A stretch of 62,407 nucleotides of DNA, filler included, from Choristocarpus tenellus KU-1152 (taxonomy: Eukaryota; Protista; Phaeophyceae), in the NCBI GenBank assembly GCA_964200185.2. It is 13 parts of 13 records of this genome, joined end to end, with 100 filler letters (N's around TTAATTAATTAA, not from the genome) between each part and the next. Parts side by side here need not be neighbours in the genome. Positions count along the whole stretch, not along the records: positions 39,540 to 44,850 come from CAXNAD020011191.1; 12 more parts are not named here. The stretch is one strand, 5' to 3'. The position numbers were made by a program, and so were the translations under genes. Shown in pieces: positions 1 through 62,407 of the stretch; within the stretch, counting starts at the first letter, position 1, and every line of letters starts with the position of its first letter. The notes beneath the pieces are model-generated. The model saw only the letters and a program-made list of their open reading frames with translations, ran no database searches and was not told where the DNA came from.

Positions 1-3000
1 CTGTGCCCCCAGCCAACCAGAATTCTTCCGCCCACAAAACTCAGTTTACTTCATAAACTCTCACTTTAGGTCTCAAGTAGCGTACATGCTTTGCTGCTAA
101 CAAACTACTACAGAGCAAGTATCAACACAATCCTTCCTGGGGCCGTCCCTTATGCAGTAAGGAAATCAGTTACCCGAAGATTGCTCATACACACATCTGG
201 GGCATATTTTCTGATAGTAACTCACGGTGGTTGAATTGCCTAATTTCATACGTTGATTCATTATATAATGAGTATATATATAATATAGTAAATGAGCAAA
301 AGTTTGGAAGTTTGACATTGTAACAACTGGTCAGGAATGGGAACCAATGCCCATACAATACGTAAGGACTTCATCGCTGATGCCAATCAAGATTCAGAAT
401 ACAAATCAACCACACAGGGATGGTATTAATTTTCGCAAACCTAATTTTTATATACCATAAAAGAGACAGCCCACACTTAAGATTGTCAACCTACACATGA
501 GAGTGCAAATAAATTATGCTTCTCTATCACAGTGCAATTCTCGATAAAACGCTCTCTAGAGTACCTAGTTTCAAATGAAAAAAAAAGTAGACAACTGTCA
601 ATTATATTGAAGTGGGTATGTCATCTATAGAGGGGTCATAAAATCAGACACCAACAGAGAACCAGTCAATAAGGTAGGGTGGAGGGGGCGAAGGTTGAAG
701 TTGAAGGATCGTTGCTGTGGTTTTGAATCAGGTAATGATTATTGAGTTCTACATGGGTCAAGAAACGCGCCTCCACATACCACCTGTATTGCAGTGTAAT
801 TGGTTTGGTTTTTCAGGTTTGAATGTTTGAGAATGGATTTGAAGTTATGGTTAGACGATTTGATCGAGTGACGGTATGTTGCATTGCTGAAGTTGTGCGG
901 TCTTCATCCTCTTATGTGTGGTTGACGCAGGGTTGTTGAACTTGCTGAGTTTCTGCAGTTGTAGGATGTACAAGTTGATTGCAGCGAGCAGGAAACGACA
1001 CTCCAGAAGTACGTCCAACACAAGACTCATTCGTTCACCTCATGTTCAAGTAGGGGAGACATCCGGCTTGAAGTAAGTTGTTACCAAGGAAGGGAAGGAT
1101 GCGGGCATGAAGCAAACACACTCTTGCAGCCACCAAAGCCACTATCAACACTACTACAGAACTATACCTTGATCAGGACCAGAAGAAACAAGAGTCGGTT
1201 GGAGTGGTGACAAGGGTGAACTGGTGTTTAGAGTACCCATTTTACACTGAAGTGAGAAGAACGAAGCTTATGACAATATGCAATAAAACACAAACCTCAT
1301 ACAGCAACCACTGGCTTGTGTCTTCTGGCACCAACGGCGTGCCCCACACATGCATTGTACACTCTTATGAGATTGCTGGGTATCTTTGGTATCTGCTGCG
1401 CATACAGTGATAAGCATGTTCTATAGAGTGCTGGATACCCTGCCAGTCCAGTTAGATAAGTACAGATCAATGTGGCATACTGAAGTGTATTAGGTGGAAC
1501 AATTGCAGCACCACAGTTGTGTTGTAGTGTTGCAGTATAGAAAACCTACAAAATTTGTAAAGAATTCTCAATCAAATCCTGACTGATCAAATACGTGACC
1601 TCAATCTATGTGTATCCAAAACTCTATGCAAACCTGACCGTACACTACATAGTACCTGTTGGGAAGAGGCTTCAGAGGAAATAAAACGCCACACGGTCCA
1701 ATCTTGGCTGCATAATCGCATTCAATGCCTTGTCTGTCCTCAACGGGACCCGGATGTCCTAATCTGCCCAATCTGCCCGTTCCAATACTAGCCTCGTTAC
1801 ACCCCAAAGAGGGACATACAGTTACTCTGTTTCCATCTCCAAGGTGTGGCCAATAGCAGAAGACAATGAGAATACACATTATATTATATCTTTCACTGGC
1901 ATTCACAACAGCTCAAACCACATACCCTATGTACACGTTCAAACTATAAAAATAGAAAATTGCCCCTAATGTTATGTGTGCGGCATCATTGCAGGCTAAC
2001 CATGTCGCCACTTCATGGGAAAATATTCTCCCTATTTTCTAACGTCACTGTTATGGGACATGAGTGCACAGTGACCGGCTTTCTGAAGCCTGGTCCACCA
2101 CTGTTGGTCAGGCGCCTCCCATGAAGTGCCATACACAGAAGCTATATATGAGCTGCATCTGTTACATCAACATCAAAAGAAAACAGTCTTAAACGAAGTC
2201 GTACTGAGACTGCATATCTCCAAAGTCATAGCCTGGCCACCTTCGGTAGGCAGCGAACAACTGGAAACTGCCATAGGCACCTGGAATGATCACTGACAAC
2301 CAAATACACAGACAAAATCACAAATACACATTTTCACAGGGTATGGGCCACATCGATGCACAGTGTGCGAAAAGGAGTCGGACAAGGGTTCGACACGAGT
2401 GCAGGGACAGTGGTGAGAGCGAGATATCGGAGGGCGGTGGCATGTAATCCCAGTCTGCGGAATCTAAGACAGAAGAAATGCATTCTCAATACAGTGTAAC
2501 AATTGGCGACTTTGAGCATTCTGCTTTGAGGGATACCACCTAATAAAAATGTCTATCCACACTGTTTTAATGGCAGGATTAATGTAGCAAAAGTAACTAG
2601 GTTGAGCCCAAGGAGATGTAAGCCTACATATTGAAGGTTTAGAGAAACGCTATTTGAACTAGAGTTCAAGGTAGAATAAAGGCGTCGACATGGATACGCG
2701 ACTCAGAGAGGAGAGGCAAAGATATCGGTACGGCTGCTCCCTGGTCCATGCATGATCGTGCATCTTGAGTCTTCCCAAGAGAATGACACACAGTGATGAA
2801 ATGGTGACCGATTCCCCAATTTTTTTCCCTTGCTTCTTGCTAGAACGTGACCTCATGGGAAGAATGGGTCTCTCTCTCACCAAGGCATGTAGCATATGTA
2901 CATTCTGCACAGTCTGTCATTTCCTACAGCATACCGCCCTTGGATTTATCCATGAAATGCAGGTCATGGGTATAGGACGGGTGAGACTATCTGCACTATG

Positions 3001-6000
3001 CACCCCATTTTCTGTACGGAAGGTCCTTCTCCGCCCCATGGCTCACCTACAACACCTAGAATAAGGAAGGCCAGAGATCCTGGGTAACCCTGTGCCACGA
3101 AGTCCACCGACGAGCATAGCAGTATCTAATCCATCGAAGCGGGAATCGTGATATTGGTCGAAGGAAGTAGGTGTTGCAATTTGACATAGCTGTGACCAGG
3201 CTTGCATATCGATTTCATGGAAGCATAAGCAAGTTCGTTTTTGAAGGCCCTGTATGTCATCAAGCACACCGTGAAATCTCATAGCGGTTGCATTGCCTCA
3301 CCAGGCCAAGTGTCAGGAGGGAGAATGCCGCACAACAGGTTCGAACTGGAATTCGGTCAGGGTTGTAGTTTTCTGAAACAAGGGATTCTGGGTGTGCAAT
3401 CTCCAGCGTCCCTCGCACAACCGAAGAGGCTTGTACAGTTGGTCCTCGTGGAGTCACCGAACTTCCGGCGACATTCGCCATTGAAACATTGAAACCAGCA
3501 ACTTTCTTGTGTTCGATAACTCTCCGTCAACCTGGGTTTCGACCGAAAATCCAGTAGTGTGGGTTGGAAACCCCGTCTTGTCCTTTTCCCACACTCAATA
3601 AACACTGGGTCCATAACAACGATGATAGATAGACAGAAATATACTTCGGGTTGTCCGTATACTACAATTGCCCAGTGTATGGCACGGGGTGCGACCAAGC
3701 ACAAGCACCCGTAAGCGATAAACCTGGGTATGAGTATGGAAAATTGAAAAGATCCTGTAGTTGACCATTCTGCGATTTGTGTGACAAAAACGACACTATT
3801 CAACCCACCTACCTACCCACCCGTGGTGATTTTGTTTGGGAGTCGCATTAATCGCGAGTCTGGTATAAGCATGCACAAAAATAGAAAGTGTGTCCCATTC
3901 CACACCAAAAAGGGCGATCCCTGAACTGGAAAAATGTTCCCTCCTGGTTTGCAGAGATATTAGTACCAAGGGATGGATAGTTGGGCAAGAACATGCTTGT
4001 AATTATGGCCCCTGGTCTTTGATGTCTTCGCACTAGGGGGTAGTAGAGAATTATTCCCTACTAGCCACCATGAAGGTCGAAGTTACACACAACCCCCATG
4101 ATTTAGCTGCTATATACTCCAAGTTGTATGTACATTCAACTTAATCACCAAATTCTACACTGAAGGAATAGACCCCTTAGCACAACCCATTCGTTCTGCC
4201 CAACCACAACGCATCCTTTCTACCCAGTCACAATCCCCTTTTGAGAATTTCCTGCTGGTGCTGCTGGGGCACCGTGGCTGGTGCTTCTCATCTTCTTCTC
4301 CCCAAGGCACAGACCACACAGCCCCTGCCTATGGTTTTTTTCCTAGTGCTTCTTGAGAACCGTAGCTACTTTGTGTGTGGCAGAAGTTCTCTATTTTCCA
4401 CAGCACGGTCTCAGTGGGTTTACCCATGCACTACCCCCTCGTACAGATCACACAGTCCCCCCTAGAGCCGTTCCTTGTGGTACTACTCAAGCCCTGTGCT
4501 TGATTAGTGTTGAACGTTCTTCTCCTCTTTTTCATCGAGAACCTCCACAGGCTTACCCAGGCACACACCCCTTTGCTCCTCCCTTCCTAGGACTGCTGGA
4601 GCACAGGCACAACTGACTGGCATAGCTTCCTCTCCTCTTTCCCCCACGACACAGCGACAGTATTCTGCCCTGCAGTATCCCATCTTGGCCGTAGAGGTTG
4701 ACAGTAGCTTATATGGTTGTGGCAAGTGAGGCACAGGAGTACTTCACAGGATTTCCACTCAACAGCAATGTCACACCGGGTTAGTCTGACTAAATGCAAG
4801 TAATTCCCTTGGCACCAGGAGGAAGAGCACCTTCACCACATATTTGTACGAGTAAGAGACATGAACACAGCAACACAAATAAAGTGCAGACTACGATCCC
4901 ACCATCCCTCTGCTTACAATGAATTGACTGGATCTCAATCTCCAACTTTTTCCACGTATTGATTGGAAGGTCCAGTAAATGGAGGTCCTTATCTCCATAC
5001 ACCTCACATAGACCTTGAACGACACTCTCACATGATCCATTCCGATTGGCAGGAAGTATCTTAGGTTGCAAAAGTGCTTTTCATCAGGATAATTGCCTAC
5101 AAATTCCACTCTCTGGCAGGCCTCATCACTGGGAATAGTGAGTTTGAACAGAGGGGAAAAGAGCGCTAACTGTCACCGGTTGTTGAGGGTACTGGGTGCG
5201 AACCAAGTCAACCATTCCCAGGAATACTCGCCTACCTAGTGTGCTGCAAGGAAAGGAAAGTGCCCATTCACAATTCCTTCGGGTATCAAAATGAAAAAGT
5301 GAAGAGATTGCGCAGTTCGCCACTGGCAATTTGGGGCGCAAAAACGTCCCTACCCCGGGCAGTCAGCTATCAGTTATAAGAATGAACAATAAGTTGATTG
5401 TTGCCTTAATCCTACTGTTATTGAACATGCACCCCCTTCTATTCAATATGCTCAAGCGTTGCGTTTGTTGGATGGCGCTGGCCAGACTATAGTATGAGGC
5501 CTTTGCTCTATGTTGTCGTTACTTATTAATTCAACTTCAAGAGGTAGGAATATGATACCTGAACATTGATGATAGTTGGGAATTACACGTCAACACGAAA
5601 CATATTCGACTGAGTTGCCACCTTTGAATATTTCGGGACTTGTTTATCCTACGAAATGCTTGTCAGAGTGAGAAGGCTACTTTAATCACGTGATTGGACA
5701 CAATACTACAACATTCCATTGTGGCTTTGAGTTTGGGGGGGATATTGAAAGACATTGCTTTGATAGGGATGTTAATATTGAACAAACTCGTTGAGGTAAA
5801 GGAGTATCTTTGGTACCTTCCACAGTCTATGAAAACATTATTTACAAAGGAGGAACGAGAAATTAACAGAATATGGATAACTTCAGCTTGTCAGATAAAC
5901 CCTTTCAAGAGGTCCGCCAATCTGGTCGGCGCGATGGAGAAAGCACTAACGGTGAAGAATAAACGAGACGCAGACAACATTAAGAATCCTAACAAACAAC

Positions 6001-6473
6001 AACACGATTTGGTTGGTGCAACTTGACAACATCATACGCCTTCACCTTCAAGTGGTGCTCTATTGACGTTTTGTTAATAGGAAACTGTTCATAACTACGC
6101 TCAGGTTATTAATATTATTTTATAGTGTGCGTTGTAAGTATGTTTAAATGGTTGAATCTCTTGTCGAACTATGGCAGAGAAAGCCTTCCTGCTTCTGAAG
6201 AACACGAGAGACGAAATTTGGTATTGGAAGACAGATAATCGACACTGTTTGGGACCGTGAGTGTAGCAGTAAACGAAGACCTATAGAAATCTTTCTAGAC
6301 TTGACTCTGGCGAATAAAGTTGGGCACTCGAGTTCTATCTACTTGAGCTGGGAGAGGTAGGGAGGTGTGGTCAACCCACAACGTGCTTGGTTAGGATTGA
6401 AGGAGCTTAAACTTGGACATACGGGCTTAGGGGGAGGAACGGAGGGAGTCCAGTGTCGCTCCCGACGGAAGCA

Positions 6474-9160
6474 ATGGATTTCATCGAACAACAAGTTCTG
6501 CAACAGCCTGAGCTGGCGGGAAAATACACTGAATTGGGGGAGCTTTATACGAAAAAGTGAGGTCTCTGCAGGATATGTCTTGAACATTCGATCTAATGCA
6601 AGGGATCATGTGGATGGTTTGGTCTCTCACTATGACCAGAAAAGGGAAGTAGCCCAGTATTTACCACTGACACATGTTATTCCTGTAACAGAACAGACCG
6701 ATAACCTTCAGCTCTCTTGTCAACTGGCTTACCTGCCAACAGGATTACCTCTGCGATATGACTTATTGTTGCCAGCATTCTGTTTGATGACATGGGGCAG
6801 GGCAAGCAAGGGGTGAAGAGCATTGTGTCTGCTTAAAGACGAGGTGCTCGTATGGGATATAAGACTCCGCCACAAGCTTTCAGATAACTTATCTTATGAG
6901 CGTCGAAAAACTTGGTTGGATGGGAGAGGCCAGTTGGACCAACGTTGATTTGTCATCCGTATGCTAGGTTCCATCTCATTGTGGCCAAGAACGACTGCCA
7001 TTTACACTGCTTACTATTGTAGGTCCAGGAAGAAGGCGCAATGGTCGTCCAAATGATATACCGCAATTTTAACAAGGATCTAGACCCTTGCCTCCTTTCA
7101 TTCTTTGGGGGTCATGGCATTTGGGGTAGGCAGTAAGTGCCTAGGATTAAGAGGTACTCACCCATTTTGTGCAAAATTACTTTAACATTGTTTAGGCATA
7201 AGGATTTCTGCTAAGTTAGTATCACTGGTGCAAGTGCAGACACTCTCCACTAACAGGTAGAGTATTGTCAGAGTCCTTAGTAACCACAAGACTTTCAGCT
7301 TAAGCTTCTGACAATCTTTATTTCGATGGACCAATACCAATAATGTCCTCTGGAACACAACAACTGCATCCTAAATCTCCCCCAACAGCAGTTGAAGTGG
7401 GAAGGTGAGTGTTCAATTTTTATCTTTCTTGGGTGCTGTGGCAATGCTGGATTTGTTTGAAGAGAGCACCTCTGACAGGAGCAATATGTTCAATCCTTTT
7501 CATCCCAATGAGTTGCTCTGTACCCACATAAAGAAATAGACAGTTGATGGAGAGTTACAAAGCAATGCTCTATCATGAGGACTACTGTACGCATTTCTGT
7601 TTGAACAAAATGTCTACATGTTCTTGCTTGATAAAAATACCTAAATGCATGCACATAGTGCACCCTCACGCAAGATGAGTATGTACCTCTTGTGTACAGC
7701 CAGTCATAATTTGGCGATCTTCACCAGTGGAGGGTTGTGTTTTCTTTTTAATTGAGCACAGATGCGTACGTTTGTATGGTAATGAGGTCCTCATTTTTTA
7801 ACTTATGTATTTGTAAGCCTTTCTGTTGAGTATGAGATCGAAAACAAATTCCCTCACGGCACTATTTCCCCTTGTTTCCACTTCCTGCTTTGCTGGGTAT
7901 GGAATATCCCTCCTCCCCATGTTACTTACTCCCCTGTCCAGGTTGTGGCATCAGGTCACCATTGCACTACAGGCTTTTGTCACAGATCCGGCTTGTGTGA
8001 AGGCAGGGGGGCTGGTACGGCTGTGCACTGAGTTTGTTAGCAAGTTTGAGGGGAAGCTCAACCAGCTGCGATTTGTACAAATACTGGCTGCTGTGGGGAG
8101 GACATGTGATGGTAATTGAAGAGGCATTATGCGGTGGTCCTTCCTGCAGTTCCCAAAGTTGGCCATCCATGAGGTTGGGCTTTTTATGTCTGTTAATAAA
8201 TTGTTGAAATTTCTGTAGGAGCACGGTGTATGCTTATCCTGTTCGCTTCATATTCTGAGATATTTTTTTTCAGCAGAGTGTGTAGGGTTACTTGTATGAA
8301 GCTAAGATGCCAAGAACTGAGACAATTCTCCCTCTAAGACATTGCTGTCGGGGATACAATACATTAGACTTGGAGCATAAGGGTTTTGCTTGTCCTTGAG
8401 AGTGGCTATTCAACTAGTGTGAGGTGCAAGATTCACCGCTCATTATACGTAGACAAAAAGCTTACACTGAAGAAATAGGTCAGCTCACTCTCCATTGCCT
8501 TACATATCTTTAGTTGCCCAGAAAGCTAGCAGGGAACTCTCCTCGGTATATGCATAATTTTTGTACTCTCTTTCTGTCTCAAATGCTTGTCTGTGTGATG
8601 CTTGGATAAGTCCCCCAATCTGCCTCCCAGTCATGCCTGTCTTCTCATCCTGTATGCATCAGTCGTAACCAACTCACCCTCACAAACTCTGTTCTTTTGC
8701 AATTTCTGGCATTGAGTCTCTACCTCATACCTTGTCACTTGCAAAAGCTGCTGCAAATGTCCACAAGAAGTCGCTACCATGTGCTGTCTGTGTTGGATGT
8801 TTTAATTAATTGGTACACCACAATGGCAGTCAGCTCATGTTGTGCCTCCCTCCTCCCCTGACCCCATGTCCAGCACATTTTGTAAACAAAAGACTTTCAC
8901 CATGTGATATTTAAAACATGCCACCACCCCTTAGAAACAACTTCCCGACAAACCTCCCCTACCCCTCTCTGTTTTGCCCCAAAGACCGATTGCAGGTATC
9001 TCAACTGTTTGAAACAGCCCTTGAAAAGAAGGGAAGACTGGGGCCTGAGGCATCACTGATGCTGGAGAGTGAACTGGGGCTAGTTCGTCTAGCTGAGGGT
9101 AAGACAGATGAGGTCAAGGTTATGATACTGGAGGGAAAGGCTGCCGTTGATGATCTGCAG
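6474..9160 (+). CDS. PSMD13: 26S proteasome non-ATPase regulatory subunit 13 (Rpn9), 5' part; exons 6474-6556, 7942-8111, 8985-9160; remaining exons not found before the contig end
   Basis: GT-AG, phase-compatible splicing gives MDFIEQQVLQQPELAGKYTELGELYTKK|LWHQVTIALQAFV...FVSKFEGKLNQLRFVQI...|DRLQVSQLFE...GKAAVDDLQ. The LY.KKLWHQ.T and F..KLN.L motifs are typical of the Rpn9 N-terminus. Confidence 0.9.
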
Positions 9161-10381
9161 GTGGGTTGGCACACTATTTTGTGTTTGTTGTGGACTTTCA
9201 TTCTTCCTGATTATCTTCCCTGTTTATGACCCTTCTGTTCTCGGGCTGGTCGTTTTCCCCCCTCCAACTGTTGATGCGTTGTCCTTATTTTGATCTTACG
9301 GTGGAGGGCAGATATTGCGTGTCTTTAACAGTTGTGGAACTCTATTTTACTATGTGAGAATACAACAGAGTTTGAGATGGTGAGCAGATGTGCACGAGCA
9401 AAACTCAGGTTAAGGTATAGTTGGTTCGAACCTGCTCACTATTCGTAATCAAAATTTAACTGAAGGGTGGTTGTTTACAGTATTGCATAGAACACTCACA
9501 GAAAGTTATTGAGATTTTTAAGAACATGAGAAACAAGACGACCAGGCGTACAAGATCAAAGATGAGGGACAATTGTATAGCTGGTTAGACCAGGTATGAG
9601 ACAGATCCAATGAAACGTTTGTGTTGGGATGCGAACAGGTGGCATGAGCACACACTCGAGACCAAGACTTGGTCCCCGAAATATGAACTCCCACAGCTCT
9701 ACATAACGATCAGACCCATGATCCAGAAGAGAGCTAATGCTCAACATAAATCAGCTTCAGCCTGTTAGAGCTGGTCAAACCCTTGGCTGTGTGGGTATTG
9801 GGTTTATAGATGGAATAATTTATAGCAGTTGTAACCACAAAGGAGTTTAAAAAATGACAAGGATTAATGCGACAAAGTGCATGAGTACAATAGTTATGTA
9901 CAGACAGATGGACACATTGTTGGTGAATGGGAATCACTTATCTTTATACTTGAAGTGACTTCTGCAGTCCTTGTAATTACTTTGAAGTAGTTCCTTGAAT
10001 GTATTAGAGCTACTTCTTGGGTTAGTTGGGTTGGTCAGTAGGGAAGGAAAAATTTAGGAGAGCATGATGTTTTGACAGATGCCACAGCACTCCAACGAGA
10101 GAGCAAAGACAGTCCATCCTTATGGTTGTTGCTAACATACTTCTGTGCTTCCTCTGTTGCTGATCTATCCTCCCCACACATACTGTCTACCTGCCCCACT
10201 CTACACCAGGTAGTTTGCAGGACCTACCTCACTGCAATTTCTTGGAACTTTCCTTTCTTCTTAGCTTCGAAGATGATTTCACCAATACATGAACTTTAGA
10301 ATAGGGTCAGAAATACCCTTCACCCTGCCCACCCACCCCCCCCCCCTCCCCCCCTTGCTGCTGCTGTCACCCTTTGCACAC

Positions 10382-10481
10382 NNNNNNNNNNNNNNNNNNN
10401 NNNNNNNNNNNNNNNNNNNNNNNNNTTAATTAATTAANNNNNNNNNNNNNNNNNNNNNNNNNNNNNNNNNNNNNNNNNNNN
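10382..10481. other. Artificial contig linker (also at 16058, 18807, 21549, 24448, 28929, 33706, 39440, 44851, 47981, 53235, 58785; 100 nt each)
   Basis: Identical N-run/TTAATTAATTAA/N-run spacer. The palindrome puts stop codons in all six frames. Confidence 0.98.
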
Positions 10482-10611
10482 GTTTGGACGGGACGATGGC
10501 CCACCCTGGTGAGGAAAGACCCCCTGAGGTTTCTTAAACTTTCCGTCTCGTATGCCTCACCCCCCCCCCCCCCTCCCCCCCCAACACAAAGACAGGTTGA
10601 TCGCAATAGGA

Positions 10612-13600
10612 CTAGTAGACATCTCTCCAAAGGTTCTTGCTCTCGGGTACAGAGCTCCTTCTACTCACCAGAGTCTTCGCTGCTGCGTAGAGCACGCCGC
10701 CAAGGAGGCTGATCCCAACGCAGACACTATTGTTGTTTGACACAGACCTCCCTACAAACATGAAACGCCCAATGATCGTTGATGGGATCTGAAACAAACG
10801 GCAAGAAGCACGGAAGCTCTCTCGGTTAGCAGCACTACCCAAAGGCAGCAGCAGCAGCAGTGAGGCGATAGATGTGGTCAGAGGACGGATGACAGACAGG
10901 TAAGCAGTTGCTTGTGGACAGATGACATGGTGTTGTCGTGAGATTGATCACTCTGGGAAAAATAACACCTAGGCACATCACCGTTCACAGGGCCCGCAGT
11001 TCACGCATACATTTACAACACCTGAAAGAGGGGGGCCTCTGCATCAGAGAGTCAAAAGTATCTTAAGATGGTAGAGCCGCGTCCGTTTGGGGTCCGAAAT
11101 CCAAATGTTGTGATCTTGTTGTAATTCCGGTTATATTGTGTTTGTTAAGGAAGTGTCAATATCCTTGTTTTGGTGACGCCTTTTCATGACGTGTACATGT
11201 TGCCTGTTCCGAGACATTTCGGAGTGGTAGGTAAAATGTCGTAAGAAACCTGCGGCAACCCAAGCCCAATTTTTTTTTGACAAAACAGGGCAAAACACTC
11301 GTACCCTCTTTAAGATACTTTCACCCGGAACACGAGCACGAGCAATGTGTACCTTAGAAAGATTTCCTGTGATGCTGTACGTGGATGCTGAGGTGCATTC
11401 AATGCACCACAGGGCCACCAGATTGATTCCGAATCCCACAACACCTGCCAAGCAAGACATTTACACCGTAGTAGTAATATTGAGGAAGGTATGTGCATTC
11501 TTACTCTTGCACCAAAGTGAGGAAAACCCCACAAGGACAGCCAGCAGTTAAACGCCTGGAAAGGGGATGCAAAACCGAGTGTAAAAAAATAGTGATTTAT
11601 TTGTTGCACTCTGAAGGGGATCCATTTATTTATTTATTAAAACAGCTTGGAAAAAAAAAGACATAATTCGGGACATATTCTCACCTACAAGTAGGTTGAG
11701 GCCTACATATTGCCACGACTTCAAGGCCCCACTCTCTAGCAGAGAAGACACCTCACCCTTGGCCAGCACTGCTGGGGCCAGCAGCAGCACTCCTGACAAA
11801 ACATGCGGAGGGGCAATCATTGGGAATAGGTGTAAAGGCACCGAAACTGTCTTTAATGTATCTATCAGTGAAGACACAAGAAACTGGGGGCGGGGAAGGC
11901 TCAACAAGGTATACTACCTGACTCATCATGTTGATTTCGATCTTGACATGGTAGGTAGACATCTGACAACAGATAATTACCCGATGATGTTCTTTCAACG
12001 CTAATGATTACCTCCTCAGGACATCCTGGAAAAGCTTGACGCGCACACAACAGAATATCAGAAAAACAAGCGTTACTACTACTGTTTACATCTCCCGCCA
12101 AATATTTCTATCACTATTTCTATCACTATTTCTATCAGTCACTGTGGTCAAAGGTTCAATTCTCCTTTAATTTCCGACAAATGAGTCAACGGGCATCAGT
12201 GCATACTTGACATGTAAGGTAGAGTAAGACCCTTTATTACCCAATGTGCTTACCACTCACAGCAAAAATAAATAAATATTTGGAATGAGTAGGCCGCCTT
12301 TCCAGGTTCAAGATGAAGTACCTATCTCAAGACCAGGTGGAACTCAAAAGTCCCAGCAAGTAGAGATATATGACCTTCAAAACATGTAACATAAACTCCA
12401 GTGGTGCATTTTTTTAGGGTTACCAACTTGGGAAAGTCCTCACCCAGAGTGTTGTTGTATTTCACCATGCCTAAGCGTGAGAGCTTGATGAAGCGAGTAG
12501 CAAACTTCAAGTAGATAATGTAGCTGGCCGTTGAAAACACATTAGCTACCATCCAGAACAATCCCCAACCATTCCTGGCAGACAATGAACGACCATGAAA
12601 AGGGAGTCAGACAAGAAGACAAAAAAAAAAACTAGTCCAGAGACCTACAAAATTAAGGATGGGGGACATTGAGAACAGACAGCAACAAAGACTGCTAATT
12701 AGATACATCCACCCTTTAGTTTCCTCTGTGACCACCAAACCTTATCACCACACTATATTTTGGAGCTGAGATGCCTGGAAAAGAACAAATCAGAGTGTAT
12801 ACATTGTCGTTTGTGACACCTGCTTTCAATCCTCTATGCAGAATTAGTCCTAACATGAGAAAGAAAGTTTGCAAGAATTTGAGGTTCATTTTGTCGAGAA
12901 CTTGAGAAAAGATTGAGTCGTGTGTCTTGCAGTATAGCAAGGAACAGGGTGCCAGCTGTTGCCCATCAACATAAACATCAACATGCAGAAAAAGGATGCC
13001 AAGAACTCAGCAGTTAGAACCTTGAAAACAAAAATGGTGGTAAACTGGATGGTAGTGTTTATAGTGACTTGGGGAATGATTGAATGAATGGACAAGCGGA
13101 AAATTATTATTTTCGAATGGTGGTCACAACCCAACGCTAATGTTTTAGCAGGGTTCGGATCTTTGTAGTATGACCTGCTCACCTGGAAAAACACGCATAC
13201 AAAATCAGCACCCCGTAACTCTGGTTTGCCCTCTTAGCATTGAATGACTGCTAAAGTAGTACTGAATAGGTGCTCTACTTTAAGTATGATATAATTTTCA
13301 TCCATATATATGCCCATCAAGGAACAGCCGCATGCCCTGGTCACAGTTACAACAGCCTCAATAGGGTACACTGAGACTTTTGAAAATACCGACTGCTGCA
13401 AACGAATGTAAGGATAGTACATACTACATGCCATAAAGCATACAAGGGCAATGAAGTACAATCTACGGTGAGAGTTGTCATTAAGAGAACACCCTCATCC
13501 TTCAGGCGTTTGGGCGTAAAATTGCCCTCTTCATCGCTCTCCGTTTGAACCTCTGACTGGATACATATCCGTGCAAGTATACTTGAACCTCTCGAAACTT

Positions 13601-15032
13601 GGACGTAAATCCCCAATCACCACAATGATGAGAGAGTACTTCACATTGCTCACCGAAGATCGATGCCCGTTACCACTGTCCCAGCTGCCCCAACAACAAT
13701 CAGCGTCAGAGCTGCACAGCAGTGTGCATTCACTTTGCCGCCAAATAGAAGGAATTCCAATATAGTAACCCACACAACTGTAGAGGTCTTGAAGACCTGG
13801 AACTGTTGGGGAAGAAATATTGTGAGATTAGGGAAGTACTGAATATGTCGATTGATGAATGGAATGGCGGGGAAGGGGGGAAGCAGAGCAGGAGACGAGA
13901 GATTTGATTGAATGAAGGAATCATATGCATGATGCATGAGCAAAACGATGATAGTCTCAGCACACTGCCCTTCCATATTTCTTGCACCTCCCCTCCCATG
14001 TGGATCAAAATCCACTTCAGAACCATGGAGCTGACCAGCAGCAAAGAGCAACAGGAGATTTATTCGTAAGCAGGCTAAAGCTGTTATTATATTCATTTCC
14101 TTGCCATGGGGATCTCTATCCACTTGAGAGCCATGAAGCTGGTGAAGAGCATCGAGCAAAAAAGCACGTTTATTGGTAACCAGGAAACTGCTGTCTTCAG
14201 ATTCATCGCCTCAGCATGAAGCCCGGGAATGCCCACTGCACTCAGCAACTTGGTCATCACCATCGCAAAAAAACACTATTATCGTGATGACACAGGAATG
14301 GGATATGGCGGCATATGTCAGTTCATTTGCAGCATCTGACAGTGACAGCAATACTTACATTGAAAGAAATCAAACGAATGTCGCGCAGACTTCTCACACC
14401 CCACTGACGAAGAATCGTCATAAATAAGACATTTTTGGCTAATGTACAACATGACGCAATGGTCATGTACTTCGACGATCAGAATGTGGAGAGGAACGAT
14501 GGTACATCTTTCCTACAAGACATGCGTAACACAAAAATGTGCAAGGGCAAGGTTCCCGCTACACACCAGCCCCGTACCACCAGAAGACGCCTCATCCTGT
14601 CCCAAATCTACACCACAGAGATCTGGCGAGGTCTCTCTTCAACTTTGATCATCAAACTTGCAAAAGTAATCCTGTGTGCCGTACCTGAAAAACAACTGGG
14701 AGCAAATGCACATCCACACCGTAGGTCGCCAAGGCCTGGGACATTTAACCACGAGGTAATACATGACAAATATAGTACCCAATTCGCGAATGGAGGTGAG
14801 CAACAGGCAAAAGGTCGCAAGTCAGGAAGGGGAGGGGGTCTAAGGTCAGATCATAACTGATGCCATCTGAAGATGGTCATGCTATTTTGGTAAATACCAT
14901 GACTGACAGCCTTCATATCAAACACACCTTATTACCCAGCACCATTGATATGGAACACGCGCTGTAGGCTAGACAGGATATGACCCCAGAAGGTCCTTGC
15001 TTTAGCCTCTTTTGTGTGGTGGGGCTGGCCAT
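10612..15032 (-). CDS. GDP-mannose/GDP-sugar transporter (GONST/Vrg4-like, SLC35), complete, 327 aa; exons 15032-14928, 14735-14685, 14275-14105, 13802-13654, 12574-12444, 11792-11685, 11444-11353, 10788-10612
   Basis: Eight exons total 984 nt in frame. Motifs: YSACSISMVLGNK, WLPINVLFCSMLFTS, PMFQVFK, WMVANVFSTASY, MVKYNN, WCIECTSASTYSITGNLSKIP. One GC donor after 14105. A longer N-terminus from an upstream in-frame ATG is possible. Confidence 0.9.
11049..11326. mobile_element. MITE family B, in the last intron of the transporter gene
   Basis: TIR GAGTCAAAAGTATCTTAAGATGGTAGAG ... CTCGTACCCTCTTTAAGATACTTTCACCC; homologous to 47134-47389 and 31789-32046. Confidence 0.8.
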
Positions 15033-18000
15033 CTTCGTTGCAGTTTCCAACCACGAGGTCCCCTTCTTTGGTAAGTATCGACGTGTGTCTTTGTTGGGAA
15101 GGAAAAAGCTTGAGGCAACCGGTGTGAGATGAACTATCTCCACACAGACAACAAGTTTACGGCCTGTTGGGGATAGTAGGTGTGGTACAGGAAGAAGACC
15201 CTTGCTCATTTCTCCACAATCTATCATACCGATGGCCCCGAGAAAAAATACCACGCACCCATGCCTCTTCCTATATGTTATCTGTCTGGAAGTGTCGACA
15301 AATATTTGTTTCATATGTGTTTTAAATATTTACAATTTATAAGAATCGTCCAACGAACTCAAGAAAGAAACAAAAACTGGTCCGAGATAGTTGCCCAATC
15401 CCATCAAATGGATCTATTTAAAACATATCCTCATATAACCATTCCTCAACAGTATATTGTATATTATATAAAGTTGTACTTTCGTCCTATGTATTAGTAG
15501 TATGCAAGCATAACAAAAATTATAATGTTGTTGTACCCTCTAAAGTTTTGCTGTTGTCCTAGAGAAAATACTAAACCAGTATGACCACGAGTTATGAAAA
15601 GGTTTTTTAGCCTATATTTTTATTATTATTCCCTTTCATATGTCCAGATGTGTCCGGAGGAAAGCCAATATATTTACTATTTTCCTTCTTCAAGATCTCC
15701 AAAAAGTGGGATGCTATAAGAGAAATATAATACAAAAATATTGATGGTACTATGCCCTGTGACATTTTGCAGATGTGTCAGGGGGAAACCAATGAAAACC
15801 ATATTTCATTATTATGTCCTCTGACATTTTGCAGATGTGTCAGGGGAAAACCAATGAAAACTATATACATATGTGTATATAAACTATCATAGAGGTAAAA
15901 CATAAGATACTTCCATCATCTACAAAACGTTAGAAAACACAATAATATATAATAAGGTAAGTTGTAAAATACGATATATTCTTTAGACGACAGTAGTACA
16001 ACATTTGATAGTGGTGAAGTAACCGATTAGTGGTTCCACGCAATGTCTTATAGTATTNNNNNNNNNNNNNNNNNNNNNNNNNNNNNNNNNNNNNNNNNNN
16101 NTTAATTAATTAANNNNNNNNNNNNNNNNNNNNNNNNNNNNNNNNNNNNNNNNNNNNAGGCGGGTATGGATTTGAGTGCAGACAATAGGGGGGAGGATCT
16201 GATTAGGCCCCTTACAAGCCTGCTGACATCCACCGTCAACAGAGCTGTCCAACAAGTGGTCTTTCTCAGAGGGGTAACAATCGTGTTGTATATCACAAGC
16301 TTTACTGATTGGTGAGTGTAAATTATGTTGTCTCAAAAAGAATCAGAAAGTGCGTGTTTCCCCAAGAAAGCAACCTATTGAATCTATTGTAGCACCTCAA
16401 ATTGTGATGTTGATTATCTTCAATTCATAACACTAGAGTGTGGTAGGAATCAATTTTTGGGGATGGGGCATAGAATGTGATTAGGGTGGATTCAATATGA
16501 GTATTCAAGTTCTCAACGTTTCCTCCCAGTCTGGGGTAAGGTGTTATTGTGCCTGTCTCACTGGGGGAAAATTCTGGGGTGGTGGCAATATGGAGGGTCA
16601 AGCTCACTGCTGGAGGTGGTAGGCCAAGAGCTCAATACGATATTCCATCAGCTGTTGATGAGCAAAGGACTTGTGGCAAGAAGGGATGTATGGACCCAGG
16701 ATATTATGCATGAGATGCTAGAGGACCAGTTTCGACTAGTAGCCACTCTCCTGGTCACCACCCGTGATCACTTGGAGTCTTAAGAAAAGCTGAAAGCTGT
16801 CTTACAACCTTAAAAGAAACCCAAGAGCTGGTGAGAAATGACCCTGACCACATGGTACCTGCAACAATATATTTCCCTGAGACTGTTACCTATGTACCAA
16901 GGCACAGTCCCATGATCAGTCAGACGAGCACCTTAGCAGTGCCCAACAGCCAGAACTGGAGTTCCCCTGACACGATAAAGTTAACTTCAACTCTTACAGT
17001 TCCTCACGAGGGAGTTTGCCATCTGACAACACAAGTCTTGAGCCCAAGGTACCCACCTCTACGATCCACTCCTCTAGGTACAACCTGTACCCTGAGCCCT
17101 TCCAGAATTATTTATAACTTTTCGTTAAATAAAAGATGAAGCTCCAACTCAGAACCAGGTGGCCTGGCCTATTTGAATAGATATCCACTGGGAGTCAGTC
17201 CTCCCCAAGGGATTGACACCATCCTGTTGTGCTTCTGAGGACAGTGAACATGTCAGGACTGGTGAGGCATTGGGTAGGAAGGAGAAAGGTTCTGGGAAAG
17301 TTGCCCCTGCAAAGGAGATTTGACTCACTCCTGATGGGGGATAGATCATAAAGAGGCACACCAGAGCTATGTTAGACTGCTGCGGTACTGTCCACACCAA
17401 CTAAGATATCATCCTCCATCACTCTACCTATTGTTGTTATTTGTGCTCCTCATCCTTCCATCTATCATATCCCACAGTTTTGGCCACTCCTGGATATCTG
17501 TGAAACTTGAATACCTTCACACCATAGCAAGGGTGACGTAGGCTGAGTCTTGGAAGAGGGGGGGGAAATGAGGAGTCTGAAACCCAATACAGCAACGACT
17601 TTATATATTTTGTAGAAGGAAGAATCGCTGCTCACTAACAGCATCTACCATCGGACATTTTTTCCAGCAGGGTGCTTGCTAGTCCAGGAAGTTCTGGACA
17701 ATGCCTAGCAAGAGGTTGGACATCAGCACGGGCATATGACATTATGATCCCCACTTCTAATCATACCAATAATTCGACATGCTCAATCAACGGTCTCTTG
17801 CATAGTCATACCATAATATCACCCAAAAACAAAGTCTTTTTTTTATACTGCTCATTCATTTTTTCGCTAAAACTACCACACACCGGAAGAATCACGATTT
17901 AACTTATTAATTGTGCATCACAACTCCGTAGAAAAAAAAAATGTATATACATATTTTTATGGGAAGGTTGAAGGAGTGGTGAAGACGTACAAATCATTTC

Positions 18001-18656
18001 TACCCAAGGGATCTTGTGCCACAAATCATGTACTGAGTACAACTCAATGTTGAGGAATGATGTACAAATCCCAATTTGTCGATATAACAACCTTGTTGGC
18101 TGCTGTGTACACATGATTTGTTTGTGTCACTCACCACATTGTCGATATTTATAAAGGGTTTGTCCCTGTGTGTCAAGGGAAGATAATTGTGTATGAGTGA
18201 TTTGTCCATACCCCACCTTGATACACAAATCTTTCGTTGAGACTTATCGGGAGAGAGCAAATGTGTACAAACCTACTGTTTTGTCATTTAATAGGAAGAG
18301 AGCAATTGTGTACAAATCTTTGGTTACTACTACTGTAATTTCATACTGTACTCAACTCCCTCGTTGTTCTATGATAATATTTTTTAAGTATCACCCTCCT
18401 TTCTAAACCAATGCATTGTGGAAGTCCCTTTAGTGTTCTGGGTAAAATTAGATCCGTGGTGTTTCATGTTTGAGTCCCTTCCTTACTTCTTTGAGTTGAA
18501 AACATGTACCCACATATTATCCCGTATGTCAATGGTTAGTGCTTCCGTTCTATGTGTTAGTACCACCATTCCTGTGTCAATTAAAGGTACAAACGTTTGT
18601 CGTACCACTCACCCCGTCTATGAGAAATGTACAAATGGTTCCCTGGTAACAGTACA

Positions 18657-18806
18657 GGGTCAAAGTATCTGGGGGGCGGGGTGACTGTCCATTTGGGGCC
18701 AATTTTTTCATGTTGCGATTTTTGGGTGATTTGGTTCCATACGTTGGATGGATAATGAAAGTGCACTTTTCCTGGTTTTGTCCAAATGGACACTCTGGTG
18801 TAGACC
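18657..18806. mobile_element. MITE family A, truncated by gap
   Basis: Starts GGGTCAAAGTATCTGGGGGG; reverse-complement homologue of 21345-21526. Confidence 0.8.
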
Positions 18807-21344
18807 NNNNNNNNNNNNNNNNNNNNNNNNNNNNNNNNNNNNNNNNNNNNTTAATTAATTAANNNNNNNNNNNNNNNNNNNNNNNNNNNNNNNNNNNNNN
18901 NNNNNNCACCACGATTAATCAGTCGCTTCGACGATTGATTCCCAGCTAACCCCAACCCTGCAAAATCGATAATATACCATATAGATTGTGTGCCGCTTTA
19001 TTAGGGCATACCCATGGGTGAACAAAATCGGGGTAGGTACTGTACATACAAATTTATTGCTTCCATACAGACACAAGACAGGGTCAACCAACTGACCTTC
19101 TCTAAATTATTTTACTGGTACTTTTTTTGAAGTAGTAGTTGAACCTTTGCTTTACTGAAGTCTATTTAAAAGAAGCAATTTGTTACATTTTTTCTCGCTT
19201 TTTCTTTCCTCTTTTTTGCCACAAGTCTCACCTGTTTCTAGTTCTGTTTTTGAAATATTGAATACTAAGAAATTGTATGTAATGTACTACTACTGTGTGT
19301 ATGGTTGTAAGGTTTCTATTTTGATGCATGCATATCCAAAATGTCAGAGGTTATCATTGGTGAGAAAAATAAGCCAATACCATTCTTTGCTACCCTCCGA
19401 TTTCTTCGTAGTGAAGAACTGAGAATTTCATGGACGACAAATTTGGGGGGTCCCCAAGGGAAACGGCCCTATCACCTTCTAAGTGTTGCGGCACTTTTTT
19501 TTAGAAATCTTTCTCATTCTTATACCCGTAACTTTGGTTGTCTCACCTATCTCGTCAAAGTGACTCCTTTCTCAATCTTGCTCGCCCAGCAACACCTAAT
19601 AATTATAACTTCCTACTTCGAAGTAATTTCCTGATAGTTGTTGCCTGTCTTATTGATGTTCTTTTGCATGGTTATGGACTTGATACAGCGACACAATACA
19701 ACAGCGTAGTATAGTACCCATCCTGCACGCTTGAGTTCTGTGTTAGAATTGAAGACCACAAGTGGTAGGAACCTATAATAGTCTATAGAACCACGACGCC
19801 ATGACGTACGAGATAGAATTTTGCCTTCATACAGACAGCACGTGCGCGGTCAAGGGACACCCGGCCTTCCAAGCATGTAATGCGTTCTTTCTCTCCATGG
19901 CCCTCCTTGGCATGGCATGGTCCATTCATATCCTCGTGCGCCTTAGATCCACGACGGACAATGGAATTTGCCGTTGGTCATCTTCCACGGTGAGAGTTTG
20001 ATTACCAAGGAGTGCTTCGTTGAAGTGTTGAAAGTCCTCTCGATCTATTCCTAGTCGTGGTGCACCACAGTTAATTGGAGGACACCAGTAATGTGTTGTA
20101 AAATTACCGTCATAGACCATACTGGTAGGGGAAAATGTGCATCTGACGTTCGATGTAACACGCACTGCTGAACTTGGAAGAACAACGTACACTATCATTA
20201 GTCAGAAATAAATACCTCTATATTCCACATATATATATATATACGTGTATCTCGTTGAACGATAGTTACATATCCAACTGCGGCACTTAACTCATTTCCT
20301 CCCCTTACCCTCGAACATCTGAACACTCCCTCTTTCCTCCTCGACCTTGTTGGGTCTTCTTGCACCCTAGAGATGACCCCGATCGTGAATTCTTGTCTCG
20401 CCTTTCTACCCTACCTGTTGCATTCTGCTTCTTTCTCATCACCAGTGGAAAATGGCTGTGATTCCGTTGTTGGAGACAACGAATTGCATGGTGTCTATCG
20501 TGATACATTCGTACCAACTCTGGAATGACGTGCCTGTGTTTGGGAGAGAAAGGCTATTGACCGTGCTACACTGCGTCAATAGCATTATATTTCTGGGAAT
20601 TATGCAGCCATGGATATGCTATTCTCTATTGCGCGTGTGCTTTGGGGCACTGCTGCATGACGGACAGGGCAAGAGCTTTCGTAGGTGAGGTTGATTCGTA
20701 GCAGAGCGGTAGGAGTTTGAGACTGGGATAAGTGGAAGGTTATGGTTGAGAGTGTTTCGAAAAGGTTCGATTTGAGGATAACATAAAACAGACCAAAACC
20801 GTACAATGTTTTTTTTATGGTAGGAGGAAATTATCAAAGGTTGGACTGTAATGTCACTAGGCTGGTGCAAACTTGAAGGAACCTTAACTACTCTAACTAA
20901 AACTTGGACTTGAATACAAATTTCTAGAGTAATGGTAGGGCGTAAGGTGATAGTGCCAGGGCAAATAGGTGATGAGCTTTGGTTTGTTAACCAGCATTCA
21001 AAAGTCAACTTGGACAGGTGGCAGTTTCCACTTCGAACTTTGTTCTCGCCCTTTTTCTGCACAATAGGCAAGTCTCACCTCCCCCTAAGGAAGCAACAAC
21101 TGAAAATGAATAACCCCAAGAATCAAACATCAAATATGGCAACGACTCATAATGCTAGAGTCTAGCTACTTAATGTTGTCACATATATATGTAGCAGCAC
21201 TGTATTGATGTACATATTAAAGCGAAAAGATCTCCTTACAGCCTCCAACATTTAGGAAATAGACACCACGTCAGAAACGTCATCAATATGCAGCCAGTAG
21301 CCAGCGCCTCCAGTATACCCACCCTACCCAATTCCTGTAGATGT

Positions 21345-21526
21345 GACCCAAAGTATCTGGGGGGGGGGGAGGGGGGTCTACACCAGGGTGTCCATTTGGA
21401 CCAAAGTCAGGAAAAGTGCATTTATATTATCCATCGGAGGTATTGAACCAAATCACACAAAACTCGCGACATGAAAAAGTTGACCCCAAATGGACAGCCG
21501 CCACCCCCCCCCAGATACCTTGAACC
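21345..21526. mobile_element. MITE family A, complete copy
   Basis: GACCCAAAGTATCTG(G)n ... (C)nAGATACCTTGAACC with inner inverted TGTCCATTTGG/CCAAATGGACA. Confidence 0.8.
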
Positions 21527-23269
21527 AATTTCTGGTTAGAGTCAACTCNNNNNNNNNNNNNNNNNNNNNNNNNNNNNNNNNNNNNNNNNNNNTTAATTAA
21601 TTAANNNNNNNNNNNNNNNNNNNNNNNNNNNNNNNNNNNNNNNNNNNNCTTGACTGGGAACCTCACTCGATACCACGGTATAACGGTATATGGCATACGG
21701 CAATACGGTATAATAACAGACAAACATGCTTTCCACATTTGTCTCTATTATATTATATATTGTATTTTTTCTCTACAGATTAGAAGCCAAATTCACCCAC
21801 TAGGATTTTCGCAAAGTAATCCCTTGGGGAACGAGATAGTAAACCACCGAATTAAACCGTAACGGATAATTGATCTCATAAAAGAGTTTTTCAATCGAAG
21901 CGACCGATTTATCCCAGTCAATAAAAAAAATGCTGCAAAACCAACATTGTACAAGGAGGACACTTACATCGTTTTAGCTAGGTGGTAGAGATGCTTGTTT
22001 GCTAGCATGTCACACCCTTGCGCTGCCTCAGTCGAAACCCTGATTGTCAGGCAGAAACAGGAACTATATCGCCACAACAGGACTTGCACGAATAGGTATC
22101 AAGCCAAACTTCACTTTTATACAGAGAGGTCAACCGTGTACTAGCAGCCCTTGCACCCATGCTTCAACCTGTTTTAACCCAGAACCCCTCGCCCGCTGTC
22201 TGAGCATCCTTAAATACCGAACTTCCTTCCGTTCCCAGTAAACACAGTACCTCGTTCGTTCCCAAAAAAGCAAGGCATCAAAACCCATTCGACCAGTCAC
22301 ATCCGTTCCCCAGCCTGTGCCCCACCTGCTTTAGCCACAGACAGGACGAATGATAGAAGTCGGCACGATTTGGCAAAAGCTTACCTTCATCTTCTACCTT
22401 CACAAGATGAAGACGACATATGGATAAAGGCTCACCAGGTTTGCTTTGATCATGCCTGTAGTCAAGACTGCTTCATGTCTATAACTGAGGATTGCAGGTG
22501 TACGAAATGCCACTCGTTAGTTCCAAGAGGAATCCACCAATACCTTTCGGGAACCCACGGAGGACCTCAGGTTAATCAATCGACTGCCGAGTCTCGTACG
22601 ATGGTAGCCTTAATAGAAACGCATCTACCATACCTAGCAGCGATGCAATACTCGAAACCCCCTCCACTATTCGCGAGAAGTCCAACCGATTCGGACGCTG
22701 CAGAGTCGTTTTGAAGTTACACCATGGAGTCTGAGTTTCCAGTCATGTCATTCCATCTATAGACATTTAGACTTTAGTTTTCACCTCGATAATATTTACC
22801 ATGACACCGGCCTATGCTACTACCTAAGTATCGACATAGGCCCTGTCATGTCACCCACACAGAGTCCACTCGAGAATGCTTGCCCAGGTACTAGTTGACA
22901 CAGGTGCAGGTCTCATCTATTTTTTGTGAAAATTGCTTACCACAGCTCAACATAGCAGGCAAAGGTACCTTAAATGCAGCAAACCTCTGAGGGTGCAATA
23001 TTCTACAAATGCTGGTACTGTGGGCATGCAAACTTCCAATAGCGTTTTTCCCATAGGAAAAAGTGCGCGATATGGCTTTTTGGATAATGGTGGGGCTGCC
23101 ATACAAAATTATTTTTAGGAGCAAAATTTTGTAGACAACACTAGAGGGAACTGTTATTTAGAGAAGTTCAATGCTCCCAACCATCACCACTGCCACCATG
23201 GGTACCATTTGTCAACATTCCAACACCCAGATCGAGCAGTAACAATATACCCTTGTCAGACCTTAGCAA

Positions 23270-23765
23270 ATGGCATTGTAGTACAAAGGAAACTTCTAAG
23301 ATAGATGTCAAACTAGGTAACTAAAAAGAAGAAATGAACAGCTTTACCTTACTACAGTTGGATGTTTATCATGCCTTCTAGGACCTTCACAACCCGGTTT
23401 ACTAGTGTTTCAACACAATCTGACTCTAACATTATTCTGTGACCTTGGAAAAATTTCCCAGGGTAGACAAGGATATTTGCCGACCTGGTTTGAGGCTAGT
23501 GGAGTTATATATATATTTATAATAAAAGTATATACTCTTATCTGGTCAGACAAATTGATCTTGACTGTGCCTTACGAATTTTGAGGATCCATTCTCGAAG
23601 GAAATGAGAGGATTGGTGATCGTTGTTGGAATCCATGGGTTAATTTGGGACTGGAGTCGCTATGTTGGAGAAAACTGACAGAGTTGGAACTGAAGCCCCT
23701 ATGTTACGGAATGGCAATTATGCATGCCACCGCAGCATTATCTAAGGTGATGGATATTTGTTATC
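23270..23765 (+). mobile_element. Older degenerate Gypsy fragment (integrase tail plus 3' non-coding region)
   Basis: 23340-23395 resembles SFTPLQLDVFHAL.DL. 23430-23765 aligns by eye with the reverse complement of 48210-48560 (e.g. aactgaca..gttggaactg.agcccct). Confidence 0.7.
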
Positions 23766-23912
23766 CAGATAATGATTATTGCTTGTCGAAAGCATGGAAC
23801 AGGTAGACACTGCGTGGAACATAGGATAGCAAACGTTGGCACCATGAAGTGACTTACATCAGAGCAGATAGTAATTTATGTAAGATGTTTTGCTTTTTTT
23901 GAGTATATATAT

Positions 23913-24447
23913 CACCCCACACTGTCCTGTTGCTCTCTCTGTGCGTTGGTAGATTCAGAACTAGAGTGTGCTCCTCCCTCACATATTGAACCGAGTCTAG
24001 GTGTAGCACAAATGTTACTTCAGAGAACAGTTGATGCCGCATTCTCAGGAATACTGTCAGCTCTGCAAGATAGCCACATGGGACCTGATAATCGAGACTT
24101 CGGCGTTAGAGGTTGGTTACCACTCAGTAGTTCCCAGAATCAAAGTATGCCAGTGTGTAAACCCCCTTCCTCTGGTTAGATGACCCCAGATAAAGCACCT
24201 AGGGTAGACCCGACACACACCCCGCAGCAACTCCTTCCCCCGCTTAACGCCTCTGACACTTTCGATTGGCAACCTTTAGACTCTACCCTCGAAGACAGGG
24301 TAGAAATAAAAGGAAAAGCAGGAGAAGACAAGCCACTACAGTTAGATGTCTTCCATGCCCTATGGGACCTCTATAATCCAGACACGAGCCCACGCCCTCC
24401 TCACACCTCCCGCCAAGGAAATTCCTTGTCTGGAGAGGCTGCATTAC
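23913..24447 (+). mobile_element. Internally deleted copy of the same Gypsy element
   Basis: Clear homologue of the reverse complement of ~51610-51190, joined directly to ~49530-49415 (peptide ...KGKAGEDK|PLQLDVFHALWDLYNPDTSPRP). Confidence 0.9.
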
Positions 24448-25528
24448 NNNNNNNNNNNNNNNNNNNNNNNNNNNNNNNNNNNNNNNNNNNNTTAATTAAT
24501 TAANNNNNNNNNNNNNNNNNNNNNNNNNNNNNNNNNNNNNNNNNNNNGGTCAAGTCCATCCTCAATGAAAAGCTCCATCCTCAATTTTTGAAATCGGCTG
24601 TTCTCTCGTAAGATTCTCATCACTCCACGATTTTCTGGAAGTCCTTGCAGTTTTGCACTTGTCCAACCTTAACCTCGTCCTCTCATTTACGGTTTGTCTT
24701 GGTCTGTCTGGTCCATCATACGTAGTGATTCATAGTATTATTTTTATAGTTGATTGATGGCAATTGCATACTCAGTGTTTTGAAGACATTTTGTATATTT
24801 CACATTGATTGGGGGTGGGGGGAATGGGATGAGCAATGGGACAAGCCATTGTTATGCATTCCTCTTGTCATAGATGGTGTGGGAGTCTTGAGTTTAGCCG
24901 TCGATAAATTCAAGTGGCCAATCCTGAATCGAACTTTGTAAATGATGGGCTAGGCACTCAAGAGTAACAAACGGGCGCTTGGAAGGTCAGGTGTGACATG
25001 GGGAAATCAGAAGCAGTGAGCTTTTTCCCCTTAATCTAAGATGTATGCTTCGTAACTATTGAACCAGATATCCAGAAGGAGCAAGTGTGTTTATGGTTCA
25101 CTCTGATAAGGAAATATTCAAACTGAGTCCAAGTTGTAGGTTGTGAATCTTGACGGAACTCCAAGTGAAACAAGGTATCCTTGGATCAGTTTAGAGGTGG
25201 TTGGGTAAATAGGAAACGGTGATCCTTTCAGTCCAAGTCGGAGATGTAAGCTTTGCAACTTTGAACCAGATTCCTAGAGGGAAGAACGGCAAAGGTATGC
25301 TCTGACGAGGTCAGGTGCAACCTGACTCCAAATTGTATCTTATGACTCTTGGACGAACACTCCTAAGAGTAACGGAGATATACCTGAATCAGTTCAGTGT
25401 CAATGTGGGTAAGTCGGAACTGGGACCTTTTAAAACCAAGTCAGAGTCGAATTCTTTTAGAAGTCTTCACCCAATTAACCAGGAGTAACAAATACATTCT
25501 GAATTGAAAGTAAGGTGATCAACGTTTT

Positions 25529-25620
25529 CATTGTCTTCACCATCACAATCGCCTGTGGTGACCGTGAAATATGTTTACCCAGTTTACGGTGGTGGGAACA
25601 TTACAAACGATTAGCGTATG
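25529..25620 (+). mobile_element. Gypsy 3'UTR/PPT/LTR-start remnant
   Basis: attgtcttcaccatcacaatcgcctgtggtgaccgtgaaatatgtttacccagttta matches the reverse complement of ~48130-48220. Confidence 0.65.
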
Positions 25621-27921
25621 TACTGTTTGTCACGTTTAAAGAAGTGTAGGAGGCAAGTAATTACACCGACACCTCAAAAGAGAAACGTCCCAGTCACATA
25701 TTTTAGTTACAATATAAAATATGCACCTTCAAAACATGCCAGCAACTTTCAGTTATATTATGGCTTTTGAAAAGTCGTTTTTCAGACTACAACTCAGAAC
25801 GACTCATCCGGTGTGGTTGTAATGACACCATCTCATCACAAACAAGGTCATCAAGCCCCACCATCAGTCTATGGACTTGAAGATTGGAGTTACTCAATAT
25901 CCTATCATTGTACCATTCTGGGTGCATTAGAACATGTACACTTACTTGCTAGTTCTGTGTTGATTTAATGACACCATCTCATCACAAACATGGTCATCAA
26001 CACGCACCAACAGCCTACAAACTTGAGGATTGGTGATATATAATATCTCTTAATTGTACCACTGGGTAACTCCTTGCTTAAGGAAAAAGTTCCCATTGGT
26101 ACACTAAGGGCTATTCTTTCACTTCTTTACCCACCCTGGTCTTGACAATCATCGCATGACAGGGGACCAAATGCTTTGGAGTGGCACTGTGTGGCCTCAT
26201 CCTCTATTGCTTATGTTCTATTCCTCTGCCCATCTTCCATAGTGTGACGACCTCTGGAAAAGTAGTCCTCCACCATACACACTACATACACCTTACTACT
26301 CTGGTAGTAATAGTCCACCAAACGAATATTATTTTAATATTATAACACAATTCGCACTGAACTCCTCCCCCCTTACCCCTCCTGGCAAGAAAGTGTTCAT
26401 GAGCAAAAGTAAGAAAAAGTAATCAAGTGCTTCACACATACTTTCTCTTCTTATATACCTTTTTCAATAATAAATTTAACACACCATACATACATAGTAC
26501 AAGTTGAACATACACAAAAAAAACTCCTCCATTGCTTCTTGAGGGAAATTCGACCACACTAAAAAAAAAAAAAAAAGTTCCGAGAAAGAATAAGAAAAAA
26601 AAATGGACAAGCAAAACAAACACAATAACCGACCTCAACCAATCACAACTCATCCCGCCAGACCAACCTTCATTCTCACACAGCAAGCAGTCCCTTCTTC
26701 TACCATAATGGCATCAAGGACAAACTCGAATAATACACACTTCTAACCCTAACCCTAACAGCAAACAAGTCAAAGGTGTCAACAAGCAACTACTCTCTGA
26801 AACACCCTCAAAACAGGTGTGTTACAGATGAACATATATCCCCACCCACCCGCTGTGGGGATATAATAAACAATAATAAAAAGGAAAAACTAGGACTGAA
26901 ATAGTCACACCCATAAGCAACTGTCTCACTCCACAAAATACAAACCCCAGGCCTCCATTGTGATTGCATGCCTGTTCAAGAGAGATCAACATTCCTCCTT
27001 CCAGTCTTGATAACGGTCAGAGATAAGGGACACAGATAAGTGGTGGCACATTCCAAGGCCAAGACCAAGCCCACGCAATCAAATCAACTTAAACCAAGAG
27101 TTAAAGTGATTCGTAACCCCTAACCCTATTCAAACCACATCAATTTCACACACTCTCTAAGACAGCACCACCATCGGAGGCTTTGCACCACGCCCACTCC
27201 TAACTCAAATTCATTGTAGAAGGACATGCCTCCCATATTCATGTTCCAATAAAAAACAATAAAAAACTTGGGGAAACAGCAAATAAATAGTACACCAGGA
27301 GATAGACATCAAGATTGCATCTCCTTCCTCCATCAATGGATAAAAAGTATGATAATAATACATCATCTCTCTCTCTCTCTCTCTTTCAATCTTACGCTGT
27401 CATGTACCACTCCTTTTCTCTTTTTTCAACCGTCAATTCTTGTTTTTGTTCTCTCTTCTTTTTTTTTCTCCATTTGGAAACACACCGCGATCGTTCTTAG
27501 GGTTAGGGTTAACCAAAATTAAGAAAAGAAACAAAATTGGCACCAAACACCTTTGTTTAAATAAAAAAAAGAATCTGGAAGAGATCAATCAAACATCAAA
27601 CAACCCACCTTTCGTGTTCGTGATCACGTTCAACATCAATTCAAAAGAAAAAACGCTCTTGCTGACAAGATGTCGGCACTTCATTTCACACCCAGTAAAC
27701 TAACAGTGCGTGTATGTCCCAAACAGCCTCAGACTTCAAATGTAGTAAGTGCAATATAGGCCGGTAATACTCTACTTGAGTAGTTCTCTTTTTGCAAATA
27801 GTACACCTCAAGGCACCTTCCTCCACCCTCACTTCTTCCATGCATGCACCATACTCCACACTGTCGAACGTTTCTGTTCAATTGAATGTCGAATTGAATG
27901 ACCAATTGGAAATGGAAAGAG

Positions 27922-28026
27922 TCACAACAGTGGAAAGCTCTTATGTTCGGCAACATAGGTCAAGAGGGCCTCTAATCCCACCTCATCAAACGCCTTTTGA
28001 GCCATTCGAAAGCCATCACCATACAC
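27922..28026 (-). CDS. Last exon of a DA1-like (DA1 peptidase domain) protein
   Basis: tatcag acceptor, then VYGDGFRMAQKAFDEVGLEALLTYVAEHKSFPLL*. This matches the DA1-family C-terminal pattern VYGDGFR....A....GL...L.......FP. Upstream exons not found in this contig. Confidence 0.7.
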   Translation of the reverse strand: MYGDGFRMAQKAFDEVGLEALLTYVAEHKSFPLL

Positions 28027-28875
28027 CTGATACGTTCAAACAATACCAATGTGAAGGAAGGTTAGGGCAATCATTACAAAAATCAGAATACAACTAAGAG
28101 GGGCTTAAGGAGTCTTCATGAAATATACATACAGAAGGGTGGATTTGAAGGGAGCGGGTACTCTTCCAATGATCTTAATTAAACAACCCAGTCATTCAAA
28201 TCGATCAGCTTCCACTGTGCACATCACAGACAATCAATTCACATCACAGCCCCTTGGGGATAGAAAAAAGAAAGGATAGAGAGAACAAAATCTCTGTCTT
28301 GTCATTAGTCAGAGAGTAACATACTTGTTACCTTTCAGCTGCCCCAAAACATTACATTCTACCTCTCATCTCAGATAGAGCCAGTCCAAGTCTCAGAATG
28401 AAAGTACTTTTTTTTTCTTTCTAGTATTACCAGTTTAACAAGGTACACAGTATTCCCCTCCCCTCCACTGTGGTCAAATACACCTCTTCATCTCATACAC
28501 ACAATACAAATTCCGCTCTCACTACACCACCCTTTATTACTATCATCATTGTCATTTATATTATTATTATTATTATTAAATTACATTAAAAAGAAATACT
28601 CCATTATATTTTTCAAGCAGAATACTTTCAGGTATTAAAACCAACGGTTTACCTGCACATTAAAAAAAAAGTAAACCAACACTTTCCCAAACAAACATAT
28701 TTAGTACAGTAAACCAACACTTCTATGTACTAAATATTTTTGTTTACTAAATATTTTTTTTCCTCACACTCCTCCCCCCGCCATGACTATTTTTTTTTTC
28801 CTCACCACAGACATGTCTGTCTCTATTTGGTAAGCAAAGAATGCCCTAAGCTGCTCGGTGGTTGGACCCCCTCCA

Positions 28876-28927
<52 letters not shown>

Positions 28928-30103
28928 CNNNNNNNNNNNNNNNNNNNNNNNNNNNNNNNNNNNNNNNNNNNNTTAATTAATTAANNNNNNNNNNNNNNNN
29001 NNNNNNNNNNNNNNNNNNNNNNNNNNNNCCCCCCCCACCTTGGAAATCCTTTACATTGATGGCAATGTTTCATTGCGGCTATGAGGGTACTGCACAAGAT
29101 TTATGGGAGGATGTGGAGCAACTGGTTGGATGACTGAACCCAACCCGCTAGAATACCAAGGATTGCAATAATAGACTAATGAAGCTTAAGGGAAGTGTAT
29201 TCAGAGTAGTGCAATAACAGACTAATGAGACATTGAAAAATGTTTAGTGCCTCTGACCATAGGCCAGGGTTGGGTTAGGTCAATTTGGTGGTTCCTATTC
29301 CTAGACAGACTATAGTGAGAGAAAGACTTATGCATCATAGTAGTCGAACATTGGAAGACAAACTCTGAGACCTTAATTTAGGATTCTGTGTCTAGTGTTT
29401 CAGCATGATATCATTGGGTCCTAGCACTTGGTAAACGTGTACTCAACAAAAGATAACTGAGGGTATATAATTGCAATAATCAAAATATTTTTTTACTTGT
29501 AGTACATGTGCAGCATTAGTGTTGACCTTGCTAGGGGATCAGAAATTATCCTTGTCATTGACAATAAATCCATCCTGCTTGGATAGGTAGGGGATGATTG
29601 TAGTAGATACAACTTGAGAATATGAAGTTTCAAATTGAGATAATATATAAACTGGATAATTCTGGACCTGAATTTGGTGAATATAGTTTTATCTAGCTGA
29701 GATACAAACACAGGAAGCGGTGTTTTTCATTGTTGGCACAATGTTGATTACCCTCGCACTCTTGGACCTCTGAGATAGTTTCAGTGAAACTTTATTCAAC
29801 ATGATTGTGGAGAAATCATGTCAACTGCAATTTGCAGTTACTTGCCAGCCATAGCAAGGTCGCATACACAATAATTTTTTGCACTTTACGACAGCAAATA
29901 AAATAAAATAAAAATAATGAACTTTCAAATCAACCTGAGTTGTCATATCGTGGCACATTATTCTTAGAGACTGCGGGGGTCCATAATGCATCTAATGTTG
30001 GAGAAAATGGGATGAGAACGCGCACTACATTGTTCATTCCTTTTTTTTAAAGGATCGTGTCCTCAACCAAATTCCATTTTTTTCTTTATCTCCGAGTTCA
30101 AAC

Positions 30104-32948
30104 CTGTGTCTGTTCCAACGTGGTAGACAGGAGTGAAAGGAACGCCTTACCCCCTGCAAGAGCCTCTTGCGCCCGAATCGCCTCACTGACGACCTTGTCA
30201 TTCTCGTCTGGAGACAACCCACCCATCTGCCGTGGCTGGCTTCCATCTTCTGGTAGGAATCGTGAGATTATTTCCACATTCTGTTCACCTTTCTCATTTC
30301 CTCCATCAGGCATCTCCTTTCTCCCTCTTTGTGATGGTGACAATGGACTTACACGATCAACTGGAATTCCCTCTTGCTGTCTTGTTGGCGGAAGGACTAT
30401 GCCATCCTCTACTGACCAGTGTTTGCCCTATTTGAAATTCCACCCATGAGGGGAAAGACAAGATTCGGTTCATTTTTTTGTATTGTGCTCTGAGTAAGGT
30501 GTGTTGTTACATTGGAGTCAGTGTGACTGATCCGCTCCATTTTCTTCATGGAGACAAGAAATTTATTGGAGGCTGGAAAAAGATGAAAAATGATTCCATG
30601 TAAAGTACTACCCCGGAGCTACTCTTTCTGGTAGTTGCTGCATTACGTAGGAGGCGTGCAGTGTAAACAATTCCAAACAGGATAAAATTGGACAAGCCTC
30701 AGACAAGGCTCCTGAAAGAGAAGAGAGGGCTTAGAAAGGCAAGTACATCTCAAGATACTCTCTTCAACATCCAAGACGAGATATTCCTGCATTGTTATTG
30801 GATTACCGTGACCCCTTTAGAAATAGTCCCCCCTTTTCTTCATGTGGGTCAACCACATCTAGCTGCGCTTGTCATTGCAAATGATTGTACTGCAGTAGTA
30901 TTTCAAGTCTAAATTATGGACATTGCAGGATATGGAGGGACTCAACAGCTACGAATCTTGACAACTAAAGCAAGTGAGGTGTCTGAGGCATGTCGTTTGA
31001 AGTTCTGCCACTTACGAATATTGGCCATGTGCCTTCAAGTGAGGTGATCTGATAAAAAGAATCTTTGAGTGTACGAGTTTTTCCCTGTTTGTCTGTTTGG
31101 GGCTTAGCTTCCGATGGGTTTTTCTCTAATGACATTTTCCTACTTCACGTTTTGGAGTAGGTAAAATGTATACATTATAAAGAGGTGTGTCTAAACAAGG
31201 ATATGGACACTTCCTAACAAACACGATAGCCAAAATTACATCAAAATCGTAATATTGAGTCTTGGACCCCAAATGAACGGGGCTCTACCCTCTAAGATAC
31301 TTTGGCTCATTATGACATTTTCCTACTCCAAAATATTTCGGAGTAGGTAGAATGTAGATGTTTTGAAAAGGTGTGTCCGGAACAAGGATATTGACCCTTC
31401 CTAACCAACACGATAGTCAAAATTACGTTATAATTGCAATGTTGGATTTTGGTCCCCAAATGGACCCGCCCCTACCCTCTAAGATACTTTGGACTTTGGC
31501 TCATCTGGTCACAAACCATGAATCTGCTTTAACCGTGGCTAATTCTAGGACTATGATGATTGAAGCAGTGCACCAAATGTATGACATTTGACCCAGATAT
31601 GGAAATCTTTAATCCAAGAATCAACCAAGTATCAGATAGTCTCGCCTGTAAAAGGTAATGGTCAATTGGGAAACTCAACAGATGAAGTTCGACAAGTTTG
31701 CTCAGGGCTTGGCTGGTTATGGAAAGAATATATCTCAGTCTGACTTGACCTTGTATGGAGTTGTATGCTGTCATCTATCCTTTAGAGAAAGTGAAAACAT
31801 TTTAGAGGGTACGAGTTTTGTTTTTTTCCGTTTGGGGCTTGGCTTCCCATGGGTTTTTATGACATTTTCCTACTCCAAAATGTATAGGAGTAGGTAAAAT
31901 GTATACATTATGAGAAGGTGCGTCCAGAACATGGATATTGACACTTCCTAACAAACACAATAACCAAAATTGCATCAAAATCGCAACATTGAATTTTGGC
32001 CCCCGAACGGACGCGGCTCTACCCTAACCCTAAGATACTTTCACTCACATTTCGATTCCAGGAAATCTTCAAACTGAAACATCTACTTACTTCGAAGAAG
32101 ATCATTAATCCAACAGAGCAAACAAAGCGTATTGTATTTTCAAGGTGGTAATTGGTATTGATATTGATATTGGGTTAGTTCTCAAGAGATATACCTTTCT
32201 TTAAGTTGGAATCCCCCCTTATTGGGATACTTATCCATGGATAAAAATGAGAGCACCCCTCTACCTCGCAATATGAGACAACCCAAACCTGACGACTCCC
32301 ATGGAATACGAGGGTTGTATCTAATTTATTTTCTAATTTCTCACCTTTGGGAATACTAGCTCCTCAAAATGTGCATACTTCAAGTGCCCTCCCCGGTGAT
32401 TAAAAACATGCAGAAGGGCACGAAACTGATAGCTGCTGAAGAATATGCCAACAGACACTAACGCCTGCACCGAAGAAACCCAACTCAAACAGGGGCATTA
32501 TACAGACCAGAACAGGGGGATAGCTGGTTCAGACGTTGGTGAATTTTAGAGCAGAGGATGGAATTAGGGTAGGCCATGTCTCTTAGTGTGATCTGTGGCA
32601 GTGACTGGATGGACGGATGGATGTAAGATGAAGATGAGAAAAAAAATGGAGAAAAAAAAGGAAATTTTGGAGTTGCGGGCTGGGGTTAAGCTCTTGAGGT
32701 GGATGATCCTCGGTAGGAACACATTCCCCTTATTCTTGAAGTTTTATAGTTGTTTACAACATGATGGTCAATGTGGAACGTACAATAGCTCTTCCTGTTC
32801 TAAGCAATGCAAAAACCTGAAAGTGCTTTTTGGTGTGATTGGTGTGGAAGGGGCAAAGGTGGCATGATGCAGACATATATACATACATTTAGACATACAT
32901 ACATAAATACACACACATAGCACATACATGCATACATACATTTAGACA

Positions 32949-32979
<31 letters not shown>

Positions 32980-33056
32980 CTATACATACATACATATATA
33001 CACATAGAGAGCACATACATGCATACATACATACATAATACACACACATAAGACAA

Positions 33057-33089
<33 letters not shown>

Positions 33090-33232
33090 CACACACATAT
33101 ATACATACATACATACATACACACACACACATACATACATACATACACGCACATACATATATACATGCATGCATGCGTACCTGTCTAAACTCTTCAGGAC
33201 TGATGAATCCATCTCTGTCCGTGTCAAATTCC
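30104..33232 (-). CDS. EF-hand calcium-binding protein, internal exons 33232-33181, 32464-32345 and probably 30427-30104 (partial)
   Basis: Canonical EF loop EFDTDRDGFISPEEFRQ splices in phase to ALVSVGIFFSSYQFRALLHVFNHRGGHLKYAHFEELVFPK (degenerate second EF-hand). A 324-nt open exon with AG/GT ends follows. Confidence 0.65.
31053..31501. mobile_element. MITE family B, one copy plus an adjacent partial tandem copy
   Basis: Two ends reading CTACCCTCTAAGATACTTTGG (~31285-31308 and ~31472-31493); internal CCTACT/AGTAGG hairpin in both. Confidence 0.75.
31789..32046. mobile_element. MITE family B, complete copy
   Basis: AAGTGAAAACATTTTAGAGGGTACGAG ... CTCTACCCTAACCCTAAGATACTTTCACTC. Confidence 0.8.
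32872..33175. repeat. Imperfect (CATA)n/(CA)n microsatellite, intronic
   Basis: Directly visible; it explains the low-complexity YVCM ORFs. Confidence 0.95.
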
Positions 33233-33663
33233 CTGGATTTGAGCAAGAAATGAATTATCTTTTTCAGCAGAAAACTTGTGTGCAAACAAATCCATTGAGT
33301 TGAAGAAATGGATCAACCAGGGGAGAAATGGAAGTGATCTTGATCAAATGCAATCCAAATCGTAGAGAGATTAGGACTGCACTTGATCAAACGATACTGA
33401 TCGGTTCACTTGATCAAACGATACTGATCGGTTTGGACACACATCCGGTCAAGGAAACGAACTCTTTCTTCTACCTACTACTACCCAGCAATATTTATTT
33501 TTATTTTCGGTACTACGACAAGCCAGCTGAAGGTGACAGGTTAATAACGTTTGTGAAGGTGAAGAAAAAAAAAAATAGAAAAAAAATAATGCAAGTTAAA
33601 AAATACTTTTTTTAAAAAAATCTTGGTGTATTCCCTACGACCATATTGAGGCTCAACATATCT

Positions 33664-33698
<35 letters not shown>

Positions 33699-33805
33699 AC
33701 GCACCNNNNNNNNNNNNNNNNNNNNNNNNNNNNNNNNNNNNNNNNNNNNTTAATTAATTAANNNNNNNNNNNNNNNNNNNNNNNNNNNNNNNNNNNNNNN
33801 NNNNN

Positions 33806-34072
33806 ATATATGTCTCATAAGCCTAGAGGCCAGAACGTGCTACTCCTAACTCCAAAACATACCTATATATATATACACACACACATATATGTCTCATAAG
33901 ACTCAAGTCCAGAACGTGCTACTCCTAACTCCAAAACATACCTATATATATACACACACATATATGTCTCATAAGACTCAAGTCCAGAACGTGCTACTCC
34001 TAACTCCAAAACACACCTATACATATACACACACATATATGTCTCATAACACTCAAGTCCAGAAACGTGCTC
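33806..34072. repeat. Minisatellite, ~76-78 bp unit, ~3.5 copies
   Basis: Repeated atatatgtctcataagactcaagtccagaacgtgctactcctaactccaaaacatacct(at)n(ac)n. Confidence 0.9.
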
Positions 34073-34504
34073 ACGTGACGTCCGTAACATGTGCTAAAAA
34101 TGTTTTACGAAAGTCCAACGCCATCCAAGGTTTGCCACATTACACAATGTTATCACAAAACGATTAAAATGCCACACAAATGTAAATGACCACACCCACA
34201 TAAAAAACGTACGGGTTCACGCCATTTCCAATACTCGGGCTGACAATACATAGCCTCTCACGTATATTGATAACACCAAGCAATAAAAACGTGCATCAAA
34301 TAATCAATTATTGATTATCACAACTAACCGTGCGGAGGGATGCCGTCACAAAAAAAAGGAAAAAAAAAAATGGTCTAGGATCAGCGCTCCAACAAAAACC
34401 GTGATTAGGCACTCGGTGATGCCATTGTTCTCCATCCATTCATATATTCTGTTGGAATAAAGCAACTCACAATCTTTCAGACCACTGTCCCAGACTTCAC
34501 TCCC

Positions 34505-34611
34505 GTAATTACATAAAATTATTAAATGTAATTACATAAAATTATTAAATGTAATTACATAAAATTATTAAATGTAATTACATAAAATTATTAAATGTAA
34601 TTACATAAAAT
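34505..34611. repeat. 23-bp tandem repeat, ~4.6 copies
   Basis: (gtaattacataaaattattaaat)n. Confidence 0.95.
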
Positions 34612-35295
34612 GATGGGCCCCAACAGGACTAATATTGGTCATCTGAGCCAACTACTTAATCTGCACCCTGCTTGTACAACCACAGGCCAACAAGTCCTTG
34701 CAAATCCACGGGTGACACAACCAAATAATATTTAAGCAGCTAGATCAGGAGTCTCCTAGACTTACATCCTTGTCAGATAACCTCTCAACAAGCCTCAGAG
34801 AACCCATTCTGGAAGGCTACATGATTAGAGCAAGAGTTACCCGGTTTGATGCCAGCAATGGTGCCTAGACAAAAGATGGATGTATCTAGTACTAATTCTT
34901 ATCAAAGAGGTACCTCATAACACAGGCTGCAGAATGAACAGACCTAGGAAAAATTGCGCAGCCCGTGCCTACATATACTTGCATTGGATATGCTTCCACT
35001 TCAACACGCTATCCTTCTTAGCTCAAAAATGTATAGACTAGATATTCCCCTGAGCGGTTGAACGAAAGGTGCACCTTAACTTCGCCAAATCTGGTATTTT
35101 AGGAATAGAGGACCAGTAGAGAACCTCCTCCTCTTTCCACTATCCTTATCCCGGCCTTCTGTTCACTCCCAGCCCTCACCCTTAGCTACTCCGTATCTAA
35201 CCGCTTGGCATCACAGTCCCCACAACAATCACACTCATTCCTACCCTGCTGGTCCTTGACCCTGTCACCATGTGAAAGCGGTTCCCCTCTCTTAC

Positions 35296-36062
35296 TCTGC
35301 AGAAAGCGCTCCCCGCCTCCCTGTGCTGAAGTTATCGATGGAGCGTATGGTGTTCTCTTCCAACGGTACAGCCGTTCCACCGGACGAAACACATACCACC
35401 GGCTTTCCCAGGGACACCATGTCATGAATAAAGGTTTGGAGCAGCTCATCCGTCTGCATGAGGGTCTGCGCTGTGCGTGTGCCAGGAGGGGTCAAACAGG
35501 GGTGATGGGTGAGGAAAGTAAACCGGAAAGGGTAGGTACGGTTGGGCACTGCAGTGCAAGGGGGTGACGTATGAAGATGTAAATACTGTTGGACACAACT
35601 TCAGTGGGCTCGAGGCACATTTCATGCTAGCCTCCGGACAGCACAGCCTGCTAAAGAAGGGTTCAAAAATCACAGTTTGACAACATGCTTCGAGACCTTT
35701 GAAAAGGAGCATTTGGGCATGCCTATACTGCACTGGTACATTTACCCAAGGATCTGATGCGGCCAAGAACTTTGACGGAAGCAAAACTGCATAATCCTCA
35801 TCATGGGATCATCGGGTGCCTACCATTCTACCCTCTACCACAACTACAATACCACAAAACGGTGCATGATACACTTCAAGCCATGCCTCCCACTTGACTA
35901 TTTAAAGCAGTGAAGAAAAGAAGACAACATATAATATCCAAATTGGACGATGTGCACCTCTTGAAGGTTGTCAGGTAACCGGTTTTGCTCGAAGAAGAGT
36001 TGGGCGGTTGCCAGACCGCCATCATCCTCCTTGCCCCCTTCAATAGGCGGTATTTGCGACAT
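35296..36062 (-). CDS. PPCS: Phosphopantothenate--cysteine ligase (CoaB-type), first two exons 36062-35958 and 35453-35296
   Basis: MSQIPP...[14 protein letters not shown]|TDELLQTFI...[35 protein letters not shown] contains the diagnostic SGGT.VPLE.N..R.IDNFS.G.RGA.SAE motif. Confidence 0.9.
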
Positions 36063-36431
36063 TGCCTTCCCACTCAAATCGTCCGTTCAACCAATTACCG
36101 CGCGATACCCTTGTAACCTTGCAAAGATCTGTCCACAGACAGCAAATTTGACCACAACTATTAATTAACCTGTCATCCTATTGAGGCATATTCATTGTTT
36201 ATAATGAGTGCCGCGTTTTCTTATCTCTTTCAAATCCAGTCAGCAGCAATCACTAATCATTCGTCAGTTGGTCGTTGGTTACCCACAAAAGAAATTGACG
36301 TTCCATATTATATTACCCATTGTATCATTTTGTACTTTGTACTTCCCTTGAAATTGCGAATTGCGCGTAATGAAGGTCAGGGGTCTGTGCTTGGTGTCAC
36401 CATTGGCACTAATCGGCTCTTTCCCAAGGTC

Positions 36432-37971
36432 ATGAACTCAGCACTAGGTAGAGTAACGTTTGGACAAAGAAGAGAAGGATTACCCCCGACAGGCACCTCT
36501 TTCCAGTACAGGGAAATGTCCCCTCCCTTGCATCAAGTCATGATACCCGCTAGGTCAGGTCGTCAGCTTCAGCGGTATGACGGTTCAACTAGACTGGTTG
36601 CTGGGTGCCTACCCGTCCTTCCTGATGGAAAGGTGGTCCTAGTGTGTAACAAGAGACGTGATGGGTGGATATTGCCTAAGGGTGGATGGGAATCAGATGA
36701 GACAGCAGAACAGGCAGCGGCAAGAGAAGCTTACGAAGAAGCTGGAGTAAGTGATGCAAACTGATCATGAAATCAAGTTCCTGATTGTGCACAAACGTCC
36801 CATGCACTCGACAGGTTGGCCTATACGTTTTGGTTAGGTGGTTTGAACAGGGTATCAGATTAGTTTGTGCGTGGATGTATTTTTCCAGAGAACCTTGATG
36901 TTTCCGGGTTGTACCGGAATCTATTTTTTTGTGCTCACCCTTCAGCATAGTTTCCTATTTCATGCCACAACATTCCCCGGGATTTTTTGTTCGCAAGGAA
37001 TTATCCCTAACCTGATGAACTCTTCCCCATCTCATCAACCTCGCTTGTGACCTCCCTGTATGTAGTCCACTCCCTACCCCAAAATCTTCATCGTAGGTTG
37101 TGAAGGACCACACAACAGGCGGGGACTTTTCCGTGTCTCTATGTGTGTGCTATAATCTTATGTGACGGTTATGTCAAAACTGCTGCCTCCTCAGGTCCGG
37201 GGGGCAGTGGGGCGTAGTCTAGGATCACACCACATACTAAGCTCGGCGGGGAATTCATCCAGGCTAGAGGCTTTTGTACTCCACGTATCCGAGGTATTGG
37301 ATGTCTGGCCGGAGAGTGGGAGGAGGAGAAAGATGGTGAGAAATCTTGAGGAGGATACTTAGTGCAACCATGATTACAGTCGTTGAGTCATGTTTTCTCA
37401 ATGTTTGAGTTGCAGTTCGTACAGAACGAGGGCGAATAGAACCGTCCTGATCTCAACCGTTTTAAGGTTGCACGTGTGAGATGTGAAAGAGGCCTCCACT
37501 TCAGTGGCGCACCCACTCCCATGCCTAAATTGGTGACCTTGTCCCTTTTTTGCTGCGTCTTTCTACTTGTCCTTACTGAAATAGATAAGTATGATAGGTT
37601 GTACTACTATTTAGTTCTTATTAGTGGCACAACTGTTGCTTGGTTTGGAGAACGCATTATATCTGCCTTTTTTGCAATGGTATGAAATCGATCTCACAAA
37701 TAGGCACACAATTTTCAGAGAGTATACCCACAGTCATCACCTTGGTACATCCTCTCTTGAGAGCATCTTGTGATGTCTCAAGAGCAAACCTTTCTTGTTG
37801 GATCCCTCACCCCACAGTCATACAGTTCTAACCCTCATGTTCTGGCTCTGCATCCTGGTCTCATGTGGAGTGGAGCAGGTAACCATCGAGGAGGCATTCG
37901 AGCAGGTCAATCGCCCTGAAATGGTGGCGATCTTGGAGGCTGGCAGGTCTGCCTTGCGACTGACCCACATG
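36432..37971 (+). CDS. Nudix hydrolase, diphosphoinositol-polyphosphate phosphohydrolase (DIPP)-like; exons 36432-36746, 37195-37335, 37879-37971; 3' end uncertain (possible last exon 38873-38929)
   Basis: ARSGRQLQRY...RLVAGCLP...WILPKGGWESDETAEQAAAREAYEEAG|VRG (Nudix box), then LDVWPESGRRRK. All junctions are GT-AG and phase 0. The start could be a later ATG. Confidence 0.88.
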
Positions 37972-39594
37972 GTGAGTAGTTTTATGGCACTATTTCAAAG
38001 AAACCCTCACTTGTGAGACCTCTCCTTTCTGGAGAGTGAGGAGAAGGCTCCTGAATAACTGAGACCCTGCTTGCATTGAATAAGCTTTTTAGCTCCCCTG
38101 AATCATGGTGTCCATGATAACAACCTGTGTGTGTGTGTGTATGTGTGTAGGGCACATGCTACTGTTGTTGAGTGTCTTAAATTATTCACGCATTTCCTCC
38201 CCTCACCTAGTTCCGAACAATGTTTACTGTCTTATTGGAAGCCTGTAGCACCAGTGTGTAAAGTAGAGTTTACAGTTTCGTCAGCGGATGATAAATATTT
38301 TGGCAGTACTTGTTGTGGAAGCTCCTGTTCCGTTCACAGTAGAATGGCGATTTTTTCTTGCTCTTAGTCAATATTTGTCCTGGCATGAACACAGGAGGAG
38401 CTGTTTTACTTGCCATTGTCATCCTCGTAATATTCACCACTGACCTCTGCCTCCAGATTTCCCTCTCCACCTGCTCCGTGTACTGCCTGCTTATTTGGGA
38501 TCATAAGTCAGACAAATTCCCCAACCCCTCTCCCCCACCAGCTCACCCTATCCTTACCTCTACAGGGATCATCAGCTCAACCCAAAACACTCGCACTCTG
38601 CCCACCCACCTATCCCCAAACGCCTCCCCGCCCCCAATGTATTTGTACATAATGTGAGGCGTGTTCAGGACACCGAAAAGAACGGGAGGTTACGCCGCCG
38701 TACATCCGGTAGTAACATAGGTAGCACTGGGTGGTGGAGTGGAAGGGAGGGTTGAAAATGGGTGAGGATTTGGAACCTGTTTTGTCTAGATGTTGATGTG
38801 ACTGACCTGTATTGTGAATGTTCCCTTCTTTTGTTTTACGTTTTTTTCTTGAGCATGCTGCATCACCAGCAGGCGTTAGTAAGGCCTAACCAACTCGACC
38901 ACAGGTTTGAAGTGATACAGGCAATGTGAAGGGGCAAAGGGGAGAGATCTAAGATGTTGGATTGGATACAGAGATGATAAAAATAAAAATAAAAAAATGG
39001 TGCAGTTTTTTTTTTTTGATGAATGGCAGTTAAAGAATAGAACGGAATCACCGTGTTGGTATCGGTGGAATCCCATCGCTAATCGTTAGCACAAATGTGC
39101 AAGCACATACAGGCACACATAGGTAGGCAGGCAGGCAAAACACACAGTGCATTTTTCGTTTCTCTTCTCACCTTTAAGGTGAGAGATCTGTTGTGTGTGT
39201 GTGAGTTGTGTGTATAGGAGGGGGGTGTCATTGGGCAATGCTGGGTGAACCGCTTTCCTAGCGCATTGAGACAGAGTTGGGAAAGTAAGGAAGATATAAC
39301 CCTTTCATTTCACCAGAACTGTCCGGACCAGGAAATGAAGAGCATGAATGAAGCCCTAAAGTTGATGCCCTAGGAGTGGTAGGGCATATCCATGTGGCAT
39401 GCCTCTTGTTAAGTAGGGAAGGAAGGAGTGGGGAGAGGGNNNNNNNNNNNNNNNNNNNNNNNNNNNNNNNNNNNNNNNNNNNNTTAATTAATTAANNNNN
39501 NNNNNNNNNNNNNNNNNNNNNNNNNNNNNNNNNNNNNNNAGCCTCACAAATGGACAAACAGGGAAAAATTCGTACCCTCTAAGATAGTTTCACT

Positions 39595-42500
39595 CAGTAC
39601 CAGGACGTACTCAACTGGGTCAACCTCCACCAGGTCCACAGCGGGCGGGGCCGTGATGGCGGCAGTGCAGAGGTTGAGAGCAGCAAGAACGGATCGGCAT
39701 CAGATGACCGTGAGAAAGAAGACGAGGGAGGGGACGAACACAAAGGAGGAGACGAAGACGTTGGAGGGAATGGACTGCCAGACAGGGAGGATACGGGCGA
39801 AGGGGGTTCTGTCGGCAGTGTTCCTGGTGCAGAAGAAGAACAAAACGACGAGGGAGGGTGGAACGTGGGCGTTTGCTGTACTAAATGTAATCCTCCACTC
39901 ACGTCTCGGTGAGTAATGTAGTTGTAACGGTACACGTGTAGGGCGGAGTGTAATTAATAGCGTAAGATTGGTTTCCATCCAATCCCCCGAATGGATAGAG
40001 GGTCAAAGTATCTGGGGGGGGGGTTGTGGTTTGTGAGGGGGCGTCCGTTTCGGTCAAACAACTTTTTATTGCTGACATTTCAAATCCGACACGTGCGACC
40101 AAATTACACCAAAAAAGTGAAAATCGAAAAAAGGGTGAAAAACGGACGCCGACCCTCCCCCCTCAGATGCTTTGACCCAGATACGTTGTATCTTTTCAGC
40201 GGCGCACGCCATCGAACCGGTGGAATGTTGCGGGGTCCCTCTGTGTGCAGCGCTGTGGTAGCTACCCCCACGTCTCTTTATTTACCACAGTCCAATTGTG
40301 TGTTAATGTATGTACATCACCGACTGTTGTATCTCACCTGTACTACTTCGTGCTGTTTTGCGCGGCCAATTTCGTGATCCTTCGTAACCGTGGATTCCCG
40401 CGTTGTATTGTTGTGCCCAATTAATGATTTTGGAAAATACTATCCTGTCTGTTTAATGCTCTTGTTCGATGACACGCGCGACAGGTATTCATGCCCAAGG
40501 TGCTCAATCACGCATATGGGCGAATGTGCCTACACGGAGATTGTAGGCGACGAAAGGCATAAGGATCGATTATGTATCAAATGCCCCATGGCACAGGAGG
40601 GCAGTGAAGGGTCTGGATGGGTGGGGAACGAAGCGGCGGGTCGGGGCAGGGGCAAGGGCAAGGGTAAGGCTCGCGCAAGGAGCGCGGGCGGGTCACCCAC
40701 GACGCAAAGCCTTTTACGTCCCCCCTCACGCAGCGAAACGTCCGACATGGAGAAGTGCATGTGGGTCTCGGCGTTGTTGCACATTATACAGACACACAAG
40801 TCCTCTCTGCGTGTTTGTTTTCGCGTTGGTTTGCACATAGGTCTTGGCTGCTTGTACATCATGTGGATTGCTCATCTTTTGTACAATAGATGTGTCGCTT
40901 TTTTGGAGGGTTCCATGGGCCATAGAACTTAGTGTTTTGACGTCTACCCTCCTTCCACGAGATGTATCTGATGAGTCTGGCGTTGTGGAGGGTACACCCT
41001 GACATTTTGGAGATGACATGGAAATATTGTCAGACACTCACTTAATGAAAAGATTGCCTGCACCGTAGCTTGCTATGCCGTCCTTCTTGTCGTGCTGTCT
41101 GTCTACTGTGTCGTGTGTCATGATGTCCAAGCAGGAGTGAGAACACTGTACTACACGACCTTCACCCTCTTGACCCCACGGTATCCTTAGACAAACTTGG
41201 TGATTTCGCCTTCCGCAACGCGCCAAAGCTCGCCATAGTGTCCATTGCCGCCGAGCCAAGACACCTCATCGACGAAGAGGCGACCAACACACGCCTGCGC
41301 GAGACGCTTCAGTGCTTGCGGCCTAAGATGCATCCTCAGGGCACCATCGCGCTATTTGTGCCCCACCCGTGGGCCGTGCAAGCACACCGCCTACACGGTG
41401 AGTTGCAGAGTTCGCCAGCGCTGAAATACGGGGTGTATTGCGGGAGACTATTGCAATCCACCATGGCCGTTATCATTCCGTCCGTGTGCCGGTCGAATAT
41501 TGAGCGACCGTTCAGGAGATGCGGATTAGGTCGTGTGTATTCCTATATTTTTCGCTTTCCCCATGTTGTTTCATGTCCTTCGTACCTTCTACTTCCTTTT
41601 GTATCGCTTGATCTTTCCCCCTGGCAACTACGTACTTCTTTTTTTTATTGTCCACAAATCACATGCTGGTGTTACTCGTCTTCACTACATTTTTTTGCCA
41701 TATTTACTTCTATTATTACTTAATCTCCTATTGTTGGCAATTTTTGCATTGGTTATTCGCCTTGCGTTCCACACTCATTGTTCTATTATAATGTTAGTGG
41801 TACGAGATTTCATGAATCCCTACGATAACTACTTGTGTGATGTCACTGTCAAGTTTGACGCATGCCGGACCCACGCGCTCCCTCCCGCCTTCTCTTCATT
41901 CAGAGGCTCTTACTGCGTCGAAGGTGGGCTTGATTGTGGAGGATCATCCCCTAACCCTAATATACAAGACGAGGAGGAGGGGGCGCCCTCAATTAGGCAC
42001 AGATAACCATCTCAAAGGATGTGAGGACATGATTCTTCTCGCGCATAACGATGGGACAATGTTCACATGCAATAAGCGAGTCACCGTCGACGACATCTTT
42101 GGCCATGGGCATGATGCATCTCCTCCGGTACTCCAAACCATGATGGATGTCGAATAAGAAGGTGCTGCCTCGGACATCCCCATGAGGGCCCTCCACTTCC
42201 TAGTTAACAGGTTCATTAATAACGTCACACACACCCTTCTTCACAGAAGCATTGATTTTTTTTTGTAGAAGGTGTAGGATATCGTTAAACAGTAACAGAA
42301 CGAGCTGGGTGACGGTTCAGGGGCATCAATCCATCCCACGAGTTTGTTTCCCGAATCGGTACGTTAAGCGTCAAAACGCACCAAGAGTGTGTTGCCCTGT
42401 ATCGGGACGTTACTCATACACTGCGAAATGATGAATCCGTGCGCAATACAATATACCACTTTAGGGCTAATTTACGAACTGCCCTCCTACGATAGGTACA

Positions 42501-43531
42501 CGAATGTTGGGGACATCGTCGTCTCCTACAGCGCAGAGAGGCACAATGTGGTGGAGGCGGCCCTTGAACGGAGCAGGAGGGTGTAGGTGTTCGTGTCCAA
42601 CACGGCATCAAAAGACGAGGTAAAAGAGAAGATGGACACGTCCTTTGGCCAAGCCTACGAAGATGGTAAGTGGAAGGTAAGAAGGATGTGTTGGCTTTTT
42701 TTTCCATTGCTTTCCAACTTGTTTTTTGCCTACGTTCCCCATGGATAGGTCTCGGGCGTGCAATTGTACTGGTGATGTTTCCTTGTAGATGTTTACACGT
42801 TGCCAACAGAGTGCACGCAGTTACCCACACCACCGCTGGAAATCGCGAGTCCCCAAGACTTTGCTGTGATTGTCGGTACGTCGTAATGTCCTCCATCCCC
42901 GCATGAACAAAAAAAAAAACGTGCTGCAGTACACCACAACATCTTTAACCAACGCCTGAATAACCCATACATATGTGAAAAAACCTTATCGCATGGCTAA
43001 CCCACTTCACTGCCACATTGTTGGGTGTCCCATATACGCACATGATACTGTAGGTATCCACGACTCTCGCTCAAGAACACGTGATAGACCCTTCCTGCCT
43101 GCCGGAAACCTTGGGGCAGACCCTCGTCCCAACGGAGACACAGCGATGTTTTGCTGAGGCCATCCATCCTCAGGGAAAGGCGATGGAACGCGATGAGGCG
43201 ACCATTTTCGTTGCGAAGACGGTGGCGACGGACTTCGGCTACCAGATCGAGGTGAATGTGGTATAGAATGCGCTAATTTACTAATTTTGTTAAGATCGAA
43301 CGGCAGAGTTTAGTTACCAGCATGCAGAAAAGACTATTTATTTTTATTCGTTAGTCCTAACCTACCTAATGCGGCACCCAAATACGTCGTGTACAAAAAT
43401 GTGGGCCTTGAAGGTAAGTATTGCATCGGTAGTGTGTTCGACTATTTGCCACTATAAGGTTGCCGTTCTTGCACCACCTTCTTCGGACGATATTACCTCC
43501 AAATCACGAACATTCATGAATCGCCGTACTC

Positions 43532-43577
<46 letters not shown>

Positions 43578-44486
43578 AGTCTTTTTTTTTCCCCCAACCC
43601 CCCCCTCTGGCACGCTTTTTTCCCNNNNNNNNNNCCAAATCACCAACATTCATTAATCGCCCTTCTCTCCCCCCCCCCCCCTCAACACCCCTCGACCCCA
43701 CCCAACCCCACTGATGTCTTTGTCTTCCGCAATACTCATCCGTGTGCAAGCTTGTACTCGAATCCCACGGAAATGGCCTTGTTCCCGCTTGAAGGGAAAG
43801 ACTACAAAGTCGGCACAAATGACCTCCCTGCATGGGGTGATCTCGAAGTGTGCAACTCTCGATCAGAGGCCTTCAGTTCGATCTCCCCTGAAGACCAAAA
43901 AGAACAGTACATTCGTCTACTTCATGTGGCCAATAACAGACAGCTCAAGCGCATGCTTTCGCCTGGAATGGAGGTGTGTGGGCTGGGCGCTGGGCTCTAC
44001 TTGCTCGTGGCAGCCACTTGCCCTCTGTACTACATGCGATGGACCAAGAAGGCAGACGACACAAACATCGAATTTACATCAAAAGTGCCGCAGAGCGGAA
44101 GCCGTCAACAGGTCCTCCTCCCCTTCTCCCAGGTTGGCCCCGGGCAGATGTTCGTCACGCCCGTAGTCGGGAGGGTGTGCAAACCCTGGGCAATAGATAA
44201 CACCAAATCACCATTCAACGCACTCCCAGGTGGTAGGGTAGTGCGTTCTCGAGGGTTCGAAGTGGTGGATTCGGACTCAGAATTGACGCCAATGACCACT
44301 AGAAAGCGCAAGTATCCCCCTTCCGGCACGGGTGGAAAGGGGGAAGGTCGCAACGTATGGAGTGGAGGTAGTGATTCTGCCATGGAAGACGACCCGAAGT
44401 ATGTCAGCAACGCAGAGGAGGACGAGGAGGAAAAAGAAGATGCGTTAGGGTATGATACAGAGAAGGATGAAGGGGCTGACGAATAG
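39595..44486 (+). pseudogene. Disrupted multi-exon gene: acidic region + PHD-like finger + N6A/N4C DNA-methyltransferase-like fold + SET-like domain + acidic tail
   Basis: Approximate exons 39595-39908, 40485-40760, 41135-41397, 41904-42211, ~42269-42665, 42789-42875, 43054-43251, 43751-44486. Several junctions are phase-compatible. In-frame stops at 42155-42157 and 42584-42586, plus frameshifts. Domain calls by motif resemblance only. Confidence 0.55.
40000..40178. mobile_element. MITE family A, complete copy
   Basis: TIR GGGTCAAAGTATCTG...CAGATGCTTTGACCC, flanked on both sides by AGA (3-bp TSD); sits in an intron. Confidence 0.8.
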
Positions 44487-47133
44487 GAGTAAGAAGATAA
44501 TCGGGACGGCGGGCAGAAAGGAGGGAGGGGGGGGGGGGGTGAGAGGCGGGGGGGCGGCACACGTTGACAAAGTAATGATTGACCAACAGCAAACAGAGGA
44601 TACAGGAGTGTTTTTTGTTGATGATGTCTCGTTCGTCCAGTACTTAGTTCAAGCAGGTTGTTTGTGTGTCTCTTTAGTTCCCAGTAACATGCTTACGAGA
44701 GTCTAAGCCCATTATTGCTTCGGGTGACGTGTAGAACTTCTTGCGGTGGCAGGGGGAGGAGGGGTACAACGAATGAGCAGCAAAATTAAACACCTGATGT
44801 TTTATTTTATTTTATGCGATGCAAGATTTTTTTTTTACTATAATTTAGCCNNNNNNNNNNNNNNNNNNNNNNNNNNNNNNNNNNNNNNNNNNNNTTAATT
44901 AATTAANNNNNNNNNNNNNNNNNNNNNNNNNNNNNNNNNNNNNNNNNNNNTTCCTGATTTTGGTCGAAATGGACACCCTAGTGTAGACCTCCCCCCCCCT
45001 CCCAGATACTTTGGGTCTCCTGTGCCCCCAGCCAACCATAATTCTTCCACCCACAAAACTCAGATTATTTAATGAACTATCATATGTCGAACCTGCACCT
45101 ATAAAATGGGTCTACTGTGCGGCCAGACTACAGACAAGGGATGAACCGAGAGTTCGACGAGTTAGTTAAGTCTCGTATGGTCTGTCGACCTGGTGTCTGC
45201 GTGACACACCTGGAGATTGGTCCATGTATTTCTATTCCAACATCTGGTATCTTGGAGATATTGTGATGACTGGAAAAGAAGAAATGTGCTTGAGGTTATC
45301 GACACAAAATTTACTACTGTGTCTCCAAGCGGTTTCAGGGATTCAAATAACGGAACAGGTGTACCCCTCCCCTCCCTTTCGGAAACCGTCCAAGGCGAGA
45401 AATTCCACAGAAATTTGGGAACAAGGTTTTTCTCTTTGAATATTAGTGAGATATACACCTCCTTGTTTGGCTGTCCTCGTCCACTGTAACCTGTAGTATA
45501 CGTGGAACCCATTTTTTAGGATGAACATTACGCTAGTACCATATGTTTGGACATTATCATGAAATATGTAAGGCCTTTTTTGTTCTTCCTTTCGAAATAT
45601 AGGTACCAGTCTTGGCGACAGGATTTGCTTTGTTGTTATGGATACTATGTTGGTGTCCTCCTCCATTGTAGGAATTTAGATTCGAAATACTCAATCTACC
45701 GTGAGTTAGAGTAGAATGATGGTACCCAGTTTTTGGCCGTTTCGCATTTTATACCACTCTTTCCGTCGCCTGCAATTCAACGATATTTCTATCGATGAAG
45801 TACTACGATTGATTTGAAAGCGTTATGTTTCTATTGTTTGATAGTTTTCGGCAGAATTCAGAAAACACCCTACTCGAATTTGTAGAACAGGTCGAGATTT
45901 GCACATTTTTTTGTCAGCATCCCTAGAATGCAACCCTGAGAACTCCTTGCTTACTTTGATTCTGTACACAATCTACACATTCATCTATGCACAACTGCTA
46001 GAGCACTATGGCAACACTGGCCGTGTCGTACACTGTCCTCAACCTCTTCTGCTCACCCATAGATGGGACGTTCTCCTGTTGTGTACTGCCCCCAGCGTTA
46101 CACCCCCATCTCACTACCAGTGGTTTCTGTTCCTGGGACACCTCAGAGGTATTGTTGAAGTAAGGGTGGCTTCTCCACTCAGCACTGGTAGACTCGCCTT
46201 GAACCATCTACACATGAATATGCATGAGGTACTTCCATATGAACACTGATTACCCACGAGTGAGGCAGATGGCACACTGCTACAGCACGCTCCAAAAGCT
46301 TACCTCCACAGGATATATAGCTCCTATCCACAATCCTACAGATGGCGCTGATGCACGTACAGGGCTCCTGATGTACAAGTCGTCAAGTATGCTGGATCTG
46401 GACTATTCCTTTCATAAGTATCAATATCATAAAAGGAACGGACAACGATTTACCACCTGGGGGCATGATAACAACTAAAATCTAGGACTTAAAGGTCATA
46501 TTGGAGTTTATGAAACCGCCATCAAGACATATCGCCTGTAACATACTGCATGGGCAGGCTGTTGCAGGGTGATGTTACCGTTGATCGACTACTTCTCATT
46601 ATTTAGATATTAACATATTTTTGTTGTACTGTTGATGTCCTTCCTAGGAGCATACGGACAAGAATACACTACTTTTTACACTGACTTCTTCCCCTTTTTA
46701 CACTGCTCTGGCACGACTTCACAAGGACCAGATAATCCAGCGGTTAAGCTGCCTGGTGCTCCCATCAGCTTCCGTCGTGGAGGAAGAGACTGTTATAATG
46801 TAGATAAGGAGATCAACATGGTTTTATTGCACCATTACAAAATGACAAGCCTTGTACGATATGAGCAAATCTTTCAATCCATTATTCCATTTCATGCATA
46901 AAAAGTGTAATATCTTGCCCTATGTTGACCACCAGAACAAGCAGTCCAAATGTAGCCTGATCTTCCATTACACCCTAAGTATATTCTGCCTGATGTATGT
47001 TCTCGTGTCCTTCGCCTTGACTATCTGATGGCACAGATGGCACTTGAGTATAGTGACAGTGGAGGTTAGGGTGACAAACGAAGAACTGGGGGGTCAAGTG
47101 CAAGGTGGTATGGTATAGTAGGCTCTGAGTTGT

Positions 47134-47389
47134 GAGTGAAGGTATCTTAGAGGGTAGAGCCGCGTCGGTTTGAGAGGAAAAATCCAATGTTCCGATTGTG
47201 ATGTAATTTTGGCTACCGTGATTGTTAGGAACTGTCAATACCCTTGTTCCAGATACACCTTTTCATAGCGTATACATTTTACCTACTCCGAAATGTTTCG
47301 GAGTAGGAAAATGTAATAAAAAAAACGTGGGAAGTCAAGCCCCAAATGGGTATCAGGGAAAACTCGTACCCTCTAAGATATTTTCACTT
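47134..47389. mobile_element. MITE family B, complete copy (another partial end at 39540-39595)
   Basis: GAGTGAAGGTATCTTAGAGGGTAGAG ... CTCGTACCCTCTAAGATATTTTCACTT; internal hairpin CCTACTCCGAAA-TG-TTTCGGAGTAGG. Confidence 0.8.
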
Positions 47390-48080
47390 TTGCCGTTCCC
47401 TTTGTGGTAAAATAGCAATGAAAATTGGTATTTGACTGCAATGTCGACACCAAGATGTGTGTGCAGCCGCTATAGCTCCTCCAGAAAAATAACATATCCG
47501 TCATAGTCCAAATTCAATGCTAGACTGAGGGCGCAAATATTCCCAGCCCAACAGCTTTCCACATAGGTGTGTACATCTTCAGTCCAGATTAAAGTGATTC
47601 TCTTGCCTACCTCAGGGTCCAGGCTACTCGATGAATCTGTAAATAGTGGTGTGCCGACAGAAGGAGATATTCTTGTAACTCTTCTGGTCGGTATGTTCCT
47701 TGCTTTGCCTAGCCAAGATTGCAGAACAGAACCTTCTTACACGGAGTGTTTGGACGAAGAAGTGCTTCAGTATTGGAATGTCCTCCTTTGAGACGAGGAG
47801 GGAGATCCTTTTGTACGTGTTTATGCCCTGGACCATGCACAACCCTCTTTGTTTGAGTTAATGCATTGCAGACGATGCATCAACTTGGCGAGACCCAAAG
47901 TATCTGTGGGGGGGGGGGGGGGGGGACACCCGGGTGTGGGGTTGTGTCGAAAGGGGGAAATGTAATTGTTAATCATGCTTNNNNNNNNNNNNNNNNNNNN
48001 NNNNNNNNNNNNNNNNNNNNNNNNTTAATTAATTAANNNNNNNNNNNNNNNNNNNNNNNNNNNNNNNNNNNNNNNNNNNN

Positions 48081-51000
48081 CACGCGCGTATACTGCTCGC
48101 GCTTGTTAAAGCGCGGGAAGAAATACTCGCGCTATTCGCCTGTAACATGCCCCCCAGCGTGAACTAGGTATACATGTTTCACGCTTACCACAGGCGATTG
48201 TCACCGGTTAAGACAATAGATATTACCTGCCACCTCAGATCACACTGTAGCAGCATGAATTAATTGCCATCACACAAAAGAGGGGCTCCAGTTCCAACTT
48301 GTCAGTTGTTTCCAACCCAGGGATCTATCTCGGTTCCAAACTCCAGATAGTTCCAACCAATGATTTGACATATCTCCCAGTTTCTTTTATGAGAATATTT
48401 CCTCAAGAGTCTTAAGATACAGTCAAAACCAATAAATGTCGGAGCTAATCAGAGTATATATTTTTATTAGAAATATATAACTTCAACTAGGTCCATAATT
48501 GATCAACACATATCCATGTTTTTCTTGGGATAATTTATCCAAAGAGGAACAGAATATCTTTGCATCTCGGCTAGTCTGAGTATGTACTTGCTCTTTTTGA
48601 AACATCTTCAAAAATTGCAAAGTATATACCTCTGACATGACCTAAAATGAATGGGACCCCTGTTCCGATCACCTTGATCATAAATGATCCATCTCCACAA
48701 TTCTTTTGAAAAGAGTCCATCCACAAGGTCATAGGATACACTCTTATTCACAATGTGTCTGCCTAAACTAAATATGCCTGTTCTCTTGGCTCAGACTTCA
48801 GGATAACAAAAATGGAGAAAATAAGAGAATCCAAAAAAATAAAACAAAAGAAGAATGTATCCTATATCACAACGTTTACTACAAGTAATTGTTACTGGTG
48901 AAGACAATAGACGTCATTAATCGCCTCAAATCATCCTGTAGCAGGGAGAAGGAAGAGCAGAAAAATATGCCTAGCTTCTACTAGGCCTAAACATGTATCC
49001 TTATCCTACTTGGGGGAATCTGTCTGCGTCTAGTCTAATTCTGAGGATATATTTATTCTAAGGTACAGCTTTCCTAGGGTGCCAAATATCATCCAATTAT
49101 TTCCTGTCTCATGCCCCCCAGCACGAAGCATACTGACGGCTGCTAGTGTGTAAAACAGGCCATAACATCAACGTCAGTCAATAAATCGGTTAGTCCTCAC
49201 GTACCTTGCCTTCTGGATGCGTAGTGGTTACCTGTTAGGTTATTTTCGGGAGAAACGACTCATTTCACTCTTGTTCATTTCTTCCCAATCTCCATCATTA
49301 AACCGTACCCTCCAGTAGGATGACTTGAAGTCAAAAACTGTACCTATGTACCACTTATCCTTTCCCTTCTCGTCTTTCCATGACTTCTTGACAGCGGTAC
49401 CTGTGGGGAAAAGACGTAATGCATCCTCTCTAGACAAGGGTTTTCCTTGGCGGGAGGTGTCAGTAGGGCGTGGGCTCGTGTCTGGATTATAGAGGTCCCG
49501 TAGGGCATGGAAGACATCTAGCTGTAGTGGAGTGAAGCTATCCATAGCCTCTCTCTCAGTAATCCAATCTGACAATTCCCCATTCTGGTACTTTCCCCTG
49601 TACTCCAAATGCCAGACATTGGATGGCGACAATATTGCTTTTCTGTCTGTAAGAACGTACATGGGAGTAGCTACCACAGATTGCTCTGACAAGCCTAGGT
49701 CCGACTCCCATACTAGTTGAGCATACTCCTCTTGGAAGCTATGTCTTAGATGAGCGGGTCGTACGTGAAATGGTTTTACGTGAGAAGCATGAACAGTACG
49801 AGTGCGAGTTTGCCTGCCTAGCAGCTCTACTGTCATGCTACTACTTTGATGTAATACCTCTTTCACAGTCCATGGTCCTGTCCATCTTTCATGAACTAGT
49901 TTTCTGCCTACTCTCGTCTCGTCTAATCTTTCCCCATAGATAAAGCTGTCTGCTTCTTTTACTAGGACTAGGTCACCTGGTTTGGATCCGAGTCCAGGTG
50001 AAGACCTAGCGATCAAAGCATTGGCTCTCTCTCTCTGTCTCTGCCTAGCGGACATCCTTCTCTCTAGGACTTCTCGTACCTCCCTGAAGTTCTGTCTACG
50101 CTGTTCGATGAAGGAATCCAATCATCCAATCTCTATGTCCCCATCCAACTTAGGTACGACTGCATCTAGCTGTGTGCGGGGGTCATGGCCAAACAGGACT
50201 CGGAAGGGGGTGGGGTTGAGGGGGTCAGAGGGATCTGGGGTGGTGCGTTGTGCCCAACAAGCTGGAGATACGTACTCATCCCATCTATCTGGCCACTTCA
50301 CACATAGTTCTGACAAGATTTCTAAAAGCAGGCCTCCCATATTTTCTACTCCCCCTTGTCCCCTCGAGTTGCCAGTTGGTCCATAATTGATAGGGACCTT
50401 CAGTCAACGGCAAAGGTAACTCATTACGTCTCCTGTGAACTCCCCTCCCGCATCACTACGAATTGACAGAGGTATCCCGAATGTGAGACATAATTCTAGC
50501 ACATTTGTCGTTACTCCCGTTGCTTCGTTTGAAGCCATGGGAAATGCAAAAGGAAATCTCGAAGGTCTATCAATCACAATTAATAGATACTTACTGCCTT
50601 TTGCTGAAATGTGTCCTACATCTTGTAGGTCCATCTCAAGTACATCCCAAGGTTCCCGGAACTTGGCTGGCAGCATTGCCACTTGTCCGCTCCTGGTCCT
50701 CTTTCGTCTGCGACAGCCACAGGAGGATAAAACATAATCCTGCGTGTCTTTGTGGAGTGAGGGCCAAAAGAAGTATCGACGGGTTAGGGCCACTGTGCGT
50801 CCAACTCCCTGATGACTAGTCTGCAGGTGAACTAGTGCTAGGATGTCTGACACTAGTGAGCGGGGATCTGCTAGCCTAGGTGAATACTCTCTAGGGGTGT
50901 ACCAGAGTAACTCTTTATCATCTAAGGAATACGACTCCACATCTATACTCCCTTTTTCCCATTCGAGTGACGACTTCCAGTGTTGTTGGCCTTCGAGTAC

Positions 51001-53234
51001 ACCCCGTATGCTGCCCAAGAAGGGGTCTTTCTTCTGCCTCTCTACTAGCTCCGGCACGTCCGATAAAGTAGCCATTGCTCTCTTGAGAGTGGGATGGTGT
51101 TGAACCACCTCACTCATTCGAACCATTCTGCCACTTTTCTTCTTGTTCTTCGGCCTTGGTGTGCTTGTGCGCCTTTCTTGTAAGGTGACTTTTCTTCTCC
51201 TGCTTTTCCTTTTATTTCTACCCTGTCTTTGGGGGTAGAGTCTAAAGGTTGCCAACCAAAAGTGTTCGTGGCATTAAACGGGGGGAGGAGTTGCTGCAGG
51301 GTGTGTGTCAGGTCTACACTGGGTGTTCTGTCTGGGGTCATCCAACCAGAGGGAGGGAGTTTATACACTGGCATGCTTTGACCCTGGGAACTACTGAGTA
51401 GTAACCAACCTCGAACGCCTAAGTCTAGATTATCAGGTCCTGTGTGGCCGTCTTGCAGGGCTGAAAATATTCCTAAGAGTGTGGCATCAACTGTTCCCTG
51501 AAGTAACATTTGTGCTACACCTAGACTCGGCTCATTATGTGAGGGGGAGGTGCACTCTAGTTCTGAATCTACCAGCGCACAGAGAGAGCAAGGAGACAGT
51601 GTGGGGTGATCTGAGCTTAGGTCTGATGTACCTAGATCCTGCAAACATACACCATCTAAGATAGGTCCTCGTGGTCCAGCGAAGTTCTTGCTACAAGCTA
51701 CTGATAGATCGTCAGGGAAAGAGTCATCGATATCCAAACCTGATCCTGTTGGTTAGGAGAGTCGTGAGAGTCCATCTGGTAGTTGGTGCTTCGATCCTAC
51801 TCGCCACTTGAGTTCCATATCGTGGTCCATAAGACGGAGGGCCCACCTTTGGAGCTTGGGGCTGAGTTCACGGCTCTTGAAGAGCCAAGTCAGTGCAGAG
51901 CAGTCAGTGATTAGGGTGAATTTTCTACCCCAAATGTAAGAGCGGAAGTGTTCTACAGCCCACAAGATGGCCACGTATTCCCTTTCAGTGGGTGCTCTCC
52001 TACTGTCTGTTTTAGACCATCTATGGCTAGCATATGCTATGACATGTTCTTGGTCATCATCTTGCACCTGGGTCAGGGTTGCTCTAGCCCCTTCCTCACT
52101 AGCATCTGCATGAAGGAGGAACGTTTTATCCCAGTCAGGAAAAACTAGGATTGGTGGAGAGACCAGACACACCTAAAGTTCTGCAAAGGCTTTCTGCTCC
52201 TCTGGTCCCCAAGGGACACTCTTCTTCCTCTCTCTTTTGGAAGCATACCCTTTGTTCCGGAGGATGTCAATCAGAGGTGCAGCTATTTGGCCATAGTTCG
52301 GAACAAACTGTCGCATGTATCCTGTCATGCCTAGGAAACTCCTTAACTGCTCAACTGTAGATGGGGGGTCAAGTCTTGCTACTGCTATCATTTTCGATGG
52401 AGCAGGGCTCAAGCCATCTCTACCTACCTTCATTCCTACAAATTCCTGTGAGGGCATGCACCACGAGGATTTGGGAAAGTTCACAGACAGACCGTATTGT
52501 TTGAATCTGGTAAGAAGGAGGTGAAGTTTGGTCATGTGTTCATCAAATGATGAGCTATAGCAAAAAAGATCGTCTAGCCAGTTTTCCACACCCTCTCCTT
52601 TGAGATCTCCTAATGCCTTTCTCATGTAGCTAGAGAATACTGCAGGTAAGATTTTCAACTCAAAGCCACACCTGTTATATTCCCAAAGTTGTCCATGAGC
52701 ATCACGGAAAGCTGTCTTATGTTTGTCTACCTCTGCTATTTCTAGTTGGAAGAACACCGACGCAAAATCTATGACAGTGAAATAGCTAGAACCTTTAAGC
52801 TTATCAAAGAGACAGATGATGTTTCCAAGACCTCCACTATCACTACGTGAGAGATCATTAAGCATCCTATAACCTGTGCATAACCTCAAGGTCCCATCTT
52901 TCTTACGTACTGCTGCTGCTGCTAGTAGAGGGTCTGATAATACCACGTTCCTGCAACTGCTTAACCTCTGCTTAAATCATCTGTGTTTCTTCAGGAGAAA
53001 AACGTCTTTGTTTCGCTGCATAGGGTGTGCAGTTCTCGTTTAATAGTGGTATATGTAATACTCCTCTGGAGCATGGGGGAACTCGTTTGGGATCTTCAGG
53101 GTATACTCCTAAACTTCTAAGTTCTTCCAACAATTCCACCAACTGTTTCTTCTGTCCTGGTGTCAGCTGTCCTATGTTGGCATCACTGAGGCTCACCGAT
53201 TGATGACGGATCCCCTCAGTTTCACCAGAAGGGG
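48081..53234 (-). mobile_element. Ty3/Gypsy LTR retrotransposon, decayed; pol plus 3' region, 5' part cut by a gap
   Basis: RT 52946-52173 (KKDGTLRLC, KTAF, WLDD), RNase H 52172-51753 (LHADAS, FTLITDCSAL), integrase ~50830-50122 (H..H..C..C finger, LEMD, RSDAGGEF), C-terminal tail 50121-49240. RT-RH-IN order; several in-frame stops and frameshifts; PPT-like GCTGGGGGGCA before TG. Confidence 0.95.
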
Positions 53235-53852
53235 NNNNNNNNNNNNNNNNNNNNNNNNNNNNNNNNNNNNNNNNNNNNTTAATTAATTAANNNNNNNNNN
53301 NNNNNNNNNNNNNNNNNNNNNNNNNNNNNNNNNNGGGGGGGGGGCGTACATTTGTGGATGGGATGGACATTGAACCCTATTGTCTATTGAAACAGAAGTT
53401 CGTGGTTTGTACTATTGAAACCTTTTTGGTGGGATCCGGGTTAGGGTTAGGGTTAGTGAAAGCAGTTGAATCGCGATCGGTTCGTTCAGTACAATTTTTT
53501 TTTACCAAGTTTAAAAAAGAATGAAAAGGGATAGCAACTATACAAGACAAACAAACAAAAAAGAGCCGATTTTTTAGAATAATATATTAAAGGAACAAAT
53601 AAGAATAATAAATAAGAGCGTTTTGAGACCGATGGACACGAGAAAAACAAAGGAACATAGTACTCATCAAATGACCAAAGAAAGGTATGGTAAACTATGA
53701 CCAAGAAAGGTACTCATCAAACGACCAAAGAAAGGTATGGTAAACTATGACCAAGAAAGGTACAAACTATGACCAAAGAACATGAAAAAATCGAACCCAA
53801 ATGGACAGCCCCCCCCCCCAGATACTTTGAGCCCTACCCTTCATTCTGTCAC

Positions 53853-56791
53853 CTCATCTGACCAATGAACCAGGGTCTGAAACGCCTTCGGAGGAGGTAG
53901 AAATTGGACATATCCCTCCGTGGATGATGCACTTCCAAGTTGTCTCTCCCACAGGAGCTTCAGGGCCAGCTTCACATACCAGGTTTGCCTGCAACAGGAT
54001 GGGGGGGGGGGGGGGACTCAATCTTGCTCTGTATAATAATGTTGCTGATACCAGGTAAGAACCACAGTGCAATACTGTAGCAAGAAAGGACTTGAAAAAG
54101 GGGCTGTGTACATTAATCTGCACTCATGTCTAATATCAGGGGGGGGGGAACTCGGCCTTGCTCTGTACACTAATGTTGCTGATACCAGGTAAGAACCATA
54201 GTACAATACTGTGGCAAGAAAGGGTTTGAAAAGGGGCTGTGTACATTAATCTGCACTCATGTCCAATATCCCAAACTTCTCATCAATCTACTAAGCCTCA
54301 GGATGCAAAGCAGTAGATAATATTGACTGAACCAAAAGCTACCCTAACCCTAACCCTAACCCTGTACAACCCCTTCACCGCCCTTAGTGGTCGCTAATGC
54401 TCAGCAGATTCCATGCACATCTTCTCAAGGCCGTTACTTAGGTTTAGGGTTAGGGTTAGGATTTAGCGTTACTTCACTTCTCACTTCTTAGGGTTTAGCG
54501 TTACTTCACTTCTCACTTCTTAGGGTTTAGCATTACTTCACTTCTCACTTCTTAGGGTTTAGCATTACTTCACTTCTCACTTCTTAGGGTTTAGCATTAC
54601 TTCACTTCTCACTTCTTAGGGTTTAGCACTACTTCACTTCTCACTTCTTAGGGTTTAGCATTACTTCACTTCTCACTTCTTAGGGTTTGGCATTACTTCT
54701 CACTTCTCACTTCTTCAGTCTAAAGGTTTGGCATTAATTGATTTAATTCACAAGCCCGCATCTAACAAAGCTCTACACTTCTTAGGGTTAGGGTTTGGCT
54801 TCCCAGGTCACGCTAGGGTATTATATGCAGTTGGGGCAGGGGCAAGCATCCGTGCCACATTGGATATTATTTTTTTTGTAATTATATTACAGTTATACTA
54901 CAGTTACATGTAACCAAAGGCCTTTGGGATGACGGTTCATATCTTAGAGGATTCTTACTCGGCAATTAATTTTACAAGTTTATTGGTATCATTACAGGAG
55001 CGTTACGGGAACGGTACTGGAACAGTAGCGCTCCAAGTGCTTCTTTTTTTATCCTTTTTTTCTGGAAAATACATCAGGGCTAAACCAAATCCCACAATAA
55101 AAATAAATAATAATAATAATAATATCGCTCTGCTATTTTCAACTATCTCTCTTTTCCCTCTTCCATACTGACAAGGGCAGAGTAGTCTTACGTGTGTACA
55201 GGACTGATCAGCACTAACCCTAACCCTAACCCTAACCCTAACCCTAACCCTAACCCATGAAAGAAGATGGAAATATCACCATCCTAGGGATTCGTATCTC
55301 GGCAGTAGAGATAGGAGCTATAAATGGCACCGGCATTATCACAGGTGACATGATAGAGGTACCTGGAAGGCAGTATACACACTGGCTCTACAAGGTTATG
55401 ATGCACACTGGCTCTACTGCAATTAAAATCTATGGAAGGCATGCACGCTAAGGAGAACCGACTACAGGAGAATTTGAACTGCCGTGCTGGCACGCTGGTT
55501 TTCAAAGAGCAAGCAGGAAGCTGTGAAAAATACTTCTTTGAAGGGGGCAGACTTAAGAGGTACTTCAACTTGAGGCCATGTGATTTAAAATAAGAATTAC
55601 ATGTACTAGTGGGTATACTACTTGTACAAATGAAAAATGTTGATAGACACGATGTGATATTTGTTCTTGAATGCCTATTAATATTTTTGAATATGTGCCA
55701 GCTGGCGTGAAAAACTACACTAACCCTAACCCTAACCCTAACCCTTTCAATACAAAAAAATAACTAATTATGGTGGGAGACCTCATGTCCAAAAGAATCC
55801 AAAAGCAAGTGGTGATATGCTTCTTGCATCACAAAAGGGAATTTCTGTCTTCTCTTTGCTGCTTTTGCCTTTGAAATCCTCCCCCACCTCCTTAGGCTTG
55901 GAGTCAATAAAGCACGAGTGGACTCAATATCTACATTCCCCTTGAACGGGTCGTTCAACTTCGCCAACTCTACAAACGCCCCCTTAGCTGAAGTTAAGTT
56001 TATACCAACCCACCTTTCCCAGAATTCTGGAGAGATCCAAGACTGGAACGGGCAAACCTCTCCAGCTAGCAGCGTTATGGCGGCTCCTCGTGGGAGGGTC
56101 ACCAAATCCTCTGATTTTGATGTTGCTTCCATTGCCTCCAGGCCGCTGGAGACTCACAGGGGTTGGCAATAAGGTTGAGAAGTTGGCGGAGTGACGACGA
56201 ACACTGCACAACGTCCCGTCATCCACGTATATGTGACAGAACTCATGATAGCAGCAGGCATCAACCTCACCGCAATTCACCAATCACGGGATCGGGGAAG
56301 ACAGCGTGCCTCAGCTTTGGGGCTCCTATTCCTGCCCTCTTTGCCCAGGTCTCAAACTGCCCCTCGACAACTGAAGATGAGGTCGCTTCAACCATGCGAA
56401 CCTGGTATTGGTATCATTACATGGCATCTTAAGAGTTGTGCTTGTTTGGGACAAGTGAAATAGGAGTATCGCAGGGTGGGGGAAAAAAAACTACTCACTC
56501 GATTTTGGTATTTCAGTGTGAAGTGCTAACATCTTGGTCATGTAAATTCTTGATGTCCCAGTATACCGTTGACCTCTCGTGAATACTCACCACGATCCCA
56601 TGAATGTGGTTGACCCTTGAGGCTCTCCTGAGGACCCTGTTCAAACTCAAAGACCGACACGAGAAACTCAAAGACCGACACGAGGTCGATCCTGCGGCAT
56701 GCCAGCCAAGCACTCCATAACCATGGAGCAAGGAACTCGCAACCAGGGCACCCAACGCTACTGCACGCCTATTCAGTACCTCAACCAACAT
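53853..56791 (-). CDS. Plastid-targeted Rubisco LSMT/SETD3-family protein lysine methyltransferase, 5' part; exons 56791-56591, 56401-56271, 56145-56014, 53988-53853
   Basis: Spliced product: signal plus S/R-rich transit peptide, then FETWAKRAGI...ELR|GLEAMEATSKSEDLVTLPRGAAI...CPF..WISPEFWER|QTWYVKLALKLLWERQLGSASSTEGYVQFLP...LVHWSDE. This is the typical LSMT-type SET N-terminal pattern. Confidence 0.85.
54001..54270. repeat. Tandem duplication, ~135 bp x2
   Basis: (G)n..ttgctctgta..taatgttgctgataccaggtaagaacca...gtacattaatctgcactcatgtc.aatatc occurs twice. Confidence 0.9.
54462..54712. repeat. 33-bp minisatellite containing TTAGGG, ~7.5 copies
   Basis: (tttagcattacttcacttctcacttcttagggt-like)n immediately after a (TTAGGG)n tract. 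Confidence 0.9.
55214..55256. repeat. Interstitial telomeric-type (CCCTAA)n tract (others at ~26744-26759, 27497-27512, 53438-53455, 54342-54364, 54438-54460, 55720-55745)
   Basis: About seven tandem CCCTAA units inside an intron. Confidence 0.9.
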
Positions 56792-57198
56792 GTCTCCAAC
56801 CTTGCCTTGTACACACCGAGAAATCAACCTACTATTAATCTATTCATTAGTCCAAACGATGAAATGTGGGAGACGCGGTGACCATAAACTTGAATATGAT
56901 TAATGAAAAAATACGAAAAAATACGAAAAATACGAAAATATACGATCATATCAGTATCCATTCGTTGTTTATACGGTATAGTTACATGAACTTTTCTCTG
57001 AAACGCCACATCACAGGTCGAGGGTTTTACCCAACGACCAACGACATCCAAGCGACAAAAAATGCGTAGAAGCAGGGTCTCCAAATGTAGCTGTGAGGAT
57101 GCGCTTGTGATCTTCCAGGCGGAAATGAGTTTTTACCCCTAGCGCCCAGCGGGCAAACCTTAGGCGGGTGGGTCAGGGGGGTGGTCAATTGAGGAGAC

Positions 57199-58421
57199 AT
57201 GGCGTTGAGCTTCCTCAAGGACAGGGATGAAAACACTCAAGGGGGAATGGCCCTTGCGGATTTCCAGCTAGGAACTTCGAACGGTCTTGCCACGGAGGCT
57301 GTGCTGGCGATATATCGGAAAGACCAGGCGACTCACCACGAGCAATCGATATCGTCAAACCTTACGCGAAGTCTACTTCGAAAGACCTTTCGGGAGACCG
57401 TCCTTGAGTCGTCCAAACAGGTTGTTCGGACCGCAACAATCGAGAGTCATTGCGCGTACCCAGGTTGATTCTCTCCTGCTTGTCCAGGCTTTCCAATTTT
57501 GTGATCGTGCTGGACTGGTAGACCTCTAACTTCACAGGACATTTTGGTGCATCCCAAGATGCTGCCGATAAAGAACTTTGTAGGCGTAGATCGACATGGT
57601 GAGCACAATGCCCAACTACACTACAACTAGTCTTAAGCACACCAAATAATGCATGATATGCTCTTTCTTTATCCAGGTCAAGCGAAAGTACAGCTATTCC
57701 GCCGTCAGCAGCGCCGTAGATTCCACAATGGATAAGTTCAACTCGAACATGTCTAAGCTTAAGAAGTTGCAGAAAGAGCGCCTCATTGTGGCAAGGCTGG
57801 GCTTCCCAGACAAGGCTATGGAGATAGACAAGATGATAGAGGCAATAAGAGCGGACCTCAAGGTGCTGGTAGTGCTTCACTATGGCTATTCTAATCTCCA
57901 TTCCTCAAAATCACAGCGATAAGAGATGGTAGAATATTATCCTCATCTATCAAAGATTGAAATCTCATCTGCATTGACCGCTAAAGAAATAGTCCAAGCA
58001 GTAATGTCTCAGTGATGGCACGAAGGACGATGGGTACAAACTGTCGAATATTGGGGAATAAGCACAACCACATCCATGTGTGTGTGTGTGTGTGTGTGTT
58101 ATCAGCCTGCAAAGAGCAGGAGATGTCCTTCTAATAACATCCCTATTTATAGTGAATAGTACCTGCTTGGTTGTGTGTTTCACAATCCTGCCTTTCCTAC
58201 CTCCAACATGAAATCTCGAATGTTGTCAATCTCACCGTTGTCCATCTCTCGATACCCTTGGGTTTCAACGATGAAAGGCGGAACGTGCACAGGAGGATGA
58301 GCGCATTTTGAGTAGGGCCTTGGAAAATTTCAGAGTGAAACAAGAGGAGAAAGTCAAGGCGCTAGAAACAACATTAAGACAGGACGAGCAAAAATTGAAG
58401 AAAGATTTTTCCAATGAACGG
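57199..58421 (+). CDS. Uncharacterised coiled-coil protein, first three exons 57199-57420, 57677-57862, 58278-58421 (partial)
   Basis: ATG start, three phase-0 GT-AG exons, charged helical sequence (MSKLKKLQKERLIVARLGFPDKAMEIDKMIEAIRADLK|AERAQEDERILSRALENFRVKQEEKVKALE). Confidence 0.7.
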
Positions 58422-58617
58422 GTAAGCTGGCATCCTTTCCGTGTCTCCTGTAATCCTTCCCATTTCTCATGCATGCATGCATACTAGCTGGAAACAGTGT
58501 GGTGCTTGCACTCAACTCAAATACTTTGGAGTAAGAAGAGACTTATCGTTCAGGAGGGGTGACTATCCCGCCACCATTGATGCATGCTGAAGTGCTTTGG
58601 CCCTTTGTAACTACTCA

Positions 58618-58784
58618 GGCTCAAAGTATTGGGGAGGAGGGGTTGGCGGCTGTCCATTCAGGGCCCGTTTTTTATATGTTGCAATCTTTGTTGTGATTTG
58701 GTTGCATACATATGTCGGATGGATAATGTTAGTGCGCTTCTCCTGGTCAGGGCTCGAATGGGCACCCTGGTGTAGATTTCGACA
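58618..58784. mobile_element. MITE family A, truncated by gap (other partial ends at 33650-33705, 44951-45017, 47892-47980, 53781-53833)
   Basis: GGCTCAAAGTATTGGGG start; interior homologous to 18657-18806. Confidence 0.75.
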
Positions 58785-59329
58785 NNNNNNNNNNNNNNNN
58801 NNNNNNNNNNNNNNNNNNNNNNNNNNNNTTAATTAATTAANNNNNNNNNNNNNNNNNNNNNNNNNNNNNNNNNNNNNNNNNNNNCCCACTCAAAAAGGGG
58901 CCCTTAACAAGTGCCGCAACATTTACAAAAAAAAACATATCGGTACTTTTTCCGCACCATTTTCAGTCAAACTCATCCTTAATAGTATAGTACGCTCCAT
59001 CCTCAATTTTTAAAATCCACTGTTAATTGCAGAAAAAGCTATTGCTGAATTATGGTTTCACTTCGTGTGTGGAAAGGGGGAAAAACAATTTTGCCAACAC
59101 TATTGTGGACATAAAGGAGTGAAATAGAGTGTATTACACAGGGTGAGAATGATGGCTTAGAATGTGCAAGGGTTCAAACCTACCCATATTTCCATTGGTT
59201 TGGCACACAACATGCCCTAAAAACCAAATAGAATATGCACATATGCCTGGCACGGTGTGAGACTAGGTCTCATTTCAACAAGCTTCCCACCAGAAACAAA
59301 ACTACTCTATGCACAATAAATTTTGGTTC

Positions 59330-60830
59330 AATTTCTGTCTCGCAGACCTCAATTGCCAAGAAAATTCATTTTGTACGAAATATCGCTCTGGGTTCAAAAG
59401 ATCCTCTTTTTACTTCAGCCTTGACCAGTTTGATCTTGAGATCAAGTCATAAACGAGGTTCTGCCATAGAGCACTTAACTGCACTCTTGCAAGCAACTAC
59501 AGTCCTTTTAAACCTGTCTACCGATCTCAGCAGTGACATAGGCATTATCACTTATAGTTCCTCCTGTTAGCCTGCTTGTAGACCTGATCCAAGGTGTGAA
59601 TGTACAATGTGACTGCAGACTGATTAGGGGGTCTTTAGCTCAGTCACGGCCAATCCAAACATGGTCCCTACCTTCATCAAATAAAATAATCTCGGTAGGT
59701 ACTCCGAATTTGGCAAGTACAATCCATAGAAGTTAACAGTCAAGAGAGGCGTGTACCCTCTGGAGATCAACAAAGCATATCATCAAGGATACATGATGTT
59801 TTTATCTTCAAGCTCCTGTAGCACACATTGGGTAAAACCATGTTCACTGCGGAGAGTAGAGGCCAAAAACGACGTTCCACATGTTGAATGTCCTTCTATT
59901 TTTATAGGTAGGCGCTGAAAAATCCTGAGACAACTTTGAGGATAATTTTTCCAGCGCATACGCCATCACTGAGATGCCTTGGTAGTCATCACAGATAGTG
60001 GTCCTTTTTTTTGGAGCACCTAAATGGCCGCATCTTTCCAAGCTCAAGGCACAAACTCCTGTTTCAACAGCGCCATCATAATTTTGTGGAAGCTTTCAAG
60101 GCTACTCTCATCCTCTTTGAGGTATAGTTTGAGGGATTCTGGAGTCATGGCACAAATTGCTTCTATCACTTGGTTTAGTTGAACCTCCTGCAAAATGTTC
60201 TCATTCATTGCCACTGGATATCTACTATGTCACTCACACACGCCAAGGTCATGGAGAGCATTTATTGTACCTTTCACACCTTTTGCAGCAGTCTTGATTT
60301 GAGCGAGGCCAAGATTCAAAGGTCACTGGAGGAAACTAGACTGTAGAGGGCAGAGTGTTGGAAGTGCTTCAACGTCCACAGAACAACTGATTGCACACGG
60401 TCCTCACAGAAAGAAAAGCCTAACGATGTTCTTCCTCTACAATATACTTCCAGCAGATTCATCACAATCGCACAGCTTCTACACTGTATCTTGTATCCTA
60501 GGAAAACTCGTCAACTCGCACAGGAAAGAGGGAAGGTGCAGTCGCACGGAGTTGAACCCTGTAAAAAAATTGAGCGATTCAATGCCAGGGGAGGGATCCA
60601 AGATACAAATAGTTCAATGTGTGAAGTACTGGAGTCTTTCAATCTAATCTTCCCTAATGTATGAAAACCCTGTTGATAATGCCTCATTGTCTGGCATGTG
60701 CATTGCTGCTGGTTCAACTGTCGGTTACCACCGACACAGGTATGCCAGTGAGCTAGCTACACCCAGACAGAGAAAGGAGCTCCAGTCTCAACAGTGCCTC
60801 CTGCGACAGTGAAAAGGGTGTCCACGTCTA
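59330..60830 (-). mobile_element. Non-LTR (LINE) retrotransposon ORF2 remnant
   Basis: Degenerate RT motifs CDDYQGISVMAYA (C.NYRGISL), CFVDLQ, LLWIVLAKFGVP and C-terminal GGTIS...TAEI / LDLKIKLVKAEV. Many stops and frameshifts; boundaries approximate. Confidence 0.8.
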
Positions 60831-62407
60831 CTGTAGTACTACTGTACTGTAGGGTTAGGATACCATGAATGGTGGTGTCCTGTGCTATCATACTGATCAA
60901 AAATTATTGGTATACTATAGTGTATTCTCATCATTTTCCAATCCACATTTAGTTGATTGTTGGGGCTTTCTTCTGGCTATGGACACAAAATGATGAAGTA
61001 TGCCTGTACTGTACTTTATTCATCACCAGTCAAAAGTGTAGAAGTTTCCCCCCACTTCCTCCCTCACCAGGAGTCATCTAAGGATTGATTGTTGATTCTG
61101 GATCGAGACGACAATCAATCCTCTCAAACGATCAAGTCCTTTTCTATGACCACATGATGAGTCACTCCCTTCAACCTAACCACAAAAGGTCGACCAGATA
61201 GTATGAAAGCAGCCATTGCATCTTGATTCTCCACTCTTTCTCAAAAGTCTCATTAATATGGACAGATCAACCAGTTCTGTGAAAAGAGAAATAACCACCT
61301 CTTTGAGAGCACTCTAGCCCTTCACTATGTAAAACCTCTCTACCGGAGAGCCGCCTGATACTTGGTGACCTCCACCTGCCCGCTAGCAGCAAATGATGTT
61401 GCGCCAGATACCAGCGACACAAGGTCTTTCTTCTTGAACTTTTTCCCTGAGGAAGGAAGGAAAGGAGGTATTCATCTTCGTCATAATATTTCAATACAAT
61501 AAATTGAACTATGAAGCAAAACTTCTGGTCAGTCTCATGCTTGGAGCAACTTACCTCACACAATTTGGAACACTTGTTACCTCCGCCAATTCAACACTTT
61601 GCGGGGGCAAATCCGACAACAGCAGCATAAATCCAAGTGACTTACCAATTGAAGATTCACAAAGCGGTCCTGACTATCCCAATTATTGTGAGATTTGAGG
61701 CAATACATCTCTCGGAAAGCAATTATTCCTCCACATTGTCCACATATTCAAACATAGAACCTATAGTACTGTTGTTTACTTCAGGCATTCCTTTAGTTGG
61801 CAGGAATTCAAAAGGGGAACAAAGGATAAAGATTTAGTGATGGCAATATGATACAATGTTTGACATTACATTGAAGCTACACTGAGCAAAGCAGTCATTG
61901 AAAGCTCCTACACGACCCATTTTTGATGAGGAATCTGATGATAACTATCAGGATATTGATTTATCTTGTGGAAGAAGCTCTTCAAAGCACTTATCCATGA
62001 CATATCACTTGGAAGGTCTTGGTTACCAATCCACTGTACCTGTCCACTGTTTCTCGATGATTTCAAGTACACCTTCTCAGTCGTAGATGCTGTGACAGAG
62101 TATGTATGGAGTGCGGAGACTGATCTGGTGCAGCCATAATCATGTCACCACAATTTACGGCATACAATGGTACACAGTCTGAGCGTCATGCACCCTGCAT
62201 ACTATAGCCCATAACTAATGCCTTAATAATATTCTGTTGAAGGCATTCTTTAGGTGTACAGTGACTGGATGCACACAGGTACAGGGCATAGGCCCGTTGG
62301 TATAACTTATGTTAAAAAGGGTGTGAGTCACGACTATGGTTGATGTCTATCAGTCACAATCCCCATTTCCCACATAGAAATTGCAGTATTTAAAAAAAAT
62401 ACACGCA

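Follow-up and report, generated by a model that had tools for sequence, protein, structure and literature searches.

The piece of Choristocarpus tenellus DNA described here, part of a window of 62,407 nucleotides (the whole stretch that was analysed), corresponds to the 3' two thirds of an accessory gene, in a copy that has decayed. The best explanation, which we regard as probable, is that it represents decayed Sola1 transposon cargo, the intact members of which would be non-catalytic binders of DNA or chromatin. The family protein would comprise a ParB-like domain, a helical region, an optional C4HC3 finger, a beta-class N6/N4 methyltransferase fold and a conserved C-terminal domain.

Gene structure and splicing

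Seven exons were located within 39596-44486 (Table 1), and an exon-phase check found GT-AG introns and compatible reading phases between them. Exon order and intron positions are the same in homologues from Choristocarpus, Discosporangium, Ectocarpus and Pylaiella; an Ectocarpus contig (L001) and two metagenome contigs (L002 and L006) carry every exon in collinear order, and the Discosporangium gene model P0062 spans exons 3-7 with identical intron positions. Because the exons are collinear in brown algal homologues, the modules belong to one gene, as an earlier note on this DNA had proposed. Two other readings were discarded: that the modules are separate genes, ruled out by the collinear exons and by a single database protein running across exons 3-7, and that the resemblances are due to chance, ruled out by the conserved homologues and by the structure match reported below.

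The in-phase splicing assumed in that note is borne out by the GT-AG introns, by boundaries shared with homologues and by spliced joints in run X3 (39907>40499, 41393>41905, 42208>42494 and 42679>43089; none are listed for X1 or X2), in which depth is exon-enriched. The X3 contigs derive from paralogous copies and the type of run is unrecorded, so that they show splicing of the family and not expression of this copy. Some boundaries had to be corrected: the last base of exon 2 is 40760 and that of exon 5 is 42676, with homologues used to place the exon 2 donor and the start of exon 7. The HCEMMNP string, formerly taken as a coding motif, lies in intron 4, between the end of exon 4 (42210) and the start of exon 5 (42496), and the LVLESHGNG stretch, joined to the final module by a +1 frameshift, had been translated in an incorrect frame: in homologues and in gene models from the databases, exon 7 begins at 43740 and follows the reading frame of the long ORF. 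The gene extends 5' past the piece and is cut at 39596 by the end of a MITE; in other copies, seen at loose ends of contigs, exon 1 continues at 39598. Database searches were run per exon, with the gene models P0011 and P0062 as spliced stand-ins.

Table 1. Features of the cargo gene copy, in window coordinates
Feature	Position	Strand	Remarks
MITE right end (TIR, Harbinger-like, high-copy), inside first visible exon	39547..39595		Matches end of 260-bp insert in L004
Exon 1 (3' part): end of helical region, acidic linker, first CxxC of finger	39596..39908	+	Homology to L001, L002, L006, L158; donor 39909
180-bp MITE in intron 1, termini GGGTC...GACCC, 3-bp duplication AGA	40000..40179		Absent in L004
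Exon 2: remainder of C4HC3 finger, basic/Gly linker	40485..40760	+	Donor sequence conserved in L002, L004
Exon 3: N-terminal part of beta-class amino-methyltransferase fold; motif IV slot IVSIAAE	41135..41397	+	
Exon 4: middle of methyltransferase fold; nonsense codon 42155	41904..42210	+	
Exon 5: SAM-binding end of fold; motif I slot SYSAERH; nonsense codon 42584	42496..42676	+	
Exon 6: helical linker into C-terminal domain	43054..43251	+	Conserved in L001, L002, L003, L004, L005, L006, L158
Poly-C tract read twice, flanking assembly gap, within intron 6	43499..43690		Overlap artefact
Exon 7: conserved 170-aa domain, basic RKRK stretch, acidic tail	43740..44486	+	

Decay of this copy

The disruption asserted in the earlier note holds, and this copy is dead and would yield no full protein: a MITE, with AGT as its probable target duplication, is inserted in exon 1; stops stand at 42155, where homologues carry Tyr or another sense codon, and at 42584, where they carry Glu; and the last acceptor, preceding exon 7, is AT here and AG in paralogues. 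The MITE in intron 1 shows an empty-site joint in all four runs (4/4) and very high depth, and MITE depth in runs X1-X3 is 10-100 times that of the gene. These two very high-copy, Harbinger-like MITE families (39547-39595 and 40000-40179; also L004 1659-1919) share related terminal repeats and 3-bp duplications.

Repeat comparison of the assembly gap at 43625-43634 found the same sequence, with a poly-C stretch, on both sides, and L004 runs through the site as a single copy; the L005 assembly is gapped there too. Since both sides repeat one poly-C stretch and L004 holds it once, the sequence continues across the gap, which falls within an intron; a real break is ruled out on these grounds. Read depth and joints cover 39540-43530.

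A methyltransferase fold with lost catalytic motifs

The amino-methyltransferase fold claimed for the central exons is supported, by way of a model, through the database homologue P0062: the Atlas model of its residues 15-270, with a mean pLDDT of 0.43, aligns to ten PF01555 clusters, phage ParB-methyltransferases among them, at TM 0.67-0.74 over 204-230 residues. The sequence evidence is weak and the structural evidence stronger, though drawn from a low-confidence model. Exon 5 resembles the end of a phage beta-class enzyme with an E of 2 by sequence search, and HHalign gives it 84% to a phage methyltransferase (a selected hit) and 39-58% against a profile. Exons 3 and 4 do not match the phage methyltransferase profile in HHalign, neither the exons nor P0062 have a Pfam match to PF01555 above cut-off, and single exons returned nothing useful from Pfam, NCBIfam or PDB sequences.

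The catalytic motif IV, [DNSH]PP[YFW] (DPPY/SPPY), is missing in 10/10 aligned exon-3 sequences, the SAM-binding motif I, FxGxG, in all 12 aligned exon-5 sequences, and HPxxKP in about 60 exon-4 sequences. The residues at the motif IV slot vary freely among members (IVSIAAE, IVDSTRE, FLNPGAE, IFSPGKI or LLNVGAF). Because motifs IV and I are lost, and SPPY is needed for the activity of N4CMT (PMC8885841), the family is predicted to be inactive, and we think it likely that it is catalytically dead. The alternative is that the protein, using non-canonical motifs, actively writes 6mA or 4mC on the transposon that carries it, perhaps together with a functional SET domain; such self-marking has been proposed for Sola1-1_Ec32 and PAG2. 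Purifying selection on the fold, partial N/S-P-G remnants at motif IV in L161 and P0062 and the activity predicted by the authors of PMC12477816 speak for such an enzyme, but freely varying slots and the complete lack of the three motifs in the sequences aligned make it unlikely.

An optional Cys/His finger

All eight C4HC3 ligands are found in the window, in L002, in L158/L160 and in L161, four divergent families that share the intron, and the pattern of the second half of the finger occurs 0.003 times per shuffled piece. Canonical PHD fingers have C-x4-H-x2-C spacing and a Trp before the last CxxC. Here the spacing is C-x3-H-x3-C, Trp is lacking, and Pfam PHD matches neither exon half. Of the PHD-like finger described earlier, the intron-split ligands are thus confirmed and the likeness to PHD is reduced by the shifted spacing, the missing Pfam match and the absence of the finger from some members (L006 and P0026). 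It is a conserved, optional C4HC3 finger and not a canonical PHD. An alternative in-frame acceptor at 40499, used in the X3 joint 39907>40499, drops the second CxxC. More broadly, alternative splicing in X3 (39908-40499; 39753-40606) removes the finger partly or wholly, and some genomic families are without it; it may be a switchable module.

The C-terminal domain

The 170-aa domain of exon 7 is conserved among homologues and loosely SET-like by eye. The SET module formerly assigned to it receives no profile signal: HHalign against 61 SET proteins gives 0.3-0.5%, within the shuffled range, with both local and global comparisons negative, though profile comparison of this type also failed to recognise methyltransferase exons 3 and 4 and is therefore insensitive. 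The SET motifs NHxCxPN and ELxxDY do not occur in the domain, which has no Pfam or PDB match and no relatives in viral contigs or JGI metagenomes. Two AlphaFold models, the second made without an alignment, reached a pLDDT of 34 each, and fold searches with them were uninformative. On analogy, mainly with PAG2, the chances that the domain is a degraded SET are about even.

ParB-like exon and Sola1 neighbourhood

Upstream, homologues add further helical exons and, ahead of these, a ParB-like exon that contains LDGNHR. This first exon is present in L158/L160, L161 and L089 (PHROG ParB-like, E 0.003); the domain is seen in homologues only, outside the piece. A Sola1-type transposase lies head-to-head with the cargo gene in L158/L160 and L089 and beside 5'-truncated cargo copies in L003 and L162. 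Cargo and transposase occupy opposite strands in L158/L160, L089 and L003 and one strand in L162. By eye, the motifs of this transposase resemble those of the Sola1-1_Ec32 transposase. The ends of the elements, where terminal inverted repeats and 4-bp target duplications would be expected, fall outside the DNA examined. The piece itself contains neither a transposase nor a Sola1 end, and its nearest long homologues, L001 and L002, have neither ParB nor transposase in the DNA examined. With Sola1 transposase neighbours in four families and a high copy number, the earlier guess at transposon cargo is strengthened, and we hold it very likely that the gene is cargo of the giant Sola1 DNA transposons of brown algae. 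The ParB-like N-terminus, the adjoining transposase and the family-wide loss of catalytic motifs had all escaped the earlier note.

It is also conceivable that this cargo is common to several giant transposon superfamilies (Sola1, EnSpm/Plavaka, KDZ), the carrier here being non-Sola1 or non-autonomous. PAG2 moves among Plavaka, MuDR, Sola1 and Zisupton elements in red algae, non-autonomous giant families have been reported in Ectocarpus, and L161 shows no Sola1 transposase match upstream in the DNA examined; against this, every transposase adjoining the family (four families) is of Sola1/DUF7869 type, and we regard a carrier of this kind as improbable.

In L003 (619-6310), the Sola1/DUF7869 transposase gene abuts a 5'-truncated cargo copy and is accompanied by an array of short direct and inverted repeats (5844-6310), perhaps the end of a nested Sola1 element or a set of ParB-binding sites; the transposase element there may be an insertion and not the carrier. 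In L162 (7000-11900), from Pylaiella, a CCAA-rich repeat tract is followed by the cargo gene's 3' half, which shares its strand with the transposase, probably in a rearranged element.

Relation to known systems

Published descriptions, more than the earlier note allowed in suggesting a possibly undescribed protein family, already cover ParB-methyltransferase (PMC12477816) and methylase-SET (bioRxiv 10.1101/2025.02.11.637652) cargo, and by analogy the family very probably belongs to this ParB-methyltransferase/PAG2-like class; the accessory protein of Sola1-1_Ec32 and PAG2 were likened to it by published description, not by alignment. Ectocarpus Sola1-1 carries, opposite its transposase, a 1104-aa gene product with ParB and N4/N6 methyltransferase domains that its authors predict to be active (PMC12477816). 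The present family shares that domain pair, the brown algal Sola1 setting, the orientation opposite the transposase and a similar total length (roughly estimated here at 1100-1200 aa, vs 1104 aa), but the paper reports neither finger nor C-terminal domain, and the catalytic motifs on which activity would depend are absent here. PAG2 joins a PF01555 methylase to a SET domain, possibly degraded in Chondrus Sola1 elements, and resides in red algal Plavaka, MuDR, Sola1 and Zisupton elements (bioRxiv 10.1101/2025.02.11.637652). It too is a transposon accessory gene with a methylase followed by a C-terminal domain, but it matches PF01555 and PF00856 directly, whereas our family matches neither, and the red algal ParB sits on a separate gene, PAG3, instead of being fused.

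Phage and bacterial ParB_N + N6_N4_Mtase proteins have the same beta-class fold and ParB fusion, yet they keep DPPY-type and FxGxG motifs and are without introns, finger and C-terminal domain. Bdelloid N4CMT (PMC8885841) likewise joins a bacterial beta-class amino-methyltransferase to a eukaryotic reader-type domain, but is an active SPPY enzyme with a chromodomain, encoded by a host gene that silences transposons. The methyltransferase domains of DIRS1 retrotransposons and METTL14 (PMC4738411) offer a precedent for a fold kept without catalysis, transposon-borne in the case of DIRS1, although in other methyltransferase clades and another class of element.

Copy number, selection and proposed role

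The DNA of the piece is 84-92% identical to two Choristocarpus tenellus contigs (L004 and L005), and thousands of contigs match at 85-99% identity over exons and introns. An exon-4 profile recovered about 60 clusters at 50% identity, the named ones being brown algae; one family cluster has 131 members. Between families, dN/dS is mostly 0.2-0.4, alike in the methyltransferase and C-terminal parts, which indicates purifying selection on the gene family at that level; close copies give values from 0.4 to above 1, over few codons. Such a pattern would be as expected of transposon genes. A host family of chromatin genes (a domesticated reader-methyltransferase, like bdelloid N4CMT) with attendant pseudogenes would account for the many introns, spliced transcripts, finger and basic, nuclear-signal-like stretch, but is made very improbable by the very high copy number, the disruption of most copies, the nested MITEs, the transposase neighbours and the near-neutral ratios between some close copies. 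In the literature on these cargo genes we found no report of the spread to early-diverging brown algae, of the optional finger or of the apparent family-wide loss of catalytic motifs, which we present as new.

Returning to Sola1 cargo, an intact member would be a nuclear, non-catalytic DNA- or chromatin-binding protein, in which ParB and the dead methyltransferase fold would bind DNA of the element and the finger and C-terminal domain would contact chromatin. By binding its own element, the protein might shield it from silencing or steer its transposition, and so aid its spread, instead of writing 6mA or 4mC; we put this self-binding role forward tentatively, at somewhat less than even odds. 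Brown algae have lost canonical DNA methyltransferases and PRC2 (PMC13076208), and published work suggests that transposon-borne amino-methyltransferases might mark their own elements (PMC12477816; bioRxiv 10.1101/2025.02.11.637652). The family members seen here would write no mark by known chemistry, yet are under selection across brown algal orders, and the question therefore moves from writing a mark to binding. A wider proposal, more speculative and rather unlikely as a whole, is that they form an old and very diverse family of Sola1 pseudo-enzymes (dead methyltransferase, possibly dead SET, optional zinc finger and ParB) that counter silencing or direct targeting by non-catalytic means, in a lineage lacking DNA methylation and PRC2 in which transposons are silenced by H3K79me2 and small RNAs. 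The family offers a testable system, to which the single copy described here, a pseudogene, is a pointer only.

Other features of the homologous loci

Within one assembly, L158 (8200-20630) and L159 share 12.4 kb at 99.5% identity, 8 kb of it beyond the gene, which may reflect recent transposition, segmental duplication or two haplotypes. L001 contains a 115-bp hairpin duplication within an upstream exon (2774-3014) and, past the gene (7900-10100), an inserted fragment of a LINE endonuclease. On the minus strand of L161 (17585-20474) there is a long, repetitive Thr/Ala-rich ORF, called as 2418 aa, with no Pfam match.
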